Below are positions 1 through 64,000 of a DNA stretch of 64,000 nucleotides, piece by piece. A program made the position numbers and the translations under genes. Every line of letters begins with the position of its first letter. Position 1 is the stretch's first letter. Origin of the DNA: an uncultured Verrucomicrobiae bacterium (lineage in GTDB: Bacteria > Verrucomicrobiota > Verrucomicrobiia > Chthoniobacterales > JAFAMB01); NCBI GenBank assembly GCA_963813025.1, contig CAWEXO010000013.1, positions 64,001-128,000 of the forward strand, written 5' to 3'. The notes beneath the pieces were generated by a model. It ran no database searches. It was not told the DNA's origin and saw nothing but the letters and a program-made list of their open reading frames with translations.

Positions 1-861
1 CCCGGAGGGCACGGCGAGCGCTCGGTTGCAGTTGGTACGATTGACATGGCCATCTGGGATGCGGTAGCGAAGATTGAAGATAAGCCGTTGTTCCAACTGC
101 TGGCCGAGCGCTACGGGACCGGAACACCCAATCGGAGAGTGTTCGTATACGCCGCCGGCGGATATTATCATCCTGGCAAGGATTTGAGCGCCCTCAGAGC
201 GGAGATGCGTGGTTATCTCGATCGTGGCTACACGGTCGTCAAAATGAAGATTGGCGGCGCGTCACTGGATCAGGATCGGCGCCGGATCGAGGCAGTATTG
301 TCCGAGTTGGGACCGGGTCAGCGAGTTGCAGTAGATGCTAATGGACGCTTTGATCAAGAGACTGCTTTGGATTACGCCTCAGCCTTTTCTGATTACGATC
401 TCTTTTGGTACGAAGAACCAGGTGACCCGCTTGATTATCAGCTGCAAGCCGAATTGGGGAAGTACTATGACGGTAGTATGGCAACCGGCGAGAATCTCTT
501 TTCGATTCAGGACGCGCGGAATCTCATTCGATACGGCGGACTCCGACCTGATCGCGATTATCTCCAATTCGATTGCGCCCTCAGCTATGGTCTCGTCGAA
601 TACTTGCGCATACTGGGCATGTTGACCGAACACGGTTGGTCGTGGCGCCGCTGTATCCCCCATGGCGGGCATCAAATGTCACTGAATATCGCAGCCGGCC
701 TGGGCTTGGGTGGCAATGAGTCTTATCCCGATCTGTTCCAACCATACGGCGGTTTTCCTGATGGTGCAGTCGTGGAGGACGGACATGTCACAATGCCCGA
801 TCTGCCGGGTGTGGGCTTCGAGGGAAAATCGGATCTCTATAAAGAGTTGAATTCTCTGTAG
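1..861 (+). CDS. Mandelate racemase/muconate lactonizing enzyme family protein, D-tartrate dehydratase (TarD)-like; 5' truncated by window edge
   Basis: Frame open from base 1 (PGGHGERSVAVGTIDMAIWD); KMKIGG, DANG, EEP, TGEN and PHGGHQ motifs of the enolase superfamily. Confidence 0.85.
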   Translation, partial: PGGHGERSVAVGTIDMAIWDAVAKIEDKPLFQLLAERYGTGTPNRRVFVYAAGGYYHPGKDLSALRAEMRGYLDRGYTVVKMKIGGASLDQDRRRIEAVLSELGPGQRVAVDANGRFDQETALDYASAFSDYDLFWYEEPGDPLDYQLQAELGKYYDGSMATGENLFSIQDARNLIRYGGLRPDRDYLQFDCALSYGLVEYLRILGMLTEHGWSWRRCIPHGGHQMSLNIAAGLGLGGNESYPDLFQPYGGFPDGAVVEDGHVTMPDLPGVGFEGKSDLYKELNSL

Positions 862-983
862 TTGAATGCGGCAAGATGCCGAAAGTTGGTCTTGTCGGGC
901 AGGAAAACAAATCTCCGATCTCGACCTCAGTTAAGTGGGCGAGGAATTGTTGTCGTGGGACTCTCACGCGGCGGCGCCCAGAC

Positions 984-2087
984 TCAGGTTTTCTCGGCGA
1001 TGATGGCGATGAGCCCTCCGCCATCGGGGCCCTGGTGCTCTGCGCCGCCGGACACAAACAACGCTGTCTCATTGAGTACAGCGGCGACAATTGCGCCCAC
1101 TGCGCCGCGAATGTGCCGCTGCTGGTCGATATCCCCGTCATTCAGCATTGTGTGAGGTCGCCCGCGGATGAATCCGTCACGTTGCGCTTCGCACTTGACG
1201 AAGGCGGCCCGAATGCGGCGCGCCTGCGCCGCCGGAACCTGCGGTTGTGGCGAAAGGTTCAACCCACTCGCAAGAGCGGTTACACTGCTGATATCAAGGG
1301 CGTCGCTGACAATCCTGTGCGCGATCGTCAAAGGCCCTGACCAGGTCCTGCTGAGACCCGCAATAATGATTTCGTTTACGCGTACCTCGATTCCGGCAGA
1401 AACGCTCGCAACCGACGAGTAGGCATTGAAATCGTGCAGTACTGCGGTCTCCGACGCCTGTTTTGCGGTGATCTCTCCCAAAGCCTTTGCAACACCGAGT
1501 GCGGAAGCGGCTCGCCCGAACCCCATTAGCTTGCCCGGATTATCGGTCGCACAGTTCAGACCGCCGTTGCCCGCCTTGAGCATGTCCTCGAGGGTGAAGG
1601 CAGGCCCCTTAACCTGGACGAAATGCACGTCATCAGGACTCTCGATGCCCCCGCTCGCCATGGCCTGCCTGACGGCGTCAGCCGTCACATCGATCTGGCG
1701 CTGCCGACCGATGTCTGAAGGAGAGAGCTCCGGCGTGAACGCGACACCGATGGCGAGCGACTTCTCTTCGTCCCTCGCCGTTGGGGCCGCGTCGACCGCG
1801 AACACGGTGTAGTGCGGTGACAACACTCCCTCGACGCCGCCGGAGAAGACGAAGGGAACGCGCCTTCTTACGCTTTCCGCCGGGACGCCCATTCGATCAC
1901 CGATAAGCTGCGACAGACAGAGTGTCAGGTACCCGCGAGTGTAATCGTTAACCAGTCCGTTCCCGTGCGTCTTGCCGATGACCGCAACGATCTTTCCCGG
2001 ATCGATAATGCCCTTGTCAATGGCCGCGCTGAGACCCGACACATCGCTCGGATCTTTCAGGCTGAACCTGTGAACGTCTGCGCGCAT
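984..2087 (-). CDS. Ring-opening amidohydrolase (AtzD/barbiturase family), paralog 1
   Basis: GKTHGNG, FSGGVEG, VQVKGP, SVSAG and SGGAEHQGPDGGG motifs. Confidence 0.9.
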   Translation of the reverse strand: MRADVHRFSLKDPSDVSGLSAAIDKGIIDPGKIVAVIGKTHGNGLVNDYTRGYLTLCLSQLIGDRMGVPAESVRRRVPFVFSGGVEGVLSPHYTVFAVDAAPTARDEEKSLAIGVAFTPELSPSDIGRQRQIDVTADAVRQAMASGGIESPDDVHFVQVKGPAFTLEDMLKAGNGGLNCATDNPGKLMGFGRAASALGVAKALGEITAKQASETAVLHDFNAYSSVASVSAGIEVRVNEIIIAGLSRTWSGPLTIAHRIVSDALDISSVTALASGLNLSPQPQVPAAQARRIRAAFVKCEAQRDGFIRGRPHTMLNDGDIDQQRHIRGAVGAIVAAVLNETALFVSGGAEHQGPDGGGLIAIIAEKT

Positions 2088-2419
2088 CGCTACTTTGTCT
2101 TAGAACGTCCGGCGAACTCTCGTTACGCTCAGACTATCGCTTCACACCCGGAGGTCAATCGTGCGTCTCCTCCTCACTTTGAACAATTGCTAGACGGAGT
2201 ATGCGTCTCGGGCGGTGCAAAGCCGGCCCGGAGCAGCAATCCTTGATTCGCCAGCGCTATTGCCCGAGAAAACCAGCGATCAAGATGAAATGGGCCGGAT
2301 GCTCAGCTCGATTGGGATTGTCGACAAACCAAGTGCACTATGTTAGCAAGCCCTGTACTAGGCTCGTGCCGCTGTCCCGCCCGCGCATCGTTTTCAATTA
2401 GCCACCATCCAGAATAATT

Positions 2420-3160
2420 ATGCGTGAAAAGCTAGCACGAACGACGAAATCAGCCGAGGCGCTGCCTCAAATCATTACGTTTCCCGGTAGCGAGGAGGAG
2501 CTAAACGAGCCGGATTCCTCTTCGTTAAATAGTCCGCCGCTGCACCACGCGGTGGTTGCTATTCTTCGAGACTTGATCGTTCACAATGAGCTGCCGCCGG
2601 GCAGGCGATTGAATGAGCGGGTTCTATGTGAGCGCCTGAAAGTATCTCGGACACCATTACGAGAAGCCCTGAAACTGCTTTCACACGAAGGGCTGGTTGA
2701 GCTTTTACCGAACCGTGGATCGCGCGTCGTTCAGATGACACGCGAGGACATTAAGCACCTGTTTGAAGTAATTGGTGCCTTGGAATCCTTAGCTGGCCGG
2801 CTTGCGTGCCAGTACATTACGGACGCGGAAGTCTGCGATATCAAGGCCATTCATTACCAAATGCAGGCGAAGTTTATCCGGCATGATCTCCCGGGTTATT
2901 TCCGAGACAACCAGACCATTCATCGACGGATCGTCGCTGCAGCCCGCAATCCGATACTGGCGGCAACCCACGACAACCTGAACACTCGGCTATTGCGTGC
3001 ACGCTACCTCGCGAGTCAGACCAACCACGACCGTTGGGCGGCGGCGATGGGAGAACATGAGCTGATTATCGATGCGCTGGCACGGCGCAATGCGGAAGAG
3101 ACGGCCGAACTCTTACTCCGGCACCTGCAACACAAGTACGAATCGCTTTGCAGCATTTGA
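2420..3160 (+). CDS. GntR family (FCD domain) transcriptional regulator
   Basis: wHTH motif LNERVLCERLKVSRTPLREAL followed by an FCD-like C-terminus. Confidence 0.9.
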   Translation: MREKLARTTKSAEALPQIITFPGSEEELNEPDSSSLNSPPLHHAVVAILRDLIVHNELPPGRRLNERVLCERLKVSRTPLREALKLLSHEGLVELLPNRGSRVVQMTREDIKHLFEVIGALESLAGRLACQYITDAEVCDIKAIHYQMQAKFIRHDLPGYFRDNQTIHRRIVAAARNPILAATHDNLNTRLLRARYLASQTNHDRWAAAMGEHELIIDALARRNAEETAELLLRHLQHKYESLCSI

Positions 3161-3236
3161 AGCGGGTTGGCAGGTTTGTCGCCAAGGCCGTTCGAATCGC
3201 AGGTCGGAGGAATCGCTAGCCCGGTGGAGAGCCATC

Positions 3237-3334
3237 TGCATGCAATCGGGGACACGCTGTAATCAAAGGAAAGTCCCTTACTTACAATGGGTTACAAACA
3301 TTGTAAAAATGTGCTTGCCAGTTTTGCATGCAAA
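3237..3334 (+). promoter_or_regulatory. Candidate operator palindromes upstream of the aminotransferase
   Basis: TGCATGCA at 3237-3244; TTACAATG-N9-CATTGTAA at 3282-3306; perfect TTTGCATGCAAA at 3323-3334 beside a TTGCCA hexamer (3315-3320). Assignment to the adjacent GntR is inference. Confidence 0.45.
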
Positions 3335-3411
3335 TGTCGAAATTTGAGCTGATTCGGCCCGAAGTATCTCTCCTGCTTCGCTCCGATTGATCAGGGTGCT
3401 TTGCCCTCCCG

Positions 3412-4732
3412 ATGGAAAAAGAATTCCCAGCGAGCCCGTCTGCCGCCCCGCGCAGAGCCGGAAAGCAATTTTTACAAATACCAGGGCCAACCAACGTCCC
3501 CGATCGCATCCTCCGCGCGATCGATTGTCCGACGATCGATCATCGAAGCCGGGAGTTCGCCGATCTTGGCCCGCACCTGTCTAGAAGGCCTGAAGGCAGT
3601 CTTTCAGATGACCGATGGGCACGTTTTTATTTACCCGGCGAGCGGGACAGGCGCTTGGGAAGCGGCCATCGTCAACACCTTGTCAGCCGGCGACCGTGTG
3701 CTGTTGTTTGAGACAGGCCAGTTCGCGACGCTTTGGAGAAAGCTCGCCGAACGGCTTGGACTGATCGTCGACTTTATCCCTGGCGATTGGCGTCATGGGG
3801 TCGATCCTGCAGCGATCGAAACCAAACTGCGATCTGATTCGTCTCACGAGATCAAGGCAGTCCTCTGCGTCCACAACGAGACCTCCACGGGAGTCACCAG
3901 CCGGATTGCCGAGGTGCGTCACGCGATGGACCAAGCCCAACACCCGAGTTTGCTTATGGTGGATATGGTCTCCTCTCTAGCGAGCATTGATTGCCGGAGC
4001 GAGGAGTGGGGAGTCGACGTGGCGATCGCGGGCTCACAGAAGGGTCTCATGCTGCCGCCTGGACTTGGCTTCAATGCGGCAAGCGAGAAAGCGCTGGCGG
4101 CGGCTAAGCACGCCTGCCTGCCCCGCGCCTTTTGGTCTTGGGAAGACATGCTCCAGCCAAATCTAGATGGCTTTTTTCCTTACACGCCGAATACGAATCT
4201 GCTTTACGGACTGCGCGAAGCGATAGCGATGCTCCACGAGGAGGGTTTGGACAACGTATTCCGTCGTCATGCGCGCCATGCCGAAGCCGGTCGACGCGCC
4301 GTGCAGCAGTGGGGACTTGAGATAGTCTGCCTTGATCCGCGGGAATACAGTAACACGCTGACGGCGATACTGATGCCTGAAGGATCCGTCGAATCGGACT
4401 TTCGGCGGGAGGTACTGGAAAGTTTCAATCTCTCGTTGGGCGCGGGCCTTGGCAAATTCAGTGGCAGGGCATTCCGGATCGGACATCTTGGCGATTTCAA
4501 CGATCTGATGCTCTGCGCCACCCTATGCGGCATTGAAATGGGACTCAAGAAACTGGGCATTCCGCACCACCCCGGTGGCGTTACCGCGGCAATGGAACAC
4601 TTAAGCCGTGACCAAGGCCAGGGGCTAAAACCGAAAGCTATCCCCTCTGTTACGCAGACCGCAGAAACCGCCAGCTTGAGTTCGGCAGGCGATAGGCTGG
4701 AACACAATCTCAACCAGACGCGCGTAAGCTAG
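3412..4732 (+). CDS. Class V PLP aminotransferase (serine-glyoxylate aminotransferase-like), one frameshift near 3570
   Basis: N-terminal FLQIPGPTNVPDR is in the 3412 frame; SGTGAWE, HNETSTG, GSQKGLM and FRIGHLG are in the 3401 frame. Confidence 0.85.
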
Positions 4733-4775
4733 TTCGTAATTTTCACGCCACTATCCGTCCAAAGTCATCAACGTC

Positions 4776-5999
4776 TGAGATCCTGGCGATCGCGGGCGTT
4801 GATGGCAACGGACAAGAAGAGCTTGTCGACGTCATCGCAGGCGTCAGGGCCGCTACGCGAGGGCGCATTGCGCTGGCTGGTCGGGATGTCACGACCGAGA
4901 ATGTGAAAACTCGGCTGGCCCGCGGAACGGCTTATATCCCAGTCGATCGCGCCACAACAAGCCTGGTCCCAGGCATGTCAGTTCAAGACAACCTGGGATT
5001 GCGCGACTTCGATCGGGCACCTCTTCGTCGCGGGTTGTGGCTTAGCCGCAAGGCCTTTCGAGAACAGGCGCTGACTCGAATCGCCGACTTCGGTATTAAC
5101 TGTGCCGGACCGGACGCTGTAGTTCGAACGCTCTCTGGTGGAAATCAACAGAAGCTAGTGATTGCTCGCGAGGTCAGCCGAAAACCGGGATTGCTGTTAG
5201 CGTTTCAACCGACCTGGAGTCTCGATCCAGGCGCCACCCGCTTTGTCATAGATCAAATACTTACCATTCGGTCGACCGGCGGAGCGGTGCTTTACTTATC
5301 GGCAGAGCTCGAGGAAGTGTTAATGCTCGGCGATCGGATTGGTGTACTTCACAGGGGCCGGCTGGTCAGCGAAGCTTTGCACGGATCTTTAGGGGAAGTG
5401 GGTGCAGGATTCCCACAATCGCCTCAGTTCGTCGAGACGGCCTGGTTGCCAAATCTTCTTCCAGGAACTGACCTGCACATGGGAATCCTGCTCGCACTGG
5501 CGGCAGTTACCATCTGTCATGGTGTTCTTTGGCATACCCCATTTGGCTTTCAGCTCCGGTTGTTCTGGTGAAGACCCGGGCCGGTTTGACGTTGCGTGCG
5601 GTTGGCGAAAATCCGGAAGCAGCTTTTGCCGTTGGAGCCAATCCGATCAAAATTCGAATGGCCGCCATTATCGCAGGGGGCGGGCTTGCTGGTCTAGGAG
5701 GTGCGGTGTTGTCCTTGCAAGAGCTTGGAACCTTTACTGATGGTATGACGAACGGCCGCGGCTTTATCGCCTTGGCTGCGATCATCGTGGCGCGATGGAG
5801 ACCGCTTCGGGCGATCTTTAGCTGTTTGCTGTTCGGAGCCGCCGCAGCGCTAGCCCTGAATATCCAAGGATGGGGGTTACCGGTTAGTTCCTACGTGATT
5901 CAAATGACGCCATATTTGATCGCACTTGCAGTTTTGTGCGGTATCGGCCGGGAAGCGAGAATGCCGGCGGCCATCGGACAATCGTTTTCGCCAAAATAG
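4776..5999 (+). pseudogene. Internally deleted nucleoside/sugar-type ABC transporter remnant (ATPase C-half plus pieces of two permeases)
   Basis: EILAIAGVDGNGQEEL and LSGGNQQK ATPase motifs run into permease text (FPQS...TPFGFQLR), then a second permease C-terminus (LRAVGENPEAA, GRGFIALA). Confidence 0.75.
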
Positions 6000-6072
6000 T
6001 AAGAGAGCCCGAGTGATCTTCGAGTCTGCATGGTGACAGCAAGAGCAATAGCCGGAGAAAGAACGAGAATCT

Positions 6073-7170
6073 ATGAAAATCAGTGTTTACAAAGTGGCGA
6101 TGAACGCCCCAAATGACGTCTCGGAATTAGCGAGACTAATTGATTCAAAGGAAATCCGTCCAGACGAGATCGTCGCTTTGATCGGTAAAACTGAGGGTAA
6201 CGGCGGAGCCAATGATTTCACGCGCGGCTTTGCGACATTGTCCTACCAACTGTTGCTCGCAAGCCGGTTAGGAATCTCGCCAGAAGAAGTTGGGAAACGA
6301 ATCGCGTTTGTTTGGTCCGGTGGAACGGAGGGTGTACTCTCGCCTCATGCTACCGTATTTACCCGGTCCGCCGGTTTGACCTCGACAGATGGGCCGATGC
6401 TGGCATTGGGAATTGAAGCGACTCGTGACATCCTCCCGGAAGAAGTTGGGACCATGACTCAGGTTCATGAAGTTGCGGCTGCGGTACGCCGATGCCTTGA
6501 ACAGGCGGAAATCACCGATCCGGCCGAGGTTCACTATGTTCAAGTCAAAGGACCGTTGCTCACTCCGGCGAGTATCGCCGATGCCGATCGGCGCGGGAAA
6601 ACCTTGATCACCCGTGATCCAAATGGATCAAAACCGTTCGCACGTGGAGCGACGGCGTTAGGCGTCGCACTTGGTCTAGGCGAGGTGAAGGAGACCGATC
6701 TCTCGAACGAGGTCATTTCCCGACGTTTGGATTTTTATTCCTCTGTAGCGTCGACGTCCGCCGGAGGAGAACTTAAAAACTGCGAGATCTTGCTCTTCGG
6801 TAATTCCGCCAATTCAAACAGCGATTTTCGGATCGGCCACGCGATCCTACAGGACGTCATCGATGCGGATGGCGTCCGCGCTGCACTGCGTAACGCGGGC
6901 TTGCAATTCAACGTGAACCCATCGCGAGACGAAGCGGCGCGAATTGCCGCAGTTTTTGCGAAGGGCGATGTGAGTCCGAACGGGCTGATTAGGGGACGGC
7001 GAACGACGATGCTTTCAGACGCCGACATCCACTACGAACGGCATGCTCGAGCTGCCGTGGGCGCCGTGATTGCTTCGGTCACCTTTGATCCTGCTATCTT
7101 TGTGTCAGGGGGCACCGAGCATCAATGTGGTCCTGGCGCTGCGCCAATCGCCGCGATCGTTCGCGCCTGA
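6073..7170 (+). CDS. Ring-opening amidohydrolase (AtzD/barbiturase family), paralog 2
   Basis: GKTEGNG, WSGGTEG, VQVKGP, STSAG and SGGTEHQ motifs. Confidence 0.9.
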   Translation: MKISVYKVAMNAPNDVSELARLIDSKEIRPDEIVALIGKTEGNGGANDFTRGFATLSYQLLLASRLGISPEEVGKRIAFVWSGGTEGVLSPHATVFTRSAGLTSTDGPMLALGIEATRDILPEEVGTMTQVHEVAAAVRRCLEQAEITDPAEVHYVQVKGPLLTPASIADADRRGKTLITRDPNGSKPFARGATALGVALGLGEVKETDLSNEVISRRLDFYSSVASTSAGGELKNCEILLFGNSANSNSDFRIGHAILQDVIDADGVRAALRNAGLQFNVNPSRDEAARIAAVFAKGDVSPNGLIRGRRTTMLSDADIHYERHARAAVGAVIASVTFDPAIFVSGGTEHQCGPGAAPIAAIVRA

Positions 7171-7204
7171 CGTCACGCTTGCGCGATTCCCTCGGAGATC
7201 AGTG

Positions 7205-8608
7205 ATGCCTATTGATATTTGGCGACAATCAGGTTTCGAATTAGTCTCTGGCTATCAGGCCGGGCAGTGTTCGCCGGTTGAGGTCGTCGAAGCAGTGCTC
7301 GCGCGGATTGAAAAAATCAATCCGTTGATTAACGCTATAACTACCTTGGACGTGGAAGGCGCTCTGACGGCAGCGCGTGCCAGCGAACGTCGATGGCATA
7401 ACGGCACGGCGCTTGGGCCACTCGACGGGGTGCCAATTACCGTAAAAGACAATATCCTGGTCAAAGATTTGCGGGCAACCTGGGGCAGCCGCGTATACGA
7501 AACTTTCACTCCCATGGTGGACGAGTTGCCGATCGCTCGTCTGCGATCCGCCGGAACGGTGATTCTCGGAAAAACAAATTGCCCAGAATTCACCCTGCAA
7601 GGGTACACGGATAACCTGTTGTTCGGGCCGACACGCAATCCATGGAATCTGGAGCTGACCCCTGGTGGTTCGAGCGGCGGCGGTGTCTCGGCGGTTAGCG
7701 CTGGCCTGGGGCCAGTGGCGATAGGTACTGACGGCGGCGGTTCGATCCGACGGCCGGCATCTCACACCGGACTAGTCGGATTGAAACCGTCACGTGGTCG
7801 TGTCCCGCGCTGCGATGGATTCCCGGCCATTCTTCTGGATTTCGAAGCTGTCGGTGTCATCGCGCGGACCGTTGTAGATGTTGTGTCGGTTATGCGTGCC
7901 ATTAGCGATTATGATCCACGAGATCCAGTGGCTAGTGACATCAGCCGCCACCCTTTTGAGGTTCCAGCGGCACCCCGCTGCCGGATCGCGTTTGTCCCGA
8001 AATTCGGTGAGTCTCCGGTGGACCCGGAAATAGTCCGTCAGGTTGAAAATGCGGCCAGAGCCTTGGAAGGCCTTGGTCACACACTGGAGAAGGGTGACGC
8101 TCCGTTTGACTTCGAGAGAGTGAGTGAGGCTTGGCCGGTTTTCAGCCAAGTTGGACTGGCTTGGCTGGTAAAACAGCATCCGGAGTGGAACGGAAAAATA
8201 AATAATACCCTTGACGAGATGGCAGTAGCCGGTGCTCGGCGCACGGCAACTGATTACTACGACGCCTTAGAAATCGTGAAAGAGCTTCGCAGCGATCTGG
8301 CCCTGTTTTTCGAATCATATGACGTGATCATGACACCTTCAGCCGCGGCCTTGCCCTGGCCAGCGAGCGAGGCGTTTCCGCCAATAATCGCGGGAGAACA
8401 GGTCGGGCCGCGCGGTCATGCCGTGTTTACCGCATTTGCCAACATGGCTGGGTGCCCTGGTATCAACCTGCCGGCGAATCCGGCCGAGAATGGATTGCCA
8501 ATCGGTTTTCAACTCGTCGGCGCTCCGGGTAAGGACGGCCTCCTTTGTGCCATCGGCGCGCAGTACGAATCTACCTATCCTTGGGTGGGCCGGTTCCCGA
8601 AAATTTAA
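7205..8608 (+). CDS. Amidase-signature family enzyme
   Basis: GVPITVKD, GGSSGG and GTDGGGSIRRPAS motifs; start placed at ATG 7205. Confidence 0.9.
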   Translation: MPIDIWRQSGFELVSGYQAGQCSPVEVVEAVLARIEKINPLINAITTLDVEGALTAARASERRWHNGTALGPLDGVPITVKDNILVKDLRATWGSRVYETFTPMVDELPIARLRSAGTVILGKTNCPEFTLQGYTDNLLFGPTRNPWNLELTPGGSSGGGVSAVSAGLGPVAIGTDGGGSIRRPASHTGLVGLKPSRGRVPRCDGFPAILLDFEAVGVIARTVVDVVSVMRAISDYDPRDPVASDISRHPFEVPAAPRCRIAFVPKFGESPVDPEIVRQVENAARALEGLGHTLEKGDAPFDFERVSEAWPVFSQVGLAWLVKQHPEWNGKINNTLDEMAVAGARRTATDYYDALEIVKELRSDLALFFESYDVIMTPSAAALPWPASEAFPPIIAGEQVGPRGHAVFTAFANMAGCPGINLPANPAENGLPIGFQLVGAPGKDGLLCAIGAQYESTYPWVGRFPKI

Positions 8609-8617
8609 GCAGAAAAG

Positions 8618-8963
8618 CTCACACGAAGACGCAAAGGCACAAAGAAACCAAGGTTCTAATTGGCTACTCGTCTGACCTTGTTCTGCTGGCGTCCTACCAC
8701 ACGGGGGATGGATAAAGAACTGGAACTCATTGCAAGCGATTCTGTCGAAAAGATACACAACGGACTTGGCCCCGGCTTGCTCGAAAGCGTTTATGAGGTT
8801 TTGTTAGCGATGGAACTTGAGCGGAGAGGGCATCGAATCGTCGGCAAGCCACAGTAGCAATCGTCTTTGACGGAATGTGCTAATGAACTGGCGCCGCTCT
8901 CCTGAAAAACGGCATTAAACTAGTAGCCAATTAGGCCTTTGTGTCTTCGTGTCTTTGTGTGAG
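8618..8963. repeat. Nested inverted repeats around the GxxExxY remnant
   Basis: Outer imperfect 27-bp pair 8618-8644/8937-8963 built of 9-nt units; inner perfect 13-bp pair CTAATTGGCTACT 8656-8668 / 8922-8934. Confidence 0.85.
8708..8934 (+). pseudogene. GxxExxY protein remnant
   Basis: IHNGLGPGLLESVYE motif and a C-terminal GAALLKNGIKLVAN-stop segment; the middle is missing or frameshifted. Confidence 0.75.
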
Positions 8964-8977
8964 ACTCTCTGCTGATT

Positions 8978-9829
8978 GTGTCAGGTCATGTGCTGGTCGT
9001 TGGTTGCGGTTATGTCGGTCTGCCGCTGGCCCGCTCGTTTGTCGAAGCCGGGTGGTCGACCGTCGGACTGACCGGCTCGAAGGCCTCGGCGGAGAAACTT
9101 GCCGCCGAGCCTTTCGCGGTTTTTCCGGTCGATATCTCTTCACCGAACGCGTTCGAAGGTCTTCCGGAACCGGTGTTCGACCTAGCCGTGTTGTGTGCGA
9201 GTTCAGGACGCCGTGGGCCGGCCGGTTATCGAGCAGTCTTTGTTGACGGCGTGTGCAACCTGCGAAAGTCGCTCCGGTTGGGGCACCTGGTCTTGACCAG
9301 TTCCACGTCAGTTTACGGCCAGGCGGAGGGTGATTGGGTGGATGAGAGTTCGCCAGCCGAACCCCTTAGTGAAACTAGTCAGATTTTGCGCGAGAGCGAA
9401 AACCTTGTTTTGGAACACGGCGATACCGTTGCGCGCTTAGCGGGAATCTACGGACCTGGCCGCTGCGTGCCTCTACGAAAACTGTTCCAAGGGAATGCGG
9501 TCCTGGAAGGCGAGGGCGAACGCGTAATGAATCAGATCCATCACAATGACGCGGTGAGCGCTTTGAGATTGTTGGCCGAGCGTGCGCCGGGCGGGGTTTT
9601 CAATGTGGCAGATAACGAACCCGTGACTCAGCGGGAGTGGTACAGGTGGGTCTGCGCGGAACTTGACCGGCCGCTGCCGCCGTTCGGTCCGCGCGACCTG
9701 AACCGCAAACGTGGTTGGACGAACAAGCGAGTCTCAAACCGTAAGCTGCGGTCCGCCGGATGGACGCCGCGCTTTCCGAGTTTCCGGGAGGGAGTCGGTT
9801 CCCTTTGCGAGAGAAAAACACGGGCCTGA
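8978..9829 (+). CDS. NAD-dependent epimerase/dehydratase (atypical SDR, YeeZ-like)
   Basis: VVGCGYVG Rossmann motif, SSTSVYG, RLAGIYGPGR. Confidence 0.85.
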   Translation: MSGHVLVVGCGYVGLPLARSFVEAGWSTVGLTGSKASAEKLAAEPFAVFPVDISSPNAFEGLPEPVFDLAVLCASSGRRGPAGYRAVFVDGVCNLRKSLRLGHLVLTSSTSVYGQAEGDWVDESSPAEPLSETSQILRESENLVLEHGDTVARLAGIYGPGRCVPLRKLFQGNAVLEGEGERVMNQIHHNDAVSALRLLAERAPGGVFNVADNEPVTQREWYRWVCAELDRPLPPFGPRDLNRKRGWTNKRVSNRKLRSAGWTPRFPSFREGVGSLCERKTRA

Positions 9830-10034
9830 TTGGAGTAGGATAAGCTTGCAGCTTGTGAGGTTGCAGGACCGGCAGGATGCCATCCGCGCTACCGGACAAG
9901 ATCTGCCGACCTGAGCGTTGTGGCCACGAAAAGGCGGACAGGTGATCTGTTATCTGATATCCTTTCTTGGCGATGTTCGTGGCCTTCTGCTAATAAATTG
10001 TTCAATCACAGGCTGAAGCCTGTGCCACTTTCGA

Positions 10035-11072
10035 ATGAGCTTGAAGAAAACCGTCATCCTGTTTGCCGTTTGCTGGATTGCGGTCATTAGCCTGCTGCAT
10101 GCCGGTTTAAACCTGCACGTCTTCCAAGGCCCTTGGATCAGGGTTGCGAAACCATTCAAGGTCGGTTTTTTGCCGGTAACGTGCCATCTCACCTGTCCTG
10201 TTACCGATTTCATTAATAAACAGACCAGGGGTGTTTCCGAATTCGAGCCTATCCGATTTCAGAGTTTTCCGGAATTGAAAGAGGCTTTTCTCAGTGGCGA
10301 TACACCCGCCACGTTTATCCTCGCTCCTCTCGCGATGAAACTACGGGAAGATGGGATTCCCATTAAGATCGTTTACCTCGGCCACCGCGATGGCACAGCG
10401 ATGGTGGTAAACAAGGATTCGTCAATCTATCGGATCGAAGATTTGAAGGGAAAAACGATTGCCGTTCCGAACCGGTTCTCCAACCAGTTTCTCCTGGTCT
10501 TCAAGGCGCTTCGGGACAAAGGCTTGTCGCCGGCCGATGTCGAAATCGTGGAGATGCCTCCGCCCGATATGCCGGCCGCAATCTTCAGCCACGCCGTCGA
10601 TGCGGTTACCTCGGGTGAACCGTTCATGGGTCAGGCTGAAATGGATGGCTACGGGCGAGTGCTTTACCTGACAAAGGATGTCTGGCCGAATTTCATCTCG
10701 TGCGTTCTCGCGGTCAACGAGAGTGCCATCAAACACGACCGTGCCACGGTCCAACGCCTGGTAGACGGAATCGCTCGGAGCGGCCTCTGGCTTGATCAAT
10801 CGATGAATCACCGCATGGAGGCTGCTGAGTTTACCGCCAAGTACTATTATCATCAGGATCCGCGTCTCCTCCGGTTTGTGTTAAGCAAACCTCCCGATCG
10901 CGTGAAGTATACCAATCTGGTGGTGCGGAAACCGGATTTCCTGGAAATCGAGCAGCTCGGGCGGCTCGCCGGCATTCTCAAAGGTAAGGCCACCTTTGAG
11001 GACTACTCCGATACGAGCTTTGTCCGCTCCGGAAACAGTCTCGCGGCGTATTCCTGGGAAAATCCACAATGA
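10035..11072 (+). CDS. NitT/TauT-type ABC transporter substrate-binding protein
   Basis: VGFLPVTCHL and DLKGKTIAVP motifs; N-terminal hydrophobic segment; operon with permease and ATPase. Confidence 0.85.
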   Translation: MSLKKTVILFAVCWIAVISLLHAGLNLHVFQGPWIRVAKPFKVGFLPVTCHLTCPVTDFINKQTRGVSEFEPIRFQSFPELKEAFLSGDTPATFILAPLAMKLREDGIPIKIVYLGHRDGTAMVVNKDSSIYRIEDLKGKTIAVPNRFSNQFLLVFKALRDKGLSPADVEIVEMPPPDMPAAIFSHAVDAVTSGEPFMGQAEMDGYGRVLYLTKDVWPNFISCVLAVNESAIKHDRATVQRLVDGIARSGLWLDQSMNHRMEAAEFTAKYYYHQDPRLLRFVLSKPPDRVKYTNLVVRKPDFLEIEQLGRLAGILKGKATFEDYSDTSFVRSGNSLAAYSWENPQ

Positions 11073-11836
11073 AGCGTCTCGCTCCTGTACTGTGGCCGCT
11101 CGCGACCTTTGCGGCCGGGCTCCTGATCTGGAATTTCGCCGTCGTTTTCTCTGGAAGCGATATTTTCCCGCGTCCCTACCAGGTGGCGCTCGGAATCGTT
11201 GAACTCTGCCGCCAAGGAGTACTCCTGAACTATGTTGTTGCCTCGCTCTTTCGCGTGACCATCGGTTTCACATTTGCCATTATCGTCGGTGTGCCGCTCG
11301 GGCTGATCCTCGGTTGGTTTCGACCGGCGTTCCTGGCGCTCAATCCTCTTATCCAGATGCTCCGGCCGATCTCCCCGATTGCCTGGATTCCGCTGGCGAT
11401 CCTTTGGTTCCATGTCGACGATCGCGCGCCGATTTTCCTCATTTTTCTGGCCAGTGTATTTCCGATAACCGTTTCGGCCTTGGCCGCGGTGCAGAACATT
11501 CAACCAGTTTACGTGCGCGCCGCGCAAAACTTTGGTCTGACTGGCATCGATCTGTTTCGCCGGGTGGTGTTTCCGGCTTGCTTGCCGCAGATTCTGACGG
11601 GGTTGCGGATCGCCCTGGGCATAGCCTGGCTGGTCGTGGTTGCTGCCGAAATGATCGCAGTCAACTCCGGGCTAGGTTACCTGATCATCGATGCGCGCAA
11701 TGCAGGTAAGCGTTACGACTTGGTAGTGGCCGGCATGCTGATGATCGGGCTCATCGGACTTTGCCTCGACTTATTGATCCGCCGCCTGGAACGGTTTGAC
11801 GAAGTAAAGTGGGGTTATTCGACGCCGAACGCATGA
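11069..11836 (+). CDS. NitT/TauT-type ABC transporter permease
   Basis: LRPISPIAWIPL and VVVAAEM motifs; overlaps upstream stop. Confidence 0.9.
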   Translation: MKRLAPVLWPLATFAAGLLIWNFAVVFSGSDIFPRPYQVALGIVELCRQGVLLNYVVASLFRVTIGFTFAIIVGVPLGLILGWFRPAFLALNPLIQMLRPISPIAWIPLAILWFHVDDRAPIFLIFLASVFPITVSALAAVQNIQPVYVRAAQNFGLTGIDLFRRVVFPACLPQILTGLRIALGIAWLVVVAAEMIAVNSGLGYLIIDARNAGKRYDLVVAGMLMIGLIGLCLDLLIRRLERFDEVKWGYSTPNA

Positions 11837-12600
11837 GTGAGCCGGTTATTCGTGTTCGCGATCTTTGGATGAGCTTTCCCGGAAAAACGGGAGAGGCGGC
11901 GATCGAGGTTCTTATCAGAATCGATCTGCAGGTTTATGCCGGCGAGTTTGTTTGCCTGGTCGGTCCGTCCGGATGTGGCAAGTCCACTTTACTCAATCTG
12001 GTCGCAGGCTTTCTCCAACCCACTCGCGGAACCGTCACCATTCAAGGAAAACCGGTTTTGGGGCCAGATCCTCAACGCATTTTTGTTTTTCAAGAGAACG
12101 GCGTGTTTCCGTGGTTGACGGTGCAGGATAATATTGGCTTTGGCATTCGGGGCAAGTCGGGCGAAGAGAAGCGGGCGATTAGTGCTCATTACATCGAGAT
12201 GGTCGGTCTGACCGGATTTGAGAAAACCTATCCGCGCGAGTTGTCCGGAGGCATGCGGCAACGGGTCGAGATTGCGCGCGCGCTGGCCGCGGGTCCGGAG
12301 ATCATTTACATGGACGAACCGTTCGGCGCGCTCGACTTCATGACCCGGCTGAAAATGCGGGCTGACCTGTTGCGAATCTGGCACGAAGAACAAAAATCCA
12401 TCTTGTTTGTCACGCACGACGTGGAAGAAGCTGTTCAGCTGGCCGACCGGATTGTCGTAATGAGCAGCCGGCCTGCTGTGATCACCCAGCAGGTTGAAAT
12501 CCAGCTGGAGAGGCCGCGAGATCTGGATTCGCCAGCTTACATCGAGACGCGCGACCATATTTTCGCCTTGTTGGGAATGAGTTTGAAGGTCGGCGTTTAG
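11833..12600 (+). CDS. NitT/TauT-type ABC transporter ATP-binding protein
   Basis: GPSGCGKS, LSGGMRQR, MDEPFGALD. Confidence 0.92.
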   Translation: MSEPVIRVRDLWMSFPGKTGEAAIEVLIRIDLQVYAGEFVCLVGPSGCGKSTLLNLVAGFLQPTRGTVTIQGKPVLGPDPQRIFVFQENGVFPWLTVQDNIGFGIRGKSGEEKRAISAHYIEMVGLTGFEKTYPRELSGGMRQRVEIARALAAGPEIIYMDEPFGALDFMTRLKMRADLLRIWHEEQKSILFVTHDVEEAVQLADRIVVMSSRPAVITQQVEIQLERPRDLDSPAYIETRDHIFALLGMSLKVGV

Positions 12601-12620
12601 ACGGCGTCTTTCTTTGTCCT

Positions 12621-13018
12621 GCGGACGGCCTCGTCCGTATCCCGGGAGGTGACGCACGAGGCCGTGCGTCCTACCCGAGGGCAAAATCGTCGCGGTATGA
12701 GCTGAACAGTTGAGGTTCACCCACAGAATAACATTCCAAAAAGAGACTCCGAACATTTCTGGATAAGCCGGTGTTTTTTTCATTAATTAACGCTCCGGGC
12801 CGGATTAAAGCGCTGGAATCTTCCGCTCTTATGAGGGCGGGACAACAGAGGGGAACGGTTTTCCCGGGGTTAGAAACCCCGGGCTGAGTCCTGATGTCCC
12901 CTCGGGACAAGAAACAAGGTCCGACGGACCTAAAAATGCCGGTGTCACGGGGGAAAGTGGTACGCCCTTCCAGCCTCTGACTGGAGTTTGCGCCGATACT
13001 TTGGTTGCGGCTACGCCG
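12621..13018. repeat. Cluster of dispersed REP-like motifs
   Basis: 12621-12644 is the exact reverse complement of 15481-15504; hairpin CCCGGGGTT-AGA-AACCCCGGG at 12863-12883; TGGTTGCGGCTACGCCG at 13002-13018 recurs at 15569-15585. Confidence 0.75.
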
Positions 13019-13138
13019 TGCTGTGCACTTCCGAGACTTGCTCAACGGCCTACAAGGCGATCGATGAACTGGCCCAGCTGCGGATTGCTGGTTTTGCTTG
13101 CGCTTCCTGCGTTCCTAGGGCTGGTTCCTCCGCCTCCG

Positions 13139-14182
13139 GTGAAAGAACTTACCCAACAGCTTCTGGCGAAAATTGATTTGGATGCCGCACAGGTGCGCAC
13201 CTGTGCAGTGGAATTGGCGGATCCCAGTTTTCCCGAGGCTGATAAAGCGGAATTCCTGGTCGCATTAAAGGCAAAGGGAGAGACGGGCGAAGAACTTGGC
13301 GCCTTTGCCGATGCATTTATCGAACTCGCCATCCGGCCCGAGACCAAGGTTATCGACAAACCTGGGATGGATCTCTGTGGGACTGGGGGCGATCGGCAGG
13401 ACCTGGTCAACGTTTCGACGGCTGCCATGTTTCCAGTCGCAGCCGCCGGAGTCACCGTTTTGAAGCACGGGAACAAATCGATTACATCAAAGGCAGGGGG
13501 CGCAGACGTTCTCGAAGCGCTCGGCATTCCGGTGACCTGTTCACCGGATTTGATGCAGGAATGCTTGGCGGAAACCGGATTAGCGTTTTTTTTTGCGCCG
13601 CTTTACCATCCTGCTTTTCGGGTGATCGCCCCGATCCGTAAGAAACTAGCCGAGCAAGGGGTCGCCACAATTTTCAATTTGCTCGGGCCCTTACTGAATC
13701 CAATGCGCCCGGCGTTTCAGCTAGTGGGTATTTTCGCGCCGACAATTCTCGAAAAATACGCCGTAGCGCTGGGCCAGCTCGGACGCGAACGGGCTTGGGT
13801 GGTGCACGGCCTGGTGCCGGGTGGTTCGGGAATGGATGAAATATCGCCTTTGGGCGAAACCCTGGCCTACGAAGTAAAGAAGCGATCTCTAAATCCGTTC
13901 AGCCTTTTTGCCGAAGAGCTGGGGATTGAGAAACCGAGTCTGTACGAGTTGAGAGGAGGCAACCCCGCGCAGAACGCCCGGATTCTAACGGATATCCTAC
14001 TCGGACGTGATCGCAGTGCGCGGCGCGATTTTGTCTTGTTGAATTCAGCCGCCGCTTTCGTCATTGCGGGAGTGGCGCCCAAGATGAGGGCCGGCATGGA
14101 TCTTGCCGCTGAAGTAGTCGATTCGGGCGCAGCGTACGAAAAACTGCGGGCGTTCCAGGAGTTTTTCGCGAAGGGACGGTAA
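13139..14182 (+). CDS. trpD: Anthranilate phosphoribosyltransferase
   Basis: CGTGGD, NVSTAA, KHGN, FNLLGPLLNP and GMDEIS motifs; GTG start at 13139 inferred. Confidence 0.93.
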   Translation: MKELTQQLLAKIDLDAAQVRTCAVELADPSFPEADKAEFLVALKAKGETGEELGAFADAFIELAIRPETKVIDKPGMDLCGTGGDRQDLVNVSTAAMFPVAAAGVTVLKHGNKSITSKAGGADVLEALGIPVTCSPDLMQECLAETGLAFFFAPLYHPAFRVIAPIRKKLAEQGVATIFNLLGPLLNPMRPAFQLVGIFAPTILEKYAVALGQLGRERAWVVHGLVPGGSGMDEISPLGETLAYEVKKRSLNPFSLFAEELGIEKPSLYELRGGNPAQNARILTDILLGRDRSARRDFVLLNSAAAFVIAGVAPKMRAGMDLAAEVVDSGAAYEKLRAFQEFFAKGR

Positions 14183-14257
14183 GAAGGGCCGACAGTACGA
14201 AAAGACTTGTCACCACCCTAGTCCACAACCACACGTTAAACGGCAACTCTTGATCTT

Positions 14258-15241
14258 ATGAACTATCGTCGTCTTGGAAAAACAAACTTTGAAGTTTCCG
14301 AAGTGAGTCTGGGTACATGGCAGCTCGGTGAAGGGTGGGGCCGTGTATCCGAACAAGATGCAGCTGGCCTTCTGCGAGCGGCAATTGACCGCGGAATTAA
14401 TTTTTTTGACACTGCTGATGTGTATGGCGACGGACGCAGTGAACGGTTGATCGCGCAAGTGTTAGGCAAACGCAGTGAAAAGATTTACGTCGCAACCAAA
14501 GCTGGGCGACGTCTTCAGCCGCATACCGCGGACGGGTACAACCGCGAGAACCTCTCCGCATTCGTCGAGCGTAGCTTAATGAACTTGGAGCGCGACGCGT
14601 TGGACCTTCTCCAGTTGCATTGCCCTCCTACTGAAGTTTACTATCGCCCGGAAGTTTTTGATGCGCTCGAGGAGTTGAAACGGGCCGGGAAGATTCTCCA
14701 TTACGGCGTTAGCGTCGAGAAGGTTGAGGAAGCCATCAAGGCGACTGAGTATCCCGGGGTTGCGACTGTCCAAATCATTTTCAATATCTTTCGCCAACGA
14801 CCTAAAGAACTTTTTTTCCCTTTGGCGCAGAAGCGGGATGTGGGAATTTTAGTCCGTCTTCCACTCGCAAGTGGTCTGCTCGGTGGTAAAATTACCAGGG
14901 AAACTCAGTTCACTGCCGACGACCATCGCAGCTACAACCGCTCCGGGGAACGATTCGATCGCGGAGAGACGTTTTCTGGATTAGACCTCGATGTTGCCTT
15001 GGACGCGGTCGAGCAGCTCCGGCAGATTATCCCTACGGATGACAGTATGGCAGCCTTTTCAATGCGCTGGATTCTTCAGCACCCGGAGGTGAGCTGTGTT
15101 ATTCCCGGTGCTCGGAGGGAATCCCAAGCCATTGAAAACGTTAAGGCGTCCGAGTTGCCTCCGTTAAGCGCCGAGCAGATGGAAGCACTGACAAAGATCT
15201 ATCAAGAACGGATCCGTCCGTTCGTACATCAGCGTTGGTAA
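14258..15241 (+). CDS. Aldo/keto reductase
   Basis: GINFFDTADVYGDG, ATKAG, DLLQLH. Confidence 0.92.
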   Translation: MNYRRLGKTNFEVSEVSLGTWQLGEGWGRVSEQDAAGLLRAAIDRGINFFDTADVYGDGRSERLIAQVLGKRSEKIYVATKAGRRLQPHTADGYNRENLSAFVERSLMNLERDALDLLQLHCPPTEVYYRPEVFDALEELKRAGKILHYGVSVEKVEEAIKATEYPGVATVQIIFNIFRQRPKELFFPLAQKRDVGILVRLPLASGLLGGKITRETQFTADDHRSYNRSGERFDRGETFSGLDLDVALDAVEQLRQIIPTDDSMAAFSMRWILQHPEVSCVIPGARRESQAIENVKASELPPLSAEQMEALTKIYQERIRPFVHQRW

Positions 15242-15251
15242 CGAATCGAGG

Positions 15252-15468
15252 TGAAGTCTTCGAAAACGGCGGACAGGTAAGTTGCCTACGGTAAGTGCCT
15301 CGGCTCAGCTGCACCGCCGAGCGCTCGCCTCGCTCCAATAAGTCCACCGCGTTGCGCTTGAACTCTTCAACATAATAGCGCCTCCGGCGCCTGGATTGAC
15401 TTGGCTGTTGTTCTTCGTTCACCTCAGGTTCCTAGCTTAGCACCTGTCCGCAAAATTGAAGAGGCCCC
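15252..15468 (-). mobile_element. Internally deleted IS3-family remnant (MITE-like)
   Basis: OrfA-like HTH start RRYYVEEFKRNAVDLL; imperfect terminal inverted repeats sharing GCGGACAGGT (15252-15278 / 15442-15468); only one end keeps TG/CA. Confidence 0.65.
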
Positions 15469-15642
15469 CTGCGCGCCTCGCGGGATACGGACGAGGCCGT
15501 CCGCGCTACGCGAGTGCGCTCGCGTGAACCTTTTTGGCAGCCGAATTTGTCGAGCAGCGAGGACGATGTGGTTGCGGCTACGCCGCTGTGCCGGCTTCTG
15601 TTGAAAAGGTTCTGGCAACCATCCAAATCCATTCTGCTCCGC

Positions 15643-16491
15643 TCAGGCTCCCTTCACCACGGCCGGCTTCGGGAGATGCTCGATACAGTATTCATGTCCG
15701 TCGCCGGCGACACGAAACTCCAGATCCGGCGCGTCGTGCTCGGTGCGATGGCAGGCCGCGCAACGATGCAATGGTTCGTCTTCGGGCAGCGATTTCGCCG
15801 CGAACTGTACCTTCCGGCGCTGACGCTCAGAGCGATTACGCGCATGGTTGAAAGCTGATGGTCCAAAGAACAGCAGATAATTCAGCAGGCAGACAATGAT
15901 GGCCGCTTTGGTGACCAGCGGGCTCAGGAACAACGTAAAGAGTAGCGGAGCGAAACTCAGCAGGGCCACCCATTTTACCCGGAGCGGGATGATGAAGAGG
16001 ACGTAGATCTGGACGTCGGGAAACAGAGTCGCGAAGGCGTAGAATAGGGAGATATTGATAAAGAAAGGAGTAGTCGCACTGGTGCCTAGGCCGCTACCGA
16101 GAAAAAAGGCCGCGACCGTGACTCCGAACATTCCCAAAAAGTAGTAGAGGGTGAGCCGAAACGCTCCCCAGGCTTGTTCCAGCGTGTCGCCTATCCAGAC
16201 GAGGAACCAGAGGTAGAGCACGAGGAACAAGACTTGCATCCCGCCGGGGGCAAACTGAAAAATGACTTCCGGGATGAAAATATACGAGACCAAGCGCCAG
16301 ATCTGGCCTTGGAGAACCAGCGATGGTTGCAGGGTCAGCAACTGAACGAAGTCCGGCCGGAGAAGATGGAGCACGTAAACCAAGCCGGTCAGCAGCGCGA
16401 TCATCTGGATCAAGCGCGGAATCGCAAGAAATCCCAAGCGCGCTTCCAGCCAATCGATCCAAGACATACGAGAAATCATTGAAATAGCCAA
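15643..16491 (-). CDS. Multi-pass membrane protein (rhomboid-like) with C-terminal CxxC...C motif
   Basis: GQIWRLVSYIF motif, several TM helices, HRCAACHRT...YCIEHL tail. Confidence 0.7.
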   Translation of the reverse strand: MAISMISRMSWIDWLEARLGFLAIPRLIQMIALLTGLVYVLHLLRPDFVQLLTLQPSLVLQGQIWRLVSYIFIPEVIFQFAPGGMQVLFLVLYLWFLVWIGDTLEQAWGAFRLTLYYFLGMFGVTVAAFFLGSGLGTSATTPFFINISLFYAFATLFPDVQIYVLFIIPLRVKWVALLSFAPLLFTLFLSPLVTKAAIIVCLLNYLLFFGPSAFNHARNRSERQRRKVQFAAKSLPEDEPLHRCAACHRTEHDAPDLEFRVAGDGHEYCIEHLPKPAVVKGA

Positions 16492-16565
16492 GAAGGCCGA
16501 AAACTCAGCAATTGCAACCTCTGAGATTATTGCACGAGAACGGTACCCTCAGCATCGCGGACAGG

Positions 16566-16946
16566 CTATCCCTCGGTCTGCGCTCGGTAACTCTCAGAAT
16601 CCTTCAGGTTCTGCAGATCTTCGGGAGCCGAGAGCCTTAGCCGAAAGAGCCAGCCTGCGCCATAAGGGTCAGTATTAACCAACCCCGGATTGTTCTCCAG
16701 AGCGCTGTTGGTTTCCGTAACTTCTCCGGTTACCGGCGAATAGATGTCGCTGGCTGCCTTCACCGATTCGACAACGGCTGCCGGCTTTTTTGGCTCTAGT
16801 TTAGCGCCAATCTGCGGTAGTTCCACGTAAACGATGTCCGTCAATTCGGCCTGAGCATGGTCGGTAATGCCGATCGTCCCCGAATCGCCTTCAACGCGAA
16901 TCCATTCGTGTGTTTCCGAGTACTTCAAATCGTCCGGCACTAGCAT
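16566..16946 (-). CDS. gcvH: Glycine cleavage system H protein
   Basis: HEWIR, lipoyl site VESVKAASD, NTDPYGAGWL. Confidence 0.96.
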   Translation of the reverse strand: MLVPDDLKYSETHEWIRVEGDSGTIGITDHAQAELTDIVYVELPQIGAKLEPKKPAAVVESVKAASDIYSPVTGEVTETNSALENNPGLVNTDPYGAGWLFRLRLSAPEDLQNLKDSESYRAQTEG

Positions 16947-18019
16947 GATCTGCTGTATAGCGGTTTTTTCTCGACAGTCGCGGCAAATTTGCGACCGCGA
17001 ATGTCAATCTGAATTTCCTGACCCGGTTGGCTGTGAGCTGAATCGACGTAACCTAGGCCGATCCCGGCGCCAAGGCTGGGGGATTGAGTGCCACTGGTAA
17101 GTTCGCCAATCTGCTTGGCATCCGCAAAAATGGGATAATGCGGCCGCGGGGGCGGCCCCTTCTCCTGCAGCTTAATCGCGACAAGCTTTTGCCGAAGCCC
17201 AGCGGTTTTCTGGGAGAGGAGGGATTCGCGCCCGGTAAAATCGCCCTTTTTGAAATCAACAAAAAAGCCGAGACCCGCCTCGAGCGGTGTCCGTTCCGGT
17301 GAAAGATCGTTTCCGTTCAAAGGATAACAGACTTCCATCCGCAGCGTGTCTCTGGCGCCCAAGCCGGAAGGTTGAATACCGACCGATTGGCCAGCTTCCA
17401 GCATCTTGCGCCAGAGGACGGGGCCGACTGCGGCCGGGCAAAAGAGCTCAAAACCGTCTTCGCCGGTGTAACCGGTTCGCGCGACGATGACCAAGACGCC
17501 ATCGATCTCCAGCTCGGAACAGTGATTCCGCCTGGGAAGAGAACCGAAGTTGGCAAACACCGCGTGTGCGGCTGGTCCCTGGACAGCCATGGCGGCAAAG
17601 TCGGCGCTCTGGTCGCTCAGCGTGATTCCGGCAGTGCGGCGCGCGTCGAGCCAGGCATAGTCCTCCCCGGTTTTCGCCGCATTCACCACGAGAAAAAAAC
17701 GTTCGGACGCGAGCCGATACGCGATCAGGTCGTCGGTCACTCCGCCGTTTTCATTCAGGAGGAGAGTGTATTGGCATTCATGCGGGCGGATTTTGCTGAT
17801 GTCGTTGGTCAATAACCCGTTTAACCAGGAAACAGCGTTTTGCCCGGAGACCTCGATCTCTCCCATGTGCGAGATATCAAAGATGCCGGCAGCGGTACGA
17901 ACAGCGAGATGTTCGCTGACAATGCTCGAGTAAAAAACCGGCATCTGCCAGCCGGCGAACTCGATCAGCTTGGCTCCAAGGCGGAGGTGCTCGTCATGAA
18001 GAGGACTGGTCTTAAGCAT
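16940..18019 (-). CDS. gcvT: Glycine cleavage system T protein
   Basis: FAGWQMP, DISHMG, RTGYTGEDGFE, GLGARDTLRME. Confidence 0.96.
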   Translation of the reverse strand: MLKTSPLHDEHLRLGAKLIEFAGWQMPVFYSSIVSEHLAVRTAAGIFDISHMGEIEVSGQNAVSWLNGLLTNDISKIRPHECQYTLLLNENGGVTDDLIAYRLASERFFLVVNAAKTGEDYAWLDARRTAGITLSDQSADFAAMAVQGPAAHAVFANFGSLPRRNHCSELEIDGVLVIVARTGYTGEDGFELFCPAAVGPVLWRKMLEAGQSVGIQPSGLGARDTLRMEVCYPLNGNDLSPERTPLEAGLGFFVDFKKGDFTGRESLLSQKTAGLRQKLVAIKLQEKGPPPRPHYPIFADAKQIGELTSGTQSPSLGAGIGLGYVDSAHSQPGQEIQIDIRGRKFAATVEKKPLYSRSC

Positions 18020-18098
18020 CGCGAACAACCGTAACACGCACGGCCGCGTGCGTCACGGGATCGAAAGATTGCACAACGTTTCTGGGTGGTCCGCATGA

Positions 18099-18476
18099 GC
18101 ACGGACGAGGCCGGGCTTATCGGACTTTGGAAAATCTGTAGCACGCCACCCAAGCGATTGGTCGCCCGAGCGGTTAGAGATCGTCTCAGAATGCCGCACT
18201 GTCTTGTGGGTGTAGGGCAGTATGTGAGTATGTCTCGCAACATCTCAAAATCGGTAGGGCGAGAATTCATCTGAGCCTTCGGCGAAGACTCGTTCGAGCC
18301 GCGCGCTGCGGCAGGTCACGCTGAAGACGGCTCAAACAAGTTCTCGCTAAGGCTCGAATAAATTTTCGCCCTACCGGCGCAGGACCAAAGATGCTTTGGG
18401 ACATGTCTCGAACCTTAGCTCGATTGCGCGAGTTACAGATTGGCCAAAGTCCGACAGACCCGAGGCCGTCCGCGCT
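18099..18476. repeat. Nested palindromic repeat cassette between divergent gcvT and gcvP
   Basis: Outer imperfect inverted pair (about 18099-18142 / 18432-18476; related copy near 35079-35130); inner GTAG-type REP pair 18252-18270 / 18328-18378. Confidence 0.75.
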
Positions 18477-18555
18477 ACGCCGACACGCCCTTTCGCCAGC
18501 ACCCCCGAGCAGCTCAGCTCGTTGACCTCGAGGGAAAGCCGTTTCATGTTTGCCG

Positions 18556-21441
18556 ATGTCGAAGACTGCTGTCGTTGGATCGGGGGATTCTCTAAGGCTC
18601 GCATCTTTCGCCAATCGTCACATCGGGCCAAACCTGGTTGAGCGCCAAAATATGCTGAGTGAACTCGGCCTCGATTCATTGGACTCGATGATCGAGGCCG
18701 TGCTGCCCGAACAAATCCGTTTGCACCGGGCTTTGGAACTTCCGCCGGCCAAGTCAGAAGACGAAGTCTTGCGGCGCATCAGCTCGCTCGCCGGGCTGAA
18801 TCAGGTCGCTAAATCCTACATTGGCCAGGGTTACTACGGGACAGTCACTCCTCCGGTCATTCAGCGCGGCGTTCTGGAGAACCCCGGGTGGTACACTGCG
18901 TACACGCCTTACCAAGCGGAAATCGCTCAAGGGCGGCTCGAAGCGCTCTTGAATTTCCAGACAATGGTGACTGATCTGAGCGGCCTGGAAATCGCAAACG
19001 CCTCCCTGCTCGATGAGGCAACCGCCGCGGCTGAGGCGATGGCACTCTGTTTCGCGCAACGGATAGACCAGCAGAACCGCCGCATTTTTGTCTCGGAGAG
19101 TTGCCATCCGCAAACGATCGCGGTTATCCAGACGCGGGCAAAACCGTTGAACATCGAGGTAGTCGCCGGGGATCACCGGCACTGGGATTTCAGCCAGCCA
19201 GTATTCGCCGCTCTGCTGCAGTACCCGGCGTCCGAAGGTACGCTCTATAACTATCGCAAATTCGTCGACAAACTTCACGAGGCGGAAGGGCTGGCGATCG
19301 TCGCTGCCGATCTCTTGAGCCTCACGCTGGTTGTTCCTCCAGGAGAATTCGGAGCGGATGTTTGCGTGGGTTCGACCCAGCGCTTCGGTGTTCCGCTCGG
19401 ATTCGGCGGTCCGCATTCCGCGTTCTTCGCGACCCGAGATCGATTCAAGCGACACTTGCCCGGCCGCCTCGTTGGAGTCTCCCGTGACTCAGCAGGCCGA
19501 TACGCCTATCGGCTCGCGCTGCAAACCCGCGAACAGCATATTCGACGCGACAAGGCTACGAGCAATATTTGCACCGCGCAGGTGCTGCTCGCGGTGACGG
19601 CGTCGATGTATGCGGTTTACCATGGTCCAGGCGGTCTCCGCGCCATTGCAGCCGAGATTCACGACAAAACGGAGGCGCTCGCGGAGGGGCTTGTTCGGAC
19701 CGGCTATCGTGTGCTGCCCGGACCACGATTCGATACCTTGCGGATCGATCTTGGCGCGGAACGTTTCCGAATTCTGGAAGAGGCCGGAAAGCTGCTCATC
19801 AATTTCCGCGGATTTGATGACGGAACGATTGGTCTGTCGATCGACGAAACCACGAGCGCTGACGATTTGGCAGATCTTTACGAACTCTTCAACGTCGCAC
19901 CGGACGCTCTCCAGGAAGCACTTCCCCGGCGCGAGTTCGCCGAAGAGTTCGCTCGAGAAAGCCAGTATCTGACTCACCCGGTGTTTAATCGGCATCACAG
20001 TGAGACCGAGTTGATGCGGTACCTGAAACGGTTGGAAAACAAGGATCTTTCCTTGACCACTTCGATGATTCCTCTCGGGTCCTGCACGATGAAGCTCAAC
20101 GCCGCGGCCGAGATGTTGCCGATCACCTGGCCGGAGCTTGCGCAGATTCATCCGTTCGCGCCGTCCTCGCAAGTGCATGGATACTCCCTATTGATTGCGG
20201 AGCTGGAAAGCTGGCTGGCTGAGTTGACCGGCTTTGCGGCGGTAAGTCTTCAACCGAATGCCGGCTCCCAAGGAGAATACGCGGGGCTCCTGGCGATCAA
20301 GGCATATCATCAGAGCCGCGGCGAGGGCGACCGGAGGGTTTGCCTGATTCCAACCTCCGCTCACGGAACAAATCCGGCTTCGGCGGCGATGGCCGGTTTC
20401 CAGGTTGTCCCAGTCAGTTGCGATCAGGAAGGGAACATCGATTTAACGGATTTGGAGCAGAAAGCGACCGGGCACCATCAAGATCTGGCGGCGATCATGG
20501 TGACCTATCCGTCGACCCACGGAGTATTTGAAGAAAGCATCCGGGACGTTTGTGCGATCGTGCATCGGCATGGTGGTCAGGTCTACCTGGACGGGGCCAA
20601 TATGAATGCGCAGCTCGGTTTGTGCCGTCCCGCCGATATCGGCGCAGACATTTGCCATCTCAATCTCCATAAGACCTTCTGTATCCCCCACGGCGGTGGC
20701 GGTCCGGGAGTCGGTCCGGTCGGCGCCAAGGCGCATCTTGCGCCTTTTTTGCCCACTCATCCGTTGTGGGATTTTCAGCGGCCGCAGCGCATCGGACCAG
20801 TGGCGGCCGCCCCCTTTGGCAGCGCCGGGATTCTCAGTATCTCGTGGAGCTACATTAGCTTAATGGGTGGAGAGGGTCTCGTTGAGGCGACCAAGGTGGC
20901 GATTCTCAATGCCAACTATATCGCGAAGCGGCTGGCGCCATACTATCCAGTGCTCTACCGCGGGAAAAATGGATTGGTGGCGCACGAATGCATCATCGAT
21001 TTCCGGCAATTCAAAAAGTCGGCCGGGATCGAAGTAGAGGATGTCGCCAAGCGGCTGATCGATTACGGGTTTCATGCTCCGACGATGTCCTGGCCTGTTC
21101 CCGGAACGCTCATGATCGAGCCGACCGAAAGTGAGTCGAAAGAGGAATTGGACCGGTTCTGTGATGCGATGATGGCGATTTATGGTGAAATCCGCGCAAT
21201 CGCGACCGGCGAAGCCGACCGGCAGGATAACGTTTTGAAAAGAGCGCCGCACACCGCGGAAGAGTTGCTGGCGGAAAGCTGGGATCGCGCTTACTCACGA
21301 GAGAGCGCCGCCTATCCGGCGCCGTGGACCCGAGAGTACAAGTATTGGCCCCCCGTTGGACGGATTGACAATGTGTACGGCGATCGGAATCTCTTCTGCT
21401 CGTGTGTTTCGGTCGAAGGAGCGGCCGAGCTGACTGAATGA
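18556..21441 (+). CDS. gcvP: Glycine dehydrogenase (decarboxylating)
   Basis: [38 protein letters not shown]. Confidence 0.97.
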
Positions 21442-22544
21442 GAATCATCGATCGCTATATTGCCAAGCAGATCCTGACAACCGTGATCTGGGCGATTGGC
21501 GTCCTGAGCATGTTGCTCGTCGTCGGCAACGCAATGCGCGACCTGCTAACCATCTTGGTCAATCGCCAGCTGCCGTTAAGTTACGTTTTCAGTTTTATTG
21601 CTTACGCGTTGCCGTTCTCGATGACTTTCTCGATTCCTTGGGGAGTTTTGGTCTCCATTCTTTTGATCTTCGGCAAGCTTTCTTCCGATAACGAGTTAGT
21701 CGCCCTGCGCGCCAATGGTGTTAGCATCGTGCGAATTTGTTTTCCGGTCTTTGTGATCGCGGTTGCGTTCTTCGGCATTTGTCTTTGGATCAACTTGTAC
21801 CTGTCGCCGGAATCCCAGGTTAAGCTAAAACAAGCCATCTTCAATCTGGCTTCGGAAGATCCGCTTGCTCTGTTCGGCAGCGACCAGGTAATCGACGATT
21901 TTCCTAACCGGAAAATCTATGTTGGAAAAAAGGAAGGCTCCGCGCTCAAAGATCTGCACATCTATGAACTGAATGGCTACCAAGTGCCAATCAGAGTGAT
22001 CTATGCCCGAAAGGGAACGCTCGAAGTTGACAAAGAAAACGAACGCATCCTGCTGCGGATCTTCGATGCCCGTTACGAGGAGCGGGATGAGCGTGATCCG
22101 GATAACCTGAAAAAAATGCGCTATGGGATCACGATGCGAGAGGGTGTCCTCCCAATTTCGCTGAATGATCTCATTTCAAAGGCGTCCAACAACCAGCGGC
22201 CCAACCTGCTGACGCTGGATCAACTGCGCGATGCCCTGGAACAGCAGACGGGCCGCATCGCCAGCGCGTATCGCACGGAGGTCAGTAAACGGTTCTCTAA
22301 CGCCATGGCTGTGCTGACGTTTGTCCTAGTCGGTATTCCGTTAGCGATCACCGCTCAGCGGCGCGAGACCAGTGTTGGGCTTGCCTTGAGTCTGGTCGTG
22401 GCTTTTACCTACTTTATTTTTATCGTGATCACCGACAACGTGAAAAACAATCCGCACCTTCATCCGGAGTTACTGATCTGGCTGCCCAACCTGCTCTATC
22501 TAACCCTCGGCACGACATTGTTTACTCGGCTGGCCAGGAGGTGA
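21438..22544 (+). CDS. LptF/LptG family permease
   Basis: IIDRYI start, [16 protein letters not shown], 3+3 TM layout, WLPN motif. Confidence 0.88.
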
Positions 22545-22547
22545 GGA

Positions 22548-22868
22548 GTGTCAGTGCTGGTGTCAGTGTCGGTGCCTCCCGCGCAGAGCAAGCGATCGAC
22601 CGCCAGGGTTGGGACATTTGTCTCGCAATATAGTCAGCCCTGTGTCGGTGCACGAAAAATCAGTGCCCGGCTCAAACAAGTTCTCGCTAAAGCGCAAATA
22701 AATTCTCGCCCTACCGGCACAGAACCAGAGACAGGTTGCGAGACAATCTCCGAATTGTCGCTACTGGCGCGAGACGAGAGGCTACCTTGTCAGGCAGTCC
22801 CTAAATTGTCGACACGTCGATCGTTTGCTGCACGCCGCTAACACTGACACTAGCACTAACACTGACAC
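22548..22868. repeat. 6-nt periodic inverted repeats enclosing a GTAG-type REP copy
   Basis: (GTGTCA)n-like at 22548-22574, (ACACTG)n-like at 22837-22868, REP copy at 22667-22718. Confidence 0.75.
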
Positions 22869-22870
22869 CC

Positions 22871-23827
22871 CTACCCCTTCGTTGCGCCACTGGTGAGTCC
22901 TCCCCGCCAATATCTTCCCAGGAAGACAAACGCCAGTAACAACGGCAACACACTGATAAGCGAACCCAGCGCGATAAGGCTGTAAACGGGCCGGCTGCCC
23001 GCCATCGCGCTCGTGCTATTCCAAACATTTAACCCCAAAGTCAACGGGTACAGATCTTCCCGGCTTAACACAATCAACGGCAAGAAGAAATTGTTCCAGG
23101 CACCCACAAAGGCTAACAACGCCACCGTCACCAAGCCGGTCTGTAACAAAGGTAGACCGATCCGCCAGAAAACCTGAAATTCTCCTGCGCCTTCCAAGCG
23201 AGACGCTTCGATTAACTCTTTCGGTAACGATGAATCCCAAAAGACCTTCATTAGATACAAACCAAAAGGGTTCACCAAGCTCGGCAGAATCACGCCCCAC
23301 ATCGTGTTTACCAACCCGATTCGGTTTAGCATCAGGAACAATGGCAGAACCAGCGCGGTCGACGGCACCATGATGGTCCCGAGAATAAAGTTGAATAGAA
23401 AGTTTTTGCCCGGGAACTCGTACTTCGAAAACGCGTATCCGCCTAACGCGCAAATCATTGTGCTGCCGGCGGAGATCGAGGTCGCGTACAACAAGGAGTT
23501 GCCAAACCAGCGAACGAAGATGCCGTCCCGATAGCTAAACAAGCCGACCAGGTTTTCCAGGAAATGGGGTGGATAGGCGAACCAAAATCCAAAACTCGAA
23601 AAAAGCTGCTCGTTGTTCTTGGTGACCGCGGTAAAAACCCACAGGGCCGGCAACAAACAGTAGATAACGAATAATCCGAGAACGATGCCACGCATCGCCG
23701 CACCGGCGGCCGATTCGCCGCTCGGTTCGCCGGGGGTTCCAGTCGACCTTCCGCGGGCGGCTGGCACTTCGGGAACCGTCGCTTGCGTTTTCGCGATCGG
23801 TTCCGGGCCGGCAGTACTCGAATCCAT
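22871..23827 (-). CDS. Carbohydrate ABC transporter permease
   Basis: EAA loop [19 protein letters not shown]. Confidence 0.9.
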
Positions 23828-23833
23828 ATTTTC

Positions 23834-24709
23834 CTAACGCTGGCTTAAACGGCGCAGGAACGCTCCACTCAAAATGAAGATCAAGAGCGCCAACAAAATC
23901 GCAAGCGCGGCGGCGTACGCGTAGTTGGCGTCCCGGGCAGCCGTTAAATAAATGTACAGATTCGGCGTAATATTATCCGCGACGTAACCGAGCGGCCGTA
24001 ACACAAACGCTTCGGTGAACAGTTGCGAGGTCCCGATGACCGAGAAAATGATCAATAACTGGATGGTCGGCCAGAGCAACGGAATCTTAATGCTGCGCAC
24101 GATGTCCCACATGCTGGCGCCATCCACTCGAGCCGCTTCGTACAACTCTCTTGGGATGCTTTGTAACGCAGCGAACAGGGTCACCATGTTGTAACCCGTG
24201 TAAGTCCAGGTTACGATGTTTCCAACGGAGAACAGGATCAGTCCCGGTGACAAAAAATCGACCGAGGACTGTCGTGCCGCGTGCAGCGCCTGGTTGATCG
24301 GCGACAGATTGGGAGAATAGAGATAACCCCAGATTAACGCCCCAATCGCGGTCGGAATGCCGTACGGCATGAAGAAAATCGTCCGGCAGAATTTCATGAA
24401 AACGCCCCGGGATTGGTCCAACAGCAGCGCGAGCACGATCGCGAAGCCCAGCATCAGCGGGATCTGGACCAACCCGAACTGGAACATGTTGCTCAGTCCA
24501 TGCAGAAAATCGCCGTCTTGAAATGCCCGAAGATAGTTCGTTGCTCCGCCAAAGACCTGTTTGGCCGGCCCGAGACCAACCCGTCTCCGGACAAAGAGAC
24601 TCAGGTAAACGGCGTATAAAACCGGTGCCAGATAAAACGCCAAAAATACAAATAGAAAAGGCGCCAGGAAAAGATAAGCCGCTCTCCGTTCCCGGCGCAT
24701 AGAGTTCAC
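23834..24709 (-). CDS. Carbohydrate ABC transporter permease
   Basis: [15 protein letters not shown] loop. Confidence 0.9.
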
Positions 24710-24716
24710 TGCGTCG

Positions 24717-26117
24717 CTACTGCCCTTTCACTTCAAAGCCGCTGGCGGCCGCGTTTTTCAATGATTCGTTTTGCCAGGCGTCCAACGCTTGTTTCACGGG
24801 CGCTTTCCCGCTGAACAAAGCTTCAATTTGTTTGTTGAAGTTATCGTTTACAAACGCGAACCAAGGCGACCACGCAAAATTGACATCGACCGCTTTCGAA
24901 GCCTGCGCGAACACGTCTGCCACGTTCTGGCCCCCGCAGAATTTGGAAGGATTTTTGTCTGGCTGATTCAGCTTCGGCGACGTTAAGCCTGCAATGGAGG
25001 CCGGGAAAATTGCGTAATTGTTCCAGTTCGCGATCACCGCGGCCTCAGAGGTGTTGAGCCAGATTGCAAACAACGTCGCCGCTTTCGGATGTTTTGATTG
25101 TTTGGTGACCACGTTGCAGCTACCACCCCAGTTGCCACTGCGAATCTCGCCTTTGCTCCATTGCGGGAGTGGCGCGACTCGCCATTCACCGGAGGTCCGA
25201 TCGTTCAAAGAAGCCGCCGTCACTCCCGGACCCCAGGCCGCTTCGATTGAAGCCGCGATTTCACCGGCGCCGACCGCATTATAAAATTCGGCGGTGAACC
25301 CGGGGATCGCGGCGACATATTTCTTTTTCACCAAACCGTCCCAGTACGTCAGGACTTTTTCGGCTACGGGGCTGTTCAACGTTTGAATCCAAGAGTCGCC
25401 CTGGGGTTTAAAGAACTTGCCGCCGGCGGCCCAAACCAACCCCATGTACCAGGGAGCGCTGGTCGTATAAAAGTTCGCCATCTTGGCTTTTCCGTTGGTG
25501 GCCTGGGAGAGCTTCTCAGCTTGTGCGGCAAACTCGTCCCACGTCGTTGGCACGGTGATTCCGTACTGATCAAAGATCCTTTTGTTATAGAGCAAGGCCA
25601 ACGGACCGCTGTCTTGCGGAATACCGTAGACCGCTTGACCGTCCGGCGAAACCTGTGCCCAGGTCCAGGGAACAAAGTACGATTTGACGTCGTTTGCGCC
25701 ATTTTTCGACAGATCGAGTAGCCCGTCTGTCACAATGAACGACGGCAGAAAATCGTACTCGATCTGTGCGACGTCCGGTGCACCGGAGCCCGCGCGCAAT
25801 GCGGTCTGCAGCTTTTGGTACTCAGCCGGGCCGCCCCCGATGTTGTTCACGTGTACCTTTATGTTTGGGTACACCTTCTCAAACATCGGCGCGACCTTAT
25901 CCAGGCCACCGACCCACGACCAGAGTTCCAGTGTAATCTGACCCTCTTCCGGTTTGAATTTGCTGAAGTCCGGTTCCTTGAAATCCTGGGCGCGTGCCGG
26001 CAACAACGTAAGCGCAAAACCCGAACAGATTGCTGTTAGCCACAGTCGGCGAGTTGCGCTGCTCTTGCCGCGCCAGGGGAGACTAAGAAGTCTAAAAGAT
26101 CGAATTAGGTTGTACAT
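24717..26117 (-). CDS. Carbohydrate ABC transporter substrate-binding protein
   Basis: Signal peptide, [18 protein letters not shown]. Confidence 0.88.
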
Positions 26118-26258
26118 AGGGGGGAGAAGAAGCCGCCCTCGGCGGCCCTCAGTCTCTGGTAGGTCACGGCGTGAGGCGAGGCAAGCAAAAAACCGGTTTC
26201 CCTACCAGCGGCCGATGAGCTTTTCGGCGATTGATCATTGGCCATCGGTCATCGGCCA

Positions 26259-27317
26259 TCAGTCGGCTACCGGTTGTTGCTGGGTGAGACAGTGAAACGC
26301 ACCAAGCCCCCAGACGAGGGCACGCGCATCGATCGGTACAATCTCCCGCTGGGGAAAGCAGGACGCCATAGTTTCGATCGCTTTCTCGTCCTCCGCAGCA
26401 GCGAATGTTGGTAGCAGAACTACTTTGTTGCCGATATAAAAGTTGGCGTAGCTCGCCGGCAGACGCCGACCTTCCCGGACTTGGCGAGGCGGCATGGGCA
26501 GGCTAATGATCCGCAAGGGCGTCCCGTCTTCAAGTGTCATCGCGGAGAGCAACTCCAGATTTTGTTTGAGCGGAAAACGGTTGGGATCGTCTTTGTCTGA
26601 CTCCGACGCTGTCACTACGGTAGTGCGGTCAACGAAACGGGTAATATCATCGATGTGCCCGTCGGTATCGTCACCCTCGATCCCGTTGCCCAGCCAGAGG
26701 AAGTTTTTCGCTCCGAGGAAGTTGGCGAGCGTCTGTTCGATATCATCCTTGGTTTTTCCGGGATTGCGATTCGGATTGAGGAGACAGGACGCGGTGGTCA
26801 GCAGAGTGCCGGCGCCGTTGACTTCAATGGAGCCGCCTTCCATCACAATGCCCGGATAAAAACAGGGAAGGGAGAGCGCCTCTGCGATCCTGGTGGGCAC
26901 GATCTCATCGAGATCGAACGGTGGATACTTGCCGCCCCAGGCGTTGTAATTCCAGTCGATGATCGCCAGTCTTGGCTCTTTTCTTCGCCGGATGAACATC
27001 GGTCCGTGATCCCGGCACCAAGGCTCATTGGTAGGGATATGGAAAAATTCTACGTGCGCGGCATCGATCTCCGCCAGCGCGTTCCGGATATGCGCCTCTT
27101 CGTCCCCGTCCTGCACGTTAATCCTGACCTTCTCGGATCCGGACAATGCGTCAATCATTTGGACAAAAACGGGAATCACCTCGTGATACGCGCCGGGGAA
27201 GCTGATGCCGGTTTCGTGGGGCCAGGAGAGCCAGACGGCCTCGTGCGGTTCCCATTCCGCCGGCATACGGTAGCCCTCGGCGGCAGGAGTATTGGCGTCG
27301 AATGAGTGTTTTTGCAT
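26259..27317 (-). CDS. aguA: Agmatine deiminase family protein
   Basis: MPAEWEPH, WCRDHGP, EGGS, DTDGHID, GAFHCLTQQ. Confidence 0.9.
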   Translation of the reverse strand: MQKHSFDANTPAAEGYRMPAEWEPHEAVWLSWPHETGISFPGAYHEVIPVFVQMIDALSGSEKVRINVQDGDEEAHIRNALAEIDAAHVEFFHIPTNEPWCRDHGPMFIRRRKEPRLAIIDWNYNAWGGKYPPFDLDEIVPTRIAEALSLPCFYPGIVMEGGSIEVNGAGTLLTTASCLLNPNRNPGKTKDDIEQTLANFLGAKNFLWLGNGIEGDDTDGHIDDITRFVDRTTVVTASESDKDDPNRFPLKQNLELLSAMTLEDGTPLRIISLPMPPRQVREGRRLPASYANFYIGNKVVLLPTFAAAEDEKAIETMASCFPQREIVPIDARALVWGLGAFHCLTQQQPVAD

Positions 27318-27354
27318 GAACTCGTTCAGCCTCGAAGCACGGGAGAACCCGTTA

Positions 27355-28227
27355 CTAATCCAGGTAGCGCTTCGTCAGATTCTCGTAGGCGTCAATCCGA
27401 CGATCGCGCAGGAAAGGCCAATGGGTTCGCTGCCGGTCGAGCACTGTGAGATCCACCTCGACCAGCAGCACCTCATCGCGATCACTATTCGCCTTTCCGA
27501 GAAGCGCTCCGGCTGGGTCGCTGACAAAGCTTCGTCCCCAGAATTCAATTCCCGGGCCGCCATCGGGCGCTTCGTGACCCACTCGGTTAGGCGCGGCAAC
27601 AAAACATCCGTTGGCAATGCCATGGCTCCGTTGGATTAGCTCCCAGGAAGTGTATTGACGTTCGCCAAACTCGCCCTTCTCGGACGGGTGCCAGCCTATC
27701 GCCGTTGGGTAAAACAAAATCTGGGCGCCCGACAGTGCGGTCAAGCGGGCGGCTTCCGGATACCACTGGTCCCAGCAAACCAAAATTCCGAGCCGGGCAT
27801 AGCGTGTTTTCCAGGTGCGGAAGCCAAGGTCGCCGGGAGTGAAATAGAACTTCTCGTAAAATAGCGGGTCATCGGGAATATGCATTTTGCGGTACTTGCC
27901 GAGGTAAGTGCCGTCTGCATCGAGGACCGCTGCCGTATTGTGGTACAGACCGGGCGCCCGACGCTCAAACAGGGAAGCTACAATGACAACACTGAGTTCG
28001 GCGGCCACTTTCGCAATTCGATTGGTGGTCGGGCCGGGGATCTCCTCAGCAAATTCGAAGTATTTGTGGTCCTCAACCTGGCAGAAGTACTGGGTGGCGA
28101 ATAACTCCGGCAGACAGACGATTTGCGCTCCGCCCGTGGCGGCCTGCCGGATCATTGATTCGGCTTTTTCAACGTTCTCCTTCGGGTGAGCCGAACAGCT
28201 CATCTGCACCAGCCCGATTATCGGCAT
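27355..28227 (-). CDS. aguB: Carbon-nitrogen hydrolase, N-carbamoylputrescine amidase-like
   Basis: LPELF, YRKMHIPDDP, CWDQWYPE; adjacent to agmatine deiminase. Confidence 0.88.
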   Translation of the reverse strand: MPIIGLVQMSCSAHPKENVEKAESMIRQAATGGAQIVCLPELFATQYFCQVEDHKYFEFAEEIPGPTTNRIAKVAAELSVVIVASLFERRAPGLYHNTAAVLDADGTYLGKYRKMHIPDDPLFYEKFYFTPGDLGFRTWKTRYARLGILVCWDQWYPEAARLTALSGAQILFYPTAIGWHPSEKGEFGERQYTSWELIQRSHGIANGCFVAAPNRVGHEAPDGGPGIEFWGRSFVSDPAGALLGKANSDRDEVLLVEVDLTVLDRQRTHWPFLRDRRIDAYENLTKRYLD

Positions 28228-28372
28228 GAGACCTAGTAGCATAAGCGCGACGAAGGACAACGAGACACTCGGATATCAGCTGTCTCTCGGATTTTGCGAA
28301 GTCTGGAGCGCACGCATCGAGTGATCGGTGAGACAAGAATTGAAAGCCGTCCCACAACATTCTTCGCCCTGT

Positions 28373-28657
28373 GCCGGTAGGGCGAAAATTTATTCGAGCT
28401 CTTGGCGAGAACTTGTTTGAGCCGGACGCTGGAGTTGCCACATCCAAGGCGGCTTCTCCTTCGCTAAGGGGATCGGGCGCATTCCACGACATGCAGTGAA
28501 ATGGCGGAATCTTCGTGGCAGAATCTGGATAATGAACGATGTTGGAAAACAATGTCGTTTCTGAGCCTTGGGCAGAGACTTGTTCGATCTTTCTGGAACA
28601 TTGCTGACCCAACGCCCGGCTCAAACAAGTTCTCGCTAAGGCTCGAATGAATTTTCG
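28373..28657. repeat. Inverted pair of GTAG-type REP-like repeats; right copy interrupted by IS110
   Basis: 28373-28425 is the reverse complement of the unit at 18328-18378 and 22667-22718; the right copy 28616-28657 stops at ATTTTCG and resumes as CCCTACCGGC at 30356. Confidence 0.88.
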
Positions 28658-28796
28658 TATAGCAAGTCCGTATAGCAAGTCCGGAGTTATTCAGCAAGCT
28701 GTGGTCGGAGGCCCTACCGGTCGGAGCTCCAGCTTGTGAATAACTCCGCCCGGAGAAAAGAAAGCTTTGGAAAAAAGAAAGGGTTTTCTTTGCCAA

Positions 28797-28997
28797 GGGC
28801 AGTCGGGCAAAATCCCGCGCTGCCCACGCGAAGAAGGACGCGCCGGCTGGCTACGAATAGGATTTTCGGGTCCGCGAGATCTTTAGGGCAGAGTTTCGAG
28901 CCAGCCGGTCGCGCTTTGATTCGTCACAACGAATACTCTAGTTGAGGTCGAGCACTTCACACTTCGACGACTTAACTATACGGATTTCGGACGGCCA
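28797..28997 (+). ncRNA. Predicted bridge RNA of IS110 element 1 (ends approximate)
   Basis: Stem 28843-28852/28899-28908 encloses ATTTTCG (left target) and TAGGGCA (reverse complement of right junction); a second loop has ATACT and CTATACG matching the element ends. Confidence 0.75.
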
Positions 28998-29048
28998 AAG
29001 CCAAGCGGCTTTTTTCGCGCTGGGTAAAACCAGAAAAAAGGAGCAAGC

Positions 29049-30323
29049 ATGAACCGATCAAATCCGTTTCCGGTCCCAGATCCCCATTATATGGTCAGCG
29101 TGGGAATCGATTGGGCTGATAAAGAACACGCTGTCTGTCAACGCTCTGGTCCGGAGGGAGGATGCCGGACATTCCAGCTGGGCGCCGATCCCGTTTCGGT
29201 TCGGACCTGGCTCGAAGAGCTCAAAAGCTTGGCTGGTCCGCAGGGGCGGGTGGCCATTGGTTTTGAACAAAATCGGGGAGCACTCTTTGAAATGCTCCGC
29301 ACCCAGGGAGACTGGATCGACCTCTATCCGCTCAATCCTTTGAGTTTAAGCGAATACCGCAAGGTCTTCTTTACTAGTGGCGCCAAGGATGACCCTCGCG
29401 ACAGCCAATTGATCGAAGAGCTCGTTGATCACCATCGGGATCGGCTCCGGCTTTATCAACCCCCGGAGCCGGTAGTGCGGGAACTGGATTTGCTCGGTCA
29501 GCACCGACGCAAAGCCGTCGAGGCCTCCGTGGTGTGCGAAAACCAACTCACCAGCTTACTCAAAGTCTACTATCCGCTGGCCCTCGAGCTCCTCGATGAT
29601 TTGGGCACCACTCTGGCGCTGCATTTTTTGAAACGCTGGCCGACCCTGCAGAGTTTAAAAAAAGCCAAGCCCCAGACCCTGCGCTCTTTTTTTTATCAGC
29701 ACCACAGCCGCAGCCAGAGCTTGATCGAGGAGCGCTTGGAAAAGATTGCTCGGGCCCAAACCGTCACCGAGGATCGTTCTCTGCTGGAGCCCTCCGTGCT
29801 GAGTTGCAAGTGTTTGGTCAGTCAATTGTTGCCGCTGCGAGATTCCATCAAGGCTTTTGACAAAGCCATCCACACTCTGTTTGCCAAACATCCCGATCGG
29901 CACATTTTTGAAAGTCTGCCCGGAGCCGGCCCGCAATTAGCCCCGCGCTTGTTGGTGGCTTTTGGCTCCAATCGGCAGGCTTTTGCCCAAGCCCTGGAGG
30001 TACAGAAAAAAAGCGGAATCGCTCCGGTCCAAGTGCGCAGCGGCCAAACCAAAAGCGTCCAGCGGCGGCGCTTTCGCTCCAAATTCCTGTGCCAGAGCTT
30101 CCACGAATTCGCGGCTCATTCCATTCCTTATTCCCAATGGGCCAAGCTCTATTATCAAGAGCAAATGGCCCGCGGTAAGTCCCACCACACTGCCGTGCGC
30201 GCCTTGGCCTTTAAATGGATCCGCGTCATCTTCCGGCTCTGGCAGGACCGCACCCCTTATGACGAAGAGCGCTACCTCCAAGTCCTCAAAAAACGCCACT
30301 CACCAATCGGTGAAAAACTTTAA
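29049..30323 (+). CDS. IS110 family transposase/recombinase
   Basis: VGIDWA, GFEQ and AKDDPRDS DEDD RuvC-like motifs; SLPGAG and GIAPVQVRSG with the conserved serine. Confidence 0.95.
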   Translation: MNRSNPFPVPDPHYMVSVGIDWADKEHAVCQRSGPEGGCRTFQLGADPVSVRTWLEELKSLAGPQGRVAIGFEQNRGALFEMLRTQGDWIDLYPLNPLSLSEYRKVFFTSGAKDDPRDSQLIEELVDHHRDRLRLYQPPEPVVRELDLLGQHRRKAVEASVVCENQLTSLLKVYYPLALELLDDLGTTLALHFLKRWPTLQSLKKAKPQTLRSFFYQHHSRSQSLIEERLEKIARAQTVTEDRSLLEPSVLSCKCLVSQLLPLRDSIKAFDKAIHTLFAKHPDRHIFESLPGAGPQLAPRLLVAFGSNRQAFAQALEVQKKSGIAPVQVRSGQTKSVQRRRFRSKFLCQSFHEFAAHSIPYSQWAKLYYQEQMARGKSHHTAVRALAFKWIRVIFRLWQDRTPYDEERYLQVLKKRHSPIGEKL

Positions 30324-30601
30324 CTTTTTCCCTTGCCAGACCTGCTCAGATACTGCCCTACCGGCACAGGGGCTTGCTCATCGTCGGAGCATCGGCATTC
30401 TCACCGGTTGTCTTTGAACAAGCTACAAGATCTCATCCTTAGGGGAAGACGTTTCGCTTTCGGGTGCAGATGGTGACGATGCAAAGCATTATGATGAGAA
30501 AAATGTTGCCAGAGCCGATACCCGAACCAGGCTCACTGATCGTGCCAAGATTGCGGATCTGGGCGTTCACGTTACACTAAACTTTTCCAAGGTGTTTTCT
30601 T

Positions 30602-31153
30602 ATGCTGGAAGATGTTCGAGTGATCATTCATACCGCTAAGGGCGACCTGGAAGCGACGCTCTTTCCGTCCAAAGCCCCGCTCGCGGTTGCCAATTTCCTG
30701 AACCTGGCGCAGCGAAAATATTTCGACGGTCTGACGTTTCACCGGGTTGTCCCGCGGTTCGTCATTCAAGGTGGGGATCCTGTGGGCAATGGGACTGGTG
30801 ATCCTGGGTATCGGTTCGAGAATGAGATTGATCGCACGCTCTCTCATCAACAGGTCGGAACGCTCGCCATGGCGAATGCTGGCCCCGACACCAATGGCAG
30901 CCAATTCTATGTCACGCTTGCGCCGCTTCAGCCTGGGCACGTGAAAGCATTGGACGGCAAGTACACGATCTTCGGTCAAGTCACCAATGGCATGGACGTG
31001 GCAAACCGTGTGGAGCAGGGAGACAAGATCCTTTCGATCGCTATTCTTGATCCGACCCCGCCCGTGCTCGAGGCGCAGAAAGATCGACTGGCGAAATGGA
31101 ACAAGGCTCTGGATCGCAAATTCGGATCTCGCCTCGGACCGATTGCCGGATGA
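30602..31153 (+). CDS. Cyclophilin-type peptidyl-prolyl isomerase
   Basis: FHRVVPRFVIQGGDP, MANAGPDTNGSQFY. Confidence 0.94.
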   Translation: MLEDVRVIIHTAKGDLEATLFPSKAPLAVANFLNLAQRKYFDGLTFHRVVPRFVIQGGDPVGNGTGDPGYRFENEIDRTLSHQQVGTLAMANAGPDTNGSQFYVTLAPLQPGHVKALDGKYTIFGQVTNGMDVANRVEQGDKILSIAILDPTPPVLEAQKDRLAKWNKALDRKFGSRLGPIAG

Positions 31154-32127
31154 GTCTGTTCACATCCGACTACGACTATGCCTTGCCTGAGGAGCTGATC
31201 GCTCAATATCCGCCGGAACGCCGGGGCCAATCACGTTTGATGGTTCTGGATCGGGCAAACCAAAGTGTAACTCATCATTCGTTTTCCGAATTGCCTGATC
31301 TTCTCTGGCCAGGTGAGCTGGTCGTTCTCAACGATACCCGGGTGATCCCCGCGCGAATCCATCTGCCGGATCGGAGCGCGGAAATTCTTTTACTGGAACA
31401 AATCGACGCCACCACGTGGCGATCGCTCGTTCGGCCGGGAAGATGGTTCAGCGTCGGACGAAGATTTGCGTTGGGCGGGATCAACGGCGAAGTCCTCGGG
31501 ATCACCGAGCAAGGCTATCGGGTGATCCGGTTTGACCAGTCGCCCGACCTGGAGGCGATTGGCGAGGTACCACTGCCACCTTATCTGAACCGGGCTGCTG
31601 AGCCTATCGATCGGGAACGGTACCAAACGGTCTTCGCGAGACGCCCGGGTGCGGTAGCGGCCCCGACGGCAGGATTGCATTTTACCGAGGGTATCCTTCG
31701 AAGAGTGCCGCACGTCTATATCACTCTCGAGGTCGGACCCGGTACTTTCCAACCGGTGAAAGTGGAGCGCATCACCGATCACTCTATGCATTGGGAAACT
31801 TTCGAAGTGACCTCGGCGGCGGCAAAAAAGCTTCAAGAGGCCGAAAGCGTTCTGGCCGTAGGAACAACCACGGTCCGAGTGCTGGAGACTCTAGCCAAAC
31901 CCGGCTCGATCATCCCGGGCCGGAGCAAAACCGACATCTTCATCCATCCGCCGTTCACTTTTCGGCGCGTGAACAGTCTCTTAACCAATTTTCATTTGCC
32001 GCGCTCGACTCTGCTGATGCTCGTTGCGGCATTTGCCGGCCGGGAGTTTATCCTCGAGGCGTATCGGCAAGCGATCGGGGCGCGATACCGTTTCTTCAGT
32101 TACGGCGATTGCATGTTGATCAGGTGA
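31150..32127 (+). CDS. queA: S-adenosylmethionine:tRNA ribosyltransferase-isomerase
   Basis: LIAQYP, NDTRVIPAR, AAPTAGLHF, TNFHLPRSTL, FFSYGD. Confidence 0.95.
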   Translation: MSLFTSDYDYALPEELIAQYPPERRGQSRLMVLDRANQSVTHHSFSELPDLLWPGELVVLNDTRVIPARIHLPDRSAEILLLEQIDATTWRSLVRPGRWFSVGRRFALGGINGEVLGITEQGYRVIRFDQSPDLEAIGEVPLPPYLNRAAEPIDRERYQTVFARRPGAVAAPTAGLHFTEGILRRVPHVYITLEVGPGTFQPVKVERITDHSMHWETFEVTSAAAKKLQEAESVLAVGTTTVRVLETLAKPGSIIPGRSKTDIFIHPPFTFRRVNSLLTNFHLPRSTLLMLVAAFAGREFILEAYRQAIGARYRFFSYGDCMLIR

Positions 32128-32149
32128 GACTCCAGCTCGCGCCCAGTCA

Positions 32150-32626
32150 CTAATCTCCTGGCTCGTAGTAGCCGGTCTCCGCCATGGTGAAAACCTTTTG
32201 TTGCGGCTTAATGACCCATTTCCCCGTGTCAGGATAAGCGATGACATCGACCAGGCTGTGATCAGCAACGACAAAGTAGGTGAGCTCGCTTTTGCTGGTG
32301 TTCAGAATCTGGTGCGCTTCTCCGGGCTTGAACATAATGCTCTGGCCCTCTTCAACGGCCGCCGTGTATTCGGCGCCCCGCACGCTGCCATGGCCTTTAA
32401 TGAAAATGTACAACTCCCATTGGGCCGAGTGGGCATGAAATGGAAAGTTAGCCGCACCTGGAGGCAGGCGAAAATACTCGACGTCGAAGGGATGTCCACC
32501 GCCCCAGGTGCCAACATCCTTTATCCCTCCTAGAGCCTGGGAAATCGATTGGCGCACGAGATCATACTTTCCGTGTGGCGATCGAACCTCTCGGCCGGGA
32601 ATTTCCGAAAGCTTAGCAATTTTCAT
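32150..32626 (-). CDS. Cupin domain protein
   Basis: PFHAHSAQWE...PGEAHQ cupin motifs. Confidence 0.85.
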   Translation of the reverse strand: MKIAKLSEIPGREVRSPHGKYDLVRQSISQALGGIKDVGTWGGGHPFDVEYFRLPPGAANFPFHAHSAQWELYIFIKGHGSVRGAEYTAAVEEGQSIMFKPGEAHQILNTSKSELTYFVVADHSLVDVIAYPDTGKWVIKPQQKVFTMAETGYYEPGD

Positions 32627-32859
32627 TTAACCTTGATTCTTTCGGCGCACTTTCGGCAGTCGGGATTGCGATAAACACGGATAGTTTTCATTGATAGATG
32701 TTAGAGATCTTCATCCGGTCGGCAAAAAAGACGAAGACGAGCAAAGCGGTAAAACGATCGGCTTTCATGCGGCTTGTGTGCCTGGCTTGGCGCTCACCCT
32801 TTGGTCATGGCGGGTTGCAACCCGTCCGAATCGAATTTCGGTGTTCAAGGACTTTAGTG

Positions 32860-33345
32860 TTACCGGCGTTTTATCCGGAAGAAGCGCTGCAACAAATCCC
32901 GGCATTCCGCCTCGCGCACGCCGGCCGTAATTTCACAACGATGGTTCAGGGCCGGCATCTGCAATAAATTGATCACGCTTCCGGCTGCGCCGGCTTTGGG
33001 ATCTGCACAGCCGAAAATGACGCGGCGCAGCCTGGCATGGACAATCGCTCCGGCGCACATCGGGCAAGGTTCTTTGGTTATGTAGAGATCGCAATCGATT
33101 AAGCGCCAGTCATCGATCACGCTCTCGGCCTGGGTGATAGCCAGCATTTCCGCATGGGCGGTGGCGTCCCGCAAAGTCCCGACCTGGTTCCAGGCGCGAG
33201 CGATGATCGAGCCGGCGCGAACAATCACCGCGCCGACGGGCACTTCTTGCTGCTTTTCCGCCTTGCGAGCCTGGCGCAGAGCTTCACCGACAAAGTATTG
33301 ATCGCTCGAAAAATCGGGCAGCTCTTCCATCTTTAAGAGGTACAA
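32860..33345 (-). CDS. tadA: tRNA adenosine(34) deaminase
   Basis: EVPVGAVIV, AHAEM, EPCPMCAGA. Confidence 0.93.
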   Translation of the reverse strand: MYLLKMEELPDFSSDQYFVGEALRQARKAEKQQEVPVGAVIVRAGSIIARAWNQVGTLRDATAHAEMLAITQAESVIDDWRLIDCDLYITKEPCPMCAGAIVHARLRRVIFGCADPKAGAAGSVINLLQMPALNHRCEITAGVREAECRDLLQRFFRIKRR

Positions 33346-33357
33346 TATGGCGAAACG

Positions 33358-34017
33358 ATGAGCGCGAAACCAATCCTCGTAGCCGCCTCGGTCCTCTCCG
33401 CCGATTTTACGCAGCTAGGTCACGAATGCGCCCGGCTGGAGACGGCCGGAGCCGATTGGCTGCATCTCGACGTCATGGACGGTCATTTCGTCGATAATAT
33501 CTCCTTCGGGCAGCCGATCATTGAAGCGGTCAAAAAAATCGCCAACGTTCCGCTGGATGCCCATCTGATGATTGAAAGGCCGGATCATTTTTTCCCACGT
33601 TTTGTTGGGTTGGTTAACAATATCACGATCCACGTGGAGCCGTCCTACGATGTCGCGGGCACTTTACGGGGGATAAGAGCAGCCGGCTGCACGGCTGGCC
33701 TGGCCCTGAGCCCACCCACCTCGTTCGCGCACGTTGAACCATACCTCGACGCGATCGATCTGCTGTTGGTCATGACGGTTAATCCGGGCTTTGGCGGCCA
33801 GGCGTTTATTCCTGAGATGATGGCCAAGGTGCGGCAAGCCGTGGCAATCCGGACGGACCGCAACCTTCATTTTCATATCGAGGTCGATGGCGGAATCCAT
33901 CCGGGTACTGCTGAGGTGGCGCGAGCGGCCGGCGCAAATGTCTTGGTCGCCGGGACAGGAGCCTTTAAGGCACGCGAGGCGGCCGTAGCGATTCAGGAGT
34001 TGCGGGGCGCGGCTTGA
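33358..34017 (+). CDS. rpe: Ribulose-phosphate 3-epimerase
   Basis: HLDVMDGHFV, MTVNPGFGGQ, EVDGG. Confidence 0.95.
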   Translation: MSAKPILVAASVLSADFTQLGHECARLETAGADWLHLDVMDGHFVDNISFGQPIIEAVKKIANVPLDAHLMIERPDHFFPRFVGLVNNITIHVEPSYDVAGTLRGIRAAGCTAGLALSPPTSFAHVEPYLDAIDLLLVMTVNPGFGGQAFIPEMMAKVRQAVAIRTDRNLHFHIEVDGGIHPGTAEVARAAGANVLVAGTGAFKAREAAVAIQELRGAA

Positions 34018-34019
34018 GA

Positions 34020-34448
34020 ATGCGGATGTTTTCCGACGATGTTTTGTCAAGGACGGGTGGATTATTCGGGGTATTTCTGATGCTGACTGCCCTGGTCTGG
34101 GGTGGGGTCGTGCCGAGTCACGTTGCAGCGCAGGAAAGCCGGATTCAGAACCGCTTTTTTATTTCCTCTCGCGCTTACCATCATATCGTCGACCGGCACT
34201 GGCCCGACAGCCCTGCACCTGGCGCCGGGAAATTCCTACCGGGAATTAGCCGGAAGGAGCTCTACGCGCTCATCGACGAAGCAACGGCAAATGCCGAGCC
34301 CCGGCTGAACACCAACGGACGGCCCGGCGAGATCTACGAGTATGATTTCCGACGGGTCATCGGCCGCGATATTCGCGGTAATCCGGCCAGTCGTCTGCGG
34401 GTTGTCGTTGGTTCGCGCAATCAAGTGATCACGGCTTTCCCGTTTTAG
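34020..34448 (+). CDS. Secreted protein with toxin-like RNase domain (putative)
   Basis: Hydrophobic leader ending VAA-Q; HIVDRH...GKF...VITAFP pattern resembling polymorphic-toxin C-termini. Confidence 0.5.
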   Translation: MRMFSDDVLSRTGGLFGVFLMLTALVWGGVVPSHVAAQESRIQNRFFISSRAYHHIVDRHWPDSPAPGAGKFLPGISRKELYALIDEATANAEPRLNTNGRPGEIYEYDFRRVIGRDIRGNPASRLRVVVGSRNQVITAFPF

Positions 34449-34500
34449 AAAACATGATGGTTGCCTCACGCGAACCAGCAGCCAACCGGCGGAGCAGTCC

Positions 34501-34942
34501 ATGAAATTGAGCTATCGACTGAACGAAGAGCGGTCCGAGCAGGCGTCGAATATGAGACACGCGGAGGAGGACGAATTTCGCTATGATTTCGCGCTCGGCG
34601 ATTTGCTCCTGGAAGGGTCAGGAACGGATCTCAGTGCCCGGTGGGGTTGGGTACCGCTTCTCGATTTTTTTCTCGTGCCAAACAATCACCCAAGCGTTGG
34701 GGACCGGTAACCCCCGGCAGCGTTTTGAGTTTACGGAATCCGATGCCGTCATTGATTTTCAAATGAAGGGCGGGGAAATCGTGATTTCGGCTTCGTACGC
34801 TCCGGGTGAGATCAGATCTGGACTGGCTGAGTTTCAGCGTCACGTCACCAGATTCGGACAACGTCTTACGAGAGATCTTTTGGCGAAATACCCGGAGCTC
34901 GCCGAGAACGAGTGGTTCAAGACACGGGTGCTGGATCGATAG
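34501..34942 (+). CDS. Hypothetical protein, candidate immunity protein; frameshift in the T-run near 34665-34672
   Basis: ORFs 34501-34710 and 34583-34942 join at a homopolymer into one protein of about 146 aa directly after the toxin-like gene. Confidence 0.45.
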
Positions 34943-35007
34943 AGCGGCTTGAGGGGGCCTGAGCAGCATGAGCAGCATGAGCAGCTTGAGCGGCTCGAGC
35001 GACCTGA
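34942..35007 (+). repeat. Degenerate 9-nt tandem repeat (GAGCAGCAT-like, about 7 units)
   Basis: GAGCGGCTT GAGGGGGCCT GAGCAGCAT GAGCAGCAT GAGCAGCTT GAGCGGCTC GAGCGACCT. Confidence 0.75.
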
Positions 35008-35235
35008 ATCGTCGCGCCGGTCCTCGTTGAAGGCGAACTGGCGACAATCTGTGGCGTAGTCGGGAGCTCATTCCCACGCCAATCGCCCGGTGGCGTACTA
35101 CAGATTACCCAAAGTCCGACAGACCCGGGAAGCCTGTACCACTTCTTCCGAAATGAGACGGGCATCTTCGCCCGTCAAAAAAACCTGAGAAGCTGGAAGA
35201 CGTTCTATGGGTTTTCAAGGGGGATTTTGCGCAAA

Positions 35236-36519
35236 TTAATTGCAATTAATTTCTTGGAATCGGAGGACCCAGGAACCGTGTTTGACTTGATTGCGGTGGT
35301 GTAACTCTGGGTTGTACGGTGTTGCGATCTAGCCACATTTTATGGATGATTTTAAGCCAGCGTTGTCCCAGAGCAGCGTAAGGCGTCTGGCATGGGAATG
35401 GTCTTTCGCGCGGTGGGCTTTGTAGTAGATCTGGGCCCAGGCACAGCGCCTAAGACTTTGTTCGGCAAAACAGATGGACGGCGTGACGGAGGTATTGTCA
35501 CAAGCCCAGCGCTGATGGCACTCCCAATGTCTGCCGGAGCGTTTGGTCACTGGTGCAGTGCCTGCGAAGCACTGGAGGTTTTGGGCATCCGCCCTCGAAG
35601 CGTTCCCGATCATCGCCAATCTCGGCTAACAAGCGCGGAGCGAGCTTAGGGCCCAGCGCCAGGTAAGGAGCCGAACAGGTCATGATCGGGATGGGACTGG
35701 AAAAGTTCTTCGATCCGTTTGCGGTACAGTCCAAGCTGGTTTTCAACGGCAAAAAGCATTTCCACCAGACTAAGGGTCAACATGCTTTTGGCGTTAGTCG
35801 GTCGGTTCGCTGCCACAGAACTCGGTGGCTTTGGCAAAGAGTTCCATCCGGCGTGGGCCGCTTTCGTTGCGCCAAAGATGCCGACTATGCAGGAACTTTT
35901 CCCACTGCCGCTTGCCGGCCTTTTCCAGAAGCTGAGGCGTGGGGAAACGCTGCAAAAACATCCAGGCTGAAGGTCGCACTCCAGTCTTCGAAGGCTTCCA
36001 AAGCGTCGGATAGTACTCTGCCAAGGCATGGCGCAACTGATTGATAAAGGCGGTGCGCTGTTCAATGAGCCCGACCTCATCGCGGCAGAGTAGCCGGAGC
36101 TCTTTGATCAGAGGATCCTCCGGACGAAGTGGCTTCCAGTTCTGACCGTCCAGACGCAAGGCGTCGGCAAAACTCCAGGCATCGAGTCGGTCGTCTTTGA
36201 CCCCGCTGGGCGCCTTGCGTTGTCGGTAGGCTTGAGCGCTCTTGGGGTTAAGTGGATAAACCTGCATCCCGGCTTCCAACAGTTGCTCCACGGCCGGCCC
36301 TTGGCTGGTCTCGATCGCAAAAGGAATCGAGCCGTAGGGCTTGATCCGTTCACGGAATTTCTTCCAGCCTAAAGCCGAGTGTTCGATCTCGAAGTCTTCG
36401 ACCACCTTACCTTGGGGGTCGACGACGACGACGGAGTGTTTTTGACTGGCCCAATCTAGTCCACCAAAACCACGGTTTTCTAGCCAACTGCCTGATTCTT
36501 GACTTGGGGGATTATTCAT
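35236..36519 (-). pseudogene. IS110 family transposase, multiple frameshifts
   Basis: GGLDWA, AIET, VKDDRLDA, SLPGAGP and AGTAPVTKRSG motifs spread over several frames. Confidence 0.88.
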
Positions 36520-36554
36520 CGCTGTAAATGGCCTTTTTTTCTGTTGTCGTCGCT

Positions 36555-36700
36555 TTGCCCTGCCATCCATCGAGCTGATATAGTGGCCTTCTTGAGGCTT
36601 CGTTCTATTAGATGTTGCGGCAAGGGCCTCCGGCTCGCCCGGTAGTCTATTTCCAATCCTCTTGGGGTTAGCAGGCTGACCGTGATCGAGCCGAGGCAGG
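36555..36700 (-). ncRNA. Predicted bridge RNA of IS110 element 2 (ends approximate)
   Basis: Minus strand: ATAGAACG (36608-36601) equals the right end; ATATCAG (36581-36575) is the reverse complement of core plus left end; upstream stem CTCGGCTCG/CGAGCCGGAG encloses candidate target guides. Confidence 0.7.
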
Positions 36701-36815
36701 ACGTCCGCCGACAATATTTTCGCCCGCGGCGGAGTTATTCACAACCTCGCTTCGCCTGGCTTGGGCGGCCGCTTCGCTCGGTCATGAATAACTCCGAAAC
36801 TGATATCAGCTTGTC

Positions 36816-37924
36816 CTAAGAGATGACCTTCTCCGGATTGAGACTAGTCAAATCATCCGGCACAAAGAGGCCGTCCTTCCGCACCAGCTTGTCGATCGAA
36901 ATAGATTTCGCCTCCGCCGTATTCCGGACGCTGGATACAGACCAAGTCCCAATGAACCTGACTGCGGTTGCCGTTGTCAGCCCGTTCGTACGCTTGTCCC
37001 GGAGTAAAATGGAAGGAGCCGGCAATCTTTTCGTCGAACAGAATGTCTCGCATTGGCTCCCGGATATAGGGATTAAAGCCAAGAGCGAATTCGCCGATGT
37101 ACCGAGCGCCTTCGTCTGAATCCAGAATCGCGTTGAGTCCTTTGTGATTATTTGCGTGGCCTCGATCATTTGCCGTTTTTGAAAGCAAGGCGAACGGAAT
37201 CAAAGGCCGTTCCCTGGTAGACCGTTGGCGCATTGAACTGAATGTGACCTTTAACAGAATCTCGAACCGGCGAGGAAAAAACCTCGCCATCGGGAATATT
37301 GGCCGGCCGCCGCACACGATCGCAGGAATGCCTTTAATGCTGAAGCGAAGATCGGTTCCCGGTCCGATGATTTGGACTTGATCCGTTTTCCATCAAGTTT
37401 TGAGAGCCTCCATGCCGGGATCCATCTTGGAGTAATCGAGTGTGCAAACCTTGAAATACAAATCTTCAAAGGCCTCGGTGCTCATCCCGGCCATTTGCGC
37501 CATCGCCGGCGTCGGCCATCGCAACACGACCCATTTCGTTTTGTTAACCCGATGGTCAACCGCCGGTTGAATCAATTTCATCGCCGAAGCATAATTTCGG
37601 AAGGCACATCCGAAAATTCGGTAATGTTATGGCTGCCCCGGAATCGCGACATACGCATCCATCAAAGCCATTCGGCTTAATTCGTACTCAGCCGTCGTTT
37701 GAAACTGCGCTTCTGGCAGCTCTACGGAGCAGTTCGCGATTGACGATGCCCGACTGCAAATTGACGAAAGGATGCGCTCCTCTTTCGCGCGAAGCGCGCA
37801 CTAGCGCAATAACCATTTCCGGAGGAACATCGAACGCGTCGATCAACACTCGTTCGCCTTTCTGAAGATGGGTAGAAAAACCCGTCAGGACCTCGGCAAG
37901 CTTCGTAAAACGCGGATCAAACAT
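36816..37924 (-). CDS. M29 family aminopeptidase (AmpS/PepS-like), several frameshifts
   Basis: [11 protein letters not shown] start, [39 protein letters not shown] across frames. Confidence 0.85.
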
Positions 37925-37980
37925 AATAGAAATTAGGGATAATCCAGGAACCCGGCATTGCAACTTTGGCAAAGCCGGTC

Positions 37981-38803
37981 CTATTCGCCCCGATACATCT
38001 TTTCCCCGGCGGTTACCCGGAGATCGAGGCGATTCTCTCGAGGCGCGAGCGGGCAGGTAGCATACGGGGTGAACGCGCAAGGCGGGTTGCGAGCCAGGTT
38101 GAAATCCAGGGCGATCATGCCCTCTCTGGGTAAAGGGGCGTCAAGGTAGCGCCCCGCGCCGTAAGTTTCCTTCCCATTGGTGAGATCGGCGAACATAAAA
38201 AAGAGAGACTCAGATGACTCTTGAACAGGGAACAGCTCGCAAGTGCGGCCCTCGCGCTGAAAAACGGCTTTGCCAGGGATCTTTTGTTTCTCCAGTGTTC
38301 CGATCGCCGAAAGAATTTCGATTTCCAGCGGTTCGCGAAAAGGTTGCCAATGTCCTTCGACCAACCAGGATTGATCGATCGGAAAATACTCGAGTCCCCG
38401 AAAGCCAACGCGATCTGCGGCCTGAGAATCTTCGACCCGGATCCCTTTCCTCCCGGCCCGCTCAATGGCGAATAAGCGGGTGGAGCCAAAAGACACTTCG
38501 GTCGCCTCGGGATGCGTATCGTCCAGCAATGCCGCCTCGAGCAGAGGTTTGCCGTCGATCAAAGCATTGGCTTCCGGCCGAAGAACGATATGAAGCGAAC
38601 CGTCGTCGGCCTGGGTAATAGAGCCCAGGCGCGGAGGTCCCACGCTTAATCTCACATTATTATCTGTGGCGGAACCGATCGTATTTTGACCAAGTTTCAA
38701 CCATTCGAGGCCAACCAGGCTGAGCCAGCCACCCGGTGCTTTAAGCTCGGCCAGCCGTTCCGACCGAAGTTGATTGATCCGATCGTTAAAATTGAAATCC
38801 ATC
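37981..38803 (-). CDS. DUF1684 family protein
   Basis: [40 protein letters not shown]. Confidence 0.85.
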
Positions 38804-38906
38804 ATTTTAAACTCAATCTCTCGCCGAACGCACAATTCGACAACTAGGAGCGGGAAGATAAGATCGAATGAAAACAGGCGATAAATGATTGGCGGCAAGG
38901 CTTCAC

Positions 38907-39377
38907 ATGAAAAAGTTGATCGCTCGATCTGAAATTCCAGCGCTGCGTAAACGGTATGCGGGAGGCAGCCTGGTTTTTACGAACGGCTGCTTTGACTTTC
39001 TGCACGTCGGTCACGTCCGATATCTGGCCGCCGCCCGGGAACTAGGGGACGCGTTGGTCGTGGGAGTGAATAGCGACGATTCAGTTCGACAGATCAAAGG
39101 GCCGAATCGTCCACTCAGCGATGAGAACGATCGCGCCGAAGTATTGGCCGGACTCGCTGCCGTGGATCATGTCGTTATTTTCAACGAACCGCGGGTAACG
39201 GCCTTGCTCCGCGAGCTTCGTCCCGAAGTTTACGTCAAAGGTGGAGACTACCGGATAGACACTTTGGATCACGAAGAGGTTCTCGTTTTGCGGGAGCTGG
39301 GCGCTCGCATCGAGCTTTTGCCTTTGGTCGCCGGTAAATCAACAACAGCGTTGATCGAGGCGATTCGACAACTATGA
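38907..39377 (+). CDS. rfaE2: D-glycero-beta-D-manno-heptose 1-phosphate adenylyltransferase
   Basis: FTNGCFDFLHVGH, VGVNSDDSV, KGGDY, STT. Confidence 0.88.
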   Translation: MKKLIARSEIPALRKRYAGGSLVFTNGCFDFLHVGHVRYLAAARELGDALVVGVNSDDSVRQIKGPNRPLSDENDRAEVLAGLAAVDHVVIFNEPRVTALLRELRPEVYVKGGDYRIDTLDHEEVLVLRELGARIELLPLVAGKSTTALIEAIRQL

Positions 39378-39970
39378 AACAAGTGCTGCGTCTGGGTATT
39401 CTCGGCTCGGGAAAAGGTTCCAATTTCCGGGCAATAATGAAACACATTCTGGACGGCAGGCTTTCCGCCCAATGCCGCCTGCTCATTTCGGATGTGAAAG
39501 ACTCCGGCATCCTGGGATTCGCGCGCGACTACCAGGTGCCGTCACTCTATGTAAAACCGGGACGGTTTCGCACAAAACTAGAGCCGGAGGTAGAGGCTGA
39601 CATTGTGCGCCTCCTGCAGGCCGAAGGAGTCGATCTGGTGGTCCTGGCCGGTTTTATGCGCGTGGTAAAAGAGCCACTTCTCCGAGCTTACCCACGGCGC
39701 ATGATCAATATCCATCCCTCGCTCCTTCCAAAATACCCGGGCCGAGAAGCTTGGAGACAAGCTCTCGCGGCCGGAGAATCAATCACCGGATGTACCGTGC
39801 ATTATGTGACGGAGAAGGTTGATGCCGGGGAAATCATCGCGCAACGAGAGGTACCTATCCATCCGGACGACACTCCGGAAACTTTGCATGCCAGGATCCA
39901 GGAGGCGGAGCACGAGCTACTGCCGGCGGTGATTGCCGAACTTGGCGGGTCGATTGGAGGAACGGGTTGA
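39374..39970 (+). CDS. purN: Phosphoribosylglycinamide formyltransferase
   Basis: SGKGSNF, LAGFMR, NIHPSLLP, GCTVHYV. Confidence 0.95.
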   Translation: MKQVLRLGILGSGKGSNFRAIMKHILDGRLSAQCRLLISDVKDSGILGFARDYQVPSLYVKPGRFRTKLEPEVEADIVRLLQAEGVDLVVLAGFMRVVKEPLLRAYPRRMINIHPSLLPKYPGREAWRQALAAGESITGCTVHYVTEKVDAGEIIAQREVPIHPDDTPETLHARIQEAEHELLPAVIAELGGSIGGTG

Positions 39971-40198
39971 GAGGTCGCACCTGTTGCGGGCGACGGCGCA
40001 CCAGGATGTAGGAGCTGCAATCTAGGATTTAGGAGTGGATCCCGCATTTCGCATGCACCTGGATTGTTGGAACGCTGGTACCGATAGCATCTACTAGATC
40101 CTATATTCTACATTCTAGCTCCTCAATCCGTCGCGCGGTCCAAGACACTCCGGCTAAACAGCAGCACTTGCCTTTTTCAGACTAGCCATTCAATCTAA

Positions 40199-40543
<345 letters not shown>

Positions 40544-40942
40544 CTAGATCTGGATGACCGGCACGGGATAACGCAGGATCAATTGGCCATCGAGGAGAAT
40601 CTCCACGTGGTGCAATCCGAACTGACGAAACTGGACACCGGTAAACACGTTCACGTTCGTGACGTGACCTTCCAGTTCTTTCAACTCAAAGTCGATTTCT
40701 GAAGCTGCTAAGGTCTCTTCCTCGTCGAGTCCCAATACACGGGAGCCCTGCCGAAACTGCCCAACTCCTCCGCACCACCGGGTCCAAACACACAGTTTAA
40801 AAAGCGACCAAGGCAGCGTGCGGGTTGGAATCACCGTGAGGATACCGACGAGTGTCTGCATCCCGTTCACCTCCTGTCGAACATCTTCACAAAGGACCGA
40901 GGCTTGAAGATCGGGAAGGACAGTTGGCGGTTCGAGCGGCAA
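40544..40942 (-). CDS. Conserved hypothetical protein
   Basis: LCEDVRQE..G motif, beta-rich 132-aa ORF filling the gap. Confidence 0.6.
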   Translation of the reverse strand: MPLEPPTVLPDLQASVLCEDVRQEVNGMQTLVGILTVIPTRTLPWSLFKLCVWTRWCGGVGQFRQGSRVLGLDEEETLAASEIDFELKELEGHVTNVNVFTGVQFRQFGLHHVEILLDGQLILRYPVPVIQI

Positions 40943-41014
40943 GGAATCCTCAGTTAAAAACCTGTTTTAATATAAATGAATTTCAAAGCCGTTTTGAACC
41001 CTTCTGTCCGCAGG

Positions 41015-42465
41015 TTAAAGGGTGGGCTTTTCCTTGTGCCACCGGGTCGCTTGTTCGTAAGCCGCGGCGATCTGGAGAATCGTTTCTTCTCCCAGAGCAT
41101 CTCCGAGCAACTGAAGGCCAATCGGGAGCCTGCGCCCTTCTACCTCAACAAAGCCGCAGGGGATGCTGATGCCGCAGATACCGGCCATATTCGCGGCCAG
41201 CGTAAAGATATCGGCCAGATACATGCTTAAGGGATCGCTGGTTTTTTCTCCGAGCCGAAATGCCGCTGTTGGCGAGGTGGGGCAGATAATGGCGTCCACT
41301 CGCGAAAATGCCTTGGTGAAATCGTCCCGGATCAGAGTCCGAACTTTCTGCGCTCGCAGGTAATAGGCATCGTAATAGCCGGAACTCAGCACGTAAGTGC
41401 CGAGGATGACCCGGCGTTTTACTTCTGAGCCAAAACCCTCTTCCCGCGTCTTTCCATAGTGGTCGAGGAGTCCGGAAGTGTTCTCGGCGCGAAAACCGTA
41501 ACGCACACCATCGAAGCGAGCGAGATTCGCCGAAGCCTCGGCCGGAGCAATGATGTAGTAGCGTGCTGAGCGCATATTCGGTGTGAGGCAGTGAAATGTC
41601 GATGACCTCGGCGCCTAGCTCGGTAAATTGATCCACCGCGCCGCACACAGCGCGTTCGACGGCAGGATCAAGCCCAGCAATAAAATACTCCTTCGGAAGC
41701 CCGAGTTTCAGACCTTTAACACCTCGATCGAGGAGGCGAGTGAAATCCGGAGTTTTCTCCGCCAGAGACGTTGAGTCCCTCGGATCGTGGCCGGCGATGG
41801 CGTTGAGCAAGAGGGCGGCGTCACGAACGTCCTTCGTGAGGGGACCGATCTGATCGAGCGAGGAGGCGAAGGCAACCAGTCCATAGCGCGAGACCCGGCC
41901 ATAAGTTGGTTTCAGCCCGACGCATCCGCAAAGCGCCGCCGGTTGGCGTATCGATCCTCCGGTGTCGGACGCCGAGCGCGGCGAAAGCTTCATCAGCGGC
42001 AACGATCGCCGCCGAACCACCGCTGGAACCGCCGGGAGTTCTTTCGAGATCCCAGGGATTATGAGTCGGTCCAAACGCCGAGTTCTCGGTCGAACTGCCC
42101 ATGGCAAACTCGTCCATGTTAGTTCGACCAAACGGAACCGCGCCCGCTTCTCGCAGCCGGGCAATGACGGTTGCGTCGAAGGGAGCGACGTAGTCTTCCA
42201 GGATCCTGGAAGCACAGGTGCAGGGATGACCCGCCACGCTGATCACATCCTTGATCGAGATGGGCACTCCGCCAAGCGGCAAGCTGAGATCGGCTTGCTC
42301 GGCTTCGGCGCGTGCCCGGGCGAGATCGTAGGAAAGATAACCATGGACCTTTGAGTCTACCGCTTCGATACGCTTGCCCAAGGCATCAATAACCTCGAGT
42401 GGAGCAACATCCTTCTTCCGGATCAGACCCCGCAATTCATGGACAGTGAGAGACGTCAGTTCCAC
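41015..42465 (-). CDS. gatA: Asp/Glu-tRNA amidotransferase subunit A, two frameshifts (near 41970 and 41565)
   Basis: [49 protein letters not shown] split over three frames. Confidence 0.92.
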
Positions 42466-42468
42466 CCG

Positions 42469-42756
42469 CTACTCCACGACCTTGGTTACAACGAAGAGGT
42501 TCTGCGCCTGCCTCGGCGCATTCGCCAAGGCGACCTCGCGGGGCAAGCTTGCCGTTGGAACATCGGGACGAAAAACGTTGAAGATCGGAAAACTGTGCGC
42601 AGTCGGATCAACCTGGTCGACTTCGATCTGATCCAGACGCGCCACATGTTCCAGAACGTGTTCCAGCTGTTTTTGAAAGGTTTGGACTTCCTCCGCTGAC
42701 AAATGAATCCGGGCGAGGTCGGCAACGTACTGAACTTCGAAATGAGTGGCGCTCAC
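42469..42756 (-). CDS. gatC: Asp/Glu-tRNA amidotransferase subunit C
   Basis: VQYVADLARI, NVFRPD, LANAP; upstream of gatA. Confidence 0.9.
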   Translation of the reverse strand: MSATHFEVQYVADLARIHLSAEEVQTFQKQLEHVLEHVARLDQIEVDQVDPTAHSFPIFNVFRPDVPTASLPREVALANAPRQAQNLFVVTKVVE

Positions 42757-42794
42757 CGAGAACAAATGACAGCTGAGTGGATAACAGTCAATAG

Positions 42795-42923
42795 GAGCGG
42801 CGGGAGCGGTGTCAGCGGTGGGAGTAGCTGGGCAGCTTTCCGCTTTCCAACTCCTCAGCTCTGAACTGCTAAACTGTTCAACTACTCCCACCGCTGACAC
42901 CGCTCCCGCCGCTCCCGCCGCTC
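42795..42923. repeat. Palindromic repeat unit, copy 1
   Basis: GTAG...CTAC core between 9-nt periodic arms; near-identical to 43961-44075. Confidence 0.88.
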
Positions 42924-42968
42924 AAATGACTTGAACCTGTTACCTCCTTAATTGACAATGGGCTCGTC

Positions 42969-43577
42969 ATGTCAGACAGAGAGCCGTTCCTCGATCTGCC
43001 TGAGGGGCAATCGCCATCGCCGGATGAACTGGATACTCAGGTTCAGCGCGCGCAAGAACAATTAATCCAGCTGCGACGGCAGCAGGACACCATTGAAAAA
43101 CAAAAGCGCGAATTGGAAGAGCTCAGCCGTAAGCAGGACGAGCTGGAGCGCGGACGGGCGGAGATGATCGAGAAGCTAAGTCGATCGCAGGTAGTGATAG
43201 AACGCGAGACCTACGAAGCAGAGAAGAGAGTCGAACAACTACGGTCCACCCATTCCAGTTTTGCTCAGCACCTCGATTCGCTGGAAAAGATAAATCCGAA
43301 GGGCTGGGCGAGCAGCGATCTCCATAAAGAGCTCAGCAAAGCCCTGAGTTCGGTCGACGACGCTCGCGCAGAATTCACAAAATCCTTGACGAAAATCAAC
43401 GCCCGTTCCGAAGAAGAAGTCATTGATCCAGTTGACTCGACCAATTTCAACGAATCGTTTGCGCATGCCGATGGGGGTTTTGGCGTCTGGCTGAAACGCG
43501 GCTTTGCCTTTACCCTGCCGCTCCTGATTTTCGGGATTATTGTCCTTCTCCTGTTTTTCTTCGTTCATCCGGTATAG
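42969..43577 (+). CDS. Hypothetical coiled-coil protein with C-terminal TM helix
   Basis: Heptad-rich 202-aa ORF with hydrophobic tail; TTGAAC-N17-GACAAT just upstream. Confidence 0.7.
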   Translation: MSDREPFLDLPEGQSPSPDELDTQVQRAQEQLIQLRRQQDTIEKQKRELEELSRKQDELERGRAEMIEKLSRSQVVIERETYEAEKRVEQLRSTHSSFAQHLDSLEKINPKGWASSDLHKELSKALSSVDDARAEFTKSLTKINARSEEEVIDPVDSTNFNESFAHADGGFGVWLKRGFAFTLPLLIFGIIVLLLFFFVHPV

Positions 43578-43583
43578 CTGGAT

Positions 43584-43961
43584 ATGCCGCCAAGACGCTT
43601 CAGTGGCTCGCCGATTTCGGCACGCAAGGAAGCGCTTTCGAAAGAAGAGGAAGAGATCCGGCGAAAGATGAGAGATCTCGAACGCCTTATCGCTGAAGCG
43701 CCTAAATTAGCTGAGGCTGAACTGGAACGCCAGAAACAGGAGCGAGTGGCCCGGGCATCGACGCGCCGCAGCGCTTTCGATGCGCCGGACGTGCTGCAGG
43801 ACTCCCGGCACGAGGATGATCTGTTCACGGATCGGCCCAGCAGACCGCGCCGGGCACAGCGCCGGGCGGCCCGTACCCGACTGCTCGTGATGTCTGTTGC
43901 CGTGTTGCTCGCAACGGCAGTGGTGCTCTTCCTGGCGCTCCAACTCATCCAGCATTTGTAG
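43584..43961 (+). CDS. Hypothetical protein with C-terminal TM helix
   Basis: 125-aa ORF, charged helix plus hydrophobic tail, co-oriented with the previous gene. Confidence 0.6.
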   Translation: MPPRRFSGSPISARKEALSKEEEEIRRKMRDLERLIAEAPKLAEAELERQKQERVARASTRRSAFDAPDVLQDSRHEDDLFTDRPSRPRRAQRRAARTRLLVMSVAVLLATAVVLFLALQLIQHL

Positions 43962-44075
43962 AAGCGGCGGGAGGTAGCTGGGCAGCTTTCCGCTTTCCAG
44001 CTCCTCAGCTCTGAACTGCTAAACTGTTCAACTACCTCCCGCCGCTGAAACCGCTCCCGCCGCTCCCGCCGCTTC
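43961..44075. repeat. Palindromic repeat unit, copy 2
   Basis: Core differs by one base from copy 1. Confidence 0.88.
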
Positions 44076-44083
44076 TGAAACCT

Positions 44084-45253
44084 CTATCTTCCGGAGATCG
44101 CTTGGACGATGAAACCTTTCAGGTACTCGGTCTCAGGCAAATGCGGAAGAATCGGATGATCGAAGGACTGCGACAGCAAGCGGATCAAACGAACATAACG
44201 CTTGGCGTCGACGCTCGCATCGACAATCATTTCCAGGAACATCTCCCGGGACACGTGATGCGAGCAGGAAAAGGTTGCAAGCAGACCGTGCGGTCGCAGC
44301 AGTTGGAGCGCGCGCAGATGGATCTCTTTGTATCCGCGCCAGGCGCCGGACAGGGTGTCCTTGGATCGGGTGAAAGAAGGCGGATCCAGGATAATGAGAC
44401 CGAACCGTTGCTCGCTCTTTGCCAGCTCAGCCAGGTAATCAAAGGCGTTGGCCTCAATGACAGCGACATCCAGCCCGTTTCGCCGTCCATTGGTGCGGAT
44501 GGATTCCGTCAATGGCGCACTGATCTCAACCGCGGTAACGGACGTCGCTCTTGCTCGCGCGCAGAACAGAGCGAATGCCCCCTGGTTTGCGAAGCAGTCG
44601 AGTACGTCCCGATCGCGACTGAGCTGGGCGACGATCCCGTAATTCTCGACCTGGTCGAGATAAAAGCCGGTCTTTTGCCCCTTTAGCAGATCGAGCAGGA
44701 AGGAAACCTCGTCGATCGCGATCGATATTTCACCGGGAGCCTGCCCCGCCAGAACGCCGGTGACTAACTCCAGACCTTCCGCGCGTCGGACGAAGACATC
44801 GTTACGCTCGATAATCGAGTCGGGAGCGAGCGTTTGCTGAATCGCTTGGGTAATGAGGGCTTTGCGACGGTCCATCGCTAGCGTCAATGTTTGGAGGACG
44901 ACATGCGGACCATAGCGGTCGATGATCACGCCGGGAAGCCCGTCGCTTTCACTCCAGACTACACGACAGGCATCCCGAAAAACCGAGAATTCTTCGCGCA
45001 ATTTCATCGCCTGCTCAATCCGCCGCACGAAGAAATCGACGGTCAAATCCTGGCGCTGGCGCGAAAAACGCCGGGCCACAATCTGTGACTTCGGGTTGTA
45101 AATCGCCGAGCCTAACAATCGGTCACGGCTGTCTTTCAACGACACCACATCTCCGGGCTGAGGTTCTCCGAACGTTTTCAGGATCTCGCCGGAGTAAATC
45201 CAATCGTGCCCATGAAACAGCCTGGCCCGCGGCCGGATCACGAGCCCTGCCAT
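44084..45253 (-). CDS. RlmI-like class I SAM-dependent rRNA methyltransferase
   Basis: PUA-like start GHDWIY, SESDGLPG, GQKTGFYLDQ, ILDPPSF. Confidence 0.9.
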   Translation of the reverse strand: MAGLVIRPRARLFHGHDWIYSGEILKTFGEPQPGDVVSLKDSRDRLLGSAIYNPKSQIVARRFSRQRQDLTVDFFVRRIEQAMKLREEFSVFRDACRVVWSESDGLPGVIIDRYGPHVVLQTLTLAMDRRKALITQAIQQTLAPDSIIERNDVFVRRAEGLELVTGVLAGQAPGEISIAIDEVSFLLDLLKGQKTGFYLDQVENYGIVAQLSRDRDVLDCFANQGAFALFCARARATSVTAVEISAPLTESIRTNGRRNGLDVAVIEANAFDYLAELAKSEQRFGLIILDPPSFTRSKDTLSGAWRGYKEIHLRALQLLRPHGLLATFSCSHHVSREMFLEMIVDASVDAKRYVRLIRLLSQSFDHPILPHLPETEYLKGFIVQAISGR

Positions 45254-45311
45254 CGGTGGACTCCTGAAGGTCTTGGTGCATTGCTATCGCGCGACCAATC
45301 CGGGCATGGAC

Positions 45312-45479
45312 GTCGTGGAGTGCGTGCGACTTGTCGCCGCTTTGAGACCGCGCATAGCGCGGCCCTCAACAAAGCGGGTCTCTTCGCGGGGGAACTCGGC
45401 ACTTCGTGGTTCCGTCGTCGGTCTATAACGCGCTCTGCACGGATCCTAAAACGGCGACAAGTCGCACGCACTCCACGAC
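45312..45479. repeat. 28-bp perfect inverted repeat
   Basis: GTCGTGGAGTGCGTGCGACTTGTCGCCG at 45312-45339 and its reverse complement at 45452-45479. Confidence 0.9.
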
Positions 45480-45520
45480 ACGCAGCTGATCGGGTGAGAT
45501 CTGGATGCTGATACTCCCGC

Positions 45521-46720
45521 TCAAGAAAAAAGAAATTCGTCTGCTGGCTCGGGGTGCCGCGAGAATGGAGCAGGGACATCCTGTTCAGGATACTCAAAAA
45601 TCTTGCCCTCGTAATTTCGAATCACGATTTTCTCGTGATCATGATAGAGGACGTAGCCTGGATTGATCGGTACTTTTCCGCCGCCGCCCGGGGCATCGAT
45701 GACGAATTGCGGGACGGCGTAGCCGGTGGTATGGCCACGCAGCGACTCGATGATTTCTAATCCTTTCGCGACCGAGGTGCGCAGGTGCGCTGAGCCGTGG
45801 ATCAAGTCGCACTGATAGATGTAGTACGGCCGCACCCGGCAGATGAGTAGCTTCTGCACCAACGTCTTCATGACCGCCGGATCGTCATTCACGCCTTTCA
45901 GAAGAACGCTCTGGTTTCCGAGCGGTATGCCGTGATTGGCCAGTCGTTCAGAGCGCCTCGCGAACTTCCGAGGTCAGTTCGCGCGGATGGTTCACATGCA
46001 CGCTCATCCAGAGCGGATGAAACCGTTGCAGCATCCGGCACAGTTCCGGCGTGATCCGTTGAGGCAGAAAAATCGGCACGCGGGTGCCGATCCGAAGAAA
46101 CTCGATATGTTCGATCGAGCGCAGCCGCTCAAGGATAGCGCGGAGCTTGTCGTCGGAGAAAAGCAGAGCGTCGCCGCCGGAAAGGAGGACGTCGCGCACC
46201 TCGCGTGTGGGTCTCCAGATAGCGATACGCTTCTTCGAAATCGGTGTGCAGTTCCTGCTCGCCGGCACCGCTCACCACGCGGCTGCGGGTACAGTAACGG
46301 CAATAGGAAGCGCATCGGTCGGTCACCAGAAAAAGTACGCGGTCAGGATAGCGATGCACGAGCCCGGGTACCGGCATGTGCGAGTCTTCACCGCACGGGA
46401 TCAGCCATCTCGCCAGGGGAATGAACGGCCTCGCCCGCAAGCGGGATGACTTGGCGGCGGATCGGGCAATTAGGGTCGTGCGGATCGATGAGGTTAAAAA
46501 AATGGGGCGTAATGGCCAGGGCCAGTTTGTGGCCTGAGAGCAGCACACCGGCGCGTTCTTCGCGAGACAAGACGAGCTTTTGCTCGAGTTGCGCGAGATT
46601 GGTGACGCGGTTTTTGAGTTGCCACTTCCAATCGTTCCAGAGAGCGGATTCGACCTCGGGCCAGAAGCCTGGGGCGTGAGAGATAAACCGTTTTTGATCA
46701 GTATCAGCAAAGCTTTGCAT
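45521..46720 (-). CDS. KamA family radical SAM protein (lysine 2,3-aminomutase-like), several frameshifts
   Basis: [44 protein letters not shown] across frames. Confidence 0.88.
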
Positions 46721-46894
46721 GTCAAGTTGACCAGTTGGTTAAATTAAAGGGCGCTCTTTGATTGTCAATGGAACCTCAAATATCGCTTTCTTCCATGGGC
46801 AAGGTGTTGAACTGTCTGCGATCGAATGGCGGTCAAGGTTGTGGCGGCCGATTAGCTGCCAGATCCACCGGTTAGACGAAATTTTTTTCGTTTT

Positions 46895-48334
46895 ATGAGA
46901 TTTTTCTTGAGGGGTCTGGCTCTGCTGAGTGGATGCGCACTCAGTTTTTTCTTTCCGATTGATCATCTGGTTGCCCAGGCTCCGTCTCCGAACACGTTTA
47001 AAGACTTGGTTCATCAGCTGAATCAGGCTTACGAAGATGTCTACGACCGCGTTGCTCCCGCGGTCGTAGTTATCGACGTCACGAAGGCCGAGACGCCAGA
47101 AAACGGCAATAACCCATTGGACGGGTTTGATTTTTTCTTCCACGGCGGGCCGCCGGGCGATGAGGGCGATCAACCGGACCAGAGCGAAGGCTCAGGATTT
47201 TTTGTGCGGCCCGACGGTTATGTTTTGACCAATACTCACGTGATCGACGGGGCGGACAAGATCCAGGTCAAACTCAAAGATGGACGCTCTTTTCCAGCCA
47301 AACTTGTCGGGGCCGACGATCGGACCGATGTGGCGGTGCTCAAAATCGAGGCAACCGGGGTTCCCTCTGTACAGTTGGCTGACAGCGACGAGGTGCGGGT
47401 CGGTCAGATCGTCTGCGCGATCGGCGCACCTTACAAGTTTGAGTACTCTTTTACGGCCGGCGTGGTCAGCGCAAAAGGCCGCAATGAATTGCTCGCCGAT
47501 AAATACGAGGATTACATCCAGACCGATGCGGCGATTAATCCCGGTAACAGCGGTGGTCCGCTCTGCGACATCGACGGCAAGGTCATCGGGATGAATACTT
47601 TGATTCACGGCTTGAATCGGGGGCTGGGTTTCGCGATTTCGAGTAATCTCGCACGCCAGATCAGCGACCAGTTGATTGCGTCCGGCAAAATCACGCGACC
47701 CTGGCTTGGTATTATCATCGAGTCGGTCAATCCCGAGAATCGGGCAAACATTTTCAAGGGTATGGGGCGCGGGGTGGTTGTGCGAACCATCCAGGCAGAT
47801 ACTCCCGCCGCGCGGAGCGATCTGCGCCCCGCCGACGTGATTACTGAAGTCGACGGGATCCCTGTGAGCTCCGCCCGCGAACTGCAGCGGGAGGTTCTCA
47901 AGAAAAAAATTGGTGATCAGGTGAATCTCGGGATCTGGCGGAATGGAAAAAAAATCAATGTGCTGGTAAAAACCGAGGAGCTGCCCAGCGAAGATCGACG
48001 ACTGGCAACCGGGGCGACACCTCCGGCCACCCCGGGAAATACTTCAGGCAATACTTACGGGTTGCGGGTCCAGGAAGTAACTCCGGCTATTAAGCACGAG
48101 TTCGGGCTGAAATCAGACACTGGTATAGTGGTTGTCGGAGTCGCCCCGAACAGCCCGGCCGCTGCCGCGGATATTCAACCAGGTGATCTGATCACCGAGG
48201 TGGGCCGAACGCCCGTTGGTAGTCTGGCGCAGTTCGAGCAAGCCTTGTCCGGCCAAATCGGAAAGCCTACCTTGCTCCTTTTGCTTGATCGCAAAGGCGT
48301 TAAAACCTATTCGATCGTGAAGTCCGCGAAGTAG
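46895..48334 (+). CDS. DegP/HtrA family serine protease with two PDZ domains
   Basis: TNTHV, DVAVLK, QTDAAINPGNSGGPL. Confidence 0.93.
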   Translation: MRFFLRGLALLSGCALSFFFPIDHLVAQAPSPNTFKDLVHQLNQAYEDVYDRVAPAVVVIDVTKAETPENGNNPLDGFDFFFHGGPPGDEGDQPDQSEGSGFFVRPDGYVLTNTHVIDGADKIQVKLKDGRSFPAKLVGADDRTDVAVLKIEATGVPSVQLADSDEVRVGQIVCAIGAPYKFEYSFTAGVVSAKGRNELLADKYEDYIQTDAAINPGNSGGPLCDIDGKVIGMNTLIHGLNRGLGFAISSNLARQISDQLIASGKITRPWLGIIIESVNPENRANIFKGMGRGVVVRTIQADTPAARSDLRPADVITEVDGIPVSSARELQREVLKKKIGDQVNLGIWRNGKKINVLVKTEELPSEDRRLATGATPPATPGNTSGNTYGLRVQEVTPAIKHEFGLKSDTGIVVVGVAPNSPAAAADIQPGDLITEVGRTPVGSLAQFEQALSGQIGKPTLLLLLDRKGVKTYSIVKSAK

Positions 48335-48401
48335 AAAGTCCGGTCTTGCCGGAGCGCCCGTCCTCACTTTCAATCTTGCGTGGCTGAGATCGACCGCGCG
48401 C

Positions 48402-49046
48402 ATGACAAAGTCCAGGAGAAGAATCAATGAGATCGGGCGTTCCCAGCAGCTGCGCGTTGTCGAGGCTCTAAAAAAAAGCCAGGGACTTTCGGTCACCGAA
48501 CTCCAAACGCGGCTCGGACTCAGTTATATGGGCACAAAGCAGCACTGCGCAGCTTTGGAGCGCCAAGGGCTGGTCGATACTTGGAGGCGCCCAAAACCGA
48601 TCGGTCGTCCGGAGATGATTTATCGACTTACGAAGAAGGCGCAGAGCTTATTTCCACAATCCAGCAACGACGCGACGATCGAGCTCCTGCGGGCGGCCAA
48701 GCGGCTATACGGACCAGCTGCTCCCGAAAAGCTTCTGTACTCGTTATTTGCTGCCAAGGCGGATGTTTACCGCAAGTTGCTATCGCAGAATGGCCTGCCT
48801 GAGAGGATGAAGGCTTTGGTGCGCCAGCGCGAAACGGAAGGATATCTCTGCGATTTTTTGGAAGAGCCGGATTTGGCAATCGTCCAATTTCATTCTCCGT
48901 TGTTTGACTTAATCGAGGCGTTTCCCCTGGTGCGGCGACTGGAGCATGAACTGCTGGAAAAAGCGTTGGGGGTATCCCTCAACCGCGAGGAACAGACGGC
49001 TTCGGGACTTTATCGCTGCCAATTTTCGGTGATTGTCGGGACGTAG
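48402..49046 (+). CDS. HTH transcriptional regulator (SufR/ArsR-like)
   Basis: wHTH with GRP..YRLT.KA..LFP pattern. Confidence 0.75.
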   Translation: MTKSRRRINEIGRSQQLRVVEALKKSQGLSVTELQTRLGLSYMGTKQHCAALERQGLVDTWRRPKPIGRPEMIYRLTKKAQSLFPQSSNDATIELLRAAKRLYGPAAPEKLLYSLFAAKADVYRKLLSQNGLPERMKALVRQRETEGYLCDFLEEPDLAIVQFHSPLFDLIEAFPLVRRLEHELLEKALGVSLNREEQTASGLYRCQFSVIVGT

Positions 49047-49140
49047 CTTCGCCGAAGGCTCCTCCTTCGCTAAAGCTTCGGCGGACGCGTCAGATGAATG
49101 CATTGTCCTGCAACACCCGAGGTCGGTAGGCGCAAGCTGC

Positions 49141-49271
49141 AGGGCAAGCTCCTGCTTGACCAATTTGATCACGAGATGACTTGCTCAAATGGTCAAGCGG
49201 GAGCTTGCCCGGGATTGCCCCTACCGGCCTTGGGTATTGCGAGACAACCTCTAAATTCTCGCCCTACGGGC
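49141..49271. repeat. REP-like hairpin and partial GTAG-REP copy
   Basis: GGGCAAGCTCCTGCTTGACCA / TGGTCAAGCGGGAGCTTGCCC arms; TAAATTCTCGCCCTAC at 49252-49267. Confidence 0.7.
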
Positions 49272-49351
49272 AAGCGGCGTTTGTCAAGCAAGGACAAACG
49301 CCATTTTTCAGGTTGCCAACCCCGATGGAAAGGGTATTTTCCCGGCTCCTT

Positions 49352-49561
49352 ATGCCAAAGTCGATTGCCAGACGCAAAACCAAGAAGGCCGTTGCCAAAC
49401 GTTTCAAGGTAACCGGTACCGGCAAAATCTTGCGCAGCCAGTCGACCCGCCGGCATCTCTTGGCTTCCAAGAGCGCAAAGCGCAAACGCCAACTTGCGAA
49501 GGCTGCCCTGGTCGACAGAACCGACGAGGCTAGAGTGAAAGATAATCTGCCATTCGGCTAA
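49352..49561 (+). CDS. rpmI: 50S ribosomal protein L35
   Basis: KTKKAVAKRFKVTGTGK, RHLL..KS.KRKR. Confidence 0.94.
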   Translation: MPKSIARRKTKKAVAKRFKVTGTGKILRSQSTRRHLLASKSAKRKRQLAKAALVDRTDEARVKDNLPFG

Positions 49562-49687
49562 GCCGGGTGCGGTACCGGTTTTCCACCTGTCCTGGTTTTG
49601 CCGGGATCACGGGATGAGCGAGGTCGGAAAACTGAACTCAAACAACGGCTCTCCCAAGGAGGACCTGCCTGAGGCAGGACATGATCC

Positions 49688-50059
49688 ATGCCAAGAGCGA
49701 CGAATGCTCGCGCCAGTCGAGAACGGCGCAAAAGAATTCTCGAAAAAGCCAGAGGTTATCGGGGTCGCCGGTCAAAGCTTTTCCGTTACGCCAAGGACGC
49801 CACGATGAAGGCCCAGTATTGGGCATATCGTGATCGCAAGACCCGGAAAAGAACGTTTCGCAACCTCTGGGTACAGCGGATCAACGCTGCGTGCCGTCAC
49901 TTAGGTACGACCTACAGCCGGTTTATCGAAGGGCTGGCCGCCGCCGGCATTCAGATCGATCGAAAGATCCTGGCGGATTTAGCCGTGCAAGACGAGGCGG
50001 CCTTCAAGGCTATCGCCGAGCAGGCGCTAGCTGCTCGAGAAAAGAAAAAAGCAGCCTAG
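49688..50059 (+). CDS. rplT: 50S ribosomal protein L20
   Basis: AYRDRK.RKR.FR.LW..RINAA, DRKILADLA. Confidence 0.96.
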   Translation: MPRATNARASRERRKRILEKARGYRGRRSKLFRYAKDATMKAQYWAYRDRKTRKRTFRNLWVQRINAACRHLGTTYSRFIEGLAAAGIQIDRKILADLAVQDEAAFKAIAEQALAAREKKKAA

Positions 50060-50134
50060 AATTGTGTCCGCGAGGTGAGACGCACGGCCTGGTGCGTCTG
50101 CTTCCGGAAGCAGACGAGTACGTTTGCGTCACGA

Positions 50135-51151
50135 ATGGAACAGAAGCTTGCGCAACTGAGGACAGAGGGGCTGGCAGAGATTCTTCGCGCCCAGACTGCG
50201 GCAGCTCTCGACCTCGCCCGAGTAAAGTATCTGGGGCGATCCGGCGAGGTTTCCCAGATTGGGGAAAGCATGCGTAATGTCGCCAAAGAGGAACGGCCGA
50301 TTCTAGGAAAACTGCTGAATGAGGTGAGAGCCACCCTGAACGCAGCAGTCGAGCGAAAAAGCGCCGAATTCGAAGCCGAACGGGATGTGAAGGATCTCGC
50401 TTCCATCGACGAGAGCTTGCCAGGGAAGCCAATGACCGTTGGCGCTCTGCATCCGCTCACGATCCTGCAGGAGAGGTCCATCGAGGTTTTGCGCCGGCTC
50501 GGGTTTGCCCTGGCCGACGGACCGGATATTGAGACGGAATGGAACTGTTTCGATGCTCTGAATACCCCCCCGAACCATCCCGCGCGAAACGAATCTGACA
50601 CTTTCTATTTGCCCGATGGACGCTTGCTGCGCAGCCATACCTCGACGGTGCAGATTCGGACCATGCTCGCGGCCAAACCTCCGATCCGGGTGATCGGGCC
50701 CGGAGCGGCTTATCGACGGGACGAAGTTGACGCGACTCACCTCAGTCAGTTCAATCAGCTGGAAGGGTTGTACGTCGATCAAACGGTGAGTGTGGTCGAC
50801 CTCAAAGGTACGTTGGAATATTTTGTGCACGAGCTGCTAGGGGAACAGGCGGAAACTCGCATGCGGCCGCACTTTTTTCCTTTCACCGAGCCCAGCTTCG
50901 AAATGGATGTGCGGATACCGGGAGTCAATGCGGGTCAATGGATGGAACTGCTGGGATGTGGCATGGTCCATCCAGCAGTATTTGAGCAGGTTAACGGCAA
51001 ACGGGGCGATTCGGCCTATGCTCCAGAGAGCTGGACCGGCTTCGCCTTTGGTATGGGACTGGATCGGCTTGCGATGACCTTGTTTGAGCTTCCGGACATT
51101 CGTCTTCTGGTGGAAAACGATGAGCGTTTTCTCGCGCAGTTCGCCTCATGA
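50135..51151 (+). CDS. pheS: Phenylalanine-tRNA ligase alpha subunit
   Basis: HPAR..DTFY, LRSHTS, FPFTEPS, GFAFGMG. Confidence 0.96.
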   Translation: MEQKLAQLRTEGLAEILRAQTAAALDLARVKYLGRSGEVSQIGESMRNVAKEERPILGKLLNEVRATLNAAVERKSAEFEAERDVKDLASIDESLPGKPMTVGALHPLTILQERSIEVLRRLGFALADGPDIETEWNCFDALNTPPNHPARNESDTFYLPDGRLLRSHTSTVQIRTMLAAKPPIRVIGPGAAYRRDEVDATHLSQFNQLEGLYVDQTVSVVDLKGTLEYFVHELLGEQAETRMRPHFFPFTEPSFEMDVRIPGVNAGQWMELLGCGMVHPAVFEQVNGKRGDSAYAPESWTGFAFGMGLDRLAMTLFELPDIRLLVENDERFLAQFAS

Positions 51152-53499
51152 AAATCTCTTTGCGCTGGTTGCGGGAATTTTTCCCGCATGAACTCGGCCC
51201 GGAACCCATCGCGAATGCCTTGATCAATACCGGCGTCGAAGTCGCGGGAACCAGCCGGGCGGGTGTCAATGTCGAAAAAATCATCGTTGCCCAGATTGCT
51301 TCCGTCGAGCCACATCCGAATGCCGACCGGTTGAGCGTCTGTCTCGTAAACGATGGAAGCGACCAGCTCCGCCAGATTGTATGCGGGGCCACGAACTTCC
51401 AAGTATCGGATAAAGTCCCCTTAGCCTTGCCCGGAGCAGTTCTACCGAATGCGTTGCGCATCAGAAATAGCAAGATCCGCGGAGTGCAGTCAGAGGGCAT
51501 GCTTTGCAGTGCGCGCGAACTCGATCTCGCGGAAGACGCCGCCGGGCTTTTGATCCTTTCACCGGATGCGGTGATCGGTGAACCGCTCGCCTCTCTTTAC
51601 CCCGAAGACACGATTCTAGACCTGGAGATTACTCCGGATCGCCCCGATTTGTTGAGCTATCACGGAATCGCGCGTGAACTCTCGGCGATCTTTTCTCTGC
51701 CGGCCGAAATCAAGCTCCCGCATGTCCCGGAACCAAGCGACTGGGTGCGAGACCCGGCGCTCGTCAGGATCGAGGACCGGCAGGCGTGCCCATTCATTGC
51801 TTTTCGTGAGATTCGCGAAATCCGGGTAGGAGCAAGCCCGGAATGGCTGCGAAGACGCCTTGAGGCCTCCGGCGTCCGCGCCATCAACAATATCGTTGAC
51901 GCGACAAATTACGTGATGCTGGAAACGGGCAAACCACTTCACGCCTATGATCTGGAAGCGGTCGACGGCGGCATTCAGGTTCGATTTGCCCGGTCGGGCG
52001 AAAGCCTTGTTGCCCTGGACGGAAAGACCTACGAGCTGACTCCTGAGCAACTCGTCATAGCTGACGCCCAAAAGCTTCTTGGCCTTGGCGGTGTGATGGG
52101 CGGCGACGCTACTGGGGTGTCCGAACGGACTCGGAGCATTCTCCTCGAAAGCGCGTTGTTCTCCCCTCCGTTGATACGCCGGATGTCGCGGGGCTTAAGT
52201 CTGCTCTCTGAGGCGAGCTACCGATTTGAGCGCGGTGTCGATCCACGTTCCGCTGTACCCGCCTCGCAACGATGCGCTGAATTAATCCTTCAACTGGCCG
52301 CGGGACAGATCGACGAGGCTCTGCGGGTGGACGGTGCCGAAGCCGGACCCCGGCAATCCATCCGTCTGCGCCCAATCCGTTGTGTGCAGGTTTTGGGCAC
52401 GGCCGACGCGGATCCCGATAAAATCCTCCCGAGAATTGGTCTGCAAAAGCTCGGACCGGAGACATGGCTGGTGCCAAGTTACCGTCTCGATCTCCGAGAA
52501 GAAATTGACCTGATCGAGGAAGTTTGCCGGATCTACGGCATCGAGAAGGTGGCGGGACGCACTGTCGGCGCCGCGACGCCAAGCTCTCCTACGGACCGCG
52601 AGCATGACCGACGAATGGAGTTACGCCGAAAGCTGGTCGGGTTTGGCCTCTTCGAGGCGAAGACATTGGCTTTTATCGATGAGCCTGCACTCGCCCAGGC
52701 CTTCCGCCCGGCGATTGAGCCTTTCCGGTTGAGAAATCCTCTCGCCGAAGATCAGAACATTCTCCGGCCCTCGCTGATTCCGGGCCTGATTCGGGCGGCC
52801 GAGCGCAACTTCCAACGCAGTTCAAACAGCGTTCGCCTATTCGAGCTGGGCAAAGTATTTCAGAAGTCCAAGGTTGAAGAACGCATGCTGCTTGGAATGA
52901 TTGTCTCCGGCCAGGCAAAGCCGAGGACCTGGGACGGGCCGCCGGTTGTTTACGACTTTTTCGGGCTCAAAGGATTGATCACGGCGATAACCAACGCGGA
53001 AACAAATCTTGAGAGGTCCGATCCAACCGATTTTCTGGCGCTGATCTGCCGGGTATCCCTGGCAAATGGTACCTCGATCGGGTACGCCGGCCAGGTCCGG
53101 CCGGCGCTGGCAAAGGATCTGGGGGCGCGCGACGGCATTTTTGTCGCGGAGCTTGACTTCGAGGCGCTTCCGAGAAAGGCGGCTTTCTCTTTCCGGCCGC
53201 TTGATCGTTATCCGGCTGTCACGCGAGACGTGGCTTTCTTGATCGATGAGAAGGTCCCGTTTGCCTCTGTCCGAGAACTTCTTCAGTCGGCTCAGGAGCC
53301 GTTGCTCGTTGCTATCGACCTATTCGATTTTTTTGTTGACCCCGAAGGCCGGAAAGTTCCTCCCGGCCAAAAATCTCTGGCCTTGAGTTTGACTTATCGC
53401 TCGCCGGACCGAACGTTGACCCAGGACGAAGTCAATGCCGGCCATCAGCGTCTGAAAAGCTTGCTGGTGGCTCATCTTAAGGCGAGACTCCGCGAATAG
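51148..53499 (+). CDS. pheT: Phenylalanine-tRNA ligase beta subunit
   Basis: HPNADRL, IVCGA, SEGMLCS, TPDRPD, RFERG, DLIEEV. Confidence 0.96.
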   Translation: MKISLRWLREFFPHELGPEPIANALINTGVEVAGTSRAGVNVEKIIVAQIASVEPHPNADRLSVCLVNDGSDQLRQIVCGATNFQVSDKVPLALPGAVLPNALRIRNSKIRGVQSEGMLCSARELDLAEDAAGLLILSPDAVIGEPLASLYPEDTILDLEITPDRPDLLSYHGIARELSAIFSLPAEIKLPHVPEPSDWVRDPALVRIEDRQACPFIAFREIREIRVGASPEWLRRRLEASGVRAINNIVDATNYVMLETGKPLHAYDLEAVDGGIQVRFARSGESLVALDGKTYELTPEQLVIADAQKLLGLGGVMGGDATGVSERTRSILLESALFSPPLIRRMSRGLSLLSEASYRFERGVDPRSAVPASQRCAELILQLAAGQIDEALRVDGAEAGPRQSIRLRPIRCVQVLGTADADPDKILPRIGLQKLGPETWLVPSYRLDLREEIDLIEEVCRIYGIEKVAGRTVGAATPSSPTDREHDRRMELRRKLVGFGLFEAKTLAFIDEPALAQAFRPAIEPFRLRNPLAEDQNILRPSLIPGLIRAAERNFQRSSNSVRLFELGKVFQKSKVEERMLLGMIVSGQAKPRTWDGPPVVYDFFGLKGLITAITNAETNLERSDPTDFLALICRVSLANGTSIGYAGQVRPALAKDLGARDGIFVAELDFEALPRKAAFSFRPLDRYPAVTRDVAFLIDEKVPFASVRELLQSAQEPLLVAIDLFDFFVDPEGRKVPPGQKSLALSLTYRSPDRTLTQDEVNAGHQRLKSLLVAHLKARLRE

Positions 53500-53520
53500 T
53501 TCTTTCCAGCTTTTTTGAGT

Positions 53521-53700
53521 TTGCCCTGCGGTGTTCGGGATTTTAGGCCAATGCCCCAGACCCGATATAACGATCCCAGGAGGCTAGGTCGAGCGTGACT
53601 ATATGACAGGCCTTGATTGGAAGTCAGCATTACGCCGACGGTTATCCACCCTTGTGCTCAAGGGAATGGGAGCTTCGCCTGAACGGCATTGTCGGGGCAA
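53521..53700 (+). ncRNA. ssrS: Probable 6S RNA
   Basis: 180-nt intergenic segment whose ends pair (TTGCCCTGCGGTG / CATTGTCGGGGCAA); size and position after pheT fit 6S RNA; not tested against Rfam. Confidence 0.7.
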
Positions 53701-53869
53701 TCTCTTCTCTGGATGATTTCTGGTTGATATTTAGCAGAGCCAAGTATTGCTCCCGCTGCTCTCTGTTTGCTAATCTTTCGATTGTCGCGCTTTGCACGAC
53801 CGCGAAGTGAGACGGTTGTCGCCGGTTTTAAACAGTATCACCCATCAGTCTCTTTTCGGACAAACAGTT

Positions 53870-54118
53870 ATGCTACACATTCTCTGGTCAATCATCGTTG
53901 GCTTCATCGTTGGATGGATCGCGAAGTCGATAATGCACATCCATCTGGGTTTTGTTCTGACGGCCTTGCTTGGCATCATCGGGTCCATCATTGGAGGCCT
54001 TATCGCCCGGCTTTGGTCGAAACCGGCCGAGGGCTCGGCATTCCATCCCGGCGGAATTATTATGTCGGTTATCGGAGCGCTGATCCTTCTGTTTATCGTC
54101 CGCCTGGTAACCGGTTAG
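53870..54118 (+). CDS. GlsB/YeaQ/YmgE family membrane protein
   Basis: IIVGFIVGWIAK, LGIIGSIIGG, SVIGALILL. Confidence 0.88.
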   Translation: MLHILWSIIVGFIVGWIAKSIMHIHLGFVLTALLGIIGSIIGGLIARLWSKPAEGSAFHPGGIIMSVIGALILLFIVRLVTG

Positions 54119-54453
54119 CCCGGTGGCCAGGCCAGCGCTCGTCCCCCGAGCAGATGCACATGGAGGTGCGGCACTGTTTCTCCGCCATTCCGTCCATTAT
54201 TGATCACCAGGCGATAACCGCTTTGCTCAATGCCAAGCGTTCCGGCAAGACTTTTTGCGGTCAAAAGGAGCTTTCCCAATAACCGTTCATCGTTATTTGA
54301 GGCGGCCGCCAAGCGCGAAACCGGGCGCTTCGGCACAATCAGGACATGGACCGGTGCCTGCGGATTGACATCGTGGAATGCGAGCACTTCATCGTCTTCG
54401 AAGGCAATCTTTGCCGGTATCTCGCGTGCAATGATTTTCTCGAAGAGTGTCAT
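54115..54453 (-). CDS. Histidine triad nucleotide-binding protein
   Basis: PQAPVHVLIVP, VPHLHVHLLGG. Confidence 0.93.
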   Translation of the reverse strand: MTLFEKIIAREIPAKIAFEDDEVLAFHDVNPQAPVHVLIVPKRPVSRLAAASNNDERLLGKLLLTAKSLAGTLGIEQSGYRLVINNGRNGGETVPHLHVHLLGGRALAWPPG

Positions 54454-54610
54454 CGGATTGTCAGTAAGACAGGCTCGGGGCCGTTGAGTCGGAGAAATTC
54501 CACTCGGACAAACCCGATGATTTCGTTGCGGCAGCCGCACATCCGTGGCAGGCGGATCGGCTTGGTCCGGTCCTGGTAGCGCAGTACTGGCAGATGTTCC
54601 TTAAGTGCGA

Positions 54611-55102
54611 TCACGGAACGAAGAGGTCAGGTTGTTGTGCGCTCCTTTTGGTCTTTCTTTCCAGCGATTCAATCTCGTGGATGAATTCGCCGATATCCTG
54701 AAACTGCCGATAAACCGATGCGTAGCGAATGTAAGCGACATCGTCAAGCGAGTGAAGCCGTTCCATCACACGGATGCCGATCGCGCTGCTCGGGACTTCG
54801 CTGTCATGTGTCTGCTCGATTTCCTGGATGATTTCTTCGGCGGCACGCTCTATCGCGTCATAACTCACCGGACGCTTCTCGCAAGCCTTGACAATCCCGT
54901 TTAAGAGCTTTTGCCGGTCGAACGGCTCATGGCGTCCATCCCGCTTGATCACCCGGATATCCCGGCGTTCGATCTCTTCGTAAGTGGTGAAGCGGTATTG
55001 GCATGCAAGACACTCGCGCCGGCGTCGAATCGCTGAACCACCCTTGGCAGAGCGCGAGTCTATCACCTTGTCCTCTAGATTTCCGCATTTAGGACACCGC
55101 AT
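54611..55102 (-). CDS. nrdR: Transcriptional repressor NrdR
   Basis: MRCPKC, DSR, IRRRREC, ATP-cone, AYIRYASVY. Confidence 0.95.
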   Translation of the reverse strand: MRCPKCGNLEDKVIDSRSAKGGSAIRRRRECLACQYRFTTYEEIERRDIRVIKRDGRHEPFDRQKLLNGIVKACEKRPVSYDAIERAAEEIIQEIEQTHDSEVPSSAIGIRVMERLHSLDDVAYIRYASVYRQFQDIGEFIHEIESLERKTKRSAQQPDLFVP

Positions 55103-55228
55103 CCGAGTGGTCGACGAACAACCACAAGATATTGTGTTTGGGTTTTTGCAAAATACAAGAACAAGTTTTGGGGTATGCATAGGACATGTCGGACCTGCAG
55201 GACCTCTTCGACCTCTGGGAAGGAAGCG

Positions 55229-56707
55229 CTAGCCCGCTTGCTCACGTGCGCGGTTCTCGAAACGGGTAAACTCTTTGATAAACGTCAGCCCGACATCTCC
55301 AGTCGGACCGTTGCGCTGCTTCGCGATGATGAGTTCCGCTTCGCCCGCTTTATCCTGCTTGGCTTCTTCGTCCAGTTCGTAGTACTCGGGGCGGACAAGA
55401 AGACCGACTACATCGGCATCCTGCTCAATTGATCCAGACTCCCGGAGATCACTGAGACGCGGACGCCCACCTTCCTTGGCGCGCGTGTCGGGTTGACGAT
55501 TCAGCTGGGCGATGACAATGATTGGTATACTCAGCTCTTTGGCCAGAGCTTTCACTCCGCCCGAGATCTCGGAAATCTCAAGTTGGCGATTGTCTTGCGC
55601 GCGCCGGCTCGTCGAACGGAGCAGCTGGAGGTAATCGACGACAAGCAGCTGGATATCATATTGCGATTTCAGGCGTCGCGCTTTCGCGCGCAACTCGATC
55701 ACACTCAGACCGGGCGTATCGTCGATATATAGCTTGGCGGCGGCAAGTTTAGCTGCCGCATTCGTGAGGTTTGGAAAGTCGCGCTCGGCCAGAAACCCAT
55801 TGCGCACGCGTTGCAAGTTGACTCTCGCTCGGGAACAGAGCAAGCGCTGAACCAATTGCTGGCTGCTCATCTCCAGGCTGAAGACCGCTACCGCCTTTCC
55901 GATATCCAGCGAGACGTGCTCCGCGATATTCATCGCCAGCGCGGTCTTTCCCATGCTCGGGCGAGCCGCAATGACAATCATTTCGGCCGGATGCATGCCG
56001 CTCGTCATCCGGTCGAGCTCGATAAAGCCGGTGGGCAAACCGGTAACCGAGCCGCGGTTTTCATACAGTTTCTCGATCTGCTCGATCGCTTCCATTACGA
56101 GATCCTTGGTAGGAGTAATCTCGGTTTTGACGTGTTCGCCCGTGATCGCGAAGATCTCGCGCTCGGCGCTATCGAGCAGTGGCTCCAGCTCTTCTTGATT
56201 CTCGTAGCACTGGCTGGAAAGGGAATTGCAGGTGAGAATCAGGCGGCGCAAAATATACTTTTCGCGGACAATCTCGATGTAATAGCTGGCGTTGGCGGCT
56301 GTCGGGATGAAGCTGTAGAGCTCATTGAGGTATTCGACTCCACCGATATCCTCCAGCTGTCCTCGGTCTTTGAGACTTTGTCGGAGCGTGACAAAGTCGA
56401 TTGGTTTGCTCTTGTCCCCAAACTCCAGCACCAGGTCGTAAACGATCCGATGGGCCGGAAGGTAGAAAGCATCGGAGGGCAGACGCAGGATGCACACGTC
56501 GGCTACGTCGCGCGGCGCGAGAAGCAGGGAGCAGAGGACGCCCTTTTCGCCATCCTCGCTGAACGGAAGAGATCGAGGTACTTCTTTGCCGGTGAAAACC
56601 GTGTGAGTACTTTGTGAGTAACTCGTTTTCGCTTCCGCAGTGGCCGTCCCTTGCAGCGTGAAGGGTTTCTCAGAAGGTTGCACAAAACCTTGAGAACCTT
56701 TGGCCAT
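55229..56707 (-). CDS. dnaB: Replicative DNA helicase
   Basis: AARPSMGKT, FSLEM, DYLQL, DLRESGSIEQDAD, KQRNGPTG; no intein seen. Confidence 0.97.
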   Translation of the reverse strand: MAKGSQGFVQPSEKPFTLQGTATAEAKTSYSQSTHTVFTGKEVPRSLPFSEDGEKGVLCSLLLAPRDVADVCILRLPSDAFYLPAHRIVYDLVLEFGDKSKPIDFVTLRQSLKDRGQLEDIGGVEYLNELYSFIPTAANASYYIEIVREKYILRRLILTCNSLSSQCYENQEELEPLLDSAEREIFAITGEHVKTEITPTKDLVMEAIEQIEKLYENRGSVTGLPTGFIELDRMTSGMHPAEMIVIAARPSMGKTALAMNIAEHVSLDIGKAVAVFSLEMSSQQLVQRLLCSRARVNLQRVRNGFLAERDFPNLTNAAAKLAAAKLYIDDTPGLSVIELRAKARRLKSQYDIQLLVVDYLQLLRSTSRRAQDNRQLEISEISGGVKALAKELSIPIIVIAQLNRQPDTRAKEGGRPRLSDLRESGSIEQDADVVGLLVRPEYYELDEEAKQDKAGEAELIIAKQRNGPTGDVGLTFIKEFTRFENRAREQAG

Positions 56708-56713
56708 TCCTGA

Positions 56714-57247
56714 TCACGTCGAACTTTTGGTCTTCTTTCTCGTTTTTGTTTTGACGGCGCTCTCCTGCGTCGGTTCTTCGGCCGGTCTCAACGTGTGCGC
56801 CTGAACATTGATCTTCAGCGTCGCACTAACGTCGTGATGCAACCGAATCGGAATTTCCTGTTCACCGGTTTCTTTGATCGCTCGGTCCAACTGGATGCGG
56901 TGTCGATCCACCGTGATGCCGGTTTCAGCAAGCAGCGCTTCTTCGAGGTCTTTGGCGGTGACGGAACCGAAAGCTTTCCCGGTCTCACCCGTCTCGAGAC
57001 GAAATTGCAAAGTGGTCTTGTTGATCTTGCGGGCGATTTCCTGCGCTTCATTCAACTCGCGCGCCTCCCGTTCGGCCCGCTGCGCCTTGAGTGTCGTCAG
57101 GTTCCTCAGATTCCCCGCAGTGACTTCGTAGGCTTTAGCCCGCGGGATCAGAAAGTTACGAGCGAAACCTTTGCGCACCTTCACGATGTCCGCTTCCGCT
57201 CCTAAGCCGGGAATACTTTCTCTGAGAATAATTTCGGTAAAAGCCAT
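56714..57247 (-). CDS. rplI: 50S ribosomal protein L9
   Basis: GFARNFLIP, GKAFGSVT. Confidence 0.95.
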   Translation of the reverse strand: MAFTEIILRESIPGLGAEADIVKVRKGFARNFLIPRAKAYEVTAGNLRNLTTLKAQRAEREARELNEAQEIARKINKTTLQFRLETGETGKAFGSVTAKDLEEALLAETGITVDRHRIQLDRAIKETGEQEIPIRLHHDVSATLKINVQAHTLRPAEEPTQESAVKTKTRKKTKSST

Positions 57248-57280
57248 GTCAGTGCGCTTCGAGTTGGGAGGGGACAGATA

Positions 57281-57634
57281 CTATCGCCGGTTTTGAGTGT
57301 CAAGCGAACCGCTATCCAATCCGTCGCTCAACTCTTTGAGCGCGGTTTCGCGGTCAGGATAAATCTGAAAAACCTGATCGAGCTTCGCGATCTCGAACAC
57401 CATGCGAACGTTCTCCCGCAGACTGGTGAGGCCGATTCTTCCGCCATATTGGCGCGCCCGTTGCAGCGCGTCGATGAAGATAGCAATCCCCGAGCTATCC
57501 ACGTAGGTCACCTCGGAGAGGTCGATGACTATAGGGTTGCTTCGGTTATCGAGCAGCGGGTCAAGCTGGGCCATGACTTTTGGCTTCTCGTTCAGATCAA
57601 TTTCACCGCTGAGATGCAACACATGAGCAGCCAT
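57281..57634 (-). CDS. STAS domain anti-sigma factor antagonist
   Basis: GEID, DLSEVTYVDSSG. Confidence 0.9.
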   Translation of the reverse strand: MAAHVLHLSGEIDLNEKPKVMAQLDPLLDNRSNPIVIDLSEVTYVDSSGIAIFIDALQRARQYGGRIGLTSLRENVRMVFEIAKLDQVFQIYPDRETALKELSDGLDSGSLDTQNRR

Positions 57635-57676
57635 GAAAACGCCCCGAACTTAGCAGCCCCTTTTACGCCAGCAACG

Positions 57677-58261
57677 TCATTCCCCCGAACCAACTTCGGG
57701 AGCAAGCGCTTCTTCTCCTTCTTCCGGTGCGAATTTGCGTCTGCGCTTGTTGGCTGGAAGCGGTGAGAGGGTCATGCTGATACTTTTGCCCATCAATTTC
57801 GGTTCCATCTCGACCTGACCCATAGAGGTAAGGTCGTTTTTCAAGCGCTGCATCAGACCGTACCCCAGCTCCTTGTGCGTCATCTCGCGGCCGCGAAACT
57901 GGAGTTGCGCCTTTACCTTATTGCCTTTGTCCAGAAACTCCTCAGCATGCCGAACTTTAATCAAATAGTCGTGCGGGTCGATGTTAACCCGAAATTTGAT
58001 TTCCTTCAGTTTCGAAGAGACCGATTTCCGGTCTTTGTCCTGCTTGGAAAGGTCGTAACGATACTTTCCAAAATCGACAATCTTACATACCGGCGGGTTG
58101 GCGGTTGGCGCGACTTCGACGAGGTCAAGCCCAAGCGACTGGGCCCGGCGCAAGGCGTCCTGTATCTTCATGATGCCCAACTGCTCGTTGGTTGCACCCA
58201 GAATCACGCGAACTTCGCGTGAACGAATTCGACCGTTGACTCGAATCTGCTGTTGCTGAAT
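57677..58261 (-). CDS. infC: Translation initiation factor IF-3, ATT start codon
   Basis: GAGGAG 8 nt before an in-frame ATT at 58261; RVNGRIR..EVRVI, LDLVEV, PPVCKI, FRGRE. Confidence 0.93.
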   Translation of the reverse strand: MQQQQIRVNGRIRSREVRVILGATNEQLGIMKIQDALRRAQSLGLDLVEVAPTANPPVCKIVDFGKYRYDLSKQDKDRKSVSSKLKEIKFRVNIDPHDYLIKVRHAEEFLDKGNKVKAQLQFRGREMTHKELGYGLMQRLKNDLTSMGQVEMEPKLMGKSISMTLSPLPANKRRRKFAPEEGEEALAPEVGSGE

Positions 58262-58309
58262 AGATTTTTCTCCTCAATCAAGAGTGCTCTCGAGAGCCAA
58301 AGACCGCAC

Positions 58310-60187
58310 TCAGTCAAGTTGCCGTTCCACAATTTCGTTTTGGACTCTCTCTACAAATTGCGACACACGAATGGCTCCCTCTTCACCGTTTTTCCGGCTG
58401 CGTACCGCGACTTCACCTGCCGCTTCTTCTCGTGCCCCGAGGACCAACATATAGGGGACCTTCGCAAGCTGAGCAAGGCGAATCTTGGCACCGATTTTGT
58501 CGGCACTTTCGTCGAGCCTTACGCGTACTTTGGAGGCATTTAACAGTTCCTCGACCTGTCGAGCAAACGAAAGATGCTTGCTGGAGATCGGCAAAATCCG
58601 GACCTGCTCGGGAGCTAACCAGAGCGGGAATGCCCCGGCAAAGTGCTCGATCAACACGCCGCAAAACCGTTCCAGAGACCCTAAGGGCGCCCGATGGATC
58701 ATAATCGGGCGCTCAGCCACGTTTTCGGAGGAGGTGTACTTGAGGTCGAATCGTTCCGGCAAATTGTAGTCAACCTGCACCGTGCCGAGCTGCCACTGTC
58801 GTCCAATCGCGTCCTTCACCATGAAATCCATTTTCGGACCGTAGAAAGCGGCCTCGCCGATTTCCTCGACGAACGGCAGCTGCACGCTTCTTCCGGCCCG
58901 GCGGAGCGCCTCTTCGGCCCGGTCCCACATCTCCCCCGCGCCGACGTACTTGGTCGCGTCCGGATCACGTAACCCGAGCCGGGCTTTGAAATCGGTCAGA
59001 CCGAGAGTACGCAAAACCTTCAAACCCAGATCAAAACACTGATAAATCTCGTTTTCCAGCTGTTCTCCGGTGCAGAAGATGTGACCATCATCCTGGGTGA
59101 ATCCGCGGACCCTGGTCATACCGCCCAATTCACCGGACTGTTCCCAGCGATAGACGGTCCCGAACTCCGACAAACGGATCGGCAGATCCCGATAGGAATA
59201 CGGTTCCGAAGCGTAGATCTTGATGTGCATCGGACAGTTCATGGGCTTGAGCAGGTATCCGCTCAGTTCACCTGCCTGCAGACGATTGGCCAGTTCGGCA
59301 CAGGAGCAGCCTTCCCCGGCGAGGGTCGCGAGTTCTTCCGGTTCAATTAGAGGCGGGAACTGCGATTCTCGATAATAGGGATAGTGGCCCGACGTTCGAA
59401 AAAGATCGAGATGTCCGATATGCGGCGTAAAAACCTCGCGGTAGCCCTGCTTCGCGAGTTCCTCCGAGATGAATGTCTGCAGCTCTTTGCGGATGATCGC
59501 TCCATTTGGCTTCCACAACACCAGACCCTGGCCCACTTGCTCGTCGATCTGGAAAAGCCCAAGATCACGTCCGAGCCGGCGATGATCACGCCGCTTTGCT
59601 TCCTCCAGTCTGTGAAAATAGCGCTCGAGCTCGGCCTCTGTTCCAAAGGACGTGCCGTACACCCGCTGCAGCTGCGGATTACGAGCGTCACCCTTGAAGT
59701 AGGCGCTGGCGACATTGGTGAGGCGGAACGCGCCGATGTTCCCGGTTCTCGGAACGTGTGGTCCGGCGCAGAGATCTTGGAAATCGCCGTTCCGGTAAAG
59801 GGAGATCTCCTCGTTTTCTGGTATGCTCTTAAGAATCTCGAGTTTGTATTTGCTCGGTTGAGAGCGATAGCCGAGCGATCCAAGCCGTCCTTCTTCGGCC
59901 AAACGCACTGCCTCGGCACGGGAAACAACGAGCCGCTCAAAGGGTTCGTCAGCACGCACCACCTTGTTCATCTCCGTCTCGATTTGGGAGAAGTCCTCGG
60001 GCGAAATCCGGTGAGCCAATTCCAGATCGTAGTAAAACCCATTTTCCACTGGTGGTCCGGCCGCAAATTGAGCGTCAGGCCAGATCCGAAGAATCGCGGT
60101 CGCCAGGACGTGAGCGCTGGAGTGCCTCAGCGTCTCCAGCTCTGACATGGCTCGACGCTCTTCGAGAGATTTCCGGTTGTCCGCCAT
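58310..60187 (-). CDS. thrS: Threonine-tRNA ligase
   Basis: RHSSAH, DLCAGPH, RDHR, KPMNCP, AAFYGPK, IHRA. Confidence 0.97.
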   Translation of the reverse strand: MADNRKSLEERRAMSELETLRHSSAHVLATAILRIWPDAQFAAGPPVENGFYYDLELAHRISPEDFSQIETEMNKVVRADEPFERLVVSRAEAVRLAEEGRLGSLGYRSQPSKYKLEILKSIPENEEISLYRNGDFQDLCAGPHVPRTGNIGAFRLTNVASAYFKGDARNPQLQRVYGTSFGTEAELERYFHRLEEAKRRDHRRLGRDLGLFQIDEQVGQGLVLWKPNGAIIRKELQTFISEELAKQGYREVFTPHIGHLDLFRTSGHYPYYRESQFPPLIEPEELATLAGEGCSCAELANRLQAGELSGYLLKPMNCPMHIKIYASEPYSYRDLPIRLSEFGTVYRWEQSGELGGMTRVRGFTQDDGHIFCTGEQLENEIYQCFDLGLKVLRTLGLTDFKARLGLRDPDATKYVGAGEMWDRAEEALRRAGRSVQLPFVEEIGEAAFYGPKMDFMVKDAIGRQWQLGTVQVDYNLPERFDLKYTSSENVAERPIMIHRAPLGSLERFCGVLIEHFAGAFPLWLAPEQVRILPISSKHLSFARQVEELLNASKVRVRLDESADKIGAKIRLAQLAKVPYMLVLGAREEAAGEVAVRSRKNGEEGAIRVSQFVERVQNEIVERQLD

Positions 60188-60278
60188 GCGGCGGACGTTA
60201 CACGACGGAGTCGGGTGCGACAACTTTCCATCCGAGCCGGTCGAGCTATAGTGCGTTGAGATTTTCGGTCCAGGAAAA

Positions 60279-61325
60279 ATGCCAATGAACGAAACAGATG
60301 TCGCGATTTTTGGTGCCAGCGGTTATTCAGGCGAAGAGCTGCTTCGGCTGCTGGTGCGGCATCCGGGCGCCCGAATCCGCTACCTGACATCGCGACATCA
60401 CGCCGGCAAAACAGTGGCGGCAGTCTTTCCCTGGGTGGATGAGCGCACGCCGGTGGGACAGCTTCGGTTTGTCGAGCCGGATATCGCAAAAATAGCCGGC
60501 GATGGTGTCCGGATCGCGTTCCTGGCCTTGCCACATGGGGCAGCGGCGGAGCATGCGGCAAAGTTGCTGGCTGCCGGCTTCAGGACGATCGATTTAAGCG
60601 CTGATTTTCGCCTGAAATCGTTGTCTGTTTACCAGGAATTTTACGGAAACGAGCACCCGGCGCCGGAGCTTTTGGGAAAGGCCGTCTATGGACTTCCGGA
60701 GCTCTATCGGGAAGCGATTAAGGGCGCCGATCTGGTGGCATGCCCTGGTTGCTATCCCACGAGCATTCTTTTGCCTTTGGTGCCTCTGGTTCGACAACGC
60801 CTCATTCGCCCCGAAACAGCGATCGTTTTCAGCCTGAGCGGGGTGAGTGGCGCTGGGCGCAAAGCGGAAATTGCCCTACTCTTTGTTGAGTGCAACGAGA
60901 GTGTCCGGGCCTACGGTTTGCCCCGGCATCGCCATCTCTCAGAAATCGAGCAGGAGCTGTCCTTCGCGGCCGGGCGTCCCGTCCAGATCCAGTTCGCGCC
61001 TCACTTGGTGCCGATCAGCCGAGGCATCCTGACAACGATTCATGTGGAACCGGAAGGAAAGATCACTGAAGAGCAGCTGACGGCAGCTTTCCGCGATGCC
61101 TATGGTGAAGAACGTTTTGTCCGGCTGCTCGGGCCTGGAAAATTCCCAGATGTCAAACACGTCGCGTTCAATAACCGGCTCGATATCGGTTGGCAAGTGG
61201 ACCCGCGAACGGGCAAGGTTATTGTCCTATCCGCCGAGGACAATTTGGTGAAAGGCGCGGCGGGACAGGCGGTGCAATGTCTCAACATCATGCAGGGTTG
61301 GGATGAGGACGAGGGGCTGGGGTGA
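60279..61325 (+). CDS. argC: N-acetyl-gamma-glutamyl-phosphate reductase
   Basis: GASGYSG, PGCYPT, SGVSGAG, DNLVKGAAG. Confidence 0.96.
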   Translation: MPMNETDVAIFGASGYSGEELLRLLVRHPGARIRYLTSRHHAGKTVAAVFPWVDERTPVGQLRFVEPDIAKIAGDGVRIAFLALPHGAAAEHAAKLLAAGFRTIDLSADFRLKSLSVYQEFYGNEHPAPELLGKAVYGLPELYREAIKGADLVACPGCYPTSILLPLVPLVRQRLIRPETAIVFSLSGVSGAGRKAEIALLFVECNESVRAYGLPRHRHLSEIEQELSFAAGRPVQIQFAPHLVPISRGILTTIHVEPEGKITEEQLTAAFRDAYGEERFVRLLGPGKFPDVKHVAFNNRLDIGWQVDPRTGKVIVLSAEDNLVKGAAGQAVQCLNIMQGWDEDEGLG

Positions 61326-61464
61326 GGAGTTGGGTGGTGTTCAGGAGTTCAGGAACCCAGGAGGGTCGCGTCGCAAAGTCTTACACCCAGCGAGGCGAGC
61401 TGAGATCGCGCGAGGTGACTCCTTAGCTCCTGAACCCCTGCGACTCCTCCAACTCCTGAACTCC
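61326..61464. repeat. Periodic (CAGGAGTT-like) imperfect inverted repeats
   Basis: TTCAGGAGTTCAGGA near 61340-61354 versus AACTCCTGAACTCC near 61451-61464. Confidence 0.65.
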
Positions 61465-61508
61465 ACAAAATTGGCTCGGCATCCTGCCGGTTGGTGCGCT
61501 ATCAAAGG

Positions 61509-62738
61509 ATGCTCGCCACAGACATGGAATTACAAGTGTCAGAGATCAATGGAGGAATCACCGCGCCGATTGGTTTCCAAGCGGCGGCAACGTCGTGTGG
61601 CATCAAGACCAGCAATTCCGAGCGTGGCGATCTCGGACTGATTGTTTCGGATTTCCCGGCTGTCGGAGCCGGGACCTTCACCACAAACAAAATCAAGGCG
61701 GCGCCTGTCCGGGTCTCTGCGGCCCATCTTCGTTCAAGCGACACGAGGGCGATCCTAGTCAACAGCGGCAACGCCAACGCTTGCACGGGTTCAACTGGCA
61801 TCCTGAATGCGAAACGAAGTGCCGCCCTCGTCGCTCGCGAGCTGAAGGTTCGTGACAAACAGGTGCTGGTTTGTTCGACCGGCCGGATCGGACCGCAATT
61901 GCCAATGGAGAAAATCGAATCGGCGATTCCCGGCCTGGTGGCGAACTTGAGCCGGGATGCAGGCAGGTCCGTAGCGCGGGCGATGATGACCAGCGATACG
62001 TTCGAAAAGGAGATCGCCGTGCAAATCCGACTGGATGAGAAGACGGTTCGGATTGGCGGGATTGCTAAGGGCGCAGGAATGATCAACCCGGAGATGGCGA
62101 CCATGCTCTGCTTCGTCACCACCGATGCGGCAATCGCCAAGAAAGATCTTCAGCGGGTGTTCTTGACGAGCATCGAACAGTCTTTCAATTGCATCACAAT
62201 CGATGGAGACATGAGCACCAATGACACCGCGATCTGCCTGGCCAATGCACAATCCGGCATCGAAACCCTGACGCCTGACGGGGAAGGCTTTGGTCAATTT
62301 TCCGAGGCGCTCAATTTTGTGACGCGCCAGCTCGCCCGAATGATTGTGGAGGATGGTGAAGGAGTGACGAAATTCGTTGAGGTGCATGTGAAAGGTGCAG
62401 CCACTTATCAGGATGCCCGCAAAGCGGCTGAAGCCGTGGCTAATTCCCAGCTCGTCAAATGTGCCTGGTACGGCGAAGATCCGAATTGGGGCCGAATCAT
62501 GGACGCCGTTGGTTACTCGTCCGCTAAGGTTCGCGAGGAAATGACCGATATTTTCTTCAACGGTGTGGTGGCGGCGGAACACGGGATGGCCAGTCCCACC
62601 CCCCCTGACAAGCTCCAGGAAATCCTGCGTAACCAAAAATTTACCGTGACCATTGACCTCCATCTGGGCTCAGCCGAATACAAGGTATTTACGACCGACC
62701 TTACGCCGGAATACGTCAGGTTGAACATGGGTGAATAA
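61509..62738 (+). CDS. argJ: Bifunctional ornithine acetyltransferase/N-acetylglutamate synthase
   Basis: NSGNANA, KGAGMI.P.MAT, DGDMSTND, DGEG, DPNWGR. Confidence 0.96.
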   Translation: MLATDMELQVSEINGGITAPIGFQAAATSCGIKTSNSERGDLGLIVSDFPAVGAGTFTTNKIKAAPVRVSAAHLRSSDTRAILVNSGNANACTGSTGILNAKRSAALVARELKVRDKQVLVCSTGRIGPQLPMEKIESAIPGLVANLSRDAGRSVARAMMTSDTFEKEIAVQIRLDEKTVRIGGIAKGAGMINPEMATMLCFVTTDAAIAKKDLQRVFLTSIEQSFNCITIDGDMSTNDTAICLANAQSGIETLTPDGEGFGQFSEALNFVTRQLARMIVEDGEGVTKFVEVHVKGAATYQDARKAAEAVANSQLVKCAWYGEDPNWGRIMDAVGYSSAKVREEMTDIFFNGVVAAEHGMASPTPPDKLQEILRNQKFTVTIDLHLGSAEYKVFTTDLTPEYVRLNMGE

Positions 62739-63630
62739 ATGGAATGAGGAGCTGATGCAGAGTCGATCGAGCGCTGAGCGAGCGGAGGCTTTGTTGGAAG
62801 CATTGCCCTTCATCCAGCGATTCCGCGGCGTGATCTTTGTGATCAAGTACGGCGGCAGTGCGATGGAGGACGATCACCTCATCGAGCGTCTGCTGAAAGA
62901 CGTCGTATTTTTGGAGGCGGTCGGCATTAATCCAGTGCTGGTGCACGGCGGCGGGAAAGCGATTTCGCAGCGCATGCGCGAATCCGGCCTGACTCCGCGA
63001 TTTGTCGGTGGACTTCGGGTCACCGATAAGACCTCGATAAAGATCGTGACCGATGTCCTGGACGGCGTCATTCGTCCTCGGATCGTGGCGACCATGGAGG
63101 AGTTTGGAGGCAAAGCGATCGGAATATCGGGCCGCGACGTGTTTGTGGCCGGGAAACTGGGTCCGCAGAGCGATGGCAAAGCGATGGTAGACATCGGCTT
63201 TGTTGGAGAAGTGATTTCCCTTGGACTGGAGAAGGTGGAGGCTGCTCTGCGGGCGGAATGTGTTCCAGTGATCTCGCCAATTGCTCAATCGCGGGATGGG
63301 CTCATTCTGAATGTAAATGCGGACATTGCGGCTGGTGCCATGGCTGGGGCGTTGAAAGCTGTGAAGATGATCTATGTGAGCGATGTGCTCGGAGTAATGC
63401 GGGATGTCAAAGATCCTGAATCATTGATTCCGACAGTCAGCCGTCAGGACGCGACCCACTTGATTGAAAAAGGGATCATCGAGGGCGGTATGATCCCCAA
63501 GGTGCACTCAGCAATCACCGCGTTAAATCACGGGGTTGGCAAGGTACACCTGATCGATGGACGGATTCCTCATGCTCTGCTGCTTGAGGTCTTTACCGCC
63601 GACGGTATCGGCACCGAGATCGTCGCGTGA
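62731..63630 (+). CDS. argB: Acetylglutamate kinase
   Basis: IKYGGSAM, VHGGG, NVNAD, GGMIPK. Confidence 0.96.
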   Translation: MNKWNEELMQSRSSAERAEALLEALPFIQRFRGVIFVIKYGGSAMEDDHLIERLLKDVVFLEAVGINPVLVHGGGKAISQRMRESGLTPRFVGGLRVTDKTSIKIVTDVLDGVIRPRIVATMEEFGGKAIGISGRDVFVAGKLGPQSDGKAMVDIGFVGEVISLGLEKVEAALRAECVPVISPIAQSRDGLILNVNADIAAGAMAGALKAVKMIYVSDVLGVMRDVKDPESLIPTVSRQDATHLIEKGIIEGGMIPKVHSAITALNHGVGKVHLIDGRIPHALLLEVFTADGIGTEIVA

Positions 63631-63814
63631 ATCCCTCAGCACCTCCAGCTCGCGGCGCGGGTATTTTTTTGTGGTGGGCGCCTGGAGGCCGCCTTGGTTG
63701 ATAAGGCGTGAATTTAGAGCCCGTGATCTAATAGATCGAGAGGAGGGAAGCAATACTTAAGTTAATGCTTATTTCAGACCAAGGAGCTCATCCCTACGGC
63801 TCCTCGTCTACGCT

Positions 63815-64000
63815 TTACGAAAACTGCGGCAGCCACGCCTTCTGGGCGGCCAACATTTCGTCCACCATGCTCCGGATCTGGTCGAGGGTACAAATCGCTC
63901 CAGTCAGCGGATCGAGCATGACAGCATGGTAGACGGCTCCCCGGTCCCCGGTCAGAGCAGCTTCAACGACCAATTCCTGAACATTAATGCTTGTGCGATT
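63815..64000 (-). CDS. C-terminal end of a family 4 glycoside hydrolase (MelA-like); cut by window edge
   Basis: Manual translation NRTSINVQELVVEAALTGDRGAVYHAVMLDPLT...WLPQFS-stop. Confidence 0.75.
   Translation of the reverse strand, partial: NRTSINVQELVVEAALTGDRGAVYHAVMLDPLTGAICTLDQIRSMVDEMLAAQKAWLPQFS

Follow-up and report, generated by a model that had tools for sequence, protein, structure and literature searches.

A copy of a dispersed host repeat that is split by a gene for an IS110-type recombinase raises the question of what brings such an element to that repeat, and whether the guide that does so is encoded in its own non-coding left end. We have examined this locus in a 64 000 nt stretch of DNA from an uncultured Verrucomicrobiae bacterium (the window), together with the genome it comes from and with relatives of the element. 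It is very probably a mobile, intact insertion sequence (IS) of the IS110 family, a member of the IS110 group, whose left end encodes a bridge RNA with two internal loops (Table 1). The preliminary description had proposed an intact and divergent IS110 bridge recombinase with a guide RNA programmed against the host repeat; this proposal is supported, and direct reading found every stretch that it listed at its position. The span it gave, 28616-30368, does contain the element but also includes both halves of the split repeat, the element proper being 28658-30355.

Table 1. Features of the insertion sequence, its predicted guide RNA and nearby host repeat copies (window coordinates)
Feature	Position	Strand	Remarks
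Empty exact 12-mer target, separate repeat copy	18362..18373	+	20-mer/12-mer match
Neighbouring intact repeat arm	28362..28425	-	Empty exact target at 28378-28389
Left half of split host repeat arm	28616..28657	+	Ends in left target ATTTT + core CG (28656-28657)
IS110-family insertion sequence	28658..30355	+	1698 bp; 1685 bp without the 13-bp duplication
13-bp tandem duplication of left end	28658..28683	+	TATAGCAAGTCCG twice: 28658-28670, 28671-28683
5' stem-loop of non-coding left end	28684..28748	+	GCCCTACCGG in the loop is the same as the target's right side
Target-guide region with 10-bp stem	28843..28908	+	Helices 1-4 paired in 78.6-98.6% of cells
Left target guide (LTG) GGAUUUUCG	28860..28868	+	Last 7 bases = top strand ATTTT + core CG
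Right target guide (RTG) UAGGGCA, then handshake-position bases GA	28884..28892	+	UAGGGCA = complement of TG+CCCTA
Donor-binding loop	28929..28991	+	Basal stem CGAA (28930-28933)/UUCG (28986-28989); distal stem ~28947-28968
Probable left donor guide (LDG) ACUCUAGUU	28935..28943	+	Imperfect match to right-end GCTCAGAT
Right donor guide (RDG) CUAUACG + handshake-position bases GA	28976..28984	+	CUAUACG = complement of CG+TATAG
Recombinase gene	29049..30323	+	424 aa; DEDD RuvC-like domain + Tnp domain
Right end	30333..30355	+	-35-like TTGCCA (30333-30338), 17-nt spacer ending in core TG (30354-30355)
Right half of split repeat	30356..30368	+	Right target CCCTACC and beyond

The limits of the element are given by its junctions, which read AATTTTCG/TATAGC on the left (28657/28658) and GATACTG/CCCTACC on the right (30355/30356). 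The genome contains 10 full copies (98-100% identity) and one truncated copy, and every one lies at ATTTTCG/CCCTACC: the left flank, (A/G)AATTTTCG, is the same at 11 of 11 left junctions, and CCCTACC directly follows 10 of 10 right ends. Copies at unrelated sites, the finding that the preliminary description had named as counting against its proposal, were not encountered among these 11. The junctions are identical across copies, a single base (G) being ambiguous between element and target, and insertion is site-specific, with neither long terminal inverted repeats nor a multi-base target duplication, as in the IS110 group.

The recombinase likewise has the composition of that group, a DEDD RuvC-like domain (PF01548; E 1.3e-20, 74.2 bits) joined to a Tnp domain with a conserved serine (PF02371; E 1.1e-8, 35.8 bits), both scores being above the curated Pfam cut-offs. 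Residues E73, D115, D118 and S331 are invariant among 25 relatives, S331 lying within a conserved RSG motif. The Tnp domain aligns to the solved recombinases of ISCro4 (E 2e-6) and IS621 (E 8.7e-6), and S331 stands opposite the SG serine of ISCro4 in this alignment; by analogy with S241 of IS621 (PMC11208158) it is presumably the catalytic serine.

The repeat that holds the target can be compared with known extragenic palindromes. REP and BIME sequences are high-copy, mostly extragenic imperfect palindromes with a GTAG/CTAC head, REP units being some 20-40 nt long and BIMEs clusters of alternating units, and RAYTs are Y1 transposases flanked by REPs. The repeat split here is a palindrome of ~125 bp, high in copy number and mostly intergenic, with a GTAG-type tip (GGTAGGGCG... 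/ ...CGCCCTACC) and the target at both ends. There are 277 tips in the genome, counted as sites within two mismatches of a 15-mer; 73 of these form outward inverted pairs, for the most part with a distance of 122-126 bp, and 84 fall in frames free of stops over 150 aa or more, as against 85.5% of the genome. The term REP, used in the preliminary description, is therefore apt in the broad sense of a REP/BIME-like extragenic palindrome, but at ~125 bp the unit is longer than a classical short REP. A link to RAYTs was not seen: the genome has three PF01797 (Y1-transposase) genes, and no repeat tip occurs within 1.2 kb of any of them. In the genome of a relative, a palindromic unit delimited by these tips forms tandem arrays with a period of 90-92 bp. 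The repeat is a so far undescribed REP/BIME-like family, common to several genera of the host's family.

Empty exact 12-mer sites number 136 in the genome. Within the window a 20-mer of the repeat has four matches with three or fewer mismatches, where none is expected in 100 shuffles; the empty targets described earlier at 18362-18373 (plus strand) and 28378-28389 (minus strand) are indeed exact 12-mers, while the copy at 22701-22720 reads AATTCTCG, with one mismatch in the left target, and is thus a copy of the repeat yet an imperfect target. The fourth copy (49254-49273) is a poorer match. At the corresponding locus of another genome of the same genus (G001) some 87 bp separate the two flanking genes, and this interval contains no repeat and no IS, so that the repeat sequence preceding insertion cannot be read there.

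The non-coding stretch from the left end to the ATG is 391 nt long and contains two stem-loops, each with an internal loop, an arrangement characteristic of the IS110 group. The folding analysis suggested in the preliminary description gave this two-loop bridge-RNA architecture for positions 28790-29010, with a predicted energy of -89.4 kcal/mol compared with -71.1 +/- 4.7 for shuffled sequences (z -3.9), none of the 200 shuffles folding as well, and the 10-bp stem formed by CCGGCTGGCT (28843-28852) and AGCCAGCCGG (28899-28908) is present as claimed. In an alignment of 35 sequences, the 27 pairs of the structure were compared with 500 shuffles: 91.8% of cells are paired against 76.1% in shuffles, 132 cells have changed on both sides against 36.5, and no shuffle reached the observed value on any measure. 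Sliding the 3' partners out of register left only 27-49% paired. Within helices 1-4, 13 of the 15 pairs stay paired through changes on both sides, and in the donor loop 97.9% of cells are paired for helix 6 and 88.3% for helix 7. The 5' stem-loop is conserved as a stem in relatives of 70% identity, but its loop sequence is not. An Rfam scan of 28300-30500, with E up to 10, returned 11 weak matches far below gathering scores and no bridge-RNA family; a mir-223-type hairpin match at the 5' stem-loop is spurious. Consensus scanning of 28600-29100 gave one promoter-like site, on the minus strand, and no terminator-like site.

The two strands of the target loop are related to the site in the way seen in the IS110 group, the 5' strand reproducing the left target and the 3' strand being complementary to the right, and both track the site of insertion. 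To compare guides with flanks we used 161 sources (160 loci and the window), of which 97 gave both loop anchors, yielding 82 distinct target loops; flanks were usable on the left in 55 and on the right in 65, the others being dropped because of a contig end or the lack of a TATAG/CTCAG end motif. The LTG agrees with its own left flank at a mean of 4.82 of 7 positions (n=55), compared with 2.73 +/- 0.15 when permuted (maximum 3.29 in 2000 permutations), and the RTG with its own right flank at 4.28 of 6 (n=65), compared with 2.10 +/- 0.13 (maximum 2.54). These means are conservative, since the fixed register gives low scores to sub-clades whose end motifs differ, and the window element itself scores lower because its left flank was taken at the inner duplication copy. 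Across some 80 relatives with 41-72% protein identity, then, the stems co-vary and the target guides follow their own flanks, far outside the permutations, which is the covariation that the preliminary description had proposed to look for. The closest relatives (~70% aa identity) have the flank AGGTTTTCG and the guide AGGUUUUCG where the window element has ATTTTCG and AUUUUCG, one guide base and one flank base having changed together.

Both target guides put forward earlier are present in the window element. ATTTTCG (28862-28868) falls in hypervariable columns that track each element's own left flank, and is preceded in the LTG by two bases (GG) that mismatch the flank (GA or AA). TAGGGCA (28884-28890) is also a guide, but the pairing partner of its last base, A28890, is the T in the right end of the element itself and not the C of an empty target; G28891 pairs with the C preceding TG in the right end, and the reverse complement of the RTG matches CTGCCCTA (8 nt) at the right junction.

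An alternative is that the recombinase itself recognizes the repeat tip or hairpin, the RNA-like matches in the left end being incidental or auxiliary. The location of the target at the tip of a long palindrome and the fact that just 7 of 9 LTG bases match would fit this, and a target stem-loop is reported to add specificity beyond base pairing for ISPpu10 in the cited account (bioRxiv 10.64898/2026.03.19.712850). We nonetheless consider protein recognition very unlikely, given that both guides co-vary with their own flanks family-wide, that no other columns of this otherwise conserved RNA vary as much as those of the guides (column entropy 1.76 bits for the LTG, whose flanking scaffold has about 0.8, and 1.61 bits for the RTG, against 0.24-0.97 bits for the conserved scaffold), and that relatives at 41-52% identity are inserted at unrelated sequences matching their own guides.

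The donor-binding loop is clear on one side only. CTATACG at 28976-28982, earlier assigned as the donor guide for the left end, matches CG+TATAG and is in the register of the family's CUAUAAG, the complement of CT+TATAG. Across the family (n=41), the bases that follow the RDG agree with positions 6-7 of the left target at 1.20 of 2, the permuted value being 0.84. The assignment of ATACT (28933-28937) as the left donor guide does not stand; the sequence is present but most likely matches by coincidence, being part of the scaffold ACGAAUACUC, which carries ATACT in 48 of 82 members, whereas the right end holds ATACT in one of 72, the window element. The left donor guide of the family is probably the stretch right after ATACT, to judge from its match to CTCAGAT-type right ends: the six bases after CTC agree with each member's own right end at 3.96 positions (72 members), compared with 3.31 when permuted (sd 0.11, maximum 3.67). 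In the window element the candidate matches poorly, by CTC, one extra base and then AG alone.

The left end also carries a 13-bp tandem duplication. At its internal joint, GTC-CG-TATAG, nine of nine positions agree with the reverse complement of the RDG and the next two bases. The duplication is present in the window copy (haplotype A), the copy at C11:76286 (haplotype B) and the truncated copy, and absent from the remaining eight full copies; one soil-metagenome run contains a haplotype-B-like copy without it. Among sequencing runs, no RNA run containing the stretch was listed. Circle-junction 13-mers do not occur in the assembly, and contigs from four sequencing runs contained no joint, whether of a circle or of an empty site.

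The right end and the left end have the geometry of the two halves of a promoter. If the right end were joined to the left-end TATAGC in a circle, the spacing suggests that a sigma-70-type promoter would form (TTGCCA, 17 nt, TATAGC), and relatives have TTGACA, 17 nt and TATAGT, the same geometry. This spacing bears on a second alternative, in which insertion is guided but the true target is a rare 13-bp sequence, ATTTT-CN-GCCCTA, sharing a two-base core with a CT-core donor, so that the 136 12-mers would not be targets. Read in the register of most relatives, with three bases between guide and stem, the RTG does specify CT+GCCCTA, which is exactly the right junction, but the shifted register is explained by one extra base in the RTG strand of the window element relative to most relatives. 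The sequence ATTTTC(G/T)GCCCTA has no copies in the genome, against the 136 of the 12-mer, so that 11 of 11 variant sites would have to be occupied and none left empty; furthermore, the right end aligns to the family without gaps (CTCAGATAC+TG and CTCAGATAT+CT), and a -35/-10 spacing of 17 nt is obtained only when TG forms the last two bases. We regard a 13-bp target as even less probable than protein recognition. Least credible of all is that we are dealing with relics, which owe their spread to duplication or to recombination between repeats and not to current transposition, for while abundant repeats could mediate rearrangements and one copy is truncated (C1:207767-207996), the 10 full copies are spread over eight contigs with unrelated outer flanks, seven are nearly identical, differing by at most a few bases, the recombinase ORF is open for 424 aa in all 10, and the same-genus genome G001 contains no copy of the IS.

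Direct observation covers the anatomy of the element, its site specificity and the covariation both within the RNA and between guides and flanks; expression of the RNA, formation of a circle and catalysis are inferred in the scheme that we propose for guided insertion. The LTG and RTG would together specify ATTTTCG/CCCTA at the tip of the abundant host palindrome, while in the donor loop CUAUACG would pair with the left end of the element (CG/TG + TATAG) and a less clear 5' stretch with its CTCAGAT-type right end. By analogy with IS621, the element would be excised as a circle, and the joint of its right and left ends would create the promoter that drives the RNA. The DEDD/serine recombinase would then exchange strands at the core, of which G alone is common to target (CG) and element (TG).

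The core reads CG at 11 of 11 left junctions, and TG at nine of 10 right junctions and TA at the other. Among the relatives collected the core is most often CT (34 of 55 on the left, 41 of 72 on the right), with TG, CG, AT and others also found, but a CT core is not what the junctions of the window element read, these sharing a single base. A two-base exchange between a CT-core donor and a CG target predicts GATACT+CCCTA, which is not observed, and a TC target core with a CT donor core would leave no shared base and shift the LTG and RDG out of the family register. IS621 prefers a CT core, in which the T is contacted by the protein, and the T as second base is described as almost invariant in the cited account (PMC11208158); with CG/TG in place of CT, details of catalysis may differ, and the window element is not placed in the IS621-like clade.

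A possible reading, which we put forward tentatively and hold to be somewhat doubtful, is that target and element differ deliberately at the first core base (C and T, respectively), which acts as an extra 'handshake' position. The RTG (CA) would pair perfectly solely with the donor-derived TG, and the RDG (CG) solely with the target-derived CG, in each case after top-strand exchange, so that base pairs would be gained in the forward reaction. The top-strand product, with CG on the left and TG or TA on the right, is seen in all 10 full copies and also in two relatives of 70% identity, L013 and L093, and a Paraburkholderia element of 43% identity, L086, shares both the guide pattern and the junctions; the reciprocal configuration was never seen among these. 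If both strands were exchanged with a 2-base stagger and segregated at random, the reciprocal should arise half of the time, so that 10 of 10 would be expected about once in 1000. Top-strand transfer resolved by replication has reportedly been proposed for other IS110 elements in two recent preprints, and would be what the junctions record here. The alternative to top-strand transfer is a crossover confined to the single shared base.

The locus provides a natural example of bridge-RNA targeting from a soil member of the Verrucomicrobiae, with 10 insertions, more than 100 empty sites, and guides and sites that change together, and should be useful for testing guide-prediction rules in distant IS110 clades. 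Its sole part that could inform open questions is the non-CT core, unlike at the two ends, which bears on the need for core identity and the choice between one- and two-strand exchange. If the handshake reading were true, the core heterology (C in the target, T in the element) would be a natural strand marker, and the junctions a genomic record of integration by top-strand transfer resolved by replication.

Several known systems invite comparison. The seekRNA elements of the ISEc21/ISMch6 type are IS110-type and have an upstream non-coding RNA matching each target strand, with natural redirection between relatives of ~72% identity, according to the cited account (PMC11187229); the window element belongs to another clade, and redirection between it and its closest relatives concerns a single position and not a new site. 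ISPpu9 and ISPpu10 of Pseudomonas putida resemble it, by description, in having multiple copies at a fixed position in an intergenic palindromic repeat (PMC12288879), and bridge-RNA guidance is reported for ISPpu10 (bioRxiv 10.64898/2026.03.19.712850), although host phylum, target and core are all different. A further parallel is with IS621 of E. coli, whose architecture and pairing rules, as described in the cited accounts (PMC11208160, PMC11208158), are matched in the DEDD RuvC-like and Tnp serine recombinase, in the upstream non-coding RNA with a target loop and a donor loop, in an LTG that repeats the top strand of the left target and core and an RTG complementary to the core and right target, in an insertion site that adjoins the CTAC/GTAG head of a palindromic extragenic repeat, and in a right-end -35 and left-end -10 that would be joined in the circle. 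The differences are that the window protein is a very distant relation, matched by phmmer in the Tnp domain alone (E 8.7e-6), and longer, at 424 aa compared with a 328-residue chain; that the core is CG in the target and left junction and TG in the right end, where IS621 is described as having CT at both boundaries; that the LDG of the window clade matches a stretch ending ~3 bases before the core; and that the host repeat is a ~125-bp palindrome and not a short REP. Targeting of REP-type repeats by a bridge RNA is already known from IS621 and other relatives of the element, and the window element presents a small variation of the core.

Ten full copies of the element (98-100% identity), all with the ORF open, are present in the source genome (4.42 Mb, 16 contigs, 55.9% G+C), together with one 230-bp remnant; the full copies fall into two haplotypes, of seven and three members, that differ at about 25 positions. 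The preliminary description had proposed an IS110 element homing to a REP repeat, and no copy sits at an unrelated site: all junctions in this genome share one, with a left flank ending (A/G)AATTTTCG at 11/11 left junctions and a right flank starting CCCTACC at 10/10 right junctions. The element ends in GATACTG except in one copy that reads GATACTA/CCCTACC; on the right of this copy the shared core base is A in place of G, and its left junction is the usual CG. Empty targets are abundant, with 136 exact matches to ATTTTCGCCCTA, 127 exact copies of the 15-mer target and 277 sites within two mismatches of that 15-mer; the two empty sites named at the outset are both exact. The orthologous locus in a genome of the same genus contains neither the repeat nor the IS. 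No RNA run containing the stretch was found, nor was a circle junction in the assembly or in contigs from sequencing runs. A further copy lacks one base of the right-end motif (CTC-GATACTG against CTCAGATACTG), a deletion that would change the putative left-donor match and the spacing of the circle promoter.

Among named sequences, the element's nearest relatives come from Verrucomicrobiota and Acidobacteriota MAGs. The Tnp domain of its recombinase aligns to those of the solved ISCro4 (E 2e-6) and IS621 (E 8.7e-6) proteins, placing S331 opposite their SG serine, and E73, D115, D118 and S331 do not change among 25 relatives; with the Pfam matches, these features make the protein a true, though distant, member of the IS110 family.

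Features of the element and of the host repeat (positions in the window, which is C13:64001-128000, or on the named contig of the source genome unless another genome is given)
Feature	Position	Remarks
IS110-family element, 1698 bp	junctions 28657/28658 and 30355/30356	splits host repeat; read directly as AATTTTCG/TATAGC (left) and GATACTG/CCCTACC (right)
13-bp tandem duplication of left end	28658-28683	TATAGCAAGTCCG twice
5' hairpin of left end	28684-28748	GCCCTACCGG in loop
Left target guide (LTG)	28860-28868	nine columns
Right target guide (RTG)	28884-28890	
Stretch 3' of scaffold	28935-28943	ACUCUAGUU
Right donor guide (RDG)	28976-28982	CUAUACG
Recombinase, sole long ORF, 424 aa	29049-30323	PF01548 (E 1.3e-20), PF02371 (E 1.1e-8)
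Full copy with 13-bp duplication	C11:76286-77975	
Remnant with 13-bp duplication	C1:207767-207996	
Copy lacking one right-end base	C16:83676-85354	
Copy ending GATACTA	C4:2772-4451	
Second repeat module, examples	C1:93307-93373, C8:74970-75036	
Tandem arrays in G007 (other genus, same family)	C2:1173800-1175200 (L187), C2:1177800-1179000 (L188)	4.3 and 5.8 copies
Y1 transposase-like frames	C11:985715-986434, C5:185071-185694, C14:330799-331092	PF01797, 29-37 bits; one only 98 aa

Direct reading bore out every coordinate first reported for the stem and for ATTTTCG, TAGGGCA, ATACT and CTATACG. The predicted fold of 28790-29010 is better than 200/200 shuffles (z -3.9), and the upstream regions of relatives show recognizable homology, 68 distinct sequences matching a profile built from the closest five. 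The consensus structure from an alignment of 35 sequences has 27 pairs in seven helices: a first internal loop flanked by a basal stem and an inner hairpin, a linker helix, and a second internal loop flanked by basal and distal stems. This is the bridge-RNA architecture reported in the IS621 work. In this alignment 91.8% of positions assigned to pairs are paired, as compared with 76.1% in shuffles, and double-change cells number 132 against 36.5; none of 500 shuffles equals any observed pairing measure, and slid partners are only 27-49% paired.

The scaffold columns are conserved, at 0.24-0.97 bits per column, and the means are 1.76 bits for the LTG and 1.61 bits for the RTG. With the relatives' ends called independently of the target guides, from a TATAG-type left end (the donor guide deciding ambiguity) and a CTCAG-type right-end motif, the LTG matches its own left flank at a mean of 4.82 of seven non-core positions (n=55), against 2.73 +/- 0.15 (maximum 3.29) when flanks are permuted among elements (2000 permutations), and the RTG matches its own right flank at 4.28 of six (n=65), against 2.10 +/- 0.13 (maximum 2.54). 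The closest relatives, at about 70% protein identity (L012, L013, L093 and L094), are inserted at AGGTTTTCG in the three whose left junction is on the contig (L013, L093, L094) and are followed by CCCTACC in the three with the right junction (L012, L013, L093). The guide reads AGGAUUUUCG in the window RNA and UAGGUUUUCG in all four relatives, so that, on comparison of these sequences, a single base change in the flank is accompanied by the corresponding change in the guide. The guides thus covary with their targets, both across the family and among close relatives.

The right donor guide was also correctly recognized: CUAUACG, the complement of CG+TATAG, lies in the register of the family CUAUAAG, the complement of CT+TATAG. 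The two bases 3' of it match left-target positions 6-7 at 1.20, against 0.84 +/- 0.08 by chance (n=41), in the manner of the handshake guides described for IS621. The proposed left donor guide, ATACT, is probably wrong. It sits in the scaffold ACGAAUACUC, where it occurs in 48/82 members, and is found in the right end of the window element only (1/72); the 70% relatives retain it despite a right end changed to GTTACTG. Across the family it is the loop stretch 3' of the scaffold (CUCAGAUG) that equals the right-end motif CTCAGATG, and this stretch covaries with its own right end (3.96, against 3.31 +/- 0.11 permuted, maximum 3.67, n=72); in the window element the corresponding ACUCUAGUU matches GCTCAGAT imperfectly.

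A palindromic unit has the target at its tip, which reads GGTAGGGCGAAAAT / ATTTTCGCCCTACC and includes a GTAG/CTAC head of the kind typical of REPs. There are 73 outward-facing tip pairs, mostly 122-126 bp apart, and 31 further tips in same-strand tandems at 44-55 bp, where a second, shorter module (...ATGTTGCGAGACAYTCTCTAAATTTTCGCCCTACC) carries the identical tip downstream of the first; the tip is therefore common to at least two repeat modules. Stop-free frames of 150 aa or more make up 85.5% of the genome and contain only 84/277 tips, so the repeat is mostly intergenic. The exact 15-mer was found in three of 20 relatives searched (six copies in G001, of the same genus, 57 in G007 and 10 in G010), and its backwards control gave no matches. 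In G007 the tips delimit a palindrome that is repeated in tandem every 90-92 bp, forming BIME-like clusters. Three Y1 (HUH) transposase-like frames are present in the source genome, none of them near or flanked by a repeat tip. On these grounds the name REP is justified if taken broadly, as REP/BIME, but not in the strict sense. The tip variant that ranks second in frequency, AATTCTCG... (46 copies), has received 0/11 insertions, for which the chance probability is about 0.09, a weak indication that the element discriminates against it.

The core differs from that of IS621 and its close relatives, for which CT at both boundaries, with T nearly invariant, is given in the passages cited (PMC11208158), in being CG at the left boundary and TG at the right. 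The ends align gap-free to the family (CG+TATAG against CT+TATAG; CTCAGATAC+TG against CTCAGATAT+CT), and across the predicted circle joint 17 nt separate the -35 and -10 elements, the spacing that relatives have; this sets the core register as (C/T)G, and with CG in the target and TG in the element, only G is common to both. The guide cores are split accordingly, the LTG and RDG having CG and the RTG the complement of TG, with one extra base in the RTG strand of the window RNA; the RTG and RDG pair perfectly with the product junctions only. An identical split (LTG/RDG CG, RTG/right end TG, junctions CG and TG) is found in the Paraburkholderia locus L086, at 43% identity. For all five members of the 52% group (L095-L099), the LTG, RTG, RDG and right end read TG, and so does every left junction that was found (L095, L097, L098). 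At loci L071 and L146, CA apparently occupies the core of three guides and of the left junction, with TG at the right end, so that the two boundaries would share no core base; L087 has the same guides and TG right end, with an unmatched left end where the left flank reads CG. Left CG with right TG (TA once) occurs in 10/10 copies in the source genome and the reciprocal in 0/10, an outcome expected about once in 1000 under 2-base staggered double-strand exchange with random segregation. These one-way junctions fit top-strand transfer, a one-base crossover or biased mismatch repair alike; the first of these is proposed in two preprint abstracts (bioRxiv 10.1101/2025.10.25.684509, 10.64898/2026.08.31.748434).

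Each haplotype has one copy with the 13-bp duplication of the left end, which the remnant also carries; the duplication has therefore been gained or lost more than once. Where its two units meet, GTC-CG-TATAG agrees at 9/9 positions with the RDG and the two bases after it, which hints that the duplication may be a by-product of the recombinase. The loop of the adjacent 5' hairpin contains GCCCTACCGG, a sequence that is identical to the target on its right side and is the complement of the RTG. The 70% relatives do not keep this sequence, which could be a coincidence, a flank captured by the element, or a means of self-masking.

In summary, the original observation is real and its main interpretation, a bridge-RNA-guided, repeat-homing IS110 element, is right. 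Unequal or non-CT cores may already be catalogued in the literature beyond the passages cited here. Those passages (PMC11208160, PMC11208158, PMC11187229, PMC12288879 and the ISPpu10 preprint) document REP-homing IS110 elements and their bridge or seek RNAs; the phenomenon is thus established, and to it the window element adds an under-sampled phylum and a modest variation of the core.
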